Positions 1 to 64,000 of a DNA stretch of 64,000 nt are shown one piece after another. The DNA comes from Phycisphaerae bacterium (GTDB taxonomy: Bacteria; Planctomycetota; Phycisphaerae; UBA1845). The notes beneath the pieces were generated by a model. It was not told the origin of the DNA, made no database searches, and was given only the letters and a program-made list of their open reading frames with translations. Where the stretch lies: contig CAXXGO010000006.1 of NCBI GenBank assembly GCA_963666835.2, positions 1,440,001 through 1,504,000 of the forward strand. The letters run 5' to 3'. Numbering within the stretch: the stretch's first letter is position 1; each line of letters begins with the position of its first letter. The position numbers were made by a program, and so were the translations under genes.

Positions 1-962
1 ATCGGCTGCCACGAGGCAGCGCACCATCGAATCTCCTCATTCTTGCGACGAATGCGAAACGAGACGTCCTCTCCGGAGGTGCGCTTGGTGACGGTTTCCT
101 CGAAGACGCCCGCCATCCTTGCGCGGTCGTCCTCGTGGATCAACGTCCACGGATAACCCGGCATCCGCAAGCATTCGTCAACCGAATAGCCGGTGATGCG
201 CTCCACCGCCGGGTTTATCCAGAGCACTTTTCCATCGGGGTCGACCCAGTGTTCCCAATTGAAGGAGTAATCGGCGATGGCTCGGGAACGCTCTTCGGTA
301 GCACGCAGCGCTTCTTCCGCCTGGCGACGCTCGGTCATATCCAACACCGCCGTGATTCGCACGTCGGAGCTGTCCTTTGAGAGGGGCTTGGTGCAAACTG
401 AAACGGGGAACAGCGTACCGTCCTTCTTGACGGCGTGGATATCATACGGCTCCACCGCGCCGGATCGAGTCCGGTCGCGCGCGGTGGCACGATCCCCTGG
501 AGCGACAAACCGCAACAGCCGGTTCCCGACCAAGGCCGGAGTTTCCCATCCCAACATCCGGCCGAGTGCTTCGTTGACGTCGATGATCCGGTTCTCGTCG
601 TGAATCACCATCCCCTCGAAAGTGGCATTAGCCAGCCGCCGAAACCGGCGTTCACCCCGAGCCAGGGCGTCCTGCGAACGGGCGATCGCCTGGAAATACG
701 GTCCAATGGTAGCGACGCCGGCCAGCATAAGCGCGGAGATGGTCAGCCCGACCAGCTCGGAGGCAAGATCCGGAGGGCGAAGAACGTGCCCGGTGGCAAT
801 CGCCGAGAGCGTAACGAGCCGACGAACCGCCGCGAAGCAAAAGGCTGTTGCGATCAACCGCCAACACAGTCGGCGGCCAGTAACTCTCACAAGCCGAAGT
901 GCCAGAGCCGCGGCAATGAACTGGACACCGGCGGATATCGCCAACAGTATCGTCGCGAACAT
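1..962 (-). CDS. Membrane-anchored multi-PAS sensor protein (3' end outside window)
   Basis: Not in the ORF track because it runs off the edge. Manual translation from ATG 962: MFATILLAISAGVQFIAAALALRLV (TM helices), then ERRFRRLANATFEGMVIHDENRIIDVNEA...DMTERRQAEEALRATEERSRAIAD...WINPAVERITGY (two PAS/PAC domains). Confidence 0.85.
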   Translation of the reverse strand, partial: MFATILLAISAGVQFIAAALALRLVRVTGRRLCWRLIATAFCFAAVRRLVTLSAIATGHVLRPPDLASELVGLTISALMLAGVATIGPYFQAIARSQDALARGERRFRRLANATFEGMVIHDENRIIDVNEALGRMLGWETPALVGNRLLRFVAPGDRATARDRTRSGAVEPYDIHAVKKDGTLFPVSVCTKPLSKDSSDVRITAVLDMTERRQAEEALRATEERSRAIADYSFNWEHWVDPDGKVLWINPAVERITGYSVDECLRMPGYPWTLIHEDDRARMAGVFEETVTKRTSGEDVSFRIRRKNEEIRWCAASWQP

Positions 963-1468
963 GGGCCAGCCCTCGTACCACGGAAATCGCCGGTCGACAT
1001 CCCGATCGTCCGACGCGTTTCTGCCGTTCCAACGATGACGAGCCCGAGAGGTTGCCCTCTCGCGCACCGCCTTTCCTCCGACCCGGCACGAAGCTCACTC
1101 CAGTCCGGCCAGTCTCCGGCCGCCAGATCCGCGGGTCGGTCACACCCACAGTAGAAGATGCAAACAAACTCTCTTGTAGGACCCCAGACCGTCATTGTCA
1201 AGATAATACCGTAGTACGTTAACTTTCCCGCCAAGCCGACGAACCCTGTTGGGTCTGCGTGGATTCTGCCCAGGCGGGACCGGCATGATCTCAATCCGAT
1301 TGGGCGATCCTCGGCGTGCCGGCGTAATCCGCCGCGCGCAGTTACGTGCTCGCGCCGAGTGGCGCGCGGCATCTCGAAGGAGACGGCCAGGGTGACCGGG
1401 ATCGTGTCGGATGCCGACCGCGGTACGCCTTGCGCAGGCGAGAATCACGGCCAGCACAACGCCGACGG

Positions 1469-1870
1469 CTATCCCCACACTTCCTCATCGCCGGATTGGA
1501 GTCGCCCTAGCCTTCCTCCGGGTGTTTCACAGAACAGGATACTGCGCGGGGAACCGCATAGATCGAACAGTACCATCAACTCGCAGAACATGTCATCCAG
1601 GCTGCCCCGATCCGCCTGCGTCCACAGGCGCACGAGTTGTCCGCGATAGATGTAGGCCGTGATATGCCCGAAGTGGACCTTCAGGCATGGATCCGGGAGC
1701 CCGCGCTCCCGCGTGTAATACCAGGGCAGCATGCGATCTACGGCCCATTTGATGATCTCGCGATCCGCGTGGTTGACTATCACGGTGACCTCCACGACCT
1801 CTTTGAGGAACCCGGTCTGTAGACGCAGAAGCGCAGGGATTGTCTCCCGGTGCATATTCTCGGCGCGCAT
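1469..1870 (-). CDS. Hypothetical protein downstream of the sigma factor
   Basis: 133-aa ORF with protein-like composition, 21 nt after and co-oriented with the sigma gene. Confidence 0.5.
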   Translation of the reverse strand: MRAENMHRETIPALLRLQTGFLKEVVEVTVIVNHADREIIKWAVDRMLPWYYTRERGLPDPCLKVHFGHITAYIYRGQLVRLWTQADRGSLDDMFCELMVLFDLCGSPRSILFCETPGGRLGRLQSGDEEVWG

Positions 1871-1891
1871 GATGAACCCGGCGTGGGGTGA

Positions 1892-2671
1892 TTATGCAAG
1901 AGCATAGCGCGCCTCCGGTGATCCGAAGCGACTCCGCAGTTTTTCGATTACCTGCCGATGGATTTGACTCACGCGCGACTCGGAAAGACCCATCGCTGCT
2001 CCGGTTTCTGCCATCGTCAGGTCATCGAAGTAGTACAAGATCAGAACCGTTCGTTCCGCCGCACACAATCCGCGGCTTATGTAGTTCCGCAGCATCTCGC
2101 GGGCGACTTTCGCCCAGGGGGCCGGTTCACTGATGCTTGCGATTTCCGGTATCCCGGTGCGGTGGGCATAATCGTCGTGGTTCATCGACGGCAAGGCGCT
2201 GAACTGGATGCAGACCCCTGCCCGGGCGCGGCGCAGCAGTCGCTCGTACTCGCGGTACTTCAATCCCATGCGGGCGGCCACCTCGCGGTCCGTCACTTGG
2301 CGGCCGGTTTCCGAGCCGGCTATCTCGGCGGCCTGACAGCGAAGGCGTTCGAACTCCCGCACTGCCCGGGGCTGCGGGTCCGTTGCGCGGAGCCAGTCCA
2401 GAACCGCTCCGCTGATTCGCTTGCTTGCGAAAGTCTCGAATTTGACTCCACGGGCCGGATCGAACGTATCTATGGCCGTCCATAGCCCGTCAAACGCTGC
2501 ACTGGCGATCTCGTCGGGCGAAACCTGGACGGACAGACGGCGCGCGAGTTTCCGAGTGTGCGCTTTTATCAGGAAGCTGTAACGCACGACAAGTTCGTTA
2601 CGCGTTGCGCTATCACGAGAACGGGCGAATCGTTCCCACAGTTCACTTTGAGACCGGGCGCGCGTATTCAT
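1892..2671 (-). CDS. fliA: FliA/WhiG-family (sigma-28) RNA polymerase sigma factor
   Basis: FDPARGVKFETFASKRISGAVLDWLR (region 2) and LYYFDDLTMAETGAAMGLSESRVSQIH (region 4); SD AAGGAG upstream. Confidence 0.9.
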   Translation of the reverse strand: MNTRARSQSELWERFARSRDSATRNELVVRYSFLIKAHTRKLARRLSVQVSPDEIASAAFDGLWTAIDTFDPARGVKFETFASKRISGAVLDWLRATDPQPRAVREFERLRCQAAEIAGSETGRQVTDREVAARMGLKYREYERLLRRARAGVCIQFSALPSMNHDDYAHRTGIPEIASISEPAPWAKVAREMLRNYISRGLCAAERTVLILYYFDDLTMAETGAAMGLSESRVSQIHRQVIEKLRSRFGSPEARYALA

Positions 2672-3212
2672 GTTCAGGACTCCTTTCCAAGAATGGAATA
2701 CGGTTGCGATTAGAGGGAAAGGTTCGGGCCGAAGGAGCCGGCCGAGTCCGGGACTGCGTGGGGGATGATCCGCCCGAACTGCCGACCGAGCGCGGGGACG
2801 GATGACGTAACCTGATGCAACACAACGCGAAGAGCGAGGGGGTCATCGGGGTAGCCCACAGCAGTAATCCAAACCCTGATGGTGTTGCACCTCGTTAGAG
2901 TCATCATGCATCGTCTCAGCCTCCTTGCTTCGAAGATGCCGTCCGCCGGCTCGGCCGACACAGTCCGGACGACGTCGATAGCCCCCTCCTTCATGCGGAT
3001 GGAGGCGATCCTGCGAATGCTGCTCGGGTCGGCTCCGAAGACAGTGGTCAGGGATGATCCCGGTGACCATCCTGTCGTCAAACACCGACACACTTGTGAC
3101 ACTTCACTTTTCAGCAGTGAATCGGGCGATCCGTGCCCGGCGAGTCCCCACACCTCCTCGGGTGTGTTAATGGCGTGGGCTGCGCGACCCCCTCATGGTG
3201 CGCGTCACCTAT

Positions 3213-3240
3213 AATCTACCCCATATTCTCGGACCGGCAA
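3213..3240 (-). promoter_or_regulatory. Possible sigma-70 promoter upstream of the fliA leader
   Basis: Minus strand TTGCCG-N16-TAGATT. Confidence 0.35.
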
Positions 3241-3503
3241 TTGGGTAATCCTCCTCAGGGTCATGGCTCTGAACGTTCCAGCGTATGGAACCCACCCCAT
3301 CCGGCGTGCTTCGGAGGTGCGGTCCGCTACAGGTTGTGGATGTAGGGACTACTCCCCAATTTAACAGGATCAGTCCCGGGCATAATTGGTTTTCGATCCG
3401 TGTTCGAGGTGGAAGGTGGACGCGTAAACCTGAGGTCCCGCCAGACTGAGCGGGGCAGCTTTGACTACCTTCGCGAGCTCGGCGTTGGCGCTATGGTCGT
3501 TGG

Positions 3504-3896
3504 TCAGGCTTCGTTGCCGGCGCCCGGCTTATCCACGTCTGACGACGACTTTCCTGGGTGGGCCGCAGTATCGAGTGCCTCGGTGATGGCAATATGGCGG
3601 GCGAGCAGCGTGACTTCGCGCTGCAGCCGACGCAGGCGTGAATATACCATCAGGAATCCCGTCATCATGACGACAACGGCGCAATACAGAATGAGATCGG
3701 CTCCGCGACCGATGCCCAGCCTACGCGCCGCGGCTACCGTAAGCTCGGGGAAGGCCATCGCGATGCCGGCCGCGAGCCACAACAACGCCCAGAGGATCCC
3801 GTCCCGCCGGGAAACGATCCCCCGTGCTATCGCCAGGATAGTGACAATAAAAAGGCATAAGAGAATACCAAGCGCCAGGATCTGAAAGGCGTTCAT
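3504..3896 (-). CDS. DUF2304 family small membrane protein
   Basis: LWLAAGIAMAFPELTVAAARRLGIGRGADLILY...LQREVTLLARHIAI pattern; ATGA overlap with the upstream GT2 gene. Confidence 0.85.
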   Translation of the reverse strand: MNAFQILALGILLCLFIVTILAIARGIVSRRDGILWALLWLAAGIAMAFPELTVAAARRLGIGRGADLILYCAVVVMMTGFLMVYSRLRRLQREVTLLARHIAITEALDTAAHPGKSSSDVDKPGAGNEA

Positions 3897-4615
3897 CGGA
3901 TCATCCTGCCGAAAATGTAGTGAATCAGAATCCGGATTGCTCCGCGCGCCGACTGCCCCTTCGCCAGGGAGTAATCCGTGTAACGCACCCGAACCGGTAC
4001 CTCGCGATATTCGAGCCGGTTTTGCCTGATTTGATCGAGCAGCTCACTTGCGTGCGCCATGCGATCGAGGGTTATGTTCATCTGCTCCGCCGCCGGCCGC
4101 GAGAATGCCCGGAGTCCGTTATGTGTATCCGTCACCCGCACGCGACTGACGGCGCGCGTGAAGAGTACGGCCAGGCGCAAGAGCATTCGGCGCGAGAGCG
4201 GCATTTCGAACGTCTCGCCCAAGAACCGCGATCCCAAAGACACGTCGCAGGTGCCGGCGTGAATCGGTGCCACGAGCGCCGCAATATCATCAACCTCGTG
4301 CTGTCCATCGCTATCGAAGCTGACGATGTACTCAGCTCCGCGGGCGAGGGCAAACATGATCCCCGTCTGCAATGCCGCCCCTTGGCCGCGGTTGACCGGA
4401 TGACGCAACACGTACGTTGCGCTGTCTCGCGCTGCGGCGAAGGTGTCGTCCGTCGAACCGTCGTCCACGACAACCACGTTGGGATAGAGTGCGCGCACCT
4501 TGGCCGAAACCTGAGCAATGCAGGCGGATTCGTTGAACGCCGGCATCACTACAAACGTTCGCGCGATGACCTCGGCGGGCAGGCTATCATTCGATGGTGA
4601 TGGGCTATCCGTCAT
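3893..4615 (-). CDS. GT2 polyprenol-phosphate glycosyltransferase (DPM1/PpgS-like)
   Basis: VVMPAFNE, VVDDGSTDDT, NRGQGAALQTG, FDSDGQH, GSRF, TDTHNGLRAF. Start chosen at MTDSPS. Confidence 0.9.
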   Translation of the reverse strand: MTDSPSPSNDSLPAEVIARTFVVMPAFNESACIAQVSAKVRALYPNVVVVDDGSTDDTFAAARDSATYVLRHPVNRGQGAALQTGIMFALARGAEYIVSFDSDGQHEVDDIAALVAPIHAGTCDVSLGSRFLGETFEMPLSRRMLLRLAVLFTRAVSRVRVTDTHNGLRAFSRPAAEQMNITLDRMAHASELLDQIRQNRLEYREVPVRVRYTDYSLAKGQSARGAIRILIHYIFGRMIR

Positions 4616-4946
4616 GCAAACCATCCACGTAACGCCGGCAACTGACCCCGATCCGGGTGCAAAACGCGACCCGAACGATCTTCGACCGGACATATCGTAA
4701 GTGCCAACGGGCGTACGATCTACTTCCGGCTACCAAGAGTGTTATCCGAGTTGTCGGTTTCGCCAGAACTCCGCTAAAGTAGAAGTGTGCGATGGTCGGG
4801 CGGGACGGTGGGGTTATGGCCGAAAGATCCCGTTCGGCGTAGAACGGATTGTCGACCTCGCGAGCGGCGATGGCCGCGAGAGGCGTCGGTTTGGCGAAGT
4901 GAGCACCCGTTGCGGTCCGCGATTTGAGTGATAATGGAGAGACCAC

Positions 4947-6935
4947 GTGGTTCGTAGAAGATCCCAAAAACCGGCCGATCCACCCAAGCCTCAACTGACG
5001 GAAGACGCTTCGCAGGCCGGTTGGCCCCGCCTTGCTCCGTTGTTGATCGTGGCTGCGGCCGTCATCGCGTACGCCAACAGCTTCTCCGGGGCGTTTGTCT
5101 TTGACGATACGTACCACATCGTCAACAACCCCCGCATTACCCAGCTTTCGCCGGTGACGAACGTTATTGCCGGAGCCCGCCGCCCGGTCGTCGAGCTGTC
5201 GCTGGCCGTCAACTATGCGCTGGGTGGGGGGCTCGAGAGCAGCCGCGGCTTCCACATCTTCAATCTGATAGTACACATCCTGGCTGCGATGACCCTGACC
5301 GGGGTCCTACGCGCGACCCTCGACCGGCCGGTGCTGAGCCGGCTTTTCGGGGCATCGGCAAGAACCTGGCTGCCCCTCATTGTTGCCCTCATCTGGGTCG
5401 TTCACCCGCTACAGACGCAGAGCGTGACGTACATAATCCAGCGTGGTGAGTCACTAATGGGGCTGTTCTACCTGCTGACGCTCTACTGCGTGATCCGCGG
5501 AGCGGAATCGCCGCATCGTATGATCTGGTACGCAGCGGCCGTCGCAAGCTGTGCCTTAGGCATGGGGGCCAAGGCGGTCATGGTTACGGCCCCGTTGGTT
5601 GTGCTGCTCTTCGACCGGACGTTCATCGGGGGGTCTTTCCGTGCTGCGCTTCGGCGCCGGTGGGGGCTGTATGTTGCCCTTTTTGCCACGTGGCTGGTCT
5701 TGGTTCCCACGGGGGTTGTGCGCGGTGTGCTCGGAACGAGCCACGCCCGGGCTTCGGTTGGATTCTCGTGCAAGGACTTTACGCCTTTCGAGTATCTGCT
5801 GACCCAGACCGGTGTTTTGCTTCATTATCTGAGGCTTTCGATATGGCCTTATCCGCTGTGTTTGGATTACGAGTGGCCGATTGCCCGATCGATTGGCGAG
5901 GTTATCCCGGCCGGTGCCGTTATCGTTGTTCTTTTGTTGGTTACGGCGTGGGGTCTTTGGCGCAAGCCGGTGTGGGGGTTCGTGGGGGCGTGGTTCTTCA
6001 TCATCCTGGGGCCGACGTCCAGTATCGTGCCCATTCGTGATCCTGTTTTCGAACATCGGATGTACCTCCCACTGGCTGCGGTCCTGGTTGCGATTGTGCT
6101 TGCAGGGCACGCGCTGCTCGTTCGCCTGGCTCCTGCCGGCCGGGTGCGGCAGAGGATTGCCGCGGCGATGATCGTGGTCGTAGTCCTGCTCTTCGTAGTC
6201 ATGACCCTCAAGCGCAACACCGCTTATGCCAGTGAGATGACTATGTGGGCGGATGTGGTTAACCAGCAGCCGGACAACGGTCGTGCCCGGTATAACCTGG
6301 CTAATGCACTGCTCAAGGCCGGGCGGATTGCTGATGCCATCCCCGTGTCGCATGAGGCGATTCGTCTGCGTCCCGACCACGCTCCGTCTTATTATGACTT
6401 GGGGGTGGCGTTGCAGAGGCAGAAGAAGACGGCGGAGGCGATGGACGCGTACCGCACGGCCGTGAGGCTCGATCCGGACCACGCCAGTGGCCATCTGAAC
6501 TTGGGGGTGCTACTCCGCCAATCCGGGGATATTGAAGGGGCGATCGCCGAGTATCGCGAGACCTTACGGGTGGTCCCGGATCATCCGCGGGCTTGCTACA
6601 ACCTGGGGAACGCTCTGATGATTCAGGGGCGCGAGGAGGAGGCGGTGGCGTCCTATCGCGAGGCGGTGCGGATCGACCCGGGCCATGTTAAGGCTCGTAT
6701 CAAGATCGCTAAGTCGTTGGTTCGGCGCGGTCTGATCGAGGACGCGATTCGGGAATACCAAGATGCCCTTCGGGTGCAGCCGTATCATCCGGACGTACAC
6801 TATAACCTGGGCGCAGCTTTGCTGGAGGCGGGCCGAGTCTCCGAGGCGGTCGAGTCGTTCGAGAGGACGTTACAGATCCAGCCCAGCCACAAGGCCGCCC
6901 GCGAGGCGCTGGCGGCCGTGCGGAATCAGCAGTAA
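4947..6935 (+). CDS. TMTC-like multi-TM protein with C-terminal TPRs (putative GT-C glycosyltransferase)
   Basis: FVFDD acidic loop motif, HPLQTQSVTYIIQRGE, FEHRMYLP, then about 6 TPR repeats. Confidence 0.85.
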   Translation: MVRRRSQKPADPPKPQLTEDASQAGWPRLAPLLIVAAAVIAYANSFSGAFVFDDTYHIVNNPRITQLSPVTNVIAGARRPVVELSLAVNYALGGGLESSRGFHIFNLIVHILAAMTLTGVLRATLDRPVLSRLFGASARTWLPLIVALIWVVHPLQTQSVTYIIQRGESLMGLFYLLTLYCVIRGAESPHRMIWYAAAVASCALGMGAKAVMVTAPLVVLLFDRTFIGGSFRAALRRRWGLYVALFATWLVLVPTGVVRGVLGTSHARASVGFSCKDFTPFEYLLTQTGVLLHYLRLSIWPYPLCLDYEWPIARSIGEVIPAGAVIVVLLLVTAWGLWRKPVWGFVGAWFFIILGPTSSIVPIRDPVFEHRMYLPLAAVLVAIVLAGHALLVRLAPAGRVRQRIAAAMIVVVVLLFVVMTLKRNTAYASEMTMWADVVNQQPDNGRARYNLANALLKAGRIADAIPVSHEAIRLRPDHAPSYYDLGVALQRQKKTAEAMDAYRTAVRLDPDHASGHLNLGVLLRQSGDIEGAIAEYRETLRVVPDHPRACYNLGNALMIQGREEEAVASYREAVRIDPGHVKARIKIAKSLVRRGLIEDAIREYQDALRVQPYHPDVHYNLGAALLEAGRVSEAVESFERTLQIQPSHKAAREALAAVRNQQ

Positions 6936-6957
6936 GCGACAAGTCTGTGACAATGAG

Positions 6958-7043
6958 GTAGGGCAGGTCGAGGCACGAGACCTGCCGCGGTTTTCGCGTG
7001 TCGCGCGCTATTGTGGCAGGTCTCGTACCTCGACCTGGTCTAC
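6958..7043. repeat. Inverted pair of GTAG-type REP hairpins (REPIN-like doublet)
   Basis: GTAG-GGCAGGTCGAGGCACGAGACCTGCC at 6958-6986 and an inverted, slightly degenerate copy at 7015-7043. Confidence 0.8.
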
Positions 7044-7064
7044 GGCTTCCGTATTAGCCTGTGA

Positions 7065-7356
7065 GGGCGGAAGCTCCTCAGAGCCCGTGGCGCAAGCCAC
7101 GGGAATGCGGGAGCCAGGTGAACGAAGCCCCGGTAGGGGCGGCACTTGGTAAGGACGGCGTTCGATATGTCGCGCACGCGGCAGCGACGGACGTGCGAGC
7201 AGGAGTATGCGGTGTTACTAGTGCGGCACGGGCTTGCGGATGACGAGCGTCGCATTGGTTCAAGTGTCGCCCCTGACGGGGCTTGGTTGCATGGGGCGAT
7301 TCGGACCCGCGGCTGACGCCGCGGGCTCAGAAGAGCTGTCGCCCCTGGCGGGGCTG
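7065..7356. mobile_element. Non-autonomous palindromic element (GCCCC.../GGGGC hairpin family)
   Basis: 7125-7148 AAGCCCCGGTAGGGGCGGCACTTG is a near-perfect inverted repeat of 7261-7284 CAAGTGTCGCCCCTGACGGGGCTT; further hairpins on both sides; no credible ORF. Confidence 0.55.
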
Positions 7357-7451
7357 GTGACGCGAGGCTGAGTGTTATGAAAGCGGCACGTAGCGCGCGA
7401 GGTCGGGTGTTGTGGAAGCACGGACGTGGCAACGAGGTCTCGGCAGGTCTC

Positions 7452-7480
7452 GGCAGGTCTCGTACCTCGACCTGCCCTAC
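7452..7480 (-). repeat. GTAG-type REP
   Basis: GGCAGGTCTCGTACCTCGACCTGCCCTAC, preceded by a 10-bp stutter (CGGCAGGTCT twice). Confidence 0.8.
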
Positions 7481-7566
7481 GCCTAGTGTCGGACGGGTGG
7501 CATTAGGCAACTTGGTAGCCCGTGATTTACAGTCTCCTCGCCACGAGTGGCCTTGCGAATCGGAGC

Positions 7567-8559
7567 TCATGTTACTTCCTGGATGGTTGCCGTTGCCAAT
7601 ACGGCCATCAGCTGTGATGCCACCGCCACGGCCCAGGCGTGCGGCATGCGTAAGTACAGCTTGTATCCTCGCGAAAGCGCGTAAACCACAACCACAAGGA
7701 ACAACCATAGAACATCGGGGTCAAGCGGCCGGAAACACGAGTACGAGGCTAAGCTAAGGACGTAGCCCAGCAAGAAAGCGAGACCGACGAACGGCGCCAG
7801 CATCAAAGGTAGGGCATAGGCCCAGACACGCACCACGTGCGCAGTTCGCACTTTGCATCGGCGCATCGACTGCTGAAAGACCAGCAAGGCCAGAAACGAA
7901 CACAGCAGCCAGAGCCCGGTCGTCTCCACTATCGATGACGTTTGCCAATCGCTTAGCGCATCCCAGATGAACCCGGGCAAGTCACTTACGTTCCCGTTAG
8001 TCTGTCGCCCCCATGTGCCCAACCCGAGTCGCAGATACCACCGCGCCCGGAGCCACTCTCCAAGCCCCATGACCGGGACGAGCACCGCCCCGAACAGAAT
8101 GAAGCCGATGAAGACCTGCCCGAGAAGCGGTCGGATCTGCGGCGGGTCATGCAGGTCGAGCGTTGACCAGAGGCGTTTCGGGCGGGCGGCCAGGCACCAT
8201 GTTCCGAGCAACGACCTGACGGGTTGGTCGCGCCAACGGTACTCGAACACGAGCTTCTTGCGGCGGTGATATTCAGCCAGAGCGTCTTCCCAGGTGAATT
8301 GCGTACCGCATTCCGGGCACCGGGTCTCGGTTAGGCCGCAGAGGTGATAGCCGCACTCTCCACAGACGAGCTTCTCGAGCGGAATCGCCTCGGACCAATC
8401 GAACGTCAAGTCGCAAGCCGGGCACTGTGGCTTGCTGAGCCCACGCAAGTTGTGCCCGCACCTGGCACACGCGACGTCAAACGGGACAGCGTCCCAGTCC
8501 GGTGCGAGGGCATCGGCGTGGTTTATGATGGGTTCGCTTGCTGGAGCTGTCGCAGTCAT
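7567..8559 (-). CDS. Double zinc-ribbon membrane protein
   Basis: CARCGHNLRGLSKPQCPAC and CGECGYHLCGLTETRCPECG, followed by about 5 TM segments. Start at MTATAP after a G-rich SD; the ORF extends to 8712. Confidence 0.8.
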   Translation of the reverse strand: MTATAPASEPIINHADALAPDWDAVPFDVACARCGHNLRGLSKPQCPACDLTFDWSEAIPLEKLVCGECGYHLCGLTETRCPECGTQFTWEDALAEYHRRKKLVFEYRWRDQPVRSLLGTWCLAARPKRLWSTLDLHDPPQIRPLLGQVFIGFILFGAVLVPVMGLGEWLRARWYLRLGLGTWGRQTNGNVSDLPGFIWDALSDWQTSSIVETTGLWLLCSFLALLVFQQSMRRCKVRTAHVVRVWAYALPLMLAPFVGLAFLLGYVLSLASYSCFRPLDPDVLWLFLVVVVYALSRGYKLYLRMPHAWAVAVASQLMAVLATATIQEVT

Positions 8560-8901
8560 GTCATAGCCCCCCAAACACCCCTTTGCTATAGCTTGCGATA
8601 CGCGCGCCGGCAATGGCTGGTCGATATCATCCAGAACCGCCCGCCCGCACTCGGGACACACGCCGGAGGTATTACCGGTAAGATTGTAGCCAGATTCCCG
8701 GCGGTTCTCCAACGGGTGCGACGTATCTCAGGCGTACAATTACGCGGGGAAGGTGCCGGGCGACGCACTGCGGCGGCTATCGGTGCGTAGGTGGCCTTCT
8801 GGTTGAGGCGTCGGCTTTTGCACTTGTGTTGCCACGGCGGTTTGCGGTAAGATGACGGCCTGGGGTGACAATGCGGTTCCGATCTATTGGGGAGAAAACA
8901 A

Positions 8902-9999
8902 ATGAGTGATTTCTCGGTTCGCAGACATGGTAGCGTTATGCGCGCAAGCGCGTGCGCATTGGTTGGGGTATTACTGCTCGGGTCGCTTTCCGTTCTGGAA
9001 GCGCAAACGCCGCAGAAGGACCCGGCGGCGGCGGACATTGAGCGGATACAGAAGGACTACGTCGAGGCGTATCAGCAGAAGGACTGGCCGCGGGCCGTCG
9101 AGCTGTGCCTCGAGTTCAACCGACTGGTTCCCGACAACAGCAGGCACCAGTACAACCTGGGCTGCGTTTACTCGCTTAATGGGGAGCCGGATAAGGCCGT
9201 CAAATGGCTCAATCGGGCGGCCGCGAACGGCTTCTCGTTGCTGAGGCTGTTCGAAAACGATTCTGATCTTGACAATGTGCGATCGCACCCGGGGTACTTA
9301 GAGGCGCTGGCGGTTGTTAAGGAGACCCGGGCTAAGGAGCTTGTTGCGCTGCGGGCGAAGTTCGAGAACGTGCCTATGCACGTCGTGCTTCCGCCCAACT
9401 TCGACAAGGACAAGGCCACCCCGTTGATCGTGGCCTTGCACGGAAAGGGTGGCAGGGCTACGGGGATCGCCGGCCAATGGCGTAAGCTGGCGGCCGAGAT
9501 GGGGGCGATACTCATTGCCCCACAGGCGGTGACCCGGCACGGCGGCGGGTTCAGTTGGAACAAGGCGGATACCAACTACGACTATGGAGATAACGCGGAG
9601 TTCCTGCTAGGGCTGACTGTCGAATTCGCCTCGAAGAACTATCGAATCGACTGGGACCGGGCGGTATTGACCGGCTTTTCCGAGGGGGGAGCGGTCTGTC
9701 GATCGGTCGGACCCCGCCCGCCCCACGTGTTCGCCGGCGTTATCCCGATGGGGTGTGATTATCTCCCCGAGTTCGACAAGCCCACCCCGGCCGTCGGCTC
9801 CCGAGCGCCGAGATTTTACTTCATGGCCGGGGCGCTGGATCCCGTAGTCCCGGCCGACCAACAGCGTCTGGCGGCCAAGGACTTCACGGCCGCCGGCTTC
9901 GAGACGGAGTATTTCATCTACCCGAACGTCGGCCACGCGTTCCCGCTCAACCGGGACGAGGAATTGCGGAAGGCAGTCGAGTTTGTGTTGCAGCGGTAG
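8902..9999 (+). CDS. Secreted TPR + alpha/beta hydrolase (phospholipase/carboxylesterase-like)
   Basis: Signal peptide; YNLGCVYSLNGEPDKAVKWL TPR; LIVALHG, GFSEGG nucleophile elbow, D in ALDPVV, H in VGHAF. Start 8902 or 8938. Confidence 0.85.
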   Translation: MSDFSVRRHGSVMRASACALVGVLLLGSLSVLEAQTPQKDPAAADIERIQKDYVEAYQQKDWPRAVELCLEFNRLVPDNSRHQYNLGCVYSLNGEPDKAVKWLNRAAANGFSLLRLFENDSDLDNVRSHPGYLEALAVVKETRAKELVALRAKFENVPMHVVLPPNFDKDKATPLIVALHGKGGRATGIAGQWRKLAAEMGAILIAPQAVTRHGGGFSWNKADTNYDYGDNAEFLLGLTVEFASKNYRIDWDRAVLTGFSEGGAVCRSVGPRPPHVFAGVIPMGCDYLPEFDKPTPAVGSRAPRFYFMAGALDPVVPADQQRLAAKDFTAAGFETEYFIYPNVGHAFPLNRDEELRKAVEFVLQR

Positions 10000-10177
10000 G
10001 CAGCCGTTGATGAAGGCAGTCTGAAGTGACGCGATGTGACACCGTGATCGGTGCATCGAAAGACGTAGCTCTTGGTCGCCGATCACTGGTGGAGTTTCGC
10101 TTTGTGACCGGGGGGCAGCTCGATCGGAGAGACGGTTCCAGGCCGGGATGTCTCACCCGCCGCTTTTGTTGCGTTGC

Positions 10178-10206
10178 TTGAACATGCGGCTCGATTGTGC
10201 TATCCT
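10178..10206 (+). promoter_or_regulatory. Sigma-70-type promoter for the S8 peptidase
   Basis: TTGAAC-N17-TATCCT with TGn extended -10, about 90 nt before ATG 10298. Confidence 0.45.
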
Positions 10207-10297
10207 AATCGTTGCATCATACGGTTGGTGGAGCAGGGTCCGATTTTGACCGGCAGGGTCGGTCGTATCCGCGGGGAAACGGACGAGGGGAAGAGGC

Positions 10298-12451
10298 ATG
10301 CGTGGTTTACTATCCCGACGGCTTGTCTTGGTGGTTCTTGGTGCCGGTGTTCTCATTGCATTGTCGAACACGGCAGAGGCCGAGCCTGCGGCGGAATTGC
10401 AGAGCACGCTCGTCGCTCGTTCATGGCAAGCGCCTCCTGAGGGTCTGGATTGCCCCGCCGGCCTGATTGACAGGCGTGATGTCGTTGCCCACCCGGACCA
10501 TCGCAGTGACACTACTAATATGACGGCGCTATCCGTCGACATCGTGGACCGGTATGGCGACCCCATCACGGCATCGGCAGGGCATAGCTTCTGGGTGCGC
10601 ATCACGTTCGAGTACGTGAATCCGACTTGTGAAGACTATGCTATTCGCCGCACAGTCAATGGCTGGTCGAACACGGCGCCGGAGGGCAACTGGGGTTGCG
10701 GATACAGTGGGTCGACCTGGTGGTACCACTATTGGGGACCGTGGGTCATGCACCACGGCGGCATCTACTCGACCACCGTTACCCTCGACGCAAATAACGC
10801 CATCGCCGAGTCTAACGAATTCGACAACACCCTAACGATTGATTTCCCCGTGTCCGGGGACGTTACGGAGGAGTGGGATCTGGTGCACGCCGAGGCTGGG
10901 GTTCAGTTGCTCGGAGACGGCACCGACGTGATCGTCGGCACGATGGACGACGCTTTCGACTACATTCATCCTTGGTTTGCAGGAACCGATTCGGTTGGTC
11001 GTCCGCGGCTGGTGGCCTCTCACCAGAACGCCCTGGGCTTGGGAGGCAGTCCAGTCAACTCCTTGCACGCGACCGGAGTCATGGGCATCGTGTTGGCTCG
11101 CGGCACAAACGTTGGGGACGTCACTGGTTTGGCACCTGATGCCCGCTATGTTACGGCCGAGTTCATCAACCGCGCCGAAATACCCGGGCATCCCGTTATG
11201 CACGTGCTGGACGCGGTGGGTTTTCTTGTGGATCACGACGTCGATGTGATAAACATGAGTTGGTCTTGGTGGTCGGGTACAGGGGCGGCTTCGGAAAGCG
11301 GGGAGACGGCGTGGACGAACCTGATGGCCGATTATCTGGCGTATGACCGGAACATCGTTTGTGTGGCAGCGGTCAATCAGTTGGACGCTTATGTGCGGCC
11401 GACGGCGCCGGGCTCGTCTCGAAACGTCATCACCGTTGGCGGGCTTGACGACAGTCTTGAGCGCGCATGGGGCCAGCAAGACTACGGTCCAACACTCGAT
11501 GGCCGCTGCAAGCCGGATCTACTCGGTAACGACTCCGCCAACGCCGTAACGTCGAATCCGCATTGGAGGAACGGTATTCCCGCGGCGGAGGGTTGGTGCG
11601 GAACGAGTTTCGCGACCCCGTTTGTGACGGGTGCCGTCGCACAGATGCTCGATTACGCGAGGCATCACGGGCAGAACGAGGACCATCGAGTCATCAAGGC
11701 CGTCATTATGAACTCAGCCGCCAAGGCGTTGGACGATGACGGCAGCTCGTGGTCACATTCCGAGACGGTTCCGCTCGACAACCAACAGGGCACCGGAGTG
11801 CTCGATTTGGAGCGAGTGCATGCTATGTACTCCGCCGGTCAGCAGGCGGCGGGTACCGTGGTCGTGCCGGGCTACGACTTCGCTATGATTGTCGGGACTG
11901 CTGCCGAGCCACCGTCCGGGGGAGAGGTTGTCTATGTTCTTGGCTGTCCGGTGGCCTTTCAGGCTGAACTGGAAGCGACGCTCGTTTGGGATCGTCACGC
12001 GTTGTGGTACGACGCTAACGACAACGATGTGATCGACTCCAGTGACACGTTCTACCATGATTACTGGGACGCGCAGGACAACTTAGATCTGACCTTGTAC
12101 CGCGACGGCGTTCCGGTGGCTTCATCGTGCAGCACGATCGACAATGTGGAGCACATCTATGTTCCCGATGCTCCGCAAGGCCTCTATCAACTTGTCGTTC
12201 AGCGACTGGCGGTACCCAACTCCGGAGCCGATGAGGATTTCGCTCTGGCCTGGGATTCGACAGTCTCTTGGGCCTTCCCGGATGTGGACCACGACATGGA
12301 CGTCGATCTGGCAGACTTTGCCCGCTTTCAACGTTGCTGCCATACTTCTACAGCGGAGTGTTTGGAGGACTTTGATTTCAACCGTTCGGGCAACGTTGAC
12401 CTTGGCGAGTTTGCGGTGATCTACGCCACAATGATCGGAGTGGCTCCGTAG
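10298..12451 (+). CDS. Secreted S8 subtilisin-like peptidase with CARDB-like region and dockerin-like C-terminus
   Basis: Triad motifs GTMDD, HATGVMG, GTSFATP; KPDLL; DANNAIAESNEFDNT; DVDHDMDVDLADF...DFNRSGNVDLGEF. Confidence 0.9.
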   Translation: MRGLLSRRLVLVVLGAGVLIALSNTAEAEPAAELQSTLVARSWQAPPEGLDCPAGLIDRRDVVAHPDHRSDTTNMTALSVDIVDRYGDPITASAGHSFWVRITFEYVNPTCEDYAIRRTVNGWSNTAPEGNWGCGYSGSTWWYHYWGPWVMHHGGIYSTTVTLDANNAIAESNEFDNTLTIDFPVSGDVTEEWDLVHAEAGVQLLGDGTDVIVGTMDDAFDYIHPWFAGTDSVGRPRLVASHQNALGLGGSPVNSLHATGVMGIVLARGTNVGDVTGLAPDARYVTAEFINRAEIPGHPVMHVLDAVGFLVDHDVDVINMSWSWWSGTGAASESGETAWTNLMADYLAYDRNIVCVAAVNQLDAYVRPTAPGSSRNVITVGGLDDSLERAWGQQDYGPTLDGRCKPDLLGNDSANAVTSNPHWRNGIPAAEGWCGTSFATPFVTGAVAQMLDYARHHGQNEDHRVIKAVIMNSAAKALDDDGSSWSHSETVPLDNQQGTGVLDLERVHAMYSAGQQAAGTVVVPGYDFAMIVGTAAEPPSGGEVVYVLGCPVAFQAELEATLVWDRHALWYDANDNDVIDSSDTFYHDYWDAQDNLDLTLYRDGVPVASSCSTIDNVEHIYVPDAPQGLYQLVVQRLAVPNSGADEDFALAWDSTVSWAFPDVDHDMDVDLADFARFQRCCHTSTAECLEDFDFNRSGNVDLGEFAVIYATMIGVAP

Positions 12452-12473
12452 CACGGGATGACGGGCGATGCGC

Positions 12474-12677
12474 TCACGGCGCGAGCGGATTGCCGCATCG
12501 CGGGCAAAGTGCGGCTGCCCCGGGGAGGCTGCACCCGCAAAGAGGACAGAGGGCGGCGGGAGATGCTGCGGACCACTTCATCTTTGTGATTATGTAAGCT
12601 GCAAGCGACCCGACACCCATCGATCCGACGCAGAGGAACGGTATGATCAGAAACGCGATTACCGCAGTGGAGGTCAC
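12474..12677 (-). CDS. Small membrane zinc-ribbon protein (67 aa)
   Basis: GGAGG 10 nt before GTG 12677; TM segment VIAFLIIPFLCVGSMGVGSLAAYII, then CPLCGCSLPGAAALCPRCG. Confidence 0.6.
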   Translation of the reverse strand: MTSTAVIAFLIIPFLCVGSMGVGSLAAYIITKMKWSAASPAALCPLCGCSLPGAAALCPRCGNPLAP

Positions 12678-12711
12678 TTCGCTTTCGCCTCCAACTCCTC
12701 CCAACGGGCGG

Positions 12712-12907
12712 GGTGGCCCATGTCCTTTTGTGTTTAGAGCGCGTTGCGGTTTGTCGCAGGTCATACGGCGCCAAACACGTTGGACATGGGGGAGCCGATG
12801 ATATGCGCGCGCCAGTGCGGCCGGTCTCGTAGCGCAGGCATCTTGCCTGCAGTATGGTGCATAACACACGGTATCACGGCAGGTCTCGTTCCTCGAGCAT
12901 GCCCTAC
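12712..12907. repeat. Single diverged copy of the composite repeat arrayed at 58-59 kb, plus two REP types
   Basis: GGTGGCCCATGTCC...CCAAACACGTTGGACATGGGGGAGCCGATGA matches the 58.2-59.0 kb units; GTAGCGCAGGCATCTTGCCTGC at 12829-12850; REP at 12878-12907. Confidence 0.8.
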
Positions 12908-12949
12908 GACCTGGGGTCACGGTTACATCGAAGATCAACGGGGTCGTGG

Positions 12950-13066
12950 CGTTGTTCAACCCGCTTCGGGGTTGGTGCGGGAAGGGGCTTTGTGACCCAG
13001 GGTGGCACTGCGCGGCTACGCCGCTTCGTTTACCCTGGGCTTTGTTGTTGAACGCCTTCGGCGTAC
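12950..13066. repeat. Palindromic non-coding element
   Basis: CAACCCGCTTCGGGGTTG hairpin; CCCAGGGT...ACCCTGGG stem; ACGCCTTCGGCGT hairpin. Confidence 0.5.
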
Positions 13067-13093
13067 GTTCGGAAGATGCACGTCGCACATAGA

Positions 13094-13237
13094 GTAACCG
13101 TTCACGGGGTCCACACCCTGAAAAACAAGGGCTTTTCGTCGCAGTCGGTTCAGAAAAGTGCTCGAATCAGGTCCGCGGCGCCTGCAAAAACGCCGTCTGG
13201 AGAGCGCCAGGGTCGATTCGACCCCGTGAACGGTTAC
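13094..13237. mobile_element. MITE, 144 bp, with perfect 18-bp terminal inverted repeats
   Basis: GTAACCGTTCACGGGGTC (13094-13111) and GACCCCGTGAACGGTTAC (13220-13237); flanks CACATAGA and CACAAAGA (7/8 match, likely target-site duplication). Confidence 0.8.
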
Positions 13238-13289
13238 CACAAAGAACACGGCAGGTCTCGTGCCTCGACCTGCCCTGCGCGCTGCGTCA

Positions 13290-13760
13290 TCAAACTGTGT
13301 CTATATCCACACAGTACTCTCCCACAGGTTCCTTCAAGTTGCGGTGAGCACACGCCCAACGAATCAACTGGTCCCCATCGTAATCCGCTGGAGACAGTTT
13401 TCTCATTTGATTGTAATACGTTTCCGTGCTGATCACGCCTGAATCATGTTTCTCCGTCAACCGTCTTATCTCGTCGAACTCCAACGCGAAGACAGTACGC
13501 TCAACAAGACAGGACTGGCCTACTGTCACAAGCTCAAAGAAACGTCGGACTCGCGAGTGCCGACTCGCATCGCCTTCAGCTTCTTCGTACTGAACGTAGG
13601 ACAGGAAAACAGAGAGCACGTTCTCCAGCTTGGGCTCCAATTCCAGATCCGACTCTGCTTCGTAGTATTCGTACACGAAGCGCCGGACATCAGAGAACTC
13701 GCTTCTCCCCATCAGATAATCCCGAATACGCGACAGCAATTGCTCAAGGGTAAGCAACAT
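13290..13760 (-). CDS. Hypothetical protein, more AT-rich than the flanks
   Basis: 156-aa helical-looking ORF with a purine-rich SD (GGGACGAGG). Confidence 0.7.
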   Translation of the reverse strand: MLLTLEQLLSRIRDYLMGRSEFSDVRRFVYEYYEAESDLELEPKLENVLSVFLSYVQYEEAEGDASRHSRVRRFFELVTVGQSCLVERTVFALEFDEIRRLTEKHDSGVISTETYYNQMRKLSPADYDGDQLIRWACAHRNLKEPVGEYCVDIDTV

Positions 13761-13778
13761 CCTCGTCCCTTTGCATCT

Positions 13779-13940
13779 TCACATTCCGAGTCGCCGCCGA
13801 GCCTCGACTGCGGATACTGTTGACGCCGCGTCAGGGAACGTCATCGTTATTGAGCCCGGCTTGAAGGTGATAAGAACTCGTCTTTCATGTTGATCTTCCT
13901 GTTGCCTAACAGTAAACGGCAGAGTCACGGAGTACCGCAC
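13779..13940 (-). CDS. Small hypothetical protein (53 aa), below the ORF-track cutoff
   Basis: AAAGGAGG 5 nt before GTG 13940; MRYSVTLPFTVRQQEDQHERRVLITFKPGSITMTFPDAASTVSAVEARRRLGM; stops 18 nt before the next ORF. Confidence 0.55.
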   Translation of the reverse strand: MRYSVTLPFTVRQQEDQHERRVLITFKPGSITMTFPDAASTVSAVEARRRLGM

Positions 13941-13962
13941 ATTGGCCTCCTTTCATAATTAC

Positions 13963-13992
13963 GGCAGGTCTCGTTCCTCGACCATGCCCTAC
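13963..13992 (-). repeat. GTAG-type REP
   Basis: GGCAGGTCTCGTTCCTCGACCATGCCCTAC; a partner copy lies at 13250-13278. Confidence 0.8.
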
Positions 13993-14081
13993 GAGTAGAG
14001 AAGTGACCGGATTCTGGCACATACACGGGTCAACAAGCTAACCCTTGCCACCCGACCCGGGTCCCTCCTTTACCGCAGACG

Positions 14082-15887
14082 TCACCGCGCCTTTGCCTCC
14101 AGCTCTTCCCAGCGGGCGTAAAGGGCCTCGACGTGCTTGCGGGCGGCCTCGGACTCTTCCCAGCGCTTCTGAACCTCCGCCAGATCGTCCGCGACTGCCG
14201 GATCGGCCATCGCCCGGCGGCATTGCTCGGCGTACTCGTCGGCCTCCAGGATGGTCTCTTCCATGTTCTCGAGTTCTTTCTTCTCGCTGGCGGTCAGACC
14301 GCCGCGATCCACCCGCTTCCGCGGCTTCTTCGGCTTACCCTCAGCAGCGTCCTTGCTTCTGGCCCCGGCCGGCGGAGTCTGGTTGGCTTGCCAATGCGCG
14401 CAATCGGTATACTTGCCGACTCTACCACCGCCGTTCAGCCCCAGAATCTCCGTGGATATCCGATCGAGCATGAACCGGTCGTGGGTGACCAACACAATCG
14501 CCCCGGGAAACTCCGTCAGGCTTTCCTCGAGCACGTCGAGCGACGCGATATCCAGATCGTTCGTCGGCTCGTCCAGAATCAACACGTCGGCGGGGCGGAG
14601 CATCAGGCGGGCGATCAGAATCCGGGCCTGCTCGCCGCCCGATAGTTCGCTCACCGGCATGTCGAGCTGTTCGACGCGAAAGAGAAACCGCTTCGCCCAC
14701 GCGGTTATGTGCGTATTGCGACCGCGAAAATCGACGCTGTCGCCCGCCGGCGCCAGCGCCCGCCGCAACGGTATGTCTTGCGGGAGTTGTTCGCGTTGCT
14801 GATCGAACACGACGATCCGCAGATTGTCGGCCTGCCTGACGGTTCCTTCGTCCGGCGGCAGATCGCCCGTTAAAACTCGAATCAACGTGGTCTTTCCGCT
14901 GCCGTTCAGGCCGAGCAGCCCGAGGCGCGTTCCCGGCGTCAAGACCAGCGAAACGTCTTTGAACAGGAGCCGGCCGCCGAGCGTCTTGGCGAGCCCGCGA
15001 GCCTCCAGCAGCTTTCGCGTCTGCCGGCCGGTGCCGTCGAAGTCGATCCCGGCCGCGGCGTTTTGGGTGTTGCGGGTTTGAAGTTCGCGCAGCTCGTCCT
15101 TCAGGCGATAGGCCTCATCGATTCGCGACTTGGATTTTGAGCGCCGTGCCTTGGCGTGCGATTTGAGGAACGCCACCTCGCGCCGCACGACGTTGGTCAG
15201 CGTTACCTGCCGGGCCTGCTGAGCTTCGAGGAAGTCGGCCCGCTTCTCGATGAACTTGCTGTACGGACCTTCCACGCTGAAGAACCCCTCCGGGTATACG
15301 GGGTTGAGTTCGAGGACCCGAGTGGTTACCCGTTCCAGGAAGTAGCGATCGTGGCTGACCACCAGACAAGCGAACGGCGCGCGGAGCAACATCTCTTCGA
15401 GCCATAGGATCCCCTCGATATCCAGGTGGTTCGTGGGCTCGTCCATCAGCAGCAGGTCCGGGTTACGGATGACCGCCCGCGCGAGAGCCAAGCGCTTACG
15501 CCAGCCGCCGGAGAGCTTCTCCACCTCGGTTTGCTCCCGGTCGAACCCGAACCTGCTGAGCGTGATGTTCACCTGGGTGTCGCGTTCGTACGCTTGCGAG
15601 TATTGGTCTGCGACGGCGTCGGCCAGGACCGTCCCAACCGTAGCCTGGGCCGGGAACACGTCCTCTTGCGGCAGATATGCGATGCGGGCCGACCGGCGCC
15701 GGCTGATCTCACCGCCGTCGGTGTGCTCGAGGTCGGCCAGGATCTTGAGAAAGGTCGTCTTGCCCGCGCCATTTGGCCCGAGGAACCCGACCCGTTCGCC
15801 ATCGGAGAAACTGACGGAGAGCCCGGCGAAGAGTTCGCGGGTACCAAAGGTTTTTGAAACCGCCCGGCATGTCAACAACACGGCCAT
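14082..15887 (-). CDS. uup: ABC-F family ATPase (Uup-like)
   Basis: Two NBDs (GPNGAGKTT/LSGGW/DEPTNHLD and GLNGSGKTT/LSGGE/DEPTNDLD), no TM segments, C-terminal coiled coil ending LYARWEELE. Confidence 0.9.
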   Translation of the reverse strand: MAVLLTCRAVSKTFGTRELFAGLSVSFSDGERVGFLGPNGAGKTTFLKILADLEHTDGGEISRRRSARIAYLPQEDVFPAQATVGTVLADAVADQYSQAYERDTQVNITLSRFGFDREQTEVEKLSGGWRKRLALARAVIRNPDLLLMDEPTNHLDIEGILWLEEMLLRAPFACLVVSHDRYFLERVTTRVLELNPVYPEGFFSVEGPYSKFIEKRADFLEAQQARQVTLTNVVRREVAFLKSHAKARRSKSKSRIDEAYRLKDELRELQTRNTQNAAAGIDFDGTGRQTRKLLEARGLAKTLGGRLLFKDVSLVLTPGTRLGLLGLNGSGKTTLIRVLTGDLPPDEGTVRQADNLRIVVFDQQREQLPQDIPLRRALAPAGDSVDFRGRNTHITAWAKRFLFRVEQLDMPVSELSGGEQARILIARLMLRPADVLILDEPTNDLDIASLDVLEESLTEFPGAIVLVTHDRFMLDRISTEILGLNGGGRVGKYTDCAHWQANQTPPAGARSKDAAEGKPKKPRKRVDRGGLTASEKKELENMEETILEADEYAEQCRRAMADPAVADDLAEVQKRWEESEAARKHVEALYARWEELEAKAR

Positions 15888-16099
15888 GGATGTTCCTGTT
15901 TGCTCGGTCTTCCGGCGATCATCACCGGAACCTCCGTTCGACGATTCACGCTAACGCGGACTACGAGTGCCGTTTCCAGTAAGGTCGTGCAGAATCTTCC
16001 CCCCTTGCCGAGAGCCTGTCCAGGTGTCGAGCTCGAAGCCTGCCTCACGGGCTAACGGCCGTCCGGGAGCGTGAGAGGGTGTGTAGAACAACGAGGCTG

Positions 16100-17035
16100 T
16101 CAGGCGGGGGCTAGTTCGTAGATGTAGTAGGAGACGAAGCACTCCCCGATGAGTGGGAGCGGCAGCAGAACCCGAGTAGCTCTGCTCAGCGGCGACCCAC
16201 TGAACCCGTGGGTCTCGCACCGTACGATACGCAACCCGGCTTCGGCTGCGCATGTTTCGAATTGCGGGCGGGTGATCTTGTTGAGGAAGGGCTCACAGCT
16301 TTGGATCGCACGCCATTTGTTGGGTTTCTTCGTGCCGGTGGCCGGGTCGCGGTCCCAGATCCGCGGGGTGAACTCCGGGTCGTCGTACAGTTCCGCGCAC
16401 GTTTCGAATAAGGTCTTCTCCGGGCAGAGCAGATGCACCCACGGAAGAGGGATCAGGGAATCCAGATGATGCCCGTACGGGCCCTTCCACGGCGACCACC
16501 AGATCCAGATCCGCCCGTTAGGGCGAAGGACTCGCCGCCACTGTCCGGCGATGGCCGGCATGTTCGGGATATGCTCCACCACGTCGAAACAGCAGATCAG
16601 ATCTACACTGGAGTCGTCGCAGGGAATGACGTCTTCCGTCTCGTTGCACAAGAACCGAATCGAAGATTCGCACGGGACGCACGATTCCCTGGCCTTGCCG
16701 ATTGCGTCGGAAGACATATCCACGCCCGTGACGCTCTTGGCTTGGTGCTCCGCGAGAAGTCGGGTTAGCTCTCCGGTCCCGCAGCCGAAATCGAGAACAT
16801 CGCGGTTGGCAATCCCCTGAACCGGGAAGTGTTCGGTCAACTGCTGCCCTAGCTCGGCCATGCGCCAGTCGCGGTAGCGTGACGTGCTTGTGGTCCGGAC
16901 GGTCTGGTCGCGCGCCGAGCCCAATCGTCGCCGAGCCCATCGCGCCGCGCGGTAGAGCAAATGCCCTCGCCACCCCAGACGCAAACGCCGCCGAGTTTCG
17001 GCGACGCGCTGCGATTGAACAGGTGTTGCTTCCAT
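16100..17035 (-). CDS. Class I SAM-dependent methyltransferase
   Basis: VLDFGCGTG, VTGVD, SVDLICCFDVVEH, RVLRPNG. Start at MEATPV after GAAGGGA. Confidence 0.85.
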   Translation of the reverse strand: MEATPVQSQRVAETRRRLRLGWRGHLLYRAARWARRRLGSARDQTVRTTSTSRYRDWRMAELGQQLTEHFPVQGIANRDVLDFGCGTGELTRLLAEHQAKSVTGVDMSSDAIGKARESCVPCESSIRFLCNETEDVIPCDDSSVDLICCFDVVEHIPNMPAIAGQWRRVLRPNGRIWIWWSPWKGPYGHHLDSLIPLPWVHLLCPEKTLFETCAELYDDPEFTPRIWDRDPATGTKKPNKWRAIQSCEPFLNKITRPQFETCAAEAGLRIVRCETHGFSGSPLSRATRVLLPLPLIGECFVSYYIYELAPA

Positions 17036-17288
17036 GCCGTCCCTTCTTGCCGTATCCGCTTCCGGCCGGACGTCGACCCGGCATGCCCGAGGAGACCCCC
17101 AAGGAAGCGGGTGCGCAGCCAATACCGGATATCGGTTGACGGAGCCAACGGTCTGAGCAGAACTCCGGCGCCCCGATCCGGGCCAAGTTCCCATAACCTG
17201 TTTCATCGGCGTTGGGCAACGGCCGATATTCAATTGGAATGCTGTCCTGATATACCGGTGGCGGCCGCGCCGAGGGTCTGTAGACGCC

Positions 17289-18734
17289 ATGCTGTTCAAC
17301 TCCATAGCGTTTCTCATCTTCTTGCCCGTTGTGTGGGCGTGCTATCACGCGCTGCGCGGGACTTCGGCCCGGTGCTATCTGCTGCTGATCGCCAGTTACG
17401 TGTTTTATATGTGGTGGCGGGTGGATTACGTGGTCCTGCTGCTGTTGTCGACGCTGACGGACTACGCCTGCGGTCGTCTGCTGGAACGCCAGTCAGACAG
17501 CCGACGAAGGCGGCTCGTGCTCGGAGCCAGCTTGGCGGTCAATCTCGGTTTGCTCGCCGGCTTCAAGTACTGGAACTTCTTCACCGGCCAGTTGAGTTCG
17601 CTGGGGCGGCTCTTCGCTCCCGATTTCGAGCTTCCCATGCTGGACGTCGTGCTGCCGATGGGCATCTCGTTCTACACCTTCCAGACTGTCGCCTACACTA
17701 TCGATGTCTATCGGGGCAAGATCGCCGCCGAGCGGAACTTAGCCCGGTTCGCGTTGTACGTGTCGTTCTTCCCCCAGCTCGTGGCCGGTCCGATTGAGCG
17801 ACCCGGCCGGCTGCTGCCGCAGATCAACACTCCGCGCGAGGCGGACGCGAGTCAGCTTGTTTCGGGCTTGCGGTTGATGCTGTGGGGGATGTTCAAGAAG
17901 GTAGTGGTGGCTGATCGGCTGGCCATTTACGTCGACATCGTGTACGCGGACGCCGGGGCTCACAACGGAGCCCAGTTGACCTTGGCCACGGTGTTCTTCG
18001 CGGTGCAGATATATTGCGATTTCTCCGGATACACGGATATCGCCATCGGTTGCGCCCGGACCTTCGGCTTCGATTTGATGAAGAACTTCCGTCGGCCTTA
18101 TCTGGCGTGGTGCCCGACGGAATTCTGGCGGCGGTGGCACATATCGCTGTCGAGCTGGTTCCGCGACTACGTATATGTGCCACTGGGGGGATCACGGTGT
18201 CCAAGAGGGCGGGCGGGCGTGAACCTGCTGGCCACGTTTCTTATAAGCGGGCTCTGGCACGGGGCGAACTGGACGTTTGTGGCCTGGGGCGCCGTCCACG
18301 GGGTGATGGTGCTGGTCGAACGGGTGATCCGGTGGATCTTCGGCATCAGGCCGGGCTCGGCAGGCGGTGGGGCGGGGACCCGGATACTGGGGACCGTAAT
18401 CACGATGAGTTTCGTGGTCGTTGCGTGGGTGTTCTTCCGTGCGGAGTCAGTGGATTCCGCGTGGTATGTTCTCACGCACATGTTCTCGGGATGGGCTCGG
18501 CAGGGGATCTCCTGCGGTCTGTACGCAACGCACCTGATTACTTCGCTGGGGCTAATCGGCGTCGTGCTGGCGTACGACGTGTGGGAGGAATGGCGCGTTG
18601 GTCATGGTGAACGCTCTTTGTGGGACACGCTGCCCACCGCGGTACGGTGGGGCGGGTATTGGTCGCTGGCGACCTGCACGTTGCTGCTGGGGCAGCTCAG
18701 CGGCACGAAGCAGTTCATCTACTTTCAGTTTTGA
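17289..18734 (+). CDS. MBOAT family O-acyltransferase (AlgI/PatA/DltB-like)
   Basis: MLFNSIAF, LPMGISFYTFQ, FFPQLVAGPIER, IYCDFSGYTDIAIG, EFWRRWHISLSSWFRDY, GLWHGA, C-terminal FIYFQF. Confidence 0.95.
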   Translation: MLFNSIAFLIFLPVVWACYHALRGTSARCYLLLIASYVFYMWWRVDYVVLLLLSTLTDYACGRLLERQSDSRRRRLVLGASLAVNLGLLAGFKYWNFFTGQLSSLGRLFAPDFELPMLDVVLPMGISFYTFQTVAYTIDVYRGKIAAERNLARFALYVSFFPQLVAGPIERPGRLLPQINTPREADASQLVSGLRLMLWGMFKKVVVADRLAIYVDIVYADAGAHNGAQLTLATVFFAVQIYCDFSGYTDIAIGCARTFGFDLMKNFRRPYLAWCPTEFWRRWHISLSSWFRDYVYVPLGGSRCPRGRAGVNLLATFLISGLWHGANWTFVAWGAVHGVMVLVERVIRWIFGIRPGSAGGGAGTRILGTVITMSFVVVAWVFFRAESVDSAWYVLTHMFSGWARQGISCGLYATHLITSLGLIGVVLAYDVWEEWRVGHGERSLWDTLPTAVRWGGYWSLATCTLLLGQLSGTKQFIYFQF

Positions 18735-18761
18735 TGGTAGTGTCTAGGTAGTGGCGTAGTA

Positions 18762-20135
18762 ATGACGACCGTGTTGACGACAAATGAAGCCGTGACCGTC
18801 GGGGATTCCGCATATCCGGCCGGCCGCGTCTCCGCCGAGTCGATCAAAGAGGCGGCGCCGGTAGCACCGGTCGGACTGTTGGCCGTTGCGGCTCTCTGGC
18901 GACGGTTGGTGTTGTTCGTAGCCGGAATGGTCTTTATTCTCGGTGCCGTCGAGCTGGCTCTTTCGGCGAGTGTGGGCGGATTCAATGTCCCCCAGGGCTT
19001 CACCCGTCGGGCGCCGGCCCCGTACGTAGAGTTCTACTCGGAGCCCAACTACCACGGGGCAGGCCAGGAAGGCGAGTTCATCGATACTAATGACGCGGGC
19101 TTCCGTTACGGGCCGCTGCCGGTGGAGAAACCGCCGGACGAACTTCGGGTGTTCTTTTTGGCCAGCAGCTTCGGCTTCCGCGGTTCCACGAACGACGCGA
19201 CCATCGCCGGACAGATGGAACGGCTTCTCGCATCCACCGCAGGTGCCGCGGGTCGGCGAATTCGGGTCGTCAATGCCAGCGGCACGTCGCTTGTATTGCG
19301 TCAGTCGCTCGTGCTGCTGGTGACCAGGATTCTGGCCTATCAGCCTGACATTATCGTGGTGTTTCACGGCCCGGAGGTGCTGTACTACCCCACTGTCTGC
19401 GAGCGCCGGCCCGGGTTCCCCTTCGACTTCCGTATCCGAGAGCGCCTCCACAGCAAGCTTGCCGGGAAGCTCCCGAAGGAGGACCCGATCATCACGTTGG
19501 TAAAGCGGACCCGGCTTTTTCAGCACTTCCATCCGGATCTGGGCCGCAATGCCCAACAGACCGCGCTGGCTCGGCACAATCAGGTCATTACCATAGATGC
19601 CCCGGACCAGTACGAGCCGTACATTGATGTTGTTGCCGAAGACCTGCACAAAATCATGCGAATTGCCTCGGCCTTCGGTTGCCGCACGCTTGTCGCCTTG
19701 CCGCCGTGGCGGAGCCCGGCCCTTCTGCCTGAAGCAATCCCCCGTCTGGCCGAGCGTGTTGAGCGCGTCTGCCGCGACCACTCTGCAAAAGACGTTCACT
19801 ATGCAGACACTATCCCGCTAACCGAAGAGCTGACCCGCCGTCAGCTCTGGCGGCCCGACGGCATCCACTGGGGTGAAGCCGGCAATCGTCTGATCGCGGA
19901 ACGACTCGTACAAGCACTACGCGACGGCGGATTCTTGGAACACGGCCGGAGTGCTGACGGGACGGCTCTGCAATCCGAGGAATTCCAGTTCGGGCGACCG
20001 CAGGTCCTTCCTCCCTTACCGAAGGGGGATCGAGGGGAGTGTATTCGGGCAGCGAAAGACTTCCCCCAGCCCCTCCTTAGTGAGGAGGAGGCAAAGAAAT
20101 GCGATCATTTTCCCGGGAAGGAGCGGGACTCATGA
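18762..20135 (+). CDS. Membrane-anchored SGNH/GDSL hydrolase-like protein (partner of the MBOAT)
   Basis: N-terminal TM; TNDAGFR...KPPDELRVFFLASS, RIRVVNAS, PDIIVVFHG, DGIHWGEAGNRLIAE. Confidence 0.75.
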   Translation: MTTVLTTNEAVTVGDSAYPAGRVSAESIKEAAPVAPVGLLAVAALWRRLVLFVAGMVFILGAVELALSASVGGFNVPQGFTRRAPAPYVEFYSEPNYHGAGQEGEFIDTNDAGFRYGPLPVEKPPDELRVFFLASSFGFRGSTNDATIAGQMERLLASTAGAAGRRIRVVNASGTSLVLRQSLVLLVTRILAYQPDIIVVFHGPEVLYYPTVCERRPGFPFDFRIRERLHSKLAGKLPKEDPIITLVKRTRLFQHFHPDLGRNAQQTALARHNQVITIDAPDQYEPYIDVVAEDLHKIMRIASAFGCRTLVALPPWRSPALLPEAIPRLAERVERVCRDHSAKDVHYADTIPLTEELTRRQLWRPDGIHWGEAGNRLIAERLVQALRDGGFLEHGRSADGTALQSEEFQFGRPQVLPPLPKGDRGECIRAAKDFPQPLLSEEEAKKCDHFPGKERDS

Positions 20136-21052
20136 TGACACGTTCTTGGCAACGTGTTCTGCGGATGACGGGATACGCTGTCCTGGCATGCTCGCTGCCG
20201 GCCGCGCTGGCGTGCTTTGTCTCGTATCGCCAGGACCAGGACTTCCTCGGCGAAATGGCCCGGCGGATCGTGGCCGGCGAGACAACCCCGGCCGCCCGCG
20301 TGTTGGCATTGTCGAATTCGATCCACCGGGATCAGGCGACGCATAAGAACGGCAGCTTTTTCGCGGTGCGAAGATGGGGTCCGACCTCGCGGCAGGTATT
20401 CGTCCACGGCGGGGACTGCGCGGACAAGTCGCGATTGTTATGTGCGTTGTTGCGGGAGCTGGACATCTCGGCCACGCCGGTTATGTGTTTCGACCCGCAA
20501 ACGGGGCTACCGACCCACACTATCGTTGAGACCGATCTGGGTGACGGCTCTCGGATGATAGTAGACCCGACGTACGACCTGTACTTCCCGAAGCCCAACG
20601 CGGCGGGGTTCTATGACCTGCTGGACTTGCGGCGCGACCCGGACATCCTGGCGAACCGGATCGCCGAGTTGTGCGCCAGCGCTCCTCCGGCCCGCGAGGC
20701 TGACGTATACTACATGCGGGCGTCGACCCCATATCACCACGTCAGCACGATAAACTGGGATCAGAACGCGTTTTCCCGCTGGACGCGCGATCGGCTTCTG
20801 CCGCTATTCGGTGATAGAGTCTATCGGTTTTCCCGCCCTGCAATCCTGGAGGAACCGAAACTGCTCGCCACGGTCACGCTGCTGACACCGGGGGTCTTGG
20901 TTATACTCTTGATGGGCTGTAAGGCGGCGATGCGATTGGCCCGCCGGAGGTGGCGAAGACTCCGCAACGACCGGATCAGCGCGGTCGCCCTGAACGGGAC
21001 GTATTCAGGTAGAGGTCTGTCGGGCGCGGAAGTGGTCTCGGATGGCAGTTAG
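20132..21052 (+). CDS. Transglutaminase-like membrane protein
   Basis: GDCADKSRLL...THTIVE...IVDPTY Cys-His-Asp triad; TM at both ends; ATGA overlap with the SGNH gene. Confidence 0.8.
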   Translation: MMTRSWQRVLRMTGYAVLACSLPAALACFVSYRQDQDFLGEMARRIVAGETTPAARVLALSNSIHRDQATHKNGSFFAVRRWGPTSRQVFVHGGDCADKSRLLCALLRELDISATPVMCFDPQTGLPTHTIVETDLGDGSRMIVDPTYDLYFPKPNAAGFYDLLDLRRDPDILANRIAELCASAPPAREADVYYMRASTPYHHVSTINWDQNAFSRWTRDRLLPLFGDRVYRFSRPAILEEPKLLATVTLLTPGVLVILLMGCKAAMRLARRRWRRLRNDRISAVALNGTYSGRGLSGAEVVSDGS

Positions 21053-22876
21053 CCGATGGGCGGTGGTGTGGTGGTCTTCCACGGTGGCTTGAGCCGACTT
21101 GGTCCGGCTTCGGGCGGCTTCGGGATCCGCATGGATCTGTCGTACGGCGTCAGCCAATTCAGTTCGACTCTCGTAGAAAGTAAGGTGCGCGGCAAGTTCC
21201 GTTAGCTCGGGGTGCTCCCCGATGAACTGTTCGCAGGTTCCCCGGCAGATTACCATAGCACCCGCCGCCAGCGCGTCTACAGCCCTCTGAACCGCACCGA
21301 CTGACAGCTCCGGAATCACGACGATCCCGGCGCAAGCCAGAAGCCGGCCCAAGGCTTCGCCGGAGGGGATTGGTCCGCGCCGAGTCGTGGATGCGTTCAG
21401 CGAATCAGGCCAGTTCTCCCCCCACAAAGCCACGGCGGCGCCGCTATTTGCCAGGGTTTCGGCGGTTGCCCGCCCGATTGCGGCGGGGCCGATGCGTGTG
21501 CATAGCAACTGCAGGAAAGGTGCTCGAACCACGGCGTCGGAGACGGTTACTCCGCACTCTTTCTGAGCGGCGTCGAACAGCTCCTCGGCCAAGCCGTTTT
21601 GAAAGCGGTCCACGGTCCGGGAGGCTACTTGTTGCATGGCCCGCCAGAGAGTGATCTGGCTTCCCAGGGTCAGGTTGACGGCTTCCGGGCGATCGTCGGG
21701 CAGGTCCATAAGGACGGCTATTCCCGCAGAAGCGCCAAATCGGTTCGGCGGTGCCGTTTGCGCTGCGCGGCACATGACGGGGTCTGCGGCCGGCTCGCAG
21801 CGAACGATTCGGTCGGTCGGTATCCCCGCTTCGGAAAGTCGTTCGACGAGCGTGGACGTGCCTGCAAAAACCGTATAATTGGCGAGGTTTCGTGCCGCGT
21901 GGATTGAGGCTAAGTCCACTTCGGTCGTTAGCCAGGAGGCCAGGGGCAGCGCCGACGGCAGCAGTGTCGTCAGGCGTCCGGGTCCGCAGTTGACGAACAG
22001 CACACAATCCGCGCCGGCTTCGACTATCGCCCGCATCCGTGCCGCCGGGTGACAATTGCCCGGCATATCCGGCACGCACGTTCGATGCTCCCAGCCAAGC
22101 TCGCCCAGAGATTCTTCGATCCGTTGCACATCCGCCAGGGAATGGGCGCGCGAGTCTACGCTCAGAATCGCCACGGCGGGTCGATCCGGCAGAGATTCGT
22201 AGCGCCGCCGGCGAAGCGCACCCGCCAGTGCATCGATCGCGCGCGCTTGCACTTCCACGACCGCTTCACCGGCGATCTCGATTTCCCTCTGCATCTCCGT
22301 CATCTCCACTGCGGTGAGGTGCGGGACATTAAGAAGCCTCTGTGGGAGTTCGTATCCGGGATGCGCCTCGAAGAACGTGCGTAGCCGCTCGGCGAGGTTA
22401 TCGCCGAGGATGAAGACGAGACGTCCGTTGCGCAGCAGGTTCGTGTAGTCGTACAGGTGCAGCGCCAACTTGATGGCCAGCGGATCGCGTTCTACGACGA
22501 ATACCGCACTGAAGTTCGACATGCGCTCGGCGAGCAGGTGGACTTCTAAGCCGGTGAGTATGCCGGGCAGCATCATACCGGTGTCGTCACTCTGGCGATT
22601 CCGGCACAGTGCGGGGGCGCTTATTGTCGGGGCGGAGGACCTGCCGAACCAGGTTGATCGACCGTCGGCTCCGCGAATGACGAACGTCTCGCTGCCGTCG
22701 CGGCCCTTCGCCGCCGCAATGCTTGCCGGGATGGCCACGGCACGCACTTCATCAGCCACGTCCGGCTGGAAGGAGTTCAGTGCCGCGAGATTGGCTTCGT
22801 AGAACTTGCCCTGAGCGATTGCCGGAGATTCTGCGATCTTGCAGCCGGGTTGGGCGTCGGGTGCTGCGGGCGGCAT
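21005..22876 (-). CDS. Maf-like N-terminus plus CgeB-like glycosyltransferase domain protein
   Basis: FYEANLAAL...VFVVERDP...LLRNGRLVFILG at the N-terminus; ELADAVRQI...VEDHHTTAHRL at the C-terminus. Confidence 0.6.
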   Translation of the reverse strand: MPPAAPDAQPGCKIAESPAIAQGKFYEANLAALNSFQPDVADEVRAVAIPASIAAAKGRDGSETFVIRGADGRSTWFGRSSAPTISAPALCRNRQSDDTGMMLPGILTGLEVHLLAERMSNFSAVFVVERDPLAIKLALHLYDYTNLLRNGRLVFILGDNLAERLRTFFEAHPGYELPQRLLNVPHLTAVEMTEMQREIEIAGEAVVEVQARAIDALAGALRRRRYESLPDRPAVAILSVDSRAHSLADVQRIEESLGELGWEHRTCVPDMPGNCHPAARMRAIVEAGADCVLFVNCGPGRLTTLLPSALPLASWLTTEVDLASIHAARNLANYTVFAGTSTLVERLSEAGIPTDRIVRCEPAADPVMCRAAQTAPPNRFGASAGIAVLMDLPDDRPEAVNLTLGSQITLWRAMQQVASRTVDRFQNGLAEELFDAAQKECGVTVSDAVVRAPFLQLLCTRIGPAAIGRATAETLANSGAAVALWGENWPDSLNASTTRRGPIPSGEALGRLLACAGIVVIPELSVGAVQRAVDALAAGAMVICRGTCEQFIGEHPELTELAAHLTFYESRTELADAVRQIHADPEAARSRTKSAQATVEDHHTTAHRLTAIRDHFRARQTST

Positions 22877-22880
22877 GACG

Positions 22881-23069
22881 TTAAGCTGTCATCATGACAA
22901 AAAGGAACACCAACCAGGCGCCCCAGGCTATGGCAAACCCGACGACCGGCCACTTTGCCATCGGGGGGCCGTTCCCCACGGGAACGCTTGGATCCTCCCA
23001 GATGGTGAGGGGCTTTGCCGCCTCGTCCGTCGGGTCGCTCGTGGGATTATCTGCGTCTTGTTCGCTCAT
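22881..23069 (-). CDS. Small single-TM protein (62 aa)
   Basis: SD GGAG; acidic N-terminus and C-terminal TM; ends 4 nt before the next gene. Confidence 0.7.
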   Translation of the reverse strand: MSEQDADNPTSDPTDEAAKPLTIWEDPSVPVGNGPPMAKWPVVGFAIAWGAWLVFLFVMMTA

Positions 23070-23159
23070 CCGTTTATTCTCCCGGGCTGAAAAGCGTAAG
23101 GGCAGAGTACCCGAATCCCGCTCCGGGGACCAGCACCTTTGCTATGGGGGGCAACGATA

Positions 23160-24530
23160 CTACCTTTCCGGCGGAATCTCGATAACCACTGGGATCTCGA
23201 TTCGCTCGGCACCCTTGATGTCGGTAGTCAAGGTCAGCACCGTTTCATGGGTGCCGGCGGGCAGCTTGTCGGCAGTTAGAACCACGTCGAGGAAACGAAG
23301 GTGGCGCAGCCGGGAACTTGCTTCCTTATCCACCGCAGCCGTAACCGCGGGGTTTGGACAGGCGACGCTCAGAATCCCCAGTTCATCGCGGGGTGAGCCC
23401 TGGACTCGAATCCGTCGACGAGTGCCGATGGGCGTACCGTCTCCGCGTAACAGAATGAGCGGTGGATCCACCATAACCGGCTCGGCGATGACCCCGAAGA
23501 CCGGGACCAGAATCATGGGCTGGTCCAACAGGTCGGTTCGAATCTCGAGCATCGTTCCTACCGGTCCGCTGGCGGCCCCCTCACGCACGGTCAGTTCGAC
23601 ATCGTATTTGGTTGCACGGCCCTTTGTTCCTTTGGTCTCGGAGGCGACGTCGAATAGCGGTCCGGCACTCGCGCTGATGATCTCGAACGGGCGCTTGTCG
23701 GTCGACCGGACCGTGACCGGTGGGAGATGCCGTCCCGGTCGCAATTCCTGCCGCGTCGCATCGACGACCTTGGGCAAGAAGGTCAGGTCGCCCACGACCT
23801 CCGCCCGGAGCGGCATACTCCGGACCCGCTTGATCCCGTCTATAGACAGGGAGATTTGGGCTTTCGTTGAGATAGCGCCGAGCCCCGCAAACTCCGTAGC
23901 TTCAAACCGAACGCGCACGCCTCGACCTTCCGGGCCATCAAACGGCTCCGCCTCGTGGGCCAACGGCACATTATCCGCGTAATTCAGCCCCAACAGTTCA
24001 ACCGACTTACGCCCCTTGCCGGGGGTGATTTCCAGCACGGTTTCCGAGGGCACCTCGCGTTGGAGCACCCGCAAGTTCAGCATGGTCGATGGTTTCGTTT
24101 CGAACAGGACCTCGATTGCGGCCGTGAACCGCAGTTTCGACTCGGCTTCCACCGGGTCGTTGGTGAACAACGTAATGCTCTTGGTCTGCTCACCGCGACG
24201 ACGGGTACTGTCGAACTCCACCTCCAGGTCCGCGGCTTGTTCGGCCGGGATGGTCAACTCGCCGCCTTCGAGCTTCACCACGGTGCATCCGCAGTCGGGC
24301 TTCACGCGACTGATGACGAGATCTTCGGTTCCGTGATTCTCCAGGTGCCATTTCACGGTGACCTTGTCCCCCTCGAGGACGGAGCCGAGCTTAATGAGGC
24401 GCTTCGCAACTACGAGGCGAGGACCCTCGAAGACCCGTCCGTCCGCTTGTTTCGGGGCTGGCGGGAGCTGACCCGTGACCGACTGCGTAACCAGCTCGAA
24501 ACAGATCATCCAGACGACTGACTGCAACAT
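23160..24530 (-). CDS. DUF1573 (Ig-like) secreted protein
   Basis: LENHGTEDLVISRVKPDCGCT...KSITLFTNDP; start MLQSVV after GGGGAG. Confidence 0.85.
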   Translation of the reverse strand: MLQSVVWMICFELVTQSVTGQLPPAPKQADGRVFEGPRLVVAKRLIKLGSVLEGDKVTVKWHLENHGTEDLVISRVKPDCGCTVVKLEGGELTIPAEQAADLEVEFDSTRRRGEQTKSITLFTNDPVEAESKLRFTAAIEVLFETKPSTMLNLRVLQREVPSETVLEITPGKGRKSVELLGLNYADNVPLAHEAEPFDGPEGRGVRVRFEATEFAGLGAISTKAQISLSIDGIKRVRSMPLRAEVVGDLTFLPKVVDATRQELRPGRHLPPVTVRSTDKRPFEIISASAGPLFDVASETKGTKGRATKYDVELTVREGAASGPVGTMLEIRTDLLDQPMILVPVFGVIAEPVMVDPPLILLRGDGTPIGTRRRIRVQGSPRDELGILSVACPNPAVTAAVDKEASSRLRHLRFLDVVLTADKLPAGTHETVLTLTTDIKGAERIEIPVVIEIPPER

Positions 24531-24714
24531 GTTAATTCTCCCCGAGCCTGATCGGACTGCTGTCGGCCGCAGTCCCTCGTGCTGCGGATTACTGCCCGGA
24601 CCCACCCCCCGGACCGGGCTACCTAATCGTAATACGAATCGGCGGAGCCCGAGTTCGGAGCCCGCCGCCCCTGCGCCGGAAGCCGGCGGAATGCCGGGAC
24701 CGTGCTGATGCCGT

Positions 24715-24800
24715 TTCCTCACTAAGGAGGGGCTGGGGGAGGTTCCTCTCCGTCGGAATAAACCCCCTCGATCCCCCTTGGCAAGACGGGAGGGTCCTGA
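24715..24800. repeat. CCCCCTT/AAGGGGG-type repeat
   Basis: Its reverse complement aligns with 20001-20090 (AAGGGGGATCGAGGGG...CCCCCAGCCCCTCCTTAGTGAGGA); partial third copy at 26920-26937. Confidence 0.65.
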
Positions 24801-25062
24801 TCGACGCTATTCGAAACGTCGCTGGGACAGGTTATCGTCCTGACGCGCCTTCTGCCAGTCTTTGCACGAGCCTGTTGTATTTCAGGGTTGCCGAAACGCT
24901 GCCGGCGGGCAGGTTGGGCGGACGTACCCGTTCTGGTATCCTGCGGCTACTGGATCTCGCCCGATCGAAACCGTGTTCCGCTACCGGGCTGTGAGTGGAA
25001 CGCCGACGGCTGAGCCCCAGAGCCTGTGCGAACTCGTATTCCCTTAGCAGGTTCCGCCGACC

Positions 25063-26877
25063 ATGGACAACGTTGTGTCTGGTTTCTCGTGCCTCGCCCG
25101 CCGGGCTACGGCGTTCGTCGCCGGGGGGGTGTTCATCGTCGCCGGATACTCCCCGGCAGCCGAGCCTGAGGCCGAGTTGCCCGTAGTGCTGACGGAGGTG
25201 AGCGGCGCGGCCGGTATCGAGTTCGTGGAGACCATCGGTGACCTGGAGTTATCAAATATTGTGGAAGCCACAGGCGTCGGATGCGGGTTTCTCGACTACG
25301 ATGCCGACGGTTGGATGGATCTCTACCTGGTAAACGGTAAGTGGCTGGAGGGGCTGTCGGATCCAGGGATCGATCCGCAAGTGCGCCGCGCCAATGCTAC
25401 GGCAACCGACCGCCTCTACCGCAATCGGGGCGATGGCACGTTTGAAGACGTAACCGCCGCGGCCGGGTTGACTCGTTCGGGATACGGTATGGCGGTGGTG
25501 GCCGCGGATTTCGACGGTGACGGTGATTGTGACATATACGTTACGAACTACGGCCCGAACTTTCTGTTCGTTAACCATGGCGACGGCACGTTTACGGAGG
25601 AGGCTAAGGTTCGGGGCGTTGCCGACCCGGCGTTCAGTGTCGGGGCCGTGTTTCTGGACTATGACCGCGACGGCCGGCTGGATCTTTATGTTGGGAACTA
25701 CGTCACGTATGAGCCGGACGAAGGTCGCCAGCACACGCCGGCGGGAGTCCACAGTCCCCTGGCGTATGAAGGGCAGCAGGACCGGCTCTATCGCGGGCAA
25801 GCCGATAGAACGTTCGCGGATGTAACTGCCCAAGCCGGCGTTGCTATTCGCCCGGTGGGTCGGGCGATGGGCGTCGGGACGATCGATTATGACGACGACG
25901 GGCTTGTGGACGTTTTCGTTTCGAACGACGCGATGGAGAACTTCCTACTGCGCAATCAAGGCGACGGTACCTTTGTGAACGAAGCGTTGTTTTCCGGGGC
26001 CGCTTTCGGGGAGGCCGGTGACGCGGCGGCGGCAATGGCGGTGGAGGTCGCCGACTACGATGTCGACGGGCGGTTGGACATGCTCATCCCTGACATGAAC
26101 CGTTGCTGTTTGTACCACAATCTCGGGGATGGGATGTTCGAGGACGTCGCCACCCGTGCGGGACTCTCTCGGGTTGTAAGCGGTCGCCATAGCTGGGCCG
26201 GGGTCTTCGCGGATTTTGATCTCGACGGTTGCCTGGACGTGTATCTTGCCAACGGCAGTGCCTGTTTGTTGGAGGCTCAGCACGACTGCCTCTTGACGGG
26301 TGACGGCCGGGGGCGGTTCACCAGTGTGCTAAGCAGCAGTGGCTCCCCGGTCAGCAACCTCAGCCGCAAGTTCGTCGGTCGAGGGGCGGCTCGCGGAGAC
26401 TATGACAACGACGGCGATCTTGATCTGCTGGTTAACAACTTGAATGCGCACCCTCTTCTTCTGCGAAACGACACTCCGCGGCGTGGTCGGCATTGGCTTA
26501 TGATCAACCTCGTTGGGAAGCCGCCCAATCGTGACGCGCTCGGGGCGGTTGTGCGGTGCAGAGTGGGCGACAGAACCGTGGTCCTCCCGCGAGCGTCCGC
26601 AGGCAGCTACTTGTCTCAGCATGACTCGCGGCTCCACCTGGGGCTCGGGAGCCACGCATCGGTCAAGCTAATCGAGGTCATCTGGCCCGACGGGTCGCGC
26701 CAAGTCGAGCAGGATGTCCTGGCGGACCAAGTTGTGACGATTAGACAGGGCTTGATTAGAGACGTCTTGCCCGAAGAGGCCCAACCCGGACGGGCTCGGA
26801 GTGGTGGGGCTGCCGCTGGGCAGACTCTGAACCGGAAGTCGGAGGTGGGGCAGGCTGCGGCTCGGAACGGGGATTAG
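25063..26877 (+). CDS. CRTAC1-family protein (FG-GAP repeats + ASPIC/UnbV domain)
   Basis: Repeated DYDxDGxxDLY and LYRNRGDGTFEDVT; NRDALGAVV...SYLSQHDSRLHLGLG...IWPDG. Confidence 0.92.
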   Translation: MDNVVSGFSCLARRATAFVAGGVFIVAGYSPAAEPEAELPVVLTEVSGAAGIEFVETIGDLELSNIVEATGVGCGFLDYDADGWMDLYLVNGKWLEGLSDPGIDPQVRRANATATDRLYRNRGDGTFEDVTAAAGLTRSGYGMAVVAADFDGDGDCDIYVTNYGPNFLFVNHGDGTFTEEAKVRGVADPAFSVGAVFLDYDRDGRLDLYVGNYVTYEPDEGRQHTPAGVHSPLAYEGQQDRLYRGQADRTFADVTAQAGVAIRPVGRAMGVGTIDYDDDGLVDVFVSNDAMENFLLRNQGDGTFVNEALFSGAAFGEAGDAAAAMAVEVADYDVDGRLDMLIPDMNRCCLYHNLGDGMFEDVATRAGLSRVVSGRHSWAGVFADFDLDGCLDVYLANGSACLLEAQHDCLLTGDGRGRFTSVLSSSGSPVSNLSRKFVGRGAARGDYDNDGDLDLLVNNLNAHPLLLRNDTPRRGRHWLMINLVGKPPNRDALGAVVRCRVGDRTVVLPRASAGSYLSQHDSRLHLGLGSHASVKLIEVIWPDGSRQVEQDVLADQVVTIRQGLIRDVLPEEAQPGRARSGGAAAGQTLNRKSEVGQAAARNGD

Positions 26878-26965
26878 CGCCGTATTCGGGAATGCCGCAA
26901 CGGGCTTTTCACCATTAATAAGGGGGATTCAGGGGGTGCTCCGATGGCGGAGGGGCTTTCCTGTC

Positions 26966-26994
26966 TTGGTAGGGCGGGGACGAGCGAATATAAT
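26966..26994 (+). promoter_or_regulatory. Sigma-70 promoter
   Basis: TTGGTA-N17-TATAAT about 155 nt upstream of the Rid gene. Confidence 0.55.
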
Positions 26995-27150
26995 GCGTTT
27001 CATTCGTGAACAACGGAAGCGGTCGGTTTCGGCCACGTTTCGCCGGGACTACGCGGAACCGGTGGCGGACCGCGCAACGTGATCAGGTCGGGTTTGATGG
27101 TGGCGTAAGATCTCGCGTCGATGCCGCCGGATGAGGAAAGGTGATAGAGA

Positions 27151-27615
27151 ATGAGCAAGAATGACAAGGAGAGAATCAAGAAGACGCCGATCGAGAACAA
27201 GAACGTCCTGTGTGAGGCGTACCACTACGAGAAGAAGGTGTCGTTCACGCGGGGGATGCGGGTAGAACTGGACAACTGCGTCATGCTGTTCATCTCCGGC
27301 ACCGCCAGCGTTACCGACGAGGGCACGTACGCCCATCGCGGCGACATCAAGGCCCAGACCCGTCGTACGTTCCACAACATCACGGGCCTGCTCGAGAGCG
27401 AGGGCGCCGACTGGCACGACATCATCCGCACCACGTGCTACCTGGCCGACTTTCGGTACTACGACGAATTCAACGAGACTCGCAACGCGTTCTACGAAGA
27501 GCAGCAACTGGACCCGCTGCCGGCCAGCACGTGTATCGAGGCGCGGATCTGCTGGCCTGAGCTGCTGGTTGAGATTGAGGCGATTGCGATGATTCCGAAG
27601 AGTCGAGCCATGTAA
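27151..27615 (+). CDS. Rid (YjgF/YER057c/UK114) family protein
   Basis: LFISGTAS...GDIKAQTRRTFHNI...FNETRNAFY...PASTCIE...LLVEIEAIA; strong SD. Confidence 0.9.
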   Translation: MSKNDKERIKKTPIENKNVLCEAYHYEKKVSFTRGMRVELDNCVMLFISGTASVTDEGTYAHRGDIKAQTRRTFHNITGLLESEGADWHDIIRTTCYLADFRYYDEFNETRNAFYEEQQLDPLPASTCIEARICWPELLVEIEAIAMIPKSRAM

Positions 27616-28008
27616 CAGGTTATCAACAAGGAGTTTACGGCACCTTGGCGATCTGTCCGGAGTCTGGGGCGAACGCCCGTTTTTGGGCGATAATATGCCG
27701 CTTCGGGGCCGACTATTTCCTTGCAAAAGGTTCTTGAAGGTGGCATCATATCGCGTATAGGATCGTATGCTGTTTTCTCGTCGTGCCGCTGTCGGGCTGG
27801 GTGGCGGTGTGGCGTGCAGATCGTTGTCCCGGCAAGGGGCAGATCCATTCGGAGGTTCGGAAGGGGACAGAGGTCGCATTTCGGCGATAAGGACGGGGTA
27901 GGTCGCGAAGCGCTGGGGTGAGCCGTGTTCCAGGCCGGTGGTTGAGGATAGCACCGGCGTTCGATTGGTCGTCACGACCAAGCGGTAGCCATATTGTGGA
28001 GGCGGACC

Positions 28009-29025
28009 ATGATTGTCGTAATGGACCCCTGCAGCGCTGATGAACATATCGATGCTGTCGTGCAGCTTCTTAATCGGATGGGCGTTACCGGCTGTCCGAT
28101 TGACGGGTGTGATCATAAGGCGGTTGAAGTTCTGGGCGGTAACGGCGAGGTGGATCGCGCTGCGCTTGAGCGCGCCCCAATGGTTTCCAGGGTTCTCGAC
28201 CGTGCGGTTCCGCTTTTGGCGGGTGAGCGCAAGCCGGGCGACAGCACTCTTGCAGTTCCTCTAGGATCAGCAGCCGAAATCGGCGGCAATAAACTCGGTC
28301 TTATTGCAGGGCCTTGCAGTGTTGAAAGCGAGAGTCACCTGCTGGAAATCGCCCACGCGGTGAAGGAGGCGGGGGCGGTCGGCTTGCGCGGCGGGGCGTT
28401 CAAGCCGCGGACTTCGCCCTATGCCTTTCAGGGGCACGGCGAACGCGGGCTGGAGATGCTGGCGCGAGCGCGCGAAGAGACCGGGCTGGCCATCGTTACT
28501 GAAGTGATGCGTTGCGAGCATGTCGAACTGGTGGCACGCTACGCAGACGTGCTGCAGGTCGGTTCGCGGAACATGCACAACACGCACTTGCTGACCACGG
28601 TAGGGGCTCAGAGCACGCCGGCGCTGCTCAAGCGCGGTTGGTGCGCGAGCTTGGAGGAGTTCCTTCTCGCGGCCGAGTACATCATGTTGGGTGGCAATCA
28701 CAATGTGATTCTCTGCGAGCGCGGAATCCGCACGCAAGAGGCTTATGTACGAAACACGTTGGCGCTGGCGATAGTGCCGGAGGTCAAGCGGGTCTCGCGT
28801 CTGCCGATTATCGTGGACCCGTCTCACGGCACGGGGCGCAGTCATTTGGTGGCCCCGATGAGTAATGCGGCCGTCGCCTGCGGAGCCGATGGGCTGCTGA
28901 TCGAAGTACACAACGCGCCGAGTCGGGCTTGGTCCGACGGGTCGCAGTCGCTGGATCCGGAGCAGTTCCACGCCCTGGTGAAAGGGCTCAGGCCCTTCGC
29001 CGCTGCCAGTGAGCGCGAGCTGTAA
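28009..29025 (+). CDS. aroF: DAHP synthase, type I-beta with N-terminal regulatory domain
   Basis: MIVVM start; IAGPCSVES, LRGGAFKPRTSPYAFQG, LCERGIRT, DPSHGTG, EVH, SDG. Confidence 0.95.
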   Translation: MIVVMDPCSADEHIDAVVQLLNRMGVTGCPIDGCDHKAVEVLGGNGEVDRAALERAPMVSRVLDRAVPLLAGERKPGDSTLAVPLGSAAEIGGNKLGLIAGPCSVESESHLLEIAHAVKEAGAVGLRGGAFKPRTSPYAFQGHGERGLEMLARAREETGLAIVTEVMRCEHVELVARYADVLQVGSRNMHNTHLLTTVGAQSTPALLKRGWCASLEEFLLAAEYIMLGGNHNVILCERGIRTQEAYVRNTLALAIVPEVKRVSRLPIIVDPSHGTGRSHLVAPMSNAAVACGADGLLIEVHNAPSRAWSDGSQSLDPEQFHALVKGLRPFAAASEREL

Positions 29026-29345
29026 GACCGAGCCGGTGGTTCGTCACGTGTGGCGAGTTGATGTCATGGGGTCGCCTGCTTGTGGGGCGGGGCGATGATG
29101 GTACCCGCCGGTAATCAATGGCAGGTCTCGTTCCTCGACCGTGCCCTACCTGCTGCCAGTGAGCGCGAGCTGTAAGACCGGACCAGTGGTTCGTCACGTG
29201 TGGCGAGTTGATGTCATGGGGTCGCCTGCTTGTGGGACGGGGCAAAGATGGTACCCGCCGGTAATCAATGGCAGGTCTCGTTCCTCGACCGTGCCCTACC
29301 AAGCTGCCAGTGAGCGCGAGCTGTAAGACCGAGCCGGTGCTTCGT
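29002..29345. repeat. Tandem direct repeat (2 full units + 1 partial, period 150-151 bp) that copies the aroF 3' end; each full unit ends in a REP
   Basis: GCTGCCAGTGAGCGCGAGCTGTAAGACCG at 29002, 29152 and 29303; REPs at 29120-29149 and 29270-29299. Confidence 0.9.
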
Positions 29346-29423
29346 TACTCGTGACGGGCGGGTGGCACAGTGTGCTTTCACGCCGGGGACAAGCCCCGGC
29401 GCTGCGTTGATTCGCGGGCTACA

Positions 29424-30311
29424 TCAGAGTATGCCGTCCAACCCGAACGGGCCGCAGGCCACCGCCCGGCAGTACTTGCTGACGGACTCCACCCGGAGGC
29501 GGTACTTGGCGATCAGTCGCTGAGCCCAAAACGGCATGGTTCGATCGAGTTTGATTTCAAGAACGCTGGTAGCTGCGGTAAGGCTCACCGGCGCCGCTGG
29601 GACCGGGTCCAGCAAGCTCCGGGCACGCCCGGACGACAAGCGATCGTCCAACGTGATCCGCACCCGGTGATCGGTTCGCGCCGTAAACGCCTGCCGCCGG
29701 AACTGCACGTTGACCACGGGTACCATTCCGTACATCTGCTTGACGTGAAGAAACGCGTCCAGCTCCGACGAACGCCCCGCCCAGCGCGGGTCCGTCAGAT
29801 GGCGCGATTCGAGCATCGGTTGCATTCTCTCGTACTCTGCAAGTGGCACGATGGTGACATCTTTGCTGATCCGCAGACCCGAGCGACGTTTGACCTCGAC
29901 CTTGATCGGGGAGGCCGGCTTGCCGTTGGCCAGGTACGATCGGACGCGCAACTTACAGCGCTGGGACGTACCGGCCAGCTTCTCATAGAAGCAGACCCAA
30001 TCCGCAGAATCGAGATAGAGACTGCGCACGTCGTAGTAGCCGTCCGGCTCTGCGTGGCGATCCGGTTCGACGAACGCCCGCAGATCAGTCACTAACGGGG
30101 TGCGGACACTCCGCGGCACGAGGTATTTGAACTCGTATCGCCAAACACGCGGGGTCTTGCGGCGTTTTACCGGTTCTGGGGCGCCCCGGCGACGGAGCAA
30201 TGTAGATGGGGCAAGAGCAGGAACTGACCGGATTCGAGGCTCATCGGCCACCGGAGCTGCGGTTATCAGTGTGGAAGACAAAGCCGTCTCTCCAGATTGA
30301 CCGAGAACCAC
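29424..30311 (-). CDS. VTC-domain (polyphosphate polymerase-like) protein
   Basis: RYEFKYLV, VRSLYLDS, KLRVRSY, EVKRR, RITLD, VLEIK, SVSKYC. Start uncertain. Confidence 0.9.
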   Translation of the reverse strand: MVLGQSGETALSSTLITAAPVADEPRIRSVPALAPSTLLRRRGAPEPVKRRKTPRVWRYEFKYLVPRSVRTPLVTDLRAFVEPDRHAEPDGYYDVRSLYLDSADWVCFYEKLAGTSQRCKLRVRSYLANGKPASPIKVEVKRRSGLRISKDVTIVPLAEYERMQPMLESRHLTDPRWAGRSSELDAFLHVKQMYGMVPVVNVQFRRQAFTARTDHRVRITLDDRLSSGRARSLLDPVPAAPVSLTAATSVLEIKLDRTMPFWAQRLIAKYRLRVESVSKYCRAVACGPFGLDGIL

Positions 30312-30356
30312 CGGTACGGCGGGGCCGGCGACTTAGCACAGGCTTCAGGGACCTCG

Positions 30357-31028
30357 TCAGATCGCCAACTGGCTCTCCGGACTAATCAGCGATGGAGACG
30401 AAAGGCCGGCGATGGCCTTCAGTCGGTTTACTAACGTCTCCGGGCCGACAGCGGGACTCAAGCGTACGCGGTAGGTGTATTCGCAACCCTCGGAAGAACC
30501 TAAATCGGCGGCTCCGTGCAGTTTGCGCCACGAGAGCAGACTATCGAGCAACCGCCCGGTGTCCTCGTTATCCTCTCCGCGCTGTCGGAACACGAGGATG
30601 TACTCGCGAGGACCGGCGCCGCCGCGCGCGGCGTAGTGGACAGCAATCACGACGGTACACACGAAAATCGTCCCGAGAATCGCGAGGGCATACCCCCCCG
30701 AACCACAGCACAAACCGATCCCGATCATCAGGAACAGGTAGGCCATGTCGCGGGTGTCTTTGATTACCGTGCGGAACCGGATTATCGACAACGCCCCTAC
30801 CAGCCCTAGTGAGAGGGCAATGTTGCTTCCGATGGCCATCATAATCATGGCCACCGTAACCGGCGTCACCAACAGGGTCATGAAGAACGAGAAGGAGTAT
30901 GACGGACCGGTGTACAGCTTGCGGTAGACCGTGGCCGACAGATACGCCAACGCGAACGCCAGACAGAGATTCAGAGCAATCTGCCCGAGCGTGAAGTTGA
31001 TGTACTGAGGCGTGAAGCCGGTGGGCAT
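30357..31028 (-). CDS. DUF4956 family membrane protein
   Basis: IGSNIALSLGLVGALSIIRFRTVIKDTRDMAYLF; start MPTGF after GGGAG. Confidence 0.9.
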   Translation of the reverse strand: MPTGFTPQYINFTLGQIALNLCLAFALAYLSATVYRKLYTGPSYSFSFFMTLLVTPVTVAMIMMAIGSNIALSLGLVGALSIIRFRTVIKDTRDMAYLFLMIGIGLCCGSGGYALAILGTIFVCTVVIAVHYAARGGAGPREYILVFRQRGEDNEDTGRLLDSLLSWRKLHGAADLGSSEGCEYTYRVRLSPAVGPETLVNRLKAIAGLSSPSLISPESQLAI

Positions 31029-31493
31029 CGCAAAACAACTCCCGGAGGCACTAACTAAAGTACGAATCAACCAAGACGGCCGTTGGGCCTTCTTACTCCT
31101 GAGATTATCGGAGACCTCGATCGGCTAGTTGAGGTAGGTCCTATTAACGCGCCCTGTTGCGTGACACCCGGCTCTTGCCGGCGATACCCCGGGATCGAGA
31201 GGACTCCCTGCGGCGAAGGTAGGTCGGCCCGAAGCTAACGCCGCCAGACTTCAGCAAGGTGAATCGTCCGCCCGGCGGACGGCCCCGGCCGCTCACAACT
31301 CGTGACATTTGTGACATTTTTCTGACACTTGGTGGGACTGGATTCTCCGCAACTTGCGTCGTAAGATGCCCGGGTCGCCAAGTCTCTCCCTACCGGATGG
31401 CAACCGTTTGTTGTGGTCGACGAAGGGGCTTCGAATCGGGCCCCGCGTCGAATCCGCGCGGGAACGAGGCAAGGCGGCGAAACGCGGGAACCT

Positions 31494-32888
31494 ATGGCAA
31501 CTGCAACGGGACAACCTGTGTCGGACGACGGGCGGCACGAACGCCGAGCCGAGCTGCTCGGTGTGGTTACGATGGCCATTCCTGTGGTGATAACCACAAG
31601 CTCGCGCGCACTCATGGATGTCGCGGACTATGTGATGATCGCCCAGTTGGGGCTGAGTGAAGCTCAAGCCGCTATCCTGCCCGCCCAGATGATTATGTGG
31701 GTCTATATCATCCTGGGCATGGGCGTTGTGTCGCTGGTTAGCTCTTTCGCGTCACAATCACTTGGGCGCCAGCAATATCGTGAGTGCAGCACCTATGCTT
31801 GGCAGGGGCTGTACTTGGCCGCAGCCATCGGAATCACCGCCGCGGTCTTGCGTCCTCTTCTGCCGGGGCTCATCGGCCTGATCGGCCATGAACCGGCCGT
31901 GCAGGAACTGGAGCTGGCCTATTCTCGTGTGGCGCTATTCACGGCCGGTCCCACTGTGGCGGCGAACGCCCTCGGCTGGTTCTTCGTCGGAATCCACCGT
32001 CCTTGGGTGACCATGTGGTCGGTCCTCGAGGCCAACGTCGTCAACATCGCCGTGAGCCTCGTTTTGATATTCGGCTTCTTCGGCGTTCCGGCCATGGGAA
32101 TCGTCGGAGCCGCCTGGGGTACGTTTGCGGGGGTGTCCTATCGCACGGTCCGCCTGACGTGTATTCTGGTGACGCCGTCGATGGAGCAGACTTACGGTTC
32201 GCGGCAAACTTGGCGGCCGTCGGCGAAAAAACTCCGCCAACTGCTCCGCGCCGGGTTGCCCTGCGGTCTGCACTGGGTCTCTGAAGTCCTGGCGTGGTCG
32301 ATCTTTGTGACGGTTCTGGTTGGAACGAAGTTCGGCACGCCTCACCTCGTGGCTACCAACACCGCCTGGCAGTATCTGCGAATCTCGTTCATGCCGGCGA
32401 TGGGCGTGGGGCAGGCGTTGACGGCCCTGGTCGGCAAATCGATCGGGGCCGGCGACCCGCAGCGGGCCATTCGTGAGACCCGGATTGCCGTGTCGATTAC
32501 GGGGGTGTATATGATTTCCCTGGCGTTCGTTTACGGAGTGTTCCGCCACGAGTTGATCATGATCTTCAACACGGACCCGGCCGTGGTGGAAATCGGTGGC
32601 AAGCTGATGATCTGCGCCGCGGTGTTCCAGATGTTCGACGCGCTGGGCATCACCTATAGCTCGGCTTTGCGCGGTGCCGGAGACACTCTCATCCCCTCCG
32701 TCTTCTTCGTGGTCAATAGCTGGCTCATCATCGTGGGTGGCGGGTGGCTGGCCACGAAGCTCTTTCCGGAACTGGGCAGCCTGGGGCCGTGGCTGGCTGC
32801 GGCGAGCTTCATCGTTATCGCGGGTATCTTCCTGTGGCTGCGGTGGCGCGGCGGGGCGTGGATGAAGATCGACCTGCTGAGTACTTAG
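31494..32888 (+). CDS. MATE family efflux transporter
   Basis: About 12 TMs; MGIVGAAWGT, LVGKSIGAGD, VFQMFDA...ALRGAGDT. Confidence 0.9.
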   Translation: MATATGQPVSDDGRHERRAELLGVVTMAIPVVITTSSRALMDVADYVMIAQLGLSEAQAAILPAQMIMWVYIILGMGVVSLVSSFASQSLGRQQYRECSTYAWQGLYLAAAIGITAAVLRPLLPGLIGLIGHEPAVQELELAYSRVALFTAGPTVAANALGWFFVGIHRPWVTMWSVLEANVVNIAVSLVLIFGFFGVPAMGIVGAAWGTFAGVSYRTVRLTCILVTPSMEQTYGSRQTWRPSAKKLRQLLRAGLPCGLHWVSEVLAWSIFVTVLVGTKFGTPHLVATNTAWQYLRISFMPAMGVGQALTALVGKSIGAGDPQRAIRETRIAVSITGVYMISLAFVYGVFRHELIMIFNTDPAVVEIGGKLMICAAVFQMFDALGITYSSALRGAGDTLIPSVFFVVNSWLIIVGGGWLATKLFPELGSLGPWLAAASFIVIAGIFLWLRWRGGAWMKIDLLST

Positions 32889-33670
32889 CGCCGGTTCCAG
32901 AGAGGTGGTGGGTGCAGATTCGCGTCACTCCACCGTTCTGCGAGCAGCGTTTCACTCGTCGAACTGCGGGCACTTCACGTACCGCAGTGGCACAGGCGAG
33001 ACTACCAACACGTTCAAAAAACCGGTACCGGTTCCGTTTCCCGAGAGCCGCGCCCCACCTCAGGTACTGCTGGAGATTTTTCTTGTCCTCGACGATCCGA
33101 ACCGCTACGATTGTATATGAGCCTGCGTTTTTCGGCCGTTGCCGAGAGACAGCGGGGCTCACCGACCTGATCACCAGGAGCCGGCGGAAGTTCGGAAGGA
33201 AGGGACATGCCCGCGGCATTGTTTTGCAGGAGTCGTCGGGCATCTTGCTGAACGAAGTTGGCCTTCAGAACATGGTGGAGGTTTGGTCTGGCAAAGGGCA
33301 GGGGCATTTCAAACGGCGCCCCGGATCAATGGCTGAGTGGTGCAGATTATCCGTAAGAACCCGAGTGCCGTGGCTGGATACTGTCCGCAACGTACTTGGG
33401 TAACCTCAGAGAGGGGCGGGCTCCGCACCCGCCCCTCTCCTTAATTAGCAGGTTGTGGCGCCGGCGGACTGCCACGTCTTCCACCGGTGCGCGTAATCTG
33501 ATCGCAGAGTGGGCCGGGGAGTGCCCCGGCAATCGTAGCGTCGTGTTTTTCGCCCGGCGTAGCGTTTGGGCCGGCACCTCTTTGGCAAAGTACGTGCAGC
33601 GCCCCGTGCACTTTGGGCGGCGAGTGCCAAATGGAATGACATGCATCTGTTTTTTTGGAGGTCAAGGACG

Positions 33671-36310
33671 ATGAAAAAACGACAAGTCCGCGTAAAGCCG
33701 GCAGTCGCGAGAATGGTGTTTGTAGCGGTTGCGGTGTTCTGTTGGGACAGCCAAGGCGCATCGAGTGATCCCGAGGGAGTTGCCCCACTTTCTGAACAAG
33801 GCGAGGCAATCCCCTGCGCATCTTGGCCAACCGGAGCCGACGTTCGAAACGGCGCCTGCGGGCGCACCGTGGGGGCTTGCTGCGCCGCCGACGGCAGTTG
33901 CACACCGGATCTGTCACCCCAGGACTGTGACACCACCGGTGGCGCGTTCCTCGGTGTCGGCACCACGTGCGCGCCAAACTGCTGCCCGCCGCCGGAGACG
34001 GAAACGGGGGCGGACGCAGCTTGCGACATCTACGCGTGCCACGACGGAACCGACTGGGTCGCCCCCTACGATCTGTGCGGGGCGAGCGATCCGGGCGATC
34101 CAGACTGTGACGTCAGCGCCGGCGAGACTTGCCTGCTCCGCGCAACCGGTCCGACTGAGTATGCCATCGATATACCAACATACGGCGACCCCCCGAACGT
34201 AATCACGTTCATGGGAGACAGTAGCGGTCACGAGCCGTACTTCACTTCTGAAGACGGCGACGACTGCAACCTCGGGAGCGCTGCCGACCCCGGCTGGTAC
34301 GAGAGCTTCGTCGTTACGAACAATGACGGCCCGGAGTACGATTGCGCGGTCGTCACGTTGGATTTATGCTGCACCGATCCGATTCATATTCCGGCCTACA
34401 TCGTGATGAAGGACTGCTGCCCGTGTCCGGGTGGAAGTTGCTGGGTCGAGCTCGATCGACGCGCCGACGGCAGTGCCAAGTATGGCTGGGGGCCGGACTG
34501 CGAAGTGGAGGTCGACGGCGTGGAATACTGCTGCCAGGAGGGCAACTTTGTCGGCCAGTTCATGGTCAGGTCGGGCCGCCATTCCTGGCAGATTGCGACT
34601 GGTCGGATCTGCGAGGGCACGATGCACGGTTGCGAGACCGATGACGACTGTGATCCGGGCGTGTCGTGCGTAGACGTAGCGGGGCCGTACACCGGTCACA
34701 TCACCGTCGAAGCCTGTCCGCGGGCGGCCTGCTGCTTGAACGCATGCAGCGACTCGGCTTCGCCGAACCTGGTACCTTGCTGGGACGACAGTGATTGCCC
34801 GGGTGCCGGGGCTACCTGCAATACTACATGCGAGGTTCGCACGCGGTTGACCTGCGATCTAGACCACGGGCAATTCCTGAAGTTCGAAAGCGGTACCGAA
34901 GAGACGTGCTCACCGAACCCGTGTGTTTGGGGCGTTTGCCTGTTTCCTGATGGAGTTTGCGATGATTCGGTCGCTTTTGACACTGAGGTTGAGTGCGAGG
35001 CGTTCGGGGGTGTGTTTTACGGAGGGATAACCTGTGATCTCGTGCCCTTCGGATGCCCGTTCGAGAGCAGCAGCACCTGCAAGGAGGAATGTCCGGACAG
35101 CGAGATTGTCATGAGCGACTTGGCCAACGAGATCCGGATCGCGGACGACTTCCGCCCGGCCGGCACTCAGATAGGTGAAATCTGCTGGACGGCGGGATAC
35201 TACGGCGGCAACGATGAGGTGGGCGAGTTTGAGTGTTCGAGCAACCCGCCCTGGGGCGCCTGGGTCGTGCGTTTCTATCAGGATAACGCTGGTCTACCGG
35301 GCACAGAGGTCGGACCGGCCGGGGGCCAGGAAGTCATTATTCTGGCGTCGAACCATCACGGCGGTACAAGCCGCCTGTGGGATTATCACGCGATTCTTCC
35401 CAGTGCGGTGGACGTCAATCCGGGCGACTGCTATTGGATGGAGCTTACCGGCAACGGTGAAGGCCCGGATGGCTGCCATACATACTTGTCCACCGCCATC
35501 GAGGGCAACGACTACAGTATGTGGGACAACCTCGAGTACGGATCCTACGGCCCTGAAGACGCGAACAATGTGGACATCGTCTTCTGTTTGGACACGGGGC
35601 TCTCTGGCACCACTGATTGTGACGATGTTGTGGCAGCTTGCTGCACTTGTCCGGGTTGCACGCCGGATTTGACCGAATCGGAATGCGTTAGCGATCTGGC
35701 CGGCGTCTGGCGGTTGGGGCACACTTGCGCGACCGCAGCCTGTCCCGACGTCGCTCCGCACAACGACGACTGTGAGAATGCCGAGATCGTTGCGGGAATG
35801 GACAGTTGGCGCTGCCGCGGCGGCCTCAACGACGGCGACCCGTGCGATATCGCTAATTGTCACAGCGACTGCCCGGATGACGGCGACGACATAGGTCGGT
35901 GTATTGGTTATCGCATCATCACATTTGACAACGTCTGCGCGGCACGAGAGAACGAGCCGCCCACAAGTTGCGGGGGAGTGGGCGATCTGCATTACGACGT
36001 CTGGTACCGGTTCACCCCGCAGATAAGCGGCGTGTTGACGGTTTCGTTGTGCCCATCCGATGTGAGCGACGGAGCGCTGTGGGATACCATGATAGCGGTC
36101 TATGATACGGTCACATGTCCGGTGACGGCCGGTGACGAGATCAAATGTGGCGACGATGAATGCGACTTCGCCGGCCCATCGGAGATTACGCCTACGACAG
36201 TCTACGCGGGCCTGGAGTACCTGATTCGCATCGGAGGTTGGTCATCGCCGGCAACCTACGGAAACCCGCGCGGTTGGGGTGAGGTGGAGTTCTCCTTTGC
36301 GGATGGGTGA
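33671..36310 (+). CDS. Large secreted Cys/Asp-rich repeat protein, N-terminal part (ends at an in-frame TGA)
   Basis: SD GGAGG/AAGGA and signal peptide; GACC...C...GG.F.G.GT.C repeats; IADDF module; NDDCENA...DVWYRFT...DTMIAVYD...YLIRIGG module. Confidence 0.8.
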   Translation: MKKRQVRVKPAVARMVFVAVAVFCWDSQGASSDPEGVAPLSEQGEAIPCASWPTGADVRNGACGRTVGACCAADGSCTPDLSPQDCDTTGGAFLGVGTTCAPNCCPPPETETGADAACDIYACHDGTDWVAPYDLCGASDPGDPDCDVSAGETCLLRATGPTEYAIDIPTYGDPPNVITFMGDSSGHEPYFTSEDGDDCNLGSAADPGWYESFVVTNNDGPEYDCAVVTLDLCCTDPIHIPAYIVMKDCCPCPGGSCWVELDRRADGSAKYGWGPDCEVEVDGVEYCCQEGNFVGQFMVRSGRHSWQIATGRICEGTMHGCETDDDCDPGVSCVDVAGPYTGHITVEACPRAACCLNACSDSASPNLVPCWDDSDCPGAGATCNTTCEVRTRLTCDLDHGQFLKFESGTEETCSPNPCVWGVCLFPDGVCDDSVAFDTEVECEAFGGVFYGGITCDLVPFGCPFESSSTCKEECPDSEIVMSDLANEIRIADDFRPAGTQIGEICWTAGYYGGNDEVGEFECSSNPPWGAWVVRFYQDNAGLPGTEVGPAGGQEVIILASNHHGGTSRLWDYHAILPSAVDVNPGDCYWMELTGNGEGPDGCHTYLSTAIEGNDYSMWDNLEYGSYGPEDANNVDIVFCLDTGLSGTTDCDDVVAACCTCPGCTPDLTESECVSDLAGVWRLGHTCATAACPDVAPHNDDCENAEIVAGMDSWRCRGGLNDGDPCDIANCHSDCPDDGDDIGRCIGYRIITFDNVCAARENEPPTSCGGVGDLHYDVWYRFTPQISGVLTVSLCPSDVSDGALWDTMIAVYDTVTCPVTAGDEIKCGDDECDFAGPSEITPTTVYAGLEYLIRIGGWSSPATYGNPRGWGEVEFSFADG

Positions 36311-36922
36311 ATGTGTCACAGTCCGCCGGTCTTGGCGGATGCCCCTGAGGATGGCCCGAAGAATCGCTACCTCTCGATCATGGCGGATAATGACGGTATG
36401 CCAACAGCGCTGCTCGTCGAAGTGGCATCCAGCGAGTACTTCCCGGATTCGGTCGGAGAAGTCAAGTATGTTGGCCCGGTCACGGCTGGCGGCTACTATC
36501 CGCTGATCTCCACGCCGTTGGCCCAAGTCTTGCCAGAAGATCCGCTGCATATCTTCGACTGCATGATCCACCCGGCCGCGACCTTCGAAGTCCGGGCCGG
36601 TGATGGTATTAGTAGCTGGTCGCCTCCGCTCGTGATTGCGACGAGTCCCAGACCCGGTCTTAAGAAGTGGGGCGACTGTGTCGGGGCCTTTACCGGTACC
36701 TGGCAACACCCGGAAGGCAACGTGAGTATCGTCGACCTGATGGCTGCGTTGCAGGCATTCAGCAGGGCGCCAACGGCTCCACCGGATCACTGGGTGGACG
36801 TCCACGATGAGGGCCCGAACAACATCGTGACGATGTCGGACGTCCTGTTGATTGTGAACGCGTTCATGGGCAACGATTACCCGTACGATCCGGGTACCGC
36901 GGCGATGCCATGCACTGATTGA
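36311..36922 (+). CDS. In-frame continuation: PKNRY / WGDCVG / dockerin-like C-terminal module
   Basis: Same frame as the previous ORF, ATG immediately after TGA, no signal peptide; VSIVDLMAALQAF...VTMSDVLLIVNAF duplicated motif. Confidence 0.7.
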   Translation: MCHSPPVLADAPEDGPKNRYLSIMADNDGMPTALLVEVASSEYFPDSVGEVKYVGPVTAGGYYPLISTPLAQVLPEDPLHIFDCMIHPAATFEVRAGDGISSWSPPLVIATSPRPGLKKWGDCVGAFTGTWQHPEGNVSIVDLMAALQAFSRAPTAPPDHWVDVHDEGPNNIVTMSDVLLIVNAFMGNDYPYDPGTAAMPCTD

Positions 36923-37066
36923 TGTGATCAACTGAAGATCTCCCTACCGGGACGGGTGATCGCACCCGCCCCGGTTCCCTTCAATACCCGGTTGCGGTAA
37001 TCTGACAGTAACGTCGCCCGGCCTCGAAGGTCGGGCGGGGCGAGAGGCAGATTCGGGAGGACGAGT

Positions 37067-38440
37067 ATGTCCAGGACCCCGCGGTATGTTGCCGAGGGCA
37101 TCCGCCATGCAACGATTAATGGGCATCGGTTTCACCTTCGGCTCACCGATCCGACCCAAGAGAACTTCCTTTGGATCGACGGCCGGTCCCCGCCGCTGGT
37201 ACTCGACCAAGTGGCCGCGGAGTTCGTCGGATACCTCATCGATTCGATGTGGAAGTACCAGCAGGGGGCCGGGGATGAAAGCGACAAGGTCCGCGACGAA
37301 GTGGTCGAACGCATGTTCGAGCAGTACGGCCGGGCCTGGGCATTTGGCCGACAGCGCGTAACCCGCCAACGCATCCGGGCCGATTTGGACCGGATCTTCG
37401 GGACGTTAATGGTCGCGGCCGGTGGCGGCTGCCCGTTCGAGACGGGGCTCAAGACTCAGGAGATTCATCAGGAGGACTGGTCAGCCCCTGCGCGCATGGA
37501 CTTGGCAATCACCTATCGCTGCAACCTCAACTGTTCGCACTGCTACACCGGCGGCCCGCAGGAGACCGAGGAGCTTTCGCTGGATGATTGGAAGCGGGTT
37601 TTGGAGAAGCTCTGGCAGATCGGTATCCCGCAGCTCGTGTTTACCGGCGGGGAGCCCACCCTGCGCGAAGATCTCGTGTCTCTGATCGCCGAGGCCGACG
37701 AATTTGTCACCGGGTTGGTAACTAACGGGACGCGGTTGGCCGAGCTGGCCGAGCCGCTCCACGAGGCCAGCCTCGATTATGCCCAGGTCACCTTGGAGGC
37801 ACACGAGCCGGAGAAACACAATCGAATGGTCGCGGCCGGTGACGAGGACGCGTTTGCCCAGACGGTAGCCGGCATTCGCAAAGCCCTTGAAATCGGGATG
37901 GAAGTAGCGACTAACACGACACTCACCAGTGAGAATGCCGCTGGGTTCGAGGAGCTGTTGCGGTTTGGCAGGGACCTCGGCCTGGCTAACATGGCCTGCA
38001 ACTCGTTGATCTGCAGCGGCCGGGGTACCGCGGCCAAGCGTGACGACAGTCTGACCCCTAAAGACCTGAAAGGCATCTTGACTGCCGCGAACCGTACGGC
38101 GCAAGAGCTGGGCATCAACCTGCAATGGTACACGCCGACGTGCTACCATGAGTTGAATCCGTTGGAGCTGGGCTTCGGTCCTAAAAGCTGCTCGGCCGCG
38201 GCCCACAACATGACCATTCAACCGGACGGCACGGTTCTGCCCTGTCAAAGCTGGCCGGAGGCAGTGGGACGTATTCTGGAGGACGACTGGGGGAGCATCT
38301 GGGAGCACCCAGTGTGTCAGAAGCTCCGCCATCACGGCTTCGGCAAAGATCGCGCCGAATGTGCGGAGTGCGATCTGCTGGCGTTGTGCGGGGGCGGCTG
38401 TCCCCTGGAACACGGACAGATTCGCAAGGAGGGACCATGA
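37067..38440 (+). CDS. Radical SAM/SPASM protein with N-terminal PqqD/RRE-like domain
   Basis: CNLNCSHC, FTGGEPTL, TNG; SPASM CSAA...PDGTVLPC...CAECDLLALCGGGCP; N-terminal LVLDQVAAEF...VVERMFEQYG...IRADLDRIF; SD GGGAGG. Confidence 0.92.
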   Translation: MSRTPRYVAEGIRHATINGHRFHLRLTDPTQENFLWIDGRSPPLVLDQVAAEFVGYLIDSMWKYQQGAGDESDKVRDEVVERMFEQYGRAWAFGRQRVTRQRIRADLDRIFGTLMVAAGGGCPFETGLKTQEIHQEDWSAPARMDLAITYRCNLNCSHCYTGGPQETEELSLDDWKRVLEKLWQIGIPQLVFTGGEPTLREDLVSLIAEADEFVTGLVTNGTRLAELAEPLHEASLDYAQVTLEAHEPEKHNRMVAAGDEDAFAQTVAGIRKALEIGMEVATNTTLTSENAAGFEELLRFGRDLGLANMACNSLICSGRGTAAKRDDSLTPKDLKGILTAANRTAQELGINLQWYTPTCYHELNPLELGFGPKSCSAAAHNMTIQPDGTVLPCQSWPEAVGRILEDDWGSIWEHPVCQKLRHHGFGKDRAECAECDLLALCGGGCPLEHGQIRKEGP

Positions 38441-39399
38441 ACCGCTACGCTCTGCTGATCGGCATCGTCACCGGCATCACTCTGGTCCCCACCGGTGCAA
38501 CAGCCGACACCGGAACTTATGAGATTTCCGAGTACCGCGTGACGCTCGTGCCGCTTGAAGACGGTGTTGTCGAGATCACCTACTATCAGGAATGGCGAGT
38601 CACCGGCGGGAACATCCCCTGGATCACCGTAGGAACGGCTAACCGGAGATTCACGGTTCTACCCGACAGTGCCGGCGGAAGCGCCCGCAGCGTTACTCCG
38701 AAGAGCTCCGGCAACTGGTCCGGGGTACACATCGCGCTGGACAGAGAATACCTGCCAGGCGAGATTTTCGAAGTAAGTTTCAAGATCCGCCAGCGCGGGC
38801 TGTTCTATCAGGCCGACACGGGCTACCGGCTCGATTTCATCCCCGGCTGGTATGACCGGGGCAAGATCGGGAATCTCACCGTTGCGTTGGAGTTCTTCAC
38901 CGAACTGACCGGGGTCTCGGCCGGCCCGGAGCCGAGTGAAACAGCGCCGCAGCAACTGGTGTGGGAGCGAACCAACTTGCAGCCTGGCGAGCGGTTTCGG
39001 GTTGGCGTAACGTTCCCGCCGACTCTGTTTCCCGACAATATCGAGCTGGCGGAGACCTCACCCTACGACAAACAGGGCGGTTCGCGCGTCTCGCCCGTCG
39101 TTGGTTCCCTGCTGTTTTTTGCCTTCCTGGTAGTGATCGTTGTCATCTTGTTCGTATGCGCTAAGGGCGGACGTGGGAGCGACTACGGCGGGGGAGGAAA
39201 CGTCAGTATCGCAGGCATCCATGCGGCAACCGGTGGCCGGGTGGTCTCGTGCGCCTGTGCATGCGTGGCCTGTGCTTGCGCATGCGCCTGCGCCGGAGGC
39301 GGCGCCGCGGGATGCGATCGCAAACTGACACGCACCTGCCCATTGTGCGCATACTGCGAAGAAGAGGACTGTCCGCTACGAACTGGGACCCGACGTTAG
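38437..39399 (+). CDS. DUF2207-like single-pass membrane protein with Gly/Cys-rich (CA)n tail
   Basis: Signal peptide; beta-rich ectodomain (YEISEYRVTL...DGVVEITY); TM LLFFAFLVVIVVILFV; tail SCACACVACACACACAGGGAAGC...CPLCAYCEEEDC; ATGA overlap and SD AAGGAGG. Confidence 0.85.
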   Translation: MNRYALLIGIVTGITLVPTGATADTGTYEISEYRVTLVPLEDGVVEITYYQEWRVTGGNIPWITVGTANRRFTVLPDSAGGSARSVTPKSSGNWSGVHIALDREYLPGEIFEVSFKIRQRGLFYQADTGYRLDFIPGWYDRGKIGNLTVALEFFTELTGVSAGPEPSETAPQQLVWERTNLQPGERFRVGVTFPPTLFPDNIELAETSPYDKQGGSRVSPVVGSLLFFAFLVVIVVILFVCAKGGRGSDYGGGGNVSIAGIHAATGGRVVSCACACVACACACACAGGGAAGCDRKLTRTCPLCAYCEEEDCPLRTGTRR

Positions 39400-39604
39400 A
39401 GGACCAACCGACGACCGAACTTCAGCCCAGGCTAGAAAGAAGGGACGATAACTCCGCAAGATCGCACCGCGCCGCGTATTCGGCGTTTTCAATCTCCGGT
39501 TGACGGTGCTAGAATCTCCTCGATGGGTCGACGATTCATCTTGCTGTGAGGGTCTGCGCCCATTGCCGATAGCCGATAAGCCGGTCATCGAAGGGAAAGA
39601 AGCC

Positions 39605-42600
39605 ATGAAACAACGGGCATTTCGAGGAACCGTAGCGCAGGCATCCTGCCTGCACACGGCTGCACAACTTCTGTTGTTGATGTGCGCCGTTCTGGCGATT
39701 GATTCACCGGTTGTGGCCGACACTTACGTGGTCGACTTTGACGGCCTACCGGCAGACTACCGGCTTTCCGGTCGGGACTATGCCGGTCTGGACTGGGAGT
39801 TGGGTAATAACGACGGCGCGTGGTATGTGGCCGGCCCACCGAACAATCCCCATTCAGGCACTAAGAACATCTACAACGGTTACGGCAGCACCCTGATCGG
39901 TATCGGGTTTCCCGGTCCCGTTGACGTCCTCGGTGCCTGGTTCGGCCAGCACGGTGCCAGCGGGTGGGCGTCGCTCGGAGTACGGGTCCACGGATTCCGC
40001 GGCGGGGTCGAGGTTGAAACCACCGGTTGGTTCCGCGATGTCTGCGGCGAAGCAACTTGGTTTCCGATAAGCCTGTACAATGTCGATCGCATCGTGATCG
40101 AGTCGGACCCGATCTTGCAGGAAATCGGCATTTTCGGGATGGACGACTTGACGTACCGCGATTCCGAACCGGGCGATCTGTTGGCGATCGTCAAGGATGA
40201 GGACACGGGTTTAGCGCTTCCCGGCGCTACGGTAAGCGTGCTTGGAATCGAGGGCGAAACCGACTGGCAAGGTTATGCGCTTTTCAGCGGCATTCTATCC
40301 GGAGAGGTGCTCGCCGAAGCGAGCCTGGACGGATACTACAGCAGCGAAGCGTGGGCCAATGTCGTCCCGAACTCCGGCACCATCGCCGTGATTCGCCTCA
40401 AGCCGGAGCTGACCGGTTCAGACCCGGGCATAATAGAGGTGCGCGGTCGTTGGTTTGAGCCGGGACGAACCACCTACTTCCTCCACGGCATCTCCTTGGA
40501 AGAGCCGATTACGACCCGAGTGGACTGGAAGAACCACACCCCGGGGCTGTTGTCCTGGCTGACTCCATGGGGCGTGATCGACCAGCCATGGATCGACCCG
40601 GCAGTCAGCCGGACGTTCGATATGGGCATGGACTTCCCGCCGGATGGGGTGCTCCGAGTTGAGGGGAGCAGCAACGATGATCCGACCGTGTTCACCGATC
40701 GATACCTGGCCGGGTTGAAGGTTGTCTCCGAGCCCACCGGGTTCCCGGAGCTGCTGGTCGGACACGTACCCTTCGCCGACACCCTGACGTACCAGGGGAG
40801 TTTCGAGGTCGACGTTGTCAAACTGGGGATCGATCCCGCCGCGATTCCCGAGGCCATCCCCGGATTCGGCGGACGCGTTTTGGGATTCCTGGCGAAGAGC
40901 AAACTCGCCGCCAAGATGACCGGCGACGGCAAAGCCGAAGCTGAACTCGAACTACCCGAGGCGCTGGGCAAGTGGGAGGTCGCCGGGATCGAGATCGACA
41001 CGAAAGTCAGTGGCAAGGCTCTGTGGGAGTATCGCCGGGACGAGTGGCTGCCCGGAGGGGAGGCCGTCGTGGGCGTTGAAGGGAAGTTCCAGACCCAGCC
41101 GTCCTACACGGTCTTTGTGGTCGGCCCCGTTCCGGTCCCGGCATACTGGCGAGGATCACTCGGCATTGCCGCGGAGGGGGCGCTCACTTTGCAGGGCTGG
41201 GCCGGACCGGCGGAACCGTCGTTCCTCGCCGCTCTCAAGCTCGAGCCCAAAGTGGAGTTCATCCTGGGGGTCGGCGTGGCCGACGCCGTATCGGCCGAGG
41301 GCGTGCTGGGCGGATCGCTGGCGTGGGAATTCGAGGCCGTCCCCGCATGGGAGACGAAAGCGGTCAAGCTCGGCCTGGCCGGCAGCCTGCGGATTACCGT
41401 GTTGGTGTTTAAGTATGAGCAACCGCTACTGAATTACGAATGGAGTCTCTACGAGAGCCCGTCCCGGTTCGAACAGCAGGGGGATCCGGCCGCGCAACCC
41501 GTTGAGCCGGAACTGATGGACCGCGATTACCTCGGTCGGGGCTACGCCGTGTTCGTCGGTGACGGGGCTGCCGAACAGATCCGTTCGCTGAGTGGCGGGA
41601 CCGTAGAAGCGCCTATTCAGACGAACGTCTTTCCGGAGTCGAACCCGTTTCTGGCGAACCTGGGCACCGATCTGTCATTGGCCTGGCTCTACGACGACCC
41701 TTCCCGGGCGGCGGTGAACCGAACGGAGGTCGTCTATTCGGTGTGGGACGGAGCAAACTGGTCTGCGCCGGCGGCGATCGACGATGACGGGACCGCAGAT
41801 TTCCATCCCAAGATTGCGGCCTTGCCGGACGGAGACGCCTGGGCAACGTGGATGGACGTCAAGCAGGTGCTGAGCGCGGACGCCACCGTTGAAGACATGC
41901 TGGCGAACCTCGAGATTGCGGTCGCCCGTTACGATTCTGATAGTGACGTCTGGTCGTCACCGGTGGTCCTCACGGACAATGTCCACCTGGATCAGAGTCC
42001 GCGAATCGCGACCGCGGCCAACGCGACCGCGATGCTCACCTGGGTGAGCAATACCGGCGACGAGCTGCAGGGTACCGCGGCCTACCCGAACGATATCTAC
42101 TTTTCGCGCCATGACGGCACCAGTTGGTCCGCCCCCGCGGCGGCTGTATCCGGCGTACCATCCGTAATCAAGAGCGCCATGAGCTTCGACGGTACCAACT
42201 CCGTGATTGTCTACTCTGCGGATACCGATGGAGATGACGCGACCCCTGACGATCGCGAGCTGTACGGTCTGACGTTCGACGGCACTACCTGGTCCGCGGC
42301 AACGCTGCTCACGGATAACGAGATTGAGGACGCCAATCCGCAGGTAATGTACGACACCTCACTACCGACTCCGACGCCGTTGGTCTTCTGGTATCGCGAC
42401 GGTGAGATCGTCATGTCCACGGATCTTGATCTGGACGTCTATGACACGGTAGTGTCTCTTGGAGCGTCCTCTTCCGGGGCGGCGGATTTCCACGCAACGC
42501 GCGGCGCCGACGGGCGCATCGCCCTTATCTGGCAGGACATCAGCACTGAAGGTGTCGATCTGTGGTACGTCTACTACGACCCAACCAGCGCGACCTGGAG

Positions 42601-44533
42601 CAAACCGCAACAGCTCACCGCTGATTCCGCCATGGAGAGCGCCCCCAGTGCGTCGTTCGACGCGGCCGACCGGCTGGTCGTCGCATGCGATAAACGCGAC
42701 ATCCACCATGAGACCCGAACACTCTCCGTTGGCGGCGAGGATTTCGTGGTCGACAATGTTCCGGTCACCGGGCAAACCGACCTCTATGAACTTAGGCACG
42801 AGATCGGCACGGATCTGGCGATTGCCGCGGAAGACCTCAGTGTTCTTCCGGAAAACCCCAAGCCCGGCATCCTCGCCACCTTGACGGCCAAAGTGCGCAA
42901 CATCGCGGACTTGCCCGCTACCGATATCGACGTGGCCTTCTACGATGGGAATCCTGCCACAGGTGGAACGCTGATTGCGACCGGCACCTGCGCCGGCACC
43001 CTGGTCGGTGGAGACGTTTGCGAAGCAAGCGTCGGCTGGACCGTGCCGGCATCAACCAGCGGCCACACCGTCTACGTGGTGGTGGATCCGGATCAAGTCA
43101 CCGGCGACGAAGATCGCACCAACAACACGGCGATACTCGGGGTGATGATGCCGAACCTCACGGTTTCGAGCCTGTCTGGCGTTCCAGTTGCTCAGGATTG
43201 GCTGGTAACGGTGCACGTGGAGAATAACGGAGCCCTGCCCGTTGAAAACGCCGAAGTTGTGCTCCGCGACGGCGATGCAAGCGGAACCGTGCTGGATACC
43301 GCGACGATCGCAGAGCTCGCCCCCCGAAGTCGGCAGGCTTTGCTGCTGACGTGGTCGTCGGCCCCGCCCGGCAGACTTACCGCCTTCGCCACAGCCGACG
43401 CGACGGACACTATTGCAGAATTCGACGAAAGTGATAACACCGCCACCGTCCTTCTCGAACGCTTCTCCGGCTTCGGTCCCGATCCGGACCTCGACGGCGA
43501 CACCGACGTGGACTTGGACGACTACAGCGTATTCGCGCTGTGCCTGGCCGGTCCGAACGTTGTGGTTGCTCCGGCTCCCGTTACCGAAGAGCAGTTCAGA
43601 AACGCCGACCTGGATGAAGACGGTGACGTCGACCTGGCCGACTTTGCCGCGTTCGAGAACGTGTTCTCCGGGGCATCACTGTGGGGAGCCTGCTGCGGAA
43701 TGAACGGCGACGTCTGCAGTGAGGTCACCGCGGCAACCTGCACAGAAGGCGGCGGAACTTTCCAGGGCATCGGCACCGAGTGCGGGCCGGACACTTGCCC
43801 GTACCCCGGCGCGTGTTGTGATCCGGAGGACGGAACGTGCAGCGAAGTCACCGAGAGTGCGTGTGTGGCCGGTGGCGGTTCGTTCCAGGGTATCGGCGTT
43901 GCCTGTGCATCCGACGTATGCCCGTTCGGCCGGTACAGTAACGAGATCGAGTTCATTACCGGGTTCTTCGCGCAACACTCATACGGCGCTCTTGCTGACG
44001 ATCTGACCCTATCCGGAACCGGCGCGCGCAGATTGGTCTACTATGATCTGGCCGTCTACGGTGCCGGCGGCGGCGAATTCGATGTGACCGCGACTCTGTA
44101 TACGGACTGTCCCGGCAACGGAGGCACGGCGATTTCCGGCACGACCGCCACTTGGTATGATGTTCAGGACGACGGAAGACCCTATATCCTGCAGGCCACC
44201 ATCGTCAACTACGTGACAATCCCCGATAGCGTGTGGATGGTCGTGGACTTTTCCACCCCGGAGGCCGGCTGGATCATCGCGGAAGAAGCGGAACTGGGGT
44301 CGACGGCGGACGTGTTCGGCATCAATGTCCCACCCTGGGGCTGCAATTACTACCTGAGCGAAACGGTTTACGCCGGATTCTGGGCGAACCTCGATTGCGT
44401 GGCCGAAACGACCGCAAGACCGGCCACCGCCCAGGCCGTCGAACCAGCCGTCGGCACCATGGTCAAGATGGTGGAGCCGTTCGAAGAGGGCCTCGCCGGT
44501 TTGGAGGACGGTGACAATCCGAAGGCTCCGTAG
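39605..44533 (+). CDS. Very large secreted multidomain protein (Ig-like, beta-propeller-like WS.P repeats, two CARDB-like, dockerin-like, GACC repeats)
   Basis: About 1640-aa ORF; LAIVKDEDTGLALPGATV; repeated WSAPAA; VYVVVDPDQ...NNTA; DLDGDTDVDLDDY/DLDEDGDVDLADF; two GACC repeats; LADDL module. Confidence 0.85.
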   Translation: MKQRAFRGTVAQASCLHTAAQLLLLMCAVLAIDSPVVADTYVVDFDGLPADYRLSGRDYAGLDWELGNNDGAWYVAGPPNNPHSGTKNIYNGYGSTLIGIGFPGPVDVLGAWFGQHGASGWASLGVRVHGFRGGVEVETTGWFRDVCGEATWFPISLYNVDRIVIESDPILQEIGIFGMDDLTYRDSEPGDLLAIVKDEDTGLALPGATVSVLGIEGETDWQGYALFSGILSGEVLAEASLDGYYSSEAWANVVPNSGTIAVIRLKPELTGSDPGIIEVRGRWFEPGRTTYFLHGISLEEPITTRVDWKNHTPGLLSWLTPWGVIDQPWIDPAVSRTFDMGMDFPPDGVLRVEGSSNDDPTVFTDRYLAGLKVVSEPTGFPELLVGHVPFADTLTYQGSFEVDVVKLGIDPAAIPEAIPGFGGRVLGFLAKSKLAAKMTGDGKAEAELELPEALGKWEVAGIEIDTKVSGKALWEYRRDEWLPGGEAVVGVEGKFQTQPSYTVFVVGPVPVPAYWRGSLGIAAEGALTLQGWAGPAEPSFLAALKLEPKVEFILGVGVADAVSAEGVLGGSLAWEFEAVPAWETKAVKLGLAGSLRITVLVFKYEQPLLNYEWSLYESPSRFEQQGDPAAQPVEPELMDRDYLGRGYAVFVGDGAAEQIRSLSGGTVEAPIQTNVFPESNPFLANLGTDLSLAWLYDDPSRAAVNRTEVVYSVWDGANWSAPAAIDDDGTADFHPKIAALPDGDAWATWMDVKQVLSADATVEDMLANLEIAVARYDSDSDVWSSPVVLTDNVHLDQSPRIATAANATAMLTWVSNTGDELQGTAAYPNDIYFSRHDGTSWSAPAAAVSGVPSVIKSAMSFDGTNSVIVYSADTDGDDATPDDRELYGLTFDGTTWSAATLLTDNEIEDANPQVMYDTSLPTPTPLVFWYRDGEIVMSTDLDLDVYDTVVSLGASSSGAADFHATRGADGRIALIWQDISTEGVDLWYVYYDPTSATWSKPQQLTADSAMESAPSASFDAADRLVVACDKRDIHHETRTLSVGGEDFVVDNVPVTGQTDLYELRHEIGTDLAIAAEDLSVLPENPKPGILATLTAKVRNIADLPATDIDVAFYDGNPATGGTLIATGTCAGTLVGGDVCEASVGWTVPASTSGHTVYVVVDPDQVTGDEDRTNNTAILGVMMPNLTVSSLSGVPVAQDWLVTVHVENNGALPVENAEVVLRDGDASGTVLDTATIAELAPRSRQALLLTWSSAPPGRLTAFATADATDTIAEFDESDNTATVLLERFSGFGPDPDLDGDTDVDLDDYSVFALCLAGPNVVVAPAPVTEEQFRNADLDEDGDVDLADFAAFENVFSGASLWGACCGMNGDVCSEVTAATCTEGGGTFQGIGTECGPDTCPYPGACCDPEDGTCSEVTESACVAGGGSFQGIGVACASDVCPFGRYSNEIEFITGFFAQHSYGALADDLTLSGTGARRLVYYDLAVYGAGGGEFDVTATLYTDCPGNGGTAISGTTATWYDVQDDGRPYILQATIVNYVTIPDSVWMVVDFSTPEAGWIIAEEAELGSTADVFGINVPPWGCNYYLSETVYAGFWANLDCVAETTARPATAQAVEPAVGTMVKMVEPFEEGLAGLEDGDNPKAP

Positions 44534-44645
44534 CGACGACAGACCGATGTGACATCACTCTTGCACTGTGACCTAACCGCCGTTCGATCGGAGATACAGC
44601 CTCACTATCCTCGCGCCGGGCTTATCGGGCGTTGGCTGATTGTCG

Positions 44646-44674
44646 TTGAGCGGGTCACCCGTTTCCGGTAGCAT
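44646..44674 (+). promoter_or_regulatory. Possible sigma-70 promoter
   Basis: TTGAGC-N17-TAGCAT about 185 nt before the next ATG. Confidence 0.4.
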
Positions 44675-44859
44675 AGTCAGATACGGGGATCTCCTAAAGA
44701 GACCGGGCCAGCGGAGGGTGCGGAGCCCATTTCGGACAGATTCCCTGTTCACCGGTTTTCCGGAATCGGGAACCAATACGCCCGCCGGAAGACCGTGGTG
44801 CCAGGCATCCGCCACCCCGACGGAGACTGGCCGGGAAGTCTGTACCTGAGGTGTTCATC

Positions 44860-46719
44860 ATGAGTCGTATGCGTGCCCGAATCGCGATCGTAAGTACTGC
44901 GGTGGCCTTGACAGTCACTCAACTTCAAGGGAATCCGACGGTCAACTTCGGCGGCACGAGGGGTGCCGAGCTGGGTACCACCGCTGCCCCGGCTACATCC
45001 CCGTCAGCGCATGCGTCCGCTACCACCGTCGGCGCGGCGCTGGTGAACTCGATAAGGTCCGCCGCGGCCCGGGAGGACCTCGTACTGGATCTGGCCGACA
45101 TCGTGGGCGGGGGCGACGGAACCGGAACTGGTAGCAATCAGGGTATCGATCAGACCACCGGGGCGGTGGCTACCGAGCAGACTGAGTGGTTGAATCAGCC
45201 GAACAACGAAACCGCTTACTTGCCGGTGCCCGCGCTGTTGTTTGTGGACGGGGTATTCACTCCCGACGGCGGGGCTGGGGCGGTCCACCTTAACTCATCC
45301 GGCGACAGCTACACCGGCTTGACCGACACGACCCGGTCCTCCTGGGATTACCTGTGGAACGGAATCAACACGCTCGGCAGCTCCGTGTTGGACGGCGTCG
45401 ATTATGCCACCGCGGGGCATTCGCTGATCGGGTTCCACGTGAATAAGGGCGTTACCTTCGACTTATCGGCAATCGAAACCGCGAACCCCGGCAGGAACGT
45501 CACACGATTCACCGCGATGGTTGGTCTCGACGACACCGCCGACCCGGCCGTAGGTTCGGCCGACTTCTGGGTGTTCGAGGATGCGGTCTTGAAAGACAGC
45601 GCTTCGGGGATCACCGCGGCTGACGGAGCCACGGCGCTCGACATCCCCCTGAGTGACAGCGCGCGCTTCCTCACGCTGATCGCCACGGATGGGGGAGATC
45701 AGATTGACTTCGACAGCATGGTCTTCGGCGACCCCCGCCTGACCCTTAGCAGCACGACCGAACTGCCTGACGCGAACTTCGTGGGCGTGGACGTTATTCC
45801 CAACCCCGATACGCTGGTCGCGTTCAATCTCCGCCGCGCCGCGGAAGCTCGCCCCGACTTTCCGTTGACGGCGACCGTCGGAAACTACGTTCGCGGGATG
45901 GTGCTGGAGTCGCTGACCTCCGGATGGTATGTCACCTCGTCGAATTACGTCGGCGGCCTGGTCGGGATCTGGCGTTTGGAGGATGGCTACTCGTCCCAGA
46001 TCGGAGTCTTGCCGTTCGACACGACCTCCTTCGTCGGAATGAGCTACAGCCACCTGAAGGACCATCTCTGGTGCGCGATTGACCCGGACGAGACGTTCGT
46101 ACCCGGAGAAGACCCCTTCCAGGACGGTCCTGAACCGCTCACCCTGTACCGGATCGACTTCAACGGCGACTTCACGGAACAGGTTCCGCTGTGGATACCG
46201 GGTGACGATGACGTGTCAATAAACGGCTTGGCCATGGACTTCAGTACGGGAGTGCTTTACGGCGTCGATACCGAGTCGGACGCCTTGATGATCATTAACC
46301 CGGCTACCGGAGAGTGCGCGGCCGTCGGAACCGGGCTGGGCTTCGACGGACACGGCATTGGCGGGCTCGACTTCACCATGGACGGATCCACCCTCGTGCT
46401 GGTCACCAACGCCAACCCGTTCATCGGGAGTGAGGTGCGGATCGTCGACCGCGTGACCGGATTGGCCGGCGAGGTGGTCGCGCTACTGCCGTTTGCCGCA
46501 AGCTCGATCGCCGCAGTAGGTCAAGAGCCGCCGACCCCCGGCGACTTCGACGAAGACCAGGACGCCGATTTGGATGACTACGCGATATTAGCCGACTGCA
46601 TTACCGGCCCGGCGTGGCACGAAGGCACACCGGCGGAGTGCGACATCGTGGACCTGGACCACGACGACGACGTCGACCTGCACGACATCGCCGGCTTCCA
46701 ACGCGCCCTGACGGACTAA
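44860..46719 (+). CDS. Secreted protein with NPCBM/NEW2-like domain, beta-propeller and dockerin-like tail
   Basis: GVTFDL...RFTAMVGLDD...SADFWV...ARFLTLIATDGGD...VFGDPRL; GLAMDFSTGVLYG; GDFDEDQDADLDDY/DLDHDDDVDLHDI. Confidence 0.8.
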   Translation: MSRMRARIAIVSTAVALTVTQLQGNPTVNFGGTRGAELGTTAAPATSPSAHASATTVGAALVNSIRSAAAREDLVLDLADIVGGGDGTGTGSNQGIDQTTGAVATEQTEWLNQPNNETAYLPVPALLFVDGVFTPDGGAGAVHLNSSGDSYTGLTDTTRSSWDYLWNGINTLGSSVLDGVDYATAGHSLIGFHVNKGVTFDLSAIETANPGRNVTRFTAMVGLDDTADPAVGSADFWVFEDAVLKDSASGITAADGATALDIPLSDSARFLTLIATDGGDQIDFDSMVFGDPRLTLSSTTELPDANFVGVDVIPNPDTLVAFNLRRAAEARPDFPLTATVGNYVRGMVLESLTSGWYVTSSNYVGGLVGIWRLEDGYSSQIGVLPFDTTSFVGMSYSHLKDHLWCAIDPDETFVPGEDPFQDGPEPLTLYRIDFNGDFTEQVPLWIPGDDDVSINGLAMDFSTGVLYGVDTESDALMIINPATGECAAVGTGLGFDGHGIGGLDFTMDGSTLVLVTNANPFIGSEVRIVDRVTGLAGEVVALLPFAASSIAAVGQEPPTPGDFDEDQDADLDDYAILADCITGPAWHEGTPAECDIVDLDHDDDVDLHDIAGFQRALTD

Positions 46720-46966
46720 CGCCGTAGACCGACATCAAGGCCCAAAACACGGCGATTATCACCACACCACGGGCCAACATGTTGGCCCATCCACCCTGAC
46801 GGCACATTTGTACGGCAGGTCGAGGGACGAGACCTGCCGCACGTAACGCAGGCATCCTGCCTGCAGTGTGACGCAAAACACGCAGGACGACGCTTACGCG
46901 CCTTCGGAACGGATTGTCGTGTGGTTGCCTGATGATATTAGGCCTTCGCGCGATATGCGTTGTCGC

Positions 46967-47158
46967 GGCAGGTCTCGTGCCTCGACCATGCCCTACCGGC
47001 TGCTCAAGAGCAGGCTTCACGGCAGGTCTCGTGCCTCGACCATGCCCTACCGGCTGCTCAAGAGCAGGCTTCGCGGCAGGTCTCGTGCCTCGACCGTGCC
47101 CTACCGGCTGCTCAAGAGCAGGCTTCGCGGCAGGTCTCGTACCTCGACCGTGCCCTAC
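46967..47158 (-). repeat. Tandem array of four REPs with a 54-bp period
   Basis: GGCAGGTCTCG starts at 46967, 47021, 47075 and 47129 with near-identical spacer CGGCTGCTCAAGAGCAGGCTTC; further REPs at 46810-46838 and 47213-47241. Confidence 0.92.
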
Positions 47159-47298
47159 GAGGGAGGCCACCTGGGTGGCATGGGTCAACTTGTTGAGCCG
47201 TGGAAGTGCGGCGGCAGGTCTCGTGCCTCGACCTGCCCTACAGCGGATGGCAACACCGTGTCATACGCGCGCTACGATTCCGCGCTGTTCAAGAGCGG

Positions 47299-49200
47299 TC
47301 ACCGCGGCTTGATCGGGCGGCGCTGCTCGGGGATGGCGATCTCCTCTTCACCGCGAAGGTACTTTCCGGTGATCGAGTGTTTCGACGCTTTGATCTTGTC
47401 GATCGTGCCGTGGGCGACGACTTTCCCGCCGCGATACCCCGGCCCGGGTCCGAAGTCGACGATCTCGTCCGCGGCTTGCATGGTCTGCTCATCGTGTTCG
47501 ACGACAATTACCGTATTGCCCATGTCACGTAGGCGGCACAAAGAATCGAGCAGTCTGCTGTTGTCCCGGGCGTGCAGGCCGATACTGGGTTCGTCCAGAA
47601 TGTACAATACGCCGACCAACCCCGCGCCGATTTGGCTAGCCAAGCGAATCCGTTGCGATTCCCCGCCGGAGAGCGTCGGCGCCGTACGCGCCAGCGTGAG
47701 ATACTCCAAACCCACATCGCACAGAAACGCCAGACGGCCGCGAATCTCCTTGAGGACTTCTTCGGCAATAAACTGCTCGGTGGCTGTGAGTTTGAGGTCG
47801 GCGAAGAATTCAGCCACTTCCCGGATCGAGCCGGCGCACACCTCGTTGATGTTAAGCCCGCCGACGCGAACCGCCTGGGCCTGAGCGTTGAGCCGGCCGC
47901 CGCGGCAATCGGGGCACGAGGCCTTGCGCATGTACTTCTCATAGTAGGCCCGGACGAAGTTCGACTTGGCCTTGCGGTGCTTATCGCGGAGCTCGGAGAT
48001 GACGCCCGGGAACGTCCCGCCGTGCCGCCAGACTCCGCGAGACCACCGCCACTCGAAGGTGACGTGCGTATCACCCAAACCGTAAAGCAGCGCCCGCCGA
48101 GCTTTCTCCGGGAGCTTGCCCCACGGTGTTTTGAGATCGAATCCCACGTGCGCCGCTACACCGCGGTATAAGTGCCGCCGCCATTTGCCGATTCGCGTCC
48201 GCATCGGCTCGATGGCCAGATTGAGAAACGACTTGCGAGGGTCGGGTACCAGCAGGTCGGGGTCGAAGTCATAGGCGGTACCCATTCCATCGCAGGTCAG
48301 GCACATTCCGGTCGGCGAGTTGAAGCTAAAGAGCTGCGGCGACGGCGCTTCGAAACTGATCCCGCAATCCGGGCAGGCGTAGTGCGCCGACAGCAACAGA
48401 TCGTTCGACCGCTCGCTCCTCGGCTTGGCTCGGCGAACCCGTCCGGATCCCGGCGGGGACGGGTTCGACACGGCTCCGTCGGAGACCGTTTGGATGATAA
48501 CGGTCCCGTCACCTAACCGCAGGGCGTTCTCCACGGCCTCCGCCAGTCGGGGGCGGGCCGTTGGGGATACCGTTAGCCGATCGATGACGACTTCTATGTT
48601 GTGGCGGATCTGCCGAGCCAGGGCCGGGGCGTCGGCCAGCGTGACAATCTCGCCATCGACGCGGGCTCGGGCATAGCCCTGCTTAGCCATGTCTTCGAAG
48701 AGGTCCCGGTATTCACCTTTCTGACCGCGCACCACGGGGGCGAGGACGAGTACCCTCGTGTCCGTCGGCAGCTCGGAGATTCGCGCGATAATCTGCTCAC
48801 GGGTCTGGGCGCTGATGGGCTTGGCGCATTGTGGACAGTGCTGACGGCCGACCCGGGCGAACAGCACCCGCAGATAGTCTTGAATCTGTGTGATAGTGCC
48901 GACGGTACTGCGCGGGTTCCACCCGCTGGACTTCTGTTGAATCGAGATTGCCGGGCTCAGCCCGGTGATCTGGTCGACGTCGGGCTTGGCGAGTTGCCCG
49001 AGAAACTGGCGGGCGTACGAGCTTAGAGACTCGAGGTAGCGGCGTTGCCCTTCGGCGAAGAGAGTGTCGAAGGCGAAGCTGCTCTTTCCACTACCGGATA
49101 CGCCGGTGAAGCAGACCAGTTTTCCTCGCGGCAAGCGCAGCGATACATCGCAGAGGTTGTGCTCGCGAGCACCTTTAACTGTGATCGTTCGAGGTTCCAT
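47299..49200 (-). CDS. uvrA: Excinuclease ABC subunit A, N-terminal half only (633 aa)
   Basis: ITVKGAREHNL, GVSGSGKSS, zinc motifs, LSGGESQRIRLASQIG, ILDEPSIGLH, VVEHDE; stops at IPEQRRPIKPR where the second ATPase half would normally begin. Confidence 0.85.
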   Translation of the reverse strand: MEPRTITVKGAREHNLCDVSLRLPRGKLVCFTGVSGSGKSSFAFDTLFAEGQRRYLESLSSYARQFLGQLAKPDVDQITGLSPAISIQQKSSGWNPRSTVGTITQIQDYLRVLFARVGRQHCPQCAKPISAQTREQIIARISELPTDTRVLVLAPVVRGQKGEYRDLFEDMAKQGYARARVDGEIVTLADAPALARQIRHNIEVVIDRLTVSPTARPRLAEAVENALRLGDGTVIIQTVSDGAVSNPSPPGSGRVRRAKPRSERSNDLLLSAHYACPDCGISFEAPSPQLFSFNSPTGMCLTCDGMGTAYDFDPDLLVPDPRKSFLNLAIEPMRTRIGKWRRHLYRGVAAHVGFDLKTPWGKLPEKARRALLYGLGDTHVTFEWRWSRGVWRHGGTFPGVISELRDKHRKAKSNFVRAYYEKYMRKASCPDCRGGRLNAQAQAVRVGGLNINEVCAGSIREVAEFFADLKLTATEQFIAEEVLKEIRGRLAFLCDVGLEYLTLARTAPTLSGGESQRIRLASQIGAGLVGVLYILDEPSIGLHARDNSRLLDSLCRLRDMGNTVIVVEHDEQTMQAADEIVDFGPGPGYRGGKVVAHGTIDKIKASKHSITGKYLRGEEEIAIPEQRRPIKPR

Positions 49201-49282
49201 GGGCGGGTGACACCTGGCCGCCGTCACGCGCCGAGCCGCTTTGCCAAGCACTCGCGCGGTGCCGACCGTGGACGAAGAGCGC

Positions 49283-49921
49283 TCAGTTCGGTGCCGGTTG
49301 GCTTTCGCCGACGGGGCGTATTCCGAGGGTACGCCGGTCCGGAGTGAATCCGAGGTTCAGGACTCGCCAGCACCCGTCTTCTTGAGTCAATCGGATTACG
49401 AGGATGACTCCGGCGTTCGGATCTTCGTCAGGGGATTGCAGGGTCATAAACACCGCGCACTCTGTTGCGGTGTTGGAATCCCCACCCGGGCTTAGCGCCC
49501 GACGGACAAACCGGGCCGCGGCTTCCTCCCACTCCGTTTCAAAATCACCAGCATAGTGCGAGACTACCGGTGTCCAATGGTGAACCTGCCGGTAGACGGC
49601 CTCTCGTCGGTCGGCGTCGGTCTTCCCCGCCCCCGCGAGGCTTTCGGCAGCAGATACATCAAGCAACTTGTCGATAGCGGCATCGCGCGCCTGCTTGGTT
49701 TCGGCGAGAGCGTCGTCCCGAATAGCCCGCAGCAACACATACGCAACCTGTTCCGGCGAGGCGTTCTGGTCGAGAGTCACTCCGTAGTACTCGACCGTGC
49801 CGGTGTTGAGGTCTCGCATAGTGTGTCCGGCCAGGCGCACGTCGCGGTCGCACGCACCAAGCCCGCCAAAGGTCCCGAGCAGAGCGGCGGCTAAGAAAGA
49901 TCTTCGACTTCTGGTAGACAT
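49283..49921 (-). CDS. Putative Tat-exported lipoprotein
   Basis: SRRSFL twin-arginine motif and LGAC lipobox. Confidence 0.7.
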   Translation of the reverse strand: MSTRSRRSFLAAALLGTFGGLGACDRDVRLAGHTMRDLNTGTVEYYGVTLDQNASPEQVAYVLLRAIRDDALAETKQARDAAIDKLLDVSAAESLAGAGKTDADRREAVYRQVHHWTPVVSHYAGDFETEWEEAAARFVRRALSPGGDSNTATECAVFMTLQSPDEDPNAGVILVIRLTQEDGCWRVLNLGFTPDRRTLGIRPVGESQPAPN

Positions 49922-50028
49922 TATCGAGCGAGTTTACCCGCGGAGCCGGACTATGCCAATACTGCAGCTCTCTTGTTTCGACCCATCCCGATCGTTACAC
50001 TCTGGCTGATTGACAGGTAGGAGGGATC

Positions 50029-50541
50029 ATGGCCGAGCAAAGCAACAATCTCTGGGCTCCGTGGCGGATGGAGTACATCCGCTCGTTCAGTGATGAAGCC
50101 AAGGAGGAGGGCTGTTTCCTCTGCCGCTACTTCGAACAGACGGATCGGGATCGGGATAATCACGTGATCTGGCGCGGTCAGTCAGCCTTCGTAGTTATGA
50201 ACCGGTTCCCGTACACCAACGGTCATCTGCTGGTCGCGCTTGCGGATCACAAGGGTGACCTGACGGACTTGACTGATGACGAAATGATGGAGATGTCTCG
50301 TCTTACGCGCCACAGCGTGCGAGTGCTCCGAGAGCGCGTCAACCCGGATGGCTTCAATGTGGGATACAACATCGGGCGATGCGCCGGGGCAGGTTTGCCG
50401 GGCCACCTTCACCTGCACGTCGTTCCGCGCTGGTCCGGCGACACGAATTTTATGCCGGTCATCGGCGATGTTCGGGTTATGCCCGACGCGCTCGATACCC
50501 TCTATGCGGAACTCATGGCGGCGGGGCCGCCGCCCGAGTGA
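50029..50541 (+). CDS. HIT family hydrolase (Ap4A phosphorylase-like)
   Basis: LWAPWRMEYI, CFLC, NRFPYTNGHLLV, HLHLHVVPRW.GD.NFM; SD AGGAGG. Confidence 0.93.
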   Translation: MAEQSNNLWAPWRMEYIRSFSDEAKEEGCFLCRYFEQTDRDRDNHVIWRGQSAFVVMNRFPYTNGHLLVALADHKGDLTDLTDDEMMEMSRLTRHSVRVLRERVNPDGFNVGYNIGRCAGAGLPGHLHLHVVPRWSGDTNFMPVIGDVRVMPDALDTLYAELMAAGPPPE

Positions 50542-50582
50542 TTGCGCGCGTTTACTTACTTGAGCACCTCAACACGACGGCT

Positions 50583-51149
50583 TCAGGGAGCCGAGCCGGG
50601 CACGGTAATGCCGAGGCGTTCCGAGAGCTCGGCAAGGATCTGTCGCTCGGCGCGTTTGTCTCGACGGATAGTCTGCCAGACGGTGTTCTGCCGGCTGGTA
50701 GTGGCCGCCTCGCGTTCTATTGGCGTATCGTTGGGGGTGTCCCTTCCTACCCGATCTCCGGCTACCATGCGATGTGTGTGTGTAGTCTGCTCTTGAATGA
50801 GAACTCGACAATACACGGTGACCAAGCCGTCGGAGTCGTCTACGCGGAGCTCCGCGTAGCGCCGCGTGTGGCTGCGCGAGCTGATCCCCAGAGACCGACG
50901 GGAGGGCTCATCGCCCCGGACGTCCAGAATCGGCGCGGTCGTTAACACCCCGGCGTTGGCGTCGTAGTGGTCGATCTGCCATCCATTATCCTGCAAGACG
51001 ATTGCGCCGGCGGCGAAGGCGGATGGCCCTTCGATTTCCGGCAGCCGTTGTACGGCGAACCCGGCGTTGGGCTGCGGAGCAGCGCAGCCGCCAAGCAGGA
51101 GCAACCCAACACCGCACGCAGATAGGACTAATGATCGTTGTATAGGCAT
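50583..51149 (-). CDS. Hypothetical lipoprotein
   Basis: LLLLGGC lipobox; 188 aa. Confidence 0.7.
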   Translation of the reverse strand: MPIQRSLVLSACGVGLLLLGGCAAPQPNAGFAVQRLPEIEGPSAFAAGAIVLQDNGWQIDHYDANAGVLTTAPILDVRGDEPSRRSLGISSRSHTRRYAELRVDDSDGLVTVYCRVLIQEQTTHTHRMVAGDRVGRDTPNDTPIEREAATTSRQNTVWQTIRRDKRAERQILAELSERLGITVPGSAP

Positions 51150-51280
51150 GCGAGTATTATCGAACGACCTGCGCGAGCGTGCAAGAGGGCGGATCTTGGT
51201 TGTCCGGTCCGAGCCGGTTAGACTCCCGCACAGTTGTCCTGCGCAGGGAGCATCGACCAGCGCGCCAGGCGGATCGAGTT

Positions 51281-51826
51281 ATGGAACACAACACCACAGA
51301 ACGGCACTACCGCCGGTTGGTTCTGCTGGCAAACGTGATAGCGCCGGGGGCGGGTCTGGTCATACTACGCCGCGAGTGGCTCGGCGTGAGTCTTGCGATT
51401 CTCTGCACGCTCTTTCTTCAGGTGGCGTTGTGGGGCTTTTTCATACTGCCGGCCAGTATCCCCTGGGCGGTTTCCGTCCTAGCCGCAGTGGCGGGGGCCG
51501 GCACGTGGGCGGCGGCCCAGTGGCTGGGTTGGGTCCGAGCCTGCACCGTTCTGGGTGAGGAGGCCAGGCAAGGTCTGGCGCTGCTGCGAGACCGCGCGCT
51601 TCGCGCAATGGAGGATGGGCGTTTCTCGGAAGCGCGAGAGCTGCTCCAGATCGCTCTGGCGATGAACGATGAGGATCTTGAGGTGCATGTTCTGTGGGCT
51701 CGGCTGCTCACCCTGACTGGGAAGTTCGACGAGGCGCGGCCGGCTTGGGAGAGGGTAATCCGTCTTGATGAAGACGGCGTCTATCGGGTTGAGGCGGTTG
51801 AAGCGGTAGATCACTTTCCCGATTGA
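51281..51826 (+). CDS. Membrane protein with C-terminal TPR
   Basis: Three hydrophobic segments, then GRFSEARELL...LWARLLTLTGKFDEARPAWERV. Confidence 0.7.
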   Translation: MEHNTTERHYRRLVLLANVIAPGAGLVILRREWLGVSLAILCTLFLQVALWGFFILPASIPWAVSVLAAVAGAGTWAAAQWLGWVRACTVLGEEARQGLALLRDRALRAMEDGRFSEARELLQIALAMNDEDLEVHVLWARLLTLTGKFDEARPAWERVIRLDEDGVYRVEAVEAVDHFPD

Positions 51827-51864
51827 CGATCTTCGCGGCCGTGGAGAAAGGCCTGCGAGAGGAT

Positions 51865-52203
51865 CTATTGCTCGGAGATCTGGACGCCGGCCAAGCCGGT
51901 TGCGACGCTGTCTGAGAACTCGAATACCTTGTCGAGTCCCGTTACCAGAAACAGGCCCCAGACATTGTTGTTGATCTCGCAGAGCACCAGTTTGCGCCGA
52001 AGGTTGAGTAGCTTCTTACGCAGTTTGAGCAGCTTTGCAATGTTGGAGGAGTTCAGATACGTGACGCCGGAGAAGTCGAGGACGACGGAGAGGTCTTGCT
52101 CCTTGTCAAGCCGATCAAGCAGAGAGGACAGGTCGTCGGTGAACCCCGGGTCGTCTTGGAGCTCCACTTTGAGGATCTTGTCGGACCAATTCTCGATTGT
52201 CAC
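51865..52203 (-). CDS. STAS-domain anti-sigma factor antagonist
   Basis: VVLDFSGVTYLNSS...LVLCEI...LFLVTGLDKVF; SD GGAG. Confidence 0.92.
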   Translation of the reverse strand: MTIENWSDKILKVELQDDPGFTDDLSSLLDRLDKEQDLSVVLDFSGVTYLNSSNIAKLLKLRKKLLNLRRKLVLCEINNNVWGLFLVTGLDKVFEFSDSVATGLAGVQISEQ

Positions 52204-52301
52204 GGCCGGACTCCGGTTTTAGCACTTCATGGGGACCGTAGCGGGCAGGCAGGCGACTGTCAATCCGGTCGATGGAAAGACGAGCGCAACCGTGCCACGA
52301 A

Positions 52302-53276
52302 TCAACGATCACGGACCAACATGCCACGATCAATCGAGGCCTTTGCCAGGAGAGCCTCGACGTCGCCGAGCCAGCGCTGGGCATCGGTGTAGTATCCGGC
52401 CGTGGGATTCAACCCATCGAGTTGGTTCGACCAGTAGCTATTGAAGGCGTGCATGAACAGTTCGCGCAGGTACTTGCTGTATATGCTGGCGAGGGCTACC
52501 GGGAAGTGGCGCTCCTCTCCCTTGGTTGCGAACTCGATATCGCAGTGCCTCGCGGATTGCACGAGGTGGTATGCGCTACGCTGGTCGGATTCTTCTACGA
52601 TGTAAAGTGCGTGCCCGGGCATGAACGGCTGGAGCGCCTCGCGATAGTGTTGACGCCCGCCGAGGCGATCCACGCAAATACGAACTCGTTCGGTCGGGTC
52701 AAGACGTTGTATTCGATCCGCAATTCGCAGAGCCAGGCTGAGTAACACGGCGGCCTTGTTGCGCGTGTTCCTCACAAGTCTATTGAAGTGCCCTTCGGGC
52801 AGAGGTTCGCAAAGCACGCCGAGTAGCTCGACGTTGTTGGCGGCGCAATCTCGACGAACCGCGTTGGCTTGCGTGCCGATGGCATCGGCGTTTCCGGTGA
52901 CTGGCAATGGGAGATCCGCCGCGCGATACCAGGGGTACTCGCGCAGTTGGTCCAAGACGTGCGGGGCGACCACTTCCAGCAGTGCGCGCCATCCGGCCAC
53001 GCGATGCCCACCGACCACCAGCATCGTAAGGGCGGTCCTCTCCAGCGGGGCTATCCCGGTTGATGACCGGTGGAGTTTCTTGCTATCCGCAACGGGCAGC
53101 CGGCGCTCGGACCGCCCGGTCTTCATTGTTGTGGTGGCGCGCAGCACCTCCCACAGAGAAGCGTTGAGTTGTTCGTCCGGCACGCGGAACGCAACCCCCG
53201 ATACCACGAGCGGACCCAGGATCGGGCCATACCCGGCCTCGTCTATTCCTGCCAGAATCGCCACACCATAACTCAC
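52302..53276 (-). CDS. Ribonuclease HII-like protein
   Basis: GIDEAGYGPILGPLVV, DSKKL, VALASIYSKYLRE, AGY motifs. Confidence 0.8.
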   Translation of the reverse strand: MSYGVAILAGIDEAGYGPILGPLVVSGVAFRVPDEQLNASLWEVLRATTTMKTGRSERRLPVADSKKLHRSSTGIAPLERTALTMLVVGGHRVAGWRALLEVVAPHVLDQLREYPWYRAADLPLPVTGNADAIGTQANAVRRDCAANNVELLGVLCEPLPEGHFNRLVRNTRNKAAVLLSLALRIADRIQRLDPTERVRICVDRLGGRQHYREALQPFMPGHALYIVEESDQRSAYHLVQSARHCDIEFATKGEERHFPVALASIYSKYLRELFMHAFNSYWSNQLDGLNPTAGYYTDAQRWLGDVEALLAKASIDRGMLVRDR

Positions 53277-53373
53277 TCGAAGCCGTTCGAAGACGGCACC
53301 TTTGAGCTAATGTAGAACGGTCGCCGCCGGGCGGCAACATGGCTCGGGATCCGGGCTTGGTCTGCAGCCGAGC

Positions 53374-55269
53374 CTAATCGTCCACTGCGTGATGGAATTC
53401 GAAGTCGGGATAGTATTCGCGCAACGCCGTCTGTCGAGCGGCGCGATAGTAGCGGGCCATATTGCTCCAATCGAAGTACTCTGCATGGCTCTCGGCGCGG
53501 TTGCGGAGCCGGATCCGCTCTCGTAGCGACATTGTGGTGAGGGCGTGGATCCAGCCGGTGACCTGATAGACGATGTTCTGGAAACTGGTGCGGTGACGGC
53601 GGGCCACGTACAGACCGTTAGTATCGTGCTCGGGGAAGTTGTCCATCAGGTAGGCGCCGAAACCGCTGAGGTCGCTGGTGATCGCGGGTATTCCGCGAAT
53701 GATGCACTCCATGGGCGTGTAGCCCCACGGCTCATAATAGGACGGGAATACCCCCAGATTGCACCCGCGGACGAATTGCCCGTAGTCCATGCCCAGTACC
53801 GGGCTGGTCGAACTCAAAAAGTCGGGGTGGAACACGACTTTCACGGGGTCGTCCGGGGCGTTGAGCAGGTTGCGCTGGCAGAGGTGTTTCAGCACGGGGT
53901 CGTGTGCATCGTTCTCGAGGTCGTGCGTTACTATCGTCGGCTGACGACCCTGTCGCCACGCATGCATCATTCGAAGCAGGCGAACTCGGGTGTCCTCATC
54001 GACCAAGTCGTCGATATCGGGCAGGCGGCCTACCGCAACCGTGCGGAAGAGCTGGCGTCCCATTGCCTCCTTGATCGACTGACAGGTGTCGTGCAGCTCG
54101 TGGAACATCGCCTGCCGGTTGAGCGTCTCGACGTTCAAGCCGCGGTACGGTGCCCGAGCGATGATGAAGGCGATTACGGTCACGCCTCGCGGACCCTCTG
54201 CCTTCAGGCGGCGGTTGAGCTCATAGAGGGCTTCAATGAAGACGTCGATGCCCTTGTTCCTATACTCGTATCGCCCGGCCGTAAAGACGTATAACGTCCG
54301 CTCCAATTCGAAAGTATAGCTCGGGAAGAAATGCCCCATAACGAATTCGTGAATCTGCTCCTTGCACTGTTGGTGGAGGTTCTGGAACTCGTGCGGGGCG
54401 GCCGAACGCTCCACATGGAGCCCGTTGGGCAGCAGGAAGTCCGGGCGGCGGCCGAGAAAGTGCTCGGACTCCTGGGCAGTGATATCTGATACGGTTGTGA
54501 ACACGTTGGCGTCCTGGGCGGCCGCCCGCTCTATCTGGAAGCGATGCCCGCAACCGTGCTCAAATGCCACCGCCTCGGCCTGCACCGCAGCCAGATTGTC
54601 GTATATGTCTTGATTGGCAGCGCTCAGACTCCTTCCGACTTGGGTAGCGTGGGTGGTGAAGACCGTAGGAACCGGCACGTTACGATGCTTGAGGAGCGGG
54701 ATCGCGACAGCGCCCTGCCACTCGTGGAATTGGGCGAGCATGACCCGTTCGCCAAGGCGGTTATGAATGGCCGCCAGAAGATCGGCGACGACATGGCCGA
54801 AGGCGATGATTTCGTCGGTTTCCGGGTCGTTGTCCGGGGTGCCTATTCCGAAGTCTTGCCAGAGGAAGTACTTCATCTGGTTGATGTGCTGAGCGACCGT
54901 AGGTACTTCCACCAATATGACCCGGGGCCGTCCGGCAACCAGCCAGTGCCCACTGTGCAAACCTACTCCGGTGGCCCGCATTTCGTTGATGGCGTCCGCC
55001 ACGATACCGTCGTGGGGGGCGGGTTCGAATTCGATCTTGGCCGCGGCCGGGCGATAAGGACCGATCAGGTAGTAGTCTCCGCTACAGTCCTCTACCGCGG
55101 CGGAACATTTGCTTCGCAGGACGGTGTAGATTCCCCCAGTCTGCGAACAGGCCTCCCACGAGACTTCGAAAACGAACGGGGTGCTCGTCTGCTTCTCAAT
55201 CAATACGGCGTGTTCCCTGGTTGGCATTCGGCGGTCCATTATGGATGCGCCGAGCAGATCGTCCTTCAT
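53374..55269 (-). CDS. Glycogen synthase, GT3 (eukaryote-type) family
   Basis: FEVSWE...GGIYTVLRSK, FHEWQ, FTTHAT, GRYEYRNKG, GVFPSYYEPWGYTPMEC. Start may be 55269 or 55371. Confidence 0.92.
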   Translation of the reverse strand: MKDDLLGASIMDRRMPTREHAVLIEKQTSTPFVFEVSWEACSQTGGIYTVLRSKCSAAVEDCSGDYYLIGPYRPAAAKIEFEPAPHDGIVADAINEMRATGVGLHSGHWLVAGRPRVILVEVPTVAQHINQMKYFLWQDFGIGTPDNDPETDEIIAFGHVVADLLAAIHNRLGERVMLAQFHEWQGAVAIPLLKHRNVPVPTVFTTHATQVGRSLSAANQDIYDNLAAVQAEAVAFEHGCGHRFQIERAAAQDANVFTTVSDITAQESEHFLGRRPDFLLPNGLHVERSAAPHEFQNLHQQCKEQIHEFVMGHFFPSYTFELERTLYVFTAGRYEYRNKGIDVFIEALYELNRRLKAEGPRGVTVIAFIIARAPYRGLNVETLNRQAMFHELHDTCQSIKEAMGRQLFRTVAVGRLPDIDDLVDEDTRVRLLRMMHAWRQGRQPTIVTHDLENDAHDPVLKHLCQRNLLNAPDDPVKVVFHPDFLSSTSPVLGMDYGQFVRGCNLGVFPSYYEPWGYTPMECIIRGIPAITSDLSGFGAYLMDNFPEHDTNGLYVARRHRTSFQNIVYQVTGWIHALTTMSLRERIRLRNRAESHAEYFDWSNMARYYRAARQTALREYYPDFEFHHAVDD

Positions 55270-56414
55270 CCCATCGCTCCGACCGCCTTTGCCTGAGTGA
55301 GGCCTCCCCTTCTGGGATAATACCGTGTTCGGGAGCGCACCGGAAGCCCGATCACCTTCTGATTTTGCCATGGAAGCGTCGCGTTCCACACGGTGCTTCG
55401 CGCACGACTTGGCCCGACGGGCTCTCGCTCGCGAGGTGCCGCTGAGCGATTAGCCTGTCTAGCCTACATGTCACAAGTGGAGGTGCCGGGCACTGTGTTC
55501 CGTCGCGTTAACCTGGGCAAGGACTCGATGGGTGGACTACGACGGCACCTTAGTTTTGCCGATAGGGTTCAACGGAACAGGTACCGTTTTGGCATTGCGC
55601 GAGCTCGTGGAGAAGGCTATCGGTAGGTACGCACGTCTTGGGGAACGCGCGACCCTCGTCCGAGACTATAGCCGTGTTCCACGGGGCAGGCCCGGTGTAG
55701 AGGACCGCTGTCCTATCGCGTATTGTCGTACCCGGCTGATCGGATCGATGGGCGATGCTGTCGCAGTTTGCCTTGTTTCATGTTGCTCCGTGAATCTGGG
55801 GGTTTGGTGGCGAGGCCGGAGCATTGGGCGGCCGCAGTCCGGTAGGCGGTTAGCGTCGTTAGGGCGACACCGGCCGGCGTGTTACGGTCGTGCTCCGGAT
55901 CGTTCGCGTCGGCATCCGGAAGTCACCGGGTTGAGCGAAGTGCCTGAGTTGCGCGTGTTAAGCGTAATAGTGGCAACACTAGCGCGGAAGACCCGGCACG
56001 GATTAGTGACGCAAAGTGGCGTTGTGGCGGCTGACGTGTTACAGTAAGCGGCTCACGTTGCGAGCAACCGTCGTGAGGTTCGTATCGATGAGGCGTGCCG
56101 CTCCGTAAAAAACGGCGGGTCTTGGGCGCGGGGGAGGAACGGGGATGCGATTGCCGTATTGGGCATTCGCGGGTGCGGTCAGCTCCTTAGAAGTCCCCGA
56201 GATGTGAACCGGCCGCGCACGTGTGAAGACTGTGTTGCGAGGCGTGAGTTTGGCGTGACCCCGGTGCCTTGGTAGTGTCATTTGTTTACCGGGGACGGCT
56301 CGTTGATGGCGCGGCGTACCGTTCGGTGTTTGCCCGAAGTTGGGTTCGACCGGCATTGTTATGTGTGCCGGAGTCGGCGGGAGACTGCCGGCTGATTACT
56401 TCCGTGAGGAACCG

Positions 56415-57977
56415 ATGAAGCAGAAGCAGGTTGCGTTGCTGGCGTGGGAGTCCCGGCACTCGGTTGCAGTCGGTGGTCTGGGAGAGCACATCACCGAATT
56501 GGCTTCCGCCCTCGATCGTCGCGGACACCAGGTGCATGTTTACACCCGAAGAGGGGAAGGACAATCCGGCTACGATTGCGTGGACGGTGTGCATTATCAC
56601 CGCTGTCAATACGAACCGCACCCGGACTTCTTCGTCGACAATCAGCGGATGTGCGATAGCTTCGTCTGGCACCTCGCGGAGACCGAGAGCTATCTGACCC
56701 GACCGTTTGATGTGGTGCACGCCCACGATTGGTTGGCGGTCAAGGCGATGGTGGCTGCCAAGAACCGGCACGGGGCTCCCGTGGTTCTCACCGTGCATTC
56801 AACTGAGTTCGGCCGCTGCGGCAACCAGCTCTTCGAAGGCCCCTCGCGGAGGATTCGTGAGATCGAGTGGGAGGGGACCTACGTGGCGGAACGTGTTCTG
56901 TGCGTTTCCGGAATGTTGCGCAACGAGGTTCAAGGGCTCTACAGCGTACCGGGTGACAAGATGCACGTGGTCTACAACGGTATCGATGTCGAGCGCTTCG
57001 ATGCCAGGGTGAACACGCGGCGGGCGCGCAACAACTGCGCCGTGGGGCTCGACGACCCGCTTGTTCTGTTTGCGGGGCGCATGACGCAACAGAAGGGGCC
57101 CGACTTGCTGATGGAGGCAGTCCCGCGTTTGCTCCGGGATCACCCGGATGCGAAGTTCGTGTTCGCCGGCGACGGAGACTTGCGCTCGGGATTGGAACGC
57201 AGAGCCGTCGATTTGGGGGTTGACCGGTCCACCAGGTTCCTGGGGCACCGCAATGGACGCGAGCTAGTGGGGTTGTTCAAAAGTGCAGACGTAGTCTGCG
57301 TTCCCAGCCGCAATGAGCCGTTCGGGATCGTAATCCTCGAGGCGTGGAGCGCACGCAAGCCGGTCGTAGCCACGCGAAACGGCGGGCCGGCGGAGTTTGT
57401 CAAGCATGAGGATACCGGTCTGACCGTCTCGGACGACCAGGAGGCGATCGGATGGGGGCTCGGGACGGTGCTGGCCGACAGGCCGTACGGCCGCCGGATG
57501 GGGCGAAACGGGCGCAAGGAGGCGGAGGCGCGTTTTTCCTGGGATACCGTGGCGGCTCAGACGGAAGAGGTGTACCAAACGGTGTGGAATCGCCGATCAA
57601 CACTATGTCGGCAATCTAGCATGCGTATTGAGGAGGTTACGGGCATGGCTCGACCGAAGAGCACCAATGAGGACGGCGCGACCGCCAAGGGGAATCAGGC
57701 CAAAGGTACGACCGGCACGATAAGGACCGCGGCCAAGCCTGCGGCAACGATGCGGGCCACGAAGGGAACGACGGAGACGGTTACGAAGTCGATGGCCGCC
57801 TCTGCGGTCTCGGGCATGTCGATGCCCTCCGTCGAAGATATCCGCAAGCGCGCTTACGAGATCTACTTGGGCCGGGGGAGTGTGCCCGGTGACCCCGTTC
57901 AGGACTGGTTGCAGGCCGAGCGGGAGCTGGAGGCCGAGCAGGCCAAGACCGCCCGCCGCCGAGTACGCTCGCGCTGA
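56415..57977 (+). CDS. GT4 glycosyltransferase fused in frame to a C-terminal DUF2934 domain
   Basis: VGGLGEH, VVHAHDW, HSTE.GR, FAGRM..QKG, PSRNEPFGIVILEAW; tail IRKRAYEIYLGRG..PGDPVQDWLQAEREL; SD GAGGA before ATG 56415. Confidence 0.88.
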   Translation: MKQKQVALLAWESRHSVAVGGLGEHITELASALDRRGHQVHVYTRRGEGQSGYDCVDGVHYHRCQYEPHPDFFVDNQRMCDSFVWHLAETESYLTRPFDVVHAHDWLAVKAMVAAKNRHGAPVVLTVHSTEFGRCGNQLFEGPSRRIREIEWEGTYVAERVLCVSGMLRNEVQGLYSVPGDKMHVVYNGIDVERFDARVNTRRARNNCAVGLDDPLVLFAGRMTQQKGPDLLMEAVPRLLRDHPDAKFVFAGDGDLRSGLERRAVDLGVDRSTRFLGHRNGRELVGLFKSADVVCVPSRNEPFGIVILEAWSARKPVVATRNGGPAEFVKHEDTGLTVSDDQEAIGWGLGTVLADRPYGRRMGRNGRKEAEARFSWDTVAAQTEEVYQTVWNRRSTLCRQSSMRIEEVTGMARPKSTNEDGATAKGNQAKGTTGTIRTAAKPAATMRATKGTTETVTKSMAASAVSGMSMPSVEDIRKRAYEIYLGRGSVPGDPVQDWLQAERELEAEQAKTARRRVRSR

Positions 57978-58053
57978 TCCTCGAAAGTTCATGACAGATT
58001 CTTGTCATTCGTGGCATGGGTCAACTTGTTGACCTGTGGGGCATGGTGGGCTC

Positions 58054-59068
58054 GTAGCGCAGGTCGAGGCACGAGACCTGCCGCAACCCTGCAAAACTCG
58101 CCACGGGCAAGCTGCGTGGCGACCGGCGAAACGACGCGCGAGATCCGTGCTTGCCCATGCCACCCACGGGGGTGGCCCATGTCCTCTTGTGTTCAGAGCG
58201 CGTTGCGACTCGTCGCAGATCGTACAATGCCAAACACGTCGGACATGGGGGAGCCGATGACAAGCTCCCGACATTGCGGCAGGTCTCGTGCCTCGACCTG
58301 CCCTACAGTCTGCAAAACTCGCCACGGGCAAGCCGCGTGGCGACCGATGGAATGGCGCGCGAGATCCGTGCTTGCCCATGCCACCCACGGGGGTGGCCCA
58401 TGTCCTCTTGTGTTTAGAGTGCGTTGCGACTCGTCGCGGATCGTGCAGCGCCAAACACGTTGGACATGGGGGAGCCGATGACAAGCTCCCGACATTGCGG
58501 CAGGTCTCGTGCCTCGACCTGCCCTACAGACACTGCGGCAGGTCTCGTGCCTCGACCTGCCCTACAGTCTGCAAAACTCGCCACGGGCAAGCCGCGTGGC
58601 GACCGGCGAAACGACGCGCGAGATCCGTGCTTGCCCATGCCACCCACGGGGGTGGCCCATGTCCTCTTGTGTTTAGAGTGCGTTGCGACTCGTCGCGGAT
58701 CGTGCAGCGCCAAACACGTTGGACATGGGGGAGCCGATGACAAGCTCCCGACATTGCGGCAGGTCTCGTGCCTCGACCTGCCCTACAGACACTGCGGCAG
58801 GTCTCGTGCCTCGACCTGCCCTACAGTCTGCAAAACTCGCCACGGGCAAGCCGCGTGGCGACCGGTGGAATGGCGCGCGAGATCCGTGCTTGCCCATGCC
58901 ACCCACGGGGGTGGCCCATGTCCTCTTGTGTTTAGAGTGCGTTGCGACTCGTCGCAGATCGTGCAGCGCCAAACACGTCGGACATGGGGGAGCCGATGAC
59001 AAGCTCCCGACACTGCGGCAGGTCCCGTGCCTCGACCTGCCCTACAGCTTGCAGGACGCCTGCGCTAC
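58054..59068. repeat. Tandem array of four composite REP-containing units (BIME-like)
   Basis: TGCAAAACTCGCCACGGGCAAG starts at 58090, 58311, 58570 and 58829 (periods 221, 259, 259); the 259-bp units carry a doubled REP. Confidence 0.95.
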
Positions 59069-60198
59069 GCAGGGTGGAACGGTTCCTGGTCTGCGTCGCT
59101 CAACGCGATATCTACACCTGGTAGCGCGCCTAAGAGACGGTCAGCAAGCACCGGGAGCACGGGGCGTTCGCTGGACCAATGACTCAGGGCGATCGCGGTG
59201 CAGCCATAGCGCTGGATGGTCAGCGCATCGTGGTGGCGAATCTCCCCGGTGACGATCACATCCTTGGCGGTCAGGGCAACGCGGAAAGGAGTGTCTCCGG
59301 CGGAGCCGACCGCTACGATCACACGCTCGATACCGCGATCGGCCGGGCCGACGATTTGCACACCCGGTGCTCCGGTAGCGCGTTTAAGCTTGCGGGCTAA
59401 ACGGCCGGTAGTGGTGACGCGGGGCAGGCGGCCGACGCGCCCCGCCCCCGCGACCGGCCTGGCCGTCAGACGATAGATGTCGTAGGCCGGCTCTTCGTAC
59501 GGGTGGGCATCGATCATCGCGGCCACTACGGCCGGCAAGGCTGCCTCCGGGACGACTGTCTCCAGGCGGACTTCGTCTACGTACTCCATCTTCCCGCGTT
59601 GCCCCAGTGCCGGGTTGGTTGACTCGCCTCCGAAGAAAGTGCCTTGTCCAGTGAGTCGATAGCTGCAGCGGCTATAGTCGCCGATCTGCCCGGCTCCGGC
59701 GTTGAACACCGCATCAGCGACCTTCTCCGCCTGCTCGGCCGGAACGAACACGATGAGTTTCATCTTGTTCTGCCCGGGCTGGTCCACGTGTTTGATCGGC
59801 TCGATCTCCTTAAGCCCGCACAATGCGGCCAGTACGTCGTTAGTGCCCCCTTCGGCGGCGTCGAGTGCCGTGTGCGGGGCATAGATGGCGATCCCGTTAC
59901 GAATGCAGTCGAAGACAACGGCGTCCGTGCCGGTGCTCGGCTTGCGCAACGCGGACGCCGGTTTGAACAGCGGCGGGTGATAGCTCATTACGAAGTCGGC
60001 CTTGGCGCGGACGGCCTCGGCGGCGACCGCCGGCGTAAGGTCGATGCACAGCAGCATCCGCCGTACTGGAGCGTTGCGATCGCCGACAAGTAGCCCGACG
60101 TTATCCCAGCTCTCGGCAAGCCCCAGCGGAGCGATATCCTCCAAAGCAGAGCATACATCGGCTACGGTCGTCCTCTTCCTTGATGTTGCCTTGCTCAT
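59065..60198 (-). CDS. Nif3-like (DUF34) dinuclear metal protein with PII-like insert
   Basis: AESWDNVGLLVG, YHPPLF, HTALD, KLIVFVP...AHPYEEPAYD, TGEIRHH, HWSSE. Confidence 0.93.
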   Translation of the reverse strand: MSKATSRKRTTVADVCSALEDIAPLGLAESWDNVGLLVGDRNAPVRRMLLCIDLTPAVAAEAVRAKADFVMSYHPPLFKPASALRKPSTGTDAVVFDCIRNGIAIYAPHTALDAAEGGTNDVLAALCGLKEIEPIKHVDQPGQNKMKLIVFVPAEQAEKVADAVFNAGAGQIGDYSRCSYRLTGQGTFFGGESTNPALGQRGKMEYVDEVRLETVVPEAALPAVVAAMIDAHPYEEPAYDIYRLTARPVAGAGRVGRLPRVTTTGRLARKLKRATGAPGVQIVGPADRGIERVIVAVGSAGDTPFRVALTAKDVIVTGEIRHHDALTIQRYGCTAIALSHWSSERPVLPVLADRLLGALPGVDIALSDADQEPFHPA

Positions 60199-61058
60199 TC
60201 GCCGGCACACTCCTTTCGTACGAGGTCTCTAAAGGCCTCCCGCAGTCTCCGGGTGATCGGTCCGGGGCGGCCGTCGGCGATGTCGTGTTTCTCGACCCGG
60301 CTTACGGGCATGACCTGCATAATGACGTTGGTCAGCATTACCTCGTTGGCATCGAGAAGGTCGTCGATCGAAAGGGGGCGCTCCTGTACTTCGATGCCGG
60401 CCTTACGGGCAAGTTTAATGACGATTCCGCGCGCGATCCCCGGAAGGACCGGAGTGTCGAGCGGCGGTGTCACAAGTACACCACCGCAAACGATGAACAC
60501 GTTACTGATCGAACCTTCCGCCAGGTGCCGCCCGGTGGTAAACCAGAGGGCTTCGGAGCACCGGGCACGTTGAGCCTCGCGCAGGCCGATCAGGCGGGGG
60601 AGGTATGCGAGAGTCTTGTGTCCGGCGATGGGGTCACTGGGGGAGACGAGGTGCTTGGTGATTACCACCGGCACTCCGGTATCGGCCACGGAAGCCGGCG
60701 GGGCGCCGAGCGGTTTCGCCGTTACGCAAACCGTGGGTCGGATGGAAGCGTCCTCGCCGGGGTCCATTGAGCCGGCTGACACGGTCAGACGCAAACGCGC
60801 TACCTTCAGCTCATTACGCTCCAGTAGTTGTTCAAGATCGGCGGTAGACGGAAGCTGCTCACGCTCAAGGGGGCGGATAAGAACCTCCGCGGACCGCCGA
60901 AGGCGGCCAATGTGAGATTCGAGCCGAAACACCCGACCGTTCTCGGCGCGCATGGTCTCGAATAATCCCGCACCGTGGAGCCAGCCGCCGTCGTCGATGC
61001 TGATCCGGGCCTCGTCTTCCGGAACCAGCTTGCCGTTGAAGTACACGAATTGGGTCAC
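60195..61058 (-). CDS. pabC: Class IV aminotransferase / aminodeoxychorismate lyase
   Basis: DGGWLHGAGLFETMR, HKTLAY, EGSISNVF, LPGIAR; coupled to pabB. The symbol rests on context; IlvE-like activity is possible. Confidence 0.75.
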   Translation of the reverse strand: MTQFVYFNGKLVPEDEARISIDDGGWLHGAGLFETMRAENGRVFRLESHIGRLRRSAEVLIRPLEREQLPSTADLEQLLERNELKVARLRLTVSAGSMDPGEDASIRPTVCVTAKPLGAPPASVADTGVPVVITKHLVSPSDPIAGHKTLAYLPRLIGLREAQRARCSEALWFTTGRHLAEGSISNVFIVCGGVLVTPPLDTPVLPGIARGIVIKLARKAGIEVQERPLSIDDLLDANEVMLTNVIMQVMPVSRVEKHDIADGRPGPITRRLREAFRDLVRKECAGE

Positions 61059-62485
61059 GGTATTGCGGCTTTCTTTGGGGTTGGTTTCCTGGCATTCAAG
61101 TCCACGCCGAGGGCTCGGAACATACCGGATGCCTTGGCGAGGGTCTCTTCGTATTCACGCTCGGCCACGCTGTCGGCGACAATAGCCCCGCCGGCGTGAA
61201 CGTGGACGAGATGGCCCGTCTGGGTCATTGTACGGATAGCGATGTTCAGAGACATCGAACCGTCCAGCCCGAGCCGGCCGATCGATCCGCAGTATACTCC
61301 ACGCTGGGTCGGTTCGAGTTCGTCTATTATCTGCATCGCGCGGATCTTGGGGGCTCCGGTGATCGATCCGCCGGGGAACGAGGCTCGAAGCAAATCCAGC
61401 CAGTTTTTGCCAGGACGCAGATCTCCCACGATCGTGGCCACGCGGTGGAACACGGTCGGGTGCTCTTCCAGGTCGCCGGCCGCGGTTACCCGCACGCTTC
61501 CGTACGAACAGACCCGGCCCAAGTCGTTCCGGAGCAGATCGGTGATCATGGTCAGCTCGGCCCGCTCCTTCTCACAGGACATCAGATCGGCGCGGCTCCG
61601 GCGGTCTTCATCCGGTTCGTCTGTTCGCGGCCTGGTGCCCTTGATGGGGCGGGTTACGACATGCCCGTCGCGCAGCTCCAGGAACAGCTCGGGCGAGGCC
61701 GAGATGATGGCCGCGGCTCCCCAGGGCAGGAACGCGGCGTGGGACGACGGGCATGCTCGGCGTAGGCGGCGATACAGCTCCACCGGCGTGGCATCCGTGC
61801 GGACGGTGAAACGCTGGGTGAGGTTGGCCTGATAGATGTCGCCGGCCTCGATGTACCGCTTCACCCGCGCGAGTCGGGCGTAGTATTCCCGGCGGGTCAT
61901 GTTCGCCGAAGCCGTTCTGGTCGGGTCGATTGGCGGAAGGTCTGGTAGCCTGCTTGTTGCCGCGCAGTTGAGCGTTTCTCGTAGGTCATTGAGCCGCGCG
62001 GCAACGGGCGGGCGCCGGGCGGCGAGCCGGCCGGGCCAGTCGACTGCGGTGAGGAGCCACTGCCGCGTGTGGTGGTCGAAGACGGCGGCCGCGTCGTACA
62101 AGCGAAACCACGCCGCCGGCAGATCTACGTCGCGTCGGGTGGTGCAACGGATCCCTTCGATAGCCAGCCCTGATTCGTAGGTGAAGTACCCGATCCACCC
62201 GCAGCCGGGCGGCTCGATGTCGGAAGTTGTTGCGGGCGGGTACTTGGCCACATGCTCGGCGAAGCTGTGGAACGGGCATCCTTGGGCGCCAGCCGGGTGT
62301 ATGAACTCGTCAGCGGGCCGCGCCGCCATGATGGAGAACCGCGCGTAAGGCGAGTTGCGCAGTGAGCTTTCGAGGATTGCCGGGCTTGTGTGTTCAGAGA
62401 AAATCACAGCCGCGGCTTCTGGGCTGACGGGGATTTCACAGGGTTCGATGATGATGCGCGGAGCTGTTCGTTGGCCGGCGGTCAT
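61055..62485 (-). CDS. pabB: Aminodeoxychorismate synthase component I
   Basis: GDIYQANL, SPELFL, TRPIKGTRPR (PabB-type PIKGT), KERAELTMITDLLRND, FPGGSITGAPKIRAM. Confidence 0.9.
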   Translation of the reverse strand: MTAGQRTAPRIIIEPCEIPVSPEAAAVIFSEHTSPAILESSLRNSPYARFSIMAARPADEFIHPAGAQGCPFHSFAEHVAKYPPATTSDIEPPGCGWIGYFTYESGLAIEGIRCTTRRDVDLPAAWFRLYDAAAVFDHHTRQWLLTAVDWPGRLAARRPPVAARLNDLRETLNCAATSRLPDLPPIDPTRTASANMTRREYYARLARVKRYIEAGDIYQANLTQRFTVRTDATPVELYRRLRRACPSSHAAFLPWGAAAIISASPELFLELRDGHVVTRPIKGTRPRTDEPDEDRRSRADLMSCEKERAELTMITDLLRNDLGRVCSYGSVRVTAAGDLEEHPTVFHRVATIVGDLRPGKNWLDLLRASFPGGSITGAPKIRAMQIIDELEPTQRGVYCGSIGRLGLDGSMSLNIAIRTMTQTGHLVHVHAGGAIVADSVAEREYEETLAKASGMFRALGVDLNARKPTPKKAAIP

Positions 62486-62541
62486 GGCGGGGCGGAGTAT
62501 ATCAGAGCCGGCGACGATGCGTTAGTCTGGGTACTTCTGCG

Positions 62542-62570
62542 TTGACATCCGCCGGATGCATCGGTAACGT
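62542..62570 (+). promoter_or_regulatory. Sigma-70 promoter
   Basis: TTGACA-N17-TAACGT about 60 nt before ATG 62631. Confidence 0.6.
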
Positions 62571-62630
62571 GCAATCCGAGGTTTCGCGCGAAGGATTGAG
62601 TTGGCTTCACCGGTCAAAGGACGGGCCATC

Positions 62631-63872
62631 ATGTTTAGAAGACAGCATTTGCCCCGGTTTCTTGCGGTTCTTGGCACGATTGTAGCATCCGTAGTGTGGT
62701 CTGCTAATGCAGCGGATCCGCCGCGGCGCTCGGCGCCGGAGCAGGGGGAGGTTTCCGCGGAGAGCGTTTATGTTCGCAGCGGGCCCAGCCTGAACCATTA
62801 CACGATATGCAAACTGAACGCGGGCGATCGGGTGACGATTGTCGGTGAGCGCAACGGATGGTACGAGATTCTGGCGCCGGCGGGGGTGTTCAGCCTGATC
62901 TCCGGTGACTACGTGGACAGCCCGGACGGCAAGTCCGGCGTGGTGAACGGCTCCAATGTTCGGGTTCGGGCGGGCTCCTCGCTCAACGACTCCAAGTACA
63001 CGATTCAGACGAAGCTGTCGAAGGGGGCTGAGGTGTCGATCCTGGGCCGCAATCCGGACGGCTTCTATCGGATAGTCCCGCCGGACGATGTGACGGTGTG
63101 GATCAGTGCCGATTTCGTCGAGCGGGTGTCACCGGGGCGGCTGCAGCACGAGCGGGCCGTTCAAGCGCCCATCGGTGACGTGACGCCGGCGCCCACCGGC
63201 GCAGGAGTTACTGACGAAAAGGTGTCACCTGAGGATGCGGAACCGCATTCGGGTTCGTTGCTGGCCGCCGTTCAGGCGACGTTTGAGCGGGGGCAACTGG
63301 CCGAGATTGATGCCGATGCCGACGCGGAGTTTGCCAAACCCCTGCTCGATCGCGAGTTGGATTCGTTGATCAAGCGCTATCGGAAGGTCGCCGGGCAAGA
63401 AGAGGACGAGTTCGCCCGGCGCTATGCCGAGGCCCGGATCACCCAGATCGAGAACATGGTCGAGGCCGCCGAGGCTATCCGGCGGGTACGGCGGATGGGC
63501 GAGCAGACCGACGCACGGCGCCGAGAGTTCATGGCGGAGCGGGCGAACATGCACAGCGCCCCGGTCCCGGTGCCGAGCGGGCTGAGCGCCCAGGGTGAAT
63601 TGCACGTCAGCGCTTTGTATGTGCCGGGTACGCAGCCGAATCGGTATCGGCTTGTCGATCCGACGCAATCTCCGCCGCGGACGATTGCCTACGTCGACAT
63701 TCCCGCGGAATTGGTGATCGATGTGAACGAGTTTCTCGGGCGGTACGTGGGGGTGCGGGCTTCCGGGCAGCGGCTGCAGCCCGGCGGGGTGGACCCGGTG
63801 CCGATCTATGTAGCTCGCGAGTTGGTGGTGCTGGATCCCGCGGTCGCGACGGCCGGGGCAGAGGGTGACTAA
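62631..63872 (+). CDS. Secreted tandem SH3b-domain protein
   Basis: Signal peptide; VYVRSGPS...LNAGDRVTIVGERNGWYEI and NVRVRAG...LSKGAEVSILG...FYRI...VWIS. Confidence 0.85.
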   Translation: MFRRQHLPRFLAVLGTIVASVVWSANAADPPRRSAPEQGEVSAESVYVRSGPSLNHYTICKLNAGDRVTIVGERNGWYEILAPAGVFSLISGDYVDSPDGKSGVVNGSNVRVRAGSSLNDSKYTIQTKLSKGAEVSILGRNPDGFYRIVPPDDVTVWISADFVERVSPGRLQHERAVQAPIGDVTPAPTGAGVTDEKVSPEDAEPHSGSLLAAVQATFERGQLAEIDADADAEFAKPLLDRELDSLIKRYRKVAGQEEDEFARRYAEARITQIENMVEAAEAIRRVRRMGEQTDARRREFMAERANMHSAPVPVPSGLSAQGELHVSALYVPGTQPNRYRLVDPTQSPPRTIAYVDIPAELVIDVNEFLGRYVGVRASGQRLQPGGVDPVPIYVARELVVLDPAVATAGAEGD

Positions 63873-63934
63873 TAGCCCACCGAGAACATCCGGCGTTTCC
63901 GCTTGTGGCGGCTTTGTTTGAAAGGGAGTCTGCG

Positions 63935-64000
63935 GTGACAAAACGTCTGTGGTCGATTCGAAGGAAGCTCGCTACGGCTATGACGGCGGGAGTTCTGCTC
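63935..64000 (+). CDS. Start of a secreted protein (runs off the window)
   Basis: SD AAGGGAG, GTG, MTKRLWSIRRKLATAMTAGVLL signal-peptide-like. Confidence 0.5.
   Translation, partial: MTKRLWSIRRKLATAMTAGVLL

Follow-up and report, generated by a model that had tools for sequence, protein, structure and literature searches.

We describe a two-gene system in which an enzyme with an RRE-like N-terminus, a radical SAM domain and a SPASM domain is encoded beside a full-size membrane protein whose single transmembrane helix is followed by a near-invariant Cys-Ala tail. The pair lies in the window, the 64,000-nucleotide stretch of a Phycisphaerae genome analyzed here (all coordinates are window positions on the plus strand), and the pairing is kept across many anaerobic lineages in two gene orders. 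Judged from sequence, the tail is likely the substrate of the enzyme. We tentatively favor the reading, to which we give a little less than even weight, that the enzyme modifies the cytoplasmic tail of its downstream-encoded partner, most probably through thioether cross-links from cysteine sulfur to nearby carbons.

The radical SAM enzyme

The enzyme gene (37,067 to 38,440) encodes a 457-aa protein (AF2 pLDDT 87.9) that belongs to the radical SAM superfamily (Pfam Radical_SAM PF04055, 85.2 bits against a cut-off of 29.5, E 7.7e-24) and to its SPASM subgroup (PF13186, residues 375-436, 36.9 bits against a cut-off of 21.5, E 4.6e-9). An earlier note on this DNA, made without database searches, had reported both cluster-binding cysteine sets, and both are present. 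The SAM-cluster motif CxxxCxxC (C152, C156 and C159; 37,520 to 37,543) is invariant in 37/37 aligned homologues, and the SPASM domain (38,189 to 38,401) carries auxiliary-cluster cysteines at C375, C393, C432, C435, C441 and C445, as read from cysteine column counts. SPASM auxiliary clusters follow the pattern CX9-15GX4C ... CX2CX5CX3C, and the corresponding spacing here is C375...G388...C393 and C432-x2-C435-x5-C441-x3-C445. When the scheme of catalytic-site proximity profiling, as given in PMC10288494, is applied to the enzyme, position 1 is Y160 and positions 5 and 6 are Q394 and S395.

The N-terminal region (residues 12-118; 37,100 to 37,420) consists, in the AF2 model, of four strands (12-17, 20-25, 33-37 and 44-46) followed by three helices (48-64, 72-87 and 100-118), which agrees with the fold of RRE and PqqD-like domains (PF05402), a winged helix made of a three-stranded sheet and then three helices. 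The superposition of SuiB on the model starts at model residue 15 and thus covers part of the SuiB N-terminal region, and hhalign aligns the N-terminus with that of a paralogue, L095:4370-5521, at 97% probability (E 1.3e-10), the paralogue itself scoring 26.7 bits on Pfam PqqD (cut-off 23.4). Searched directly with Pfam PqqD, the N-termini of 0/11 homologues matched at E<=10, nor did that of the window enzyme, and a profile of the N-terminus searched against PDB sequences returned no RRE, only chance helical matches at E>=0.066. The PqqD-like character that the earlier note had ascribed to this region is supported by topology, superposition and the paralogue, with no direct Pfam match. We regard the region as an RRE-like domain with a predicted role in peptide docking.

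The nearest solved relatives of the enzyme are peptide maturases. Its sequence profile matches SkfB (3.6e-29), PqqE (1e-26), SuiB (1.3e-20) and CteB (3.6e-12), and the best PDB folds for its AF2 model are SkfB (Z 28.8), SuiB (Z 28.2, model residues 15-453 on chain residues 5-427) and CteB (Z 24), with anSME (Z 25), EpeE (Z 17.8) and NifB-type radical SAM enzymes (Z about 18) as further fold neighbors. SkfB, CteB, SuiB, AlbA and StsB share with it a three-part build of N-terminal docking domain, radical SAM barrel and SPASM or twitch domain, but their identity to the window enzyme is only 15-20%, and scores on their NCBIfam models lie at 62-88 bits against cut-offs of 300-850. The enzyme falls far under every curated NCBIfam cut-off, those of the thioether synthase models included, which weighs against the thioether reading: SkfB TIGR04403 gives 62.1 bits against 300, StsB NF045574 87.7 against 625 and PqqE TIGR02109 106.2 against 381.35. 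Among the 25 best NCBIfam matches there is no QhpD-specific model and AlbA NF012164 is absent; a class II relative scores 80.9 against the AlbA cut-off of 850.

The membrane partner and its Cys-Ala tail

The partner start codon ATG is at 38,437, so that ATGA (38,437-38,440) overlaps the enzyme stop; with the Shine-Dalgarno sequence AAGGAGG at 38,426-38,432, this makes up a junction (38,426 to 38,440) that reads in the sequence as it had been described before and that indicates translational coupling of the two genes. The partner gene (38,437 to 39,399) encodes a 320-aa membrane protein with a single pass, whose family is unnamed; it has 924 homologues at E<=1e-3. Its order of parts, namely signal peptide, beta ectodomain, one transmembrane helix, Gly-rich linker and 12-Cys tail, is the build proposed in the earlier note and is found in both the sequence and the AF2 model, the signal peptide coming from our reading of the sequence, in which the N-terminal helix at residues 2-15 of the model takes that part. 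The extracytoplasmic domain (residues 24-195; 38,506 to 39,021) is all-beta and confidently modeled (residues 26-193 in the AF2 model, pLDDT about 95+), and its Foldseek matches are ribophorin I and the N-terminal domain of M1 aminopeptidases, at E about 1e-7. The transmembrane helix (residues 220-243; 39,094 to 39,165), with hydrophobic columns at 225-242, is followed by K/R residues. Beyond it, a juxtamembrane motif, Y-G-x-G-G-x-[IV]-[FY]-[Y]-G-G (residues 250-260; 39,184 to 39,216), is strongly conserved among 119 sequences (Y250 in 115/119, G253 in 116/119, G260 in 104/119) and is a possible recognition strand for the RRE.

The tail core (residues 271-293; 39,247 to 39,315) reads SCACACVACACACACAGGGAAGC. 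Across 119 aligned homologues from several phyla its consensus, S-CACAC-V-x-CACACACA-GGG-x-AGC-x-R-K, is 97-100% conserved, and Ala is held as strictly as Cys. In the distal tail, DRK...CPLC..C....C (residues 294-312; 39,316 to 39,372), the column counts are K296 119/119, C301 108/119, C304 109/119, C307 52/119 and C312 55/119. The whole protein has 13 cysteines, and 12 of them fall within residues 272-312, the number previously claimed for the tail. The 12.0 million six-frame residues of the 6.0-Mb genome contain a single run of (CA)3 or longer, namely this tail. AF2 gives the tail no confident structure (pLDDT 37-48). A second class of partner, 530-610 aa long, has its Cys-Ala repeat at the extreme C-terminus, as in the core peptide of a RiPP. 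Hundreds of uncultured anaerobes, belonging to at least 7 lineages, keep the tail motif.

Conservation of the pairing

The two genes are linked in other genomes from whichever side the search is anchored. The enzyme gene lies directly upstream, on the same strand, in 14/14 partner-anchored loci from other phyla (Zixibacteria, Aminicenantes, Krumholzibacteria, Chitinivibrionia, Dehalococcoidia and Clostridia/Bacillota), and an ORF with a Cys-Ala tail is adjacent in 63/80 enzyme-anchored metagenome loci (16 downstream, 47 upstream) and 1.6-1.8 kb upstream in 2 more. Among the remaining 15 of these 80 loci, 13 are cut by contig ends; one locus, L088, has an enzyme without a tailed protein in about 3.6 kb visible on each side and counts against reading the tail as substrate. 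Adjacency holds despite the swapped gene order and partner identity down to about 25%, and in a tree of 85 enzymes the type of tail tracks the enzyme clade, with the upstream-partner clade (54 rows) at SH-aLRT 100. Searching 300 other genomes of the same phylum with the partner profile gave no match at E<=1e-10, so the distribution is patchy.

Some apparently Cys-free partners were rejected as such: in L008 the motif lies in another frame after a Gly-rich run, in L066 the sequence is the same as that of L070 up to ...PRPPRSG before the contigs diverge, and in L073 and L081 the ORFs reach contig ends.

The earlier note had found no short precursor ORF nearby, and our comparison of the 14 loci and the window likewise revealed no ORF of 20-90 aa that is conserved at a distance of up to 2 kb from the pair. 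Besides the pair itself, no gene is common to all loci, and there is no conserved protease or exporter among them.

Proposed function and alternatives

The previous interpretation of the tail as substrate, which was drawn from sequence, is supported in that each of the in silico refutation tests named in the earlier note was run and none went against it. Two features, the signal peptide and the positive residues that follow the transmembrane helix, would place the tail in the cytoplasm, beside the enzyme; this topology is also favored by natural fusions, in which the Cys motif precedes both a further hydrophobic segment and a TPM domain. The docking site of the RRE could be either the conserved juxtamembrane strand or the tail itself, 5'-deoxyadenosyl radical chemistry would then cross-link the tail, and the modified product would probably remain membrane-tethered because no conserved protease or exporter accompanies the pair. 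The suggestion of thioethers, for its part, derives from the enzyme's relatives at 15-20% identity.

The tail may instead be the substrate of another chemistry, for example C-alpha epimerization giving alternating D and L residues, oxidation that turns Cys into formylglycine or into dehydro residues, or some other radical reaction. We consider this unlikely overall. In its favor, the same linkage evidence (14/14, 63/80 and the co-variation of clade and tail) serves it equally, the enzyme sits outside every curated functional family, and SuiB (which forms a C-C link), anSME and the epimerase EpeE, all among its fold neighbors, are SPASM or twitch enzymes that do not make thioethers. The strict alternation of the tail with its invariant Ala would also suit a residue-by-residue reaction. 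Thioethers are nevertheless what the synthases SkfB and CteB make, which are among the best matches in both sequence and fold, and no conserved accessory enzyme beside the pair points to other chemistry; thioethers are also the modification of the only protein-scale Cys-rich substrates characterized so far (PMC13692751).

Two further explanations dispense with covalent modification of the tail. Closely spaced CxC motifs are a common feature of metal-thiolate sites as well, and such sites form with no help from an enzyme. The 12 cysteines of the tail are arranged as CxC motifs, and the tail could be a metal-thiolate or iron-sulfur module resembling a membrane-anchored metallothionein, one that works together with the enzyme to scaffold clusters, exchange electrons or store metal. 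Consistent with this, the tail is unstructured without ligands in the AF2 model, 108-109 of the 119 sequences keep a distal CPxC knuckle, multiple Fe-S clusters are part of how SPASM enzymes work, and NifB-type enzymes are among the fold matches. We judge such a module improbable, at roughly one chance in five, given that metal binding alone would not require an Ala as invariant as the Cys, that the enzyme carries an RRE-like peptide-docking domain, and that in the second partner class the tail forms the very C-terminal end of the protein, in the manner of a core peptide. It is very unlikely that some other reason, such as a common envelope function, has brought the two genes into one operon while the enzyme acts on an unlinked substrate. 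The L088 enzyme without a tailed neighbor would fit that arrangement, as would the position of the window pair, which is away from the TPM and LemA genes that adjoin it in some relatives; against it stand an adjacency that outlasts both the swap in gene order and the divergence of the partner, the co-variation of tail class with enzyme clade, and the lack of any other gene conserved across all loci.

Taken more broadly, the pair may represent an unnamed post-translational system, widespread in anaerobes, that gives a full-size membrane protein its own radical SAM enzyme to remodel the invariant (Cys-Ala)n tail which that protein carries in the cytoplasm; we regard this proposition as evenly balanced. 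The membrane-anchored product could be a new polycyclic thioether knot, a segment of alternating stereochemistry or an enzyme-built metal-sulfur site, and it would tie envelope modules of the DUF2207/TPM/LemA type to radical chemistry.

Comparison with known systems

RiPP-type radical SAM enzymes are known mainly for their action on small secreted peptides. The substrates of sacti-, ranthi- and related maturases are such peptides, whose genes often come with one for an exporter or a protease, whereas the window pair has no conserved gene of either kind. Only QhpD/QhpC, as cited in PMC13692751 (September 2026), and, since 2026, CrpC/CrpA, described in that paper, are known as whole-protein cases among RiPP-type radical SAM enzymes. 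CrpC of Methanococcus voltae is an RRE-radical SAM-SPASM enzyme encoded beside a large Cys-rich protein, CrpA, on which mass spectrometry located thioethers, including at ACAGM and CAVD motifs, and whose C-terminal Cys region is modified. CrpC nevertheless belongs to TIGR04463 (rSAM_vs_C_rich; cut-off 525 bits), on which the window enzyme reaches no more than 27 bits; CrpA has ten 17-residue repeats with C-x-x-Q/D, and this pair involves neither a membrane protein nor a Cys-Ala repeat, 'membrane' and 'CACAC' being absent from the text of PMC13692751. QhpD, as cited there, is likewise an RRE-bearing radical SAM/SPASM enzyme, and the intra-protein Cys thioethers that it forms lie within a protein subunit, not within a peptide that is set free; QhpC, however, is a small soluble enzyme subunit with Asp and Glu as acceptors, and it has neither a Cys-Ala repeat nor a membrane anchor. 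The earlier claim that no characterized system resembles the pair thus needs qualifying: whole-protein radical SAM/SPASM enzymes are known, but in the two cases given there the modified protein is not a membrane protein and has no Cys-Ala repeat. The membrane proteins of TIGR04222, as presented in PMC12452194, offer a third parallel in their unstructured Gly/Ser-rich C-terminal Cys tails, encoded beside a RiPP-type enzyme and proposed as whole-protein substrates; that enzyme is an MNIO rather than a radical SAM enzyme, the tails are predicted to be periplasmic and they have no Cys-Ala repeat, and TIGR04222 matched 0/119 homologues of the partner at E<=0.1. These three, CrpC/CrpA, QhpD/QhpC and the MNIO-linked TIGR04222 tails, are the closest precedents found. 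We found no description in the literature of a Cys-Ala-tailed membrane protein paired with a radical SAM enzyme. Confirmation that the tail is modified would extend whole-protein radical SAM modification to an integral membrane protein, so far undescribed, and the simple, repetitive motif would make for an unusually clean system in which to study SPASM chemistry. A first clue to function would follow, too, for a large family with ectodomain, transmembrane helix and Gly-rich tail that is found with TPM and LemA.

That build of ectodomain, transmembrane helix and Gly-rich tail is shared with DUF2207/TPM/LemA envelope modules. Proteins with ordinary DUF2207 or TPM tails are not known to carry a Cys-Ala repeat there or to be encoded beside a radical SAM gene. 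No Pfam or NCBIfam model covers the window partner; DUF2207 (PF09972) does not match it or anything else in its own genome, matches 2/119 homologues weakly (best E 0.024) and gives 14.3 against a cut-off of 24.4 on a class II relative. The protein-language-model neighbors of the partner carry the automatic name DUF2207, and TPM and LemA genes come after the pair at 4/14 loci, with TPM fused to the partner in forms of about 500 aa.

A gene pair conserved across genomes

The enzyme, a 457-aa rSAM/SPASM protein (window 37067-38440, + strand), and its partner, a 320-aa membrane protein (38437-39399, +), are encoded by overlapping genes: the ATG of the partner, at 38437, lies within an ATGA that contains the enzyme stop codon, and an AAGGAGG stands ahead of it at 38426-38432. 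A partner-profile scan of species-representative genomes returned 14 loci, in Zixibacteria, Aminicenantes, Krumholzibacteria (3), Chitinivibrionia, Dehalococcoidia (2), and Clostridia/Bacillota (6), and in all 14 an rSAM homolog (32-62% identity) is immediately upstream of the partner on the same strand. The Cys-Ala core is present in 12 of the 13 partner ORFs uncut by a contig end; in the thirteenth, at locus L008 (near 8858), it lies in another frame past a Gly-rich run, and we therefore read a frameshift in the record. An enzyme-alignment scan of metagenomes, from which 80 loci were kept (35-59% identity), found a same-strand Cys-Ala-tailed ORF adjoining the enzyme in 63. The pairing proposed in the earlier note is thus kept from whichever gene the search is anchored on. 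The tailed ORF is downstream, as in the window, in 16 of the 63 (320-440 aa, ...CACACACAGGGxAGC...) and upstream in 47 (a second class, 530-610 aa), and two further loci have a tailed gene 1.6-1.8 kb upstream. Among the 15 loci lacking a tailed gene, 13 reach a contig end on the relevant side. The partner at locus L066 equals that of L070 up to a point shortly ahead of the tail (near 3776), where the two contigs part, and the one remaining locus, L088, has about 3.6 kb of sequence to either side and no tailed gene. The L008 and L066 records both break at the repeat encoding the Gly-rich and Cys-Ala segments, and L070 is near-identical to L066; in such low-complexity DNA, assembly error or real slippage would explain both breaks.

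Only the enzyme and partner genes are common to all 15 loci (the 14 and the window). The earlier note had seen no short precursor ORF nearby, which agrees with the wider comparison: the small ORFs (20-90 aa) lying no more than 2 kb from the pair form no conserved cluster in these 15 loci, antisense shadows of TPM and LemA excepted. At one locus (L009:6296-8933), three tandem partner paralogs follow a single enzyme gene, the Cys-Ala motif being seen in the last only.

The partner and its Cys-Ala tail

The partner matched no family in Pfam or NCBIfam; it has 924 homologs at E<=1e-3. Its AF2 model, built on a 119-sequence alignment (pLDDT 81.4), has an N-terminal helix (residues 2-15), which we read from the sequence as a signal peptide. 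An all-beta domain (26-193) modeled with confidence follows, then a TM helix (220-243) and a tail of low confidence (pLDDT 37-48). The fold of the beta domain is similar to that of ribophorin I and of the M1 aminopeptidase N-terminal domain (Foldseek, E about 1e-7), a likeness that identifies a fold but no function. Language-model neighbors were automatically named DUF2207, a lead only; by Pfam the partner is not DUF2207, with weak matches in 2 of the 119 members and none in the window's own genome, and it is not TIGR04222, which none of the 119 match.

Twelve of the 13 partner cysteines fall within residues 272-312. Read in all six frames, the 6.02-Mb genome (12.0 million residues) has (CA)3 or longer once, in this tail, and the motif lies within the last 80 residues of 115 of the 120 best partner homologs. 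What the earlier note observed is real and strongly non-random. In the 119-sequence alignment, conservation from C272 to C293 is 97-100% for Cys and Ala alike, with C283-A-C-A-G287, A291-G-C293, and K296 invariant, and with a variable linker ahead of the motif and a variable end behind it. The signal-peptide-like start, the one TM helix, and the K/R residues behind it would place the tail in the cytoplasm; a signal sequence is absent from the enzyme. The remaining five of the best homologs (P0050, P0051, P0066, P0069, and P0120) are forms of about 500 aa, and in the four aligned the motif is internal, with a second hydrophobic segment and then a TPM domain (PF04536) behind it. We take TPM to be outside the cell in YgcG-type proteins, and if so the order of ectodomain, TM helix, Cys motif, second hydrophobic segment, and TPM would fit an inside tail. 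The hydrophobic segment before TPM is lipobox-like.

Enzyme family, fold, and N-terminus

Pfam places Radical_SAM at residues 148-300 (7.7e-24) and SPASM at 375-436 (4.6e-9) of the enzyme. It matched 73 rSAM families of NCBIfam, every one far under its curated cut-off (at best NirJ2, 122 against 500; PqqE, 106 against 381; SkfB, 62 against 300), and it belongs to no named functional family. An additional cysteine, Cys122 (window 37430-37432), lies within a G-x-C-P motif where the RRE-like domain meets the rSAM barrel; it is kept in 31 of 37 enzyme homologs and absent from the six Clostridial/Bacillota-type enzymes, whose SPASM region is also missing its CX2CX5CX3C part.

The PqqD-like N-terminus described in the earlier note held up in the predicted structure and by way of a paralog, but not in direct profile searches. 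In the AF2 model (pLDDT 87.9, pTM 0.89), strands 12-17, 20-25, 33-37, and 44-46 precede helices 48-64, 72-87, and 100-118, a predicted strand-then-helix order that is that of RRE/PqqD domains. The top PDB fold is SkfB (Z 28.8, model residues 20-448); precursor-bound SuiB aligns over 377 residues (Z 28.2, rmsd 4.4), model 15-453 to chain 5-427, so that its N-terminal part is spanned, whereas alignments to CteB, anSME, and PqqE begin only at about residue 137. Pfam PqqD matched none of 11 enzyme-type N-termini at E<=10, and a 21-sequence N-terminal profile found no RRE among PDB sequences. In about 20 second-class loci the enzyme is followed by a Cys-poor rSAM paralog that lacks CxxxCxxC and is probably a non-catalytic docking subunit. 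Two such paralogs were scanned against Pfam PqqD (cut-off 23.4 bits), one scoring 26.7 bits (residues 50-107) and the other 21.5; the window-type N-terminal profile matched the former with 97% probability (E 1.3e-10, 89 columns). These paralogs (L095:4370-5524, L088:5470-6660, and about 18 further loci) have 1-4 Cys, and most overlap the enzyme gene or lie within 20 nt of it, with 381 nt between them at L088 and 1117 nt at L083.

The second class has an ectodomain homologous to that of the partner (27-103 bits to the partner HMM), a TM helix, a large helical region, and a tail at the protein end, ...CACACACAGCACACAGGGR, or ...CVCACAxCACACACVSCACACAGGGxx. Examples among L026-L098 are L040:2315-3949 and L027:1955-3649, ending ...CACACAGGGR. 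In a quick maximum-likelihood tree of 85 enzymes (LG+G4, SH-aLRT support only), enzymes with upstream partners form one clade of 54 (support 100), inside which tail subtypes cluster; the labels come from strict patterns, and several marked 'none seen' are pattern misses rather than absences. Because related sequences share labels, the tree shows consistency of enzyme and tail rather than independent events.

Possible modification of the tail

The proposal of the earlier note, that the tail is the substrate of the enzyme, withstood every in-silico test run. With an RRE-like domain, a full set of SPASM cysteines, SkfB, CteB, and SuiB as nearest relatives, a tail positioned like a core peptide, and the published case of CrpC and CrpA, we read the tail as the probable substrate of the enzyme, Cys thioether cross-links being the most likely product, and we give this combined reading slightly less than even confidence. 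Other chemistry on the same tail is a lesser possibility, and a metal or Fe-S binding role a slightly smaller one; the invariant Ala positions, conserved along with the cysteines, speak against pure metal binding.

Modification of the partner's tail would make the pair a variant of what is known, in which an rSAM/SPASM enzyme works on an entire protein. Cross-linking by CrpC (TIGR04463) has been shown for CrpA, a large Cys-rich protein, in a paper that also cites QhpD/QhpC (PMC13692751); the window enzyme scores 27 bits against the CrpC cut-off of 525, and a term search of that paper's text returned neither 'membrane' nor 'CACAC'. For TIGR04222 membrane proteins, Gly/Ser tails that contain Cys are proposed as MNIO substrates (PMC12452194), a conceptual parallel although the enzyme class differs. 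We found no description of the cassette in the main texts of the literature; Supplemental Data set 1 of the CrpA paper, on RS-associated Cys-rich proteins, could include relatives.

Distribution and genomic surroundings

Against 300 further genomes from its phylum, the partner profile had no match at E<=1e-10, and the nearest neighbors of the enzyme in the tree come from other phyla, Krumholzibacteria and Zixibacteria. Given both, the distribution is patchy and transfer between lineages is likely. TPM (PF04536) and LemA (PF04011) genes follow the pair in 4 of the 14 genome loci (L002:8912-10114, L003:1589-2793, L004, and L007); the window's genome has one TPM and two LemA genes, about 1 Mb from the pair. 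In the window, the pair is flanked by large, secreted-looking, Cys-rich proteins, one of 914 aa (33566-36310), with no match in Pfam or NCBIfam, and one of 1677 aa (39500-44533). Both carry repeated modules of the form CC..G.C....C...GG.F.G.G..C and Asp-rich D-x-D-x-D stretches.
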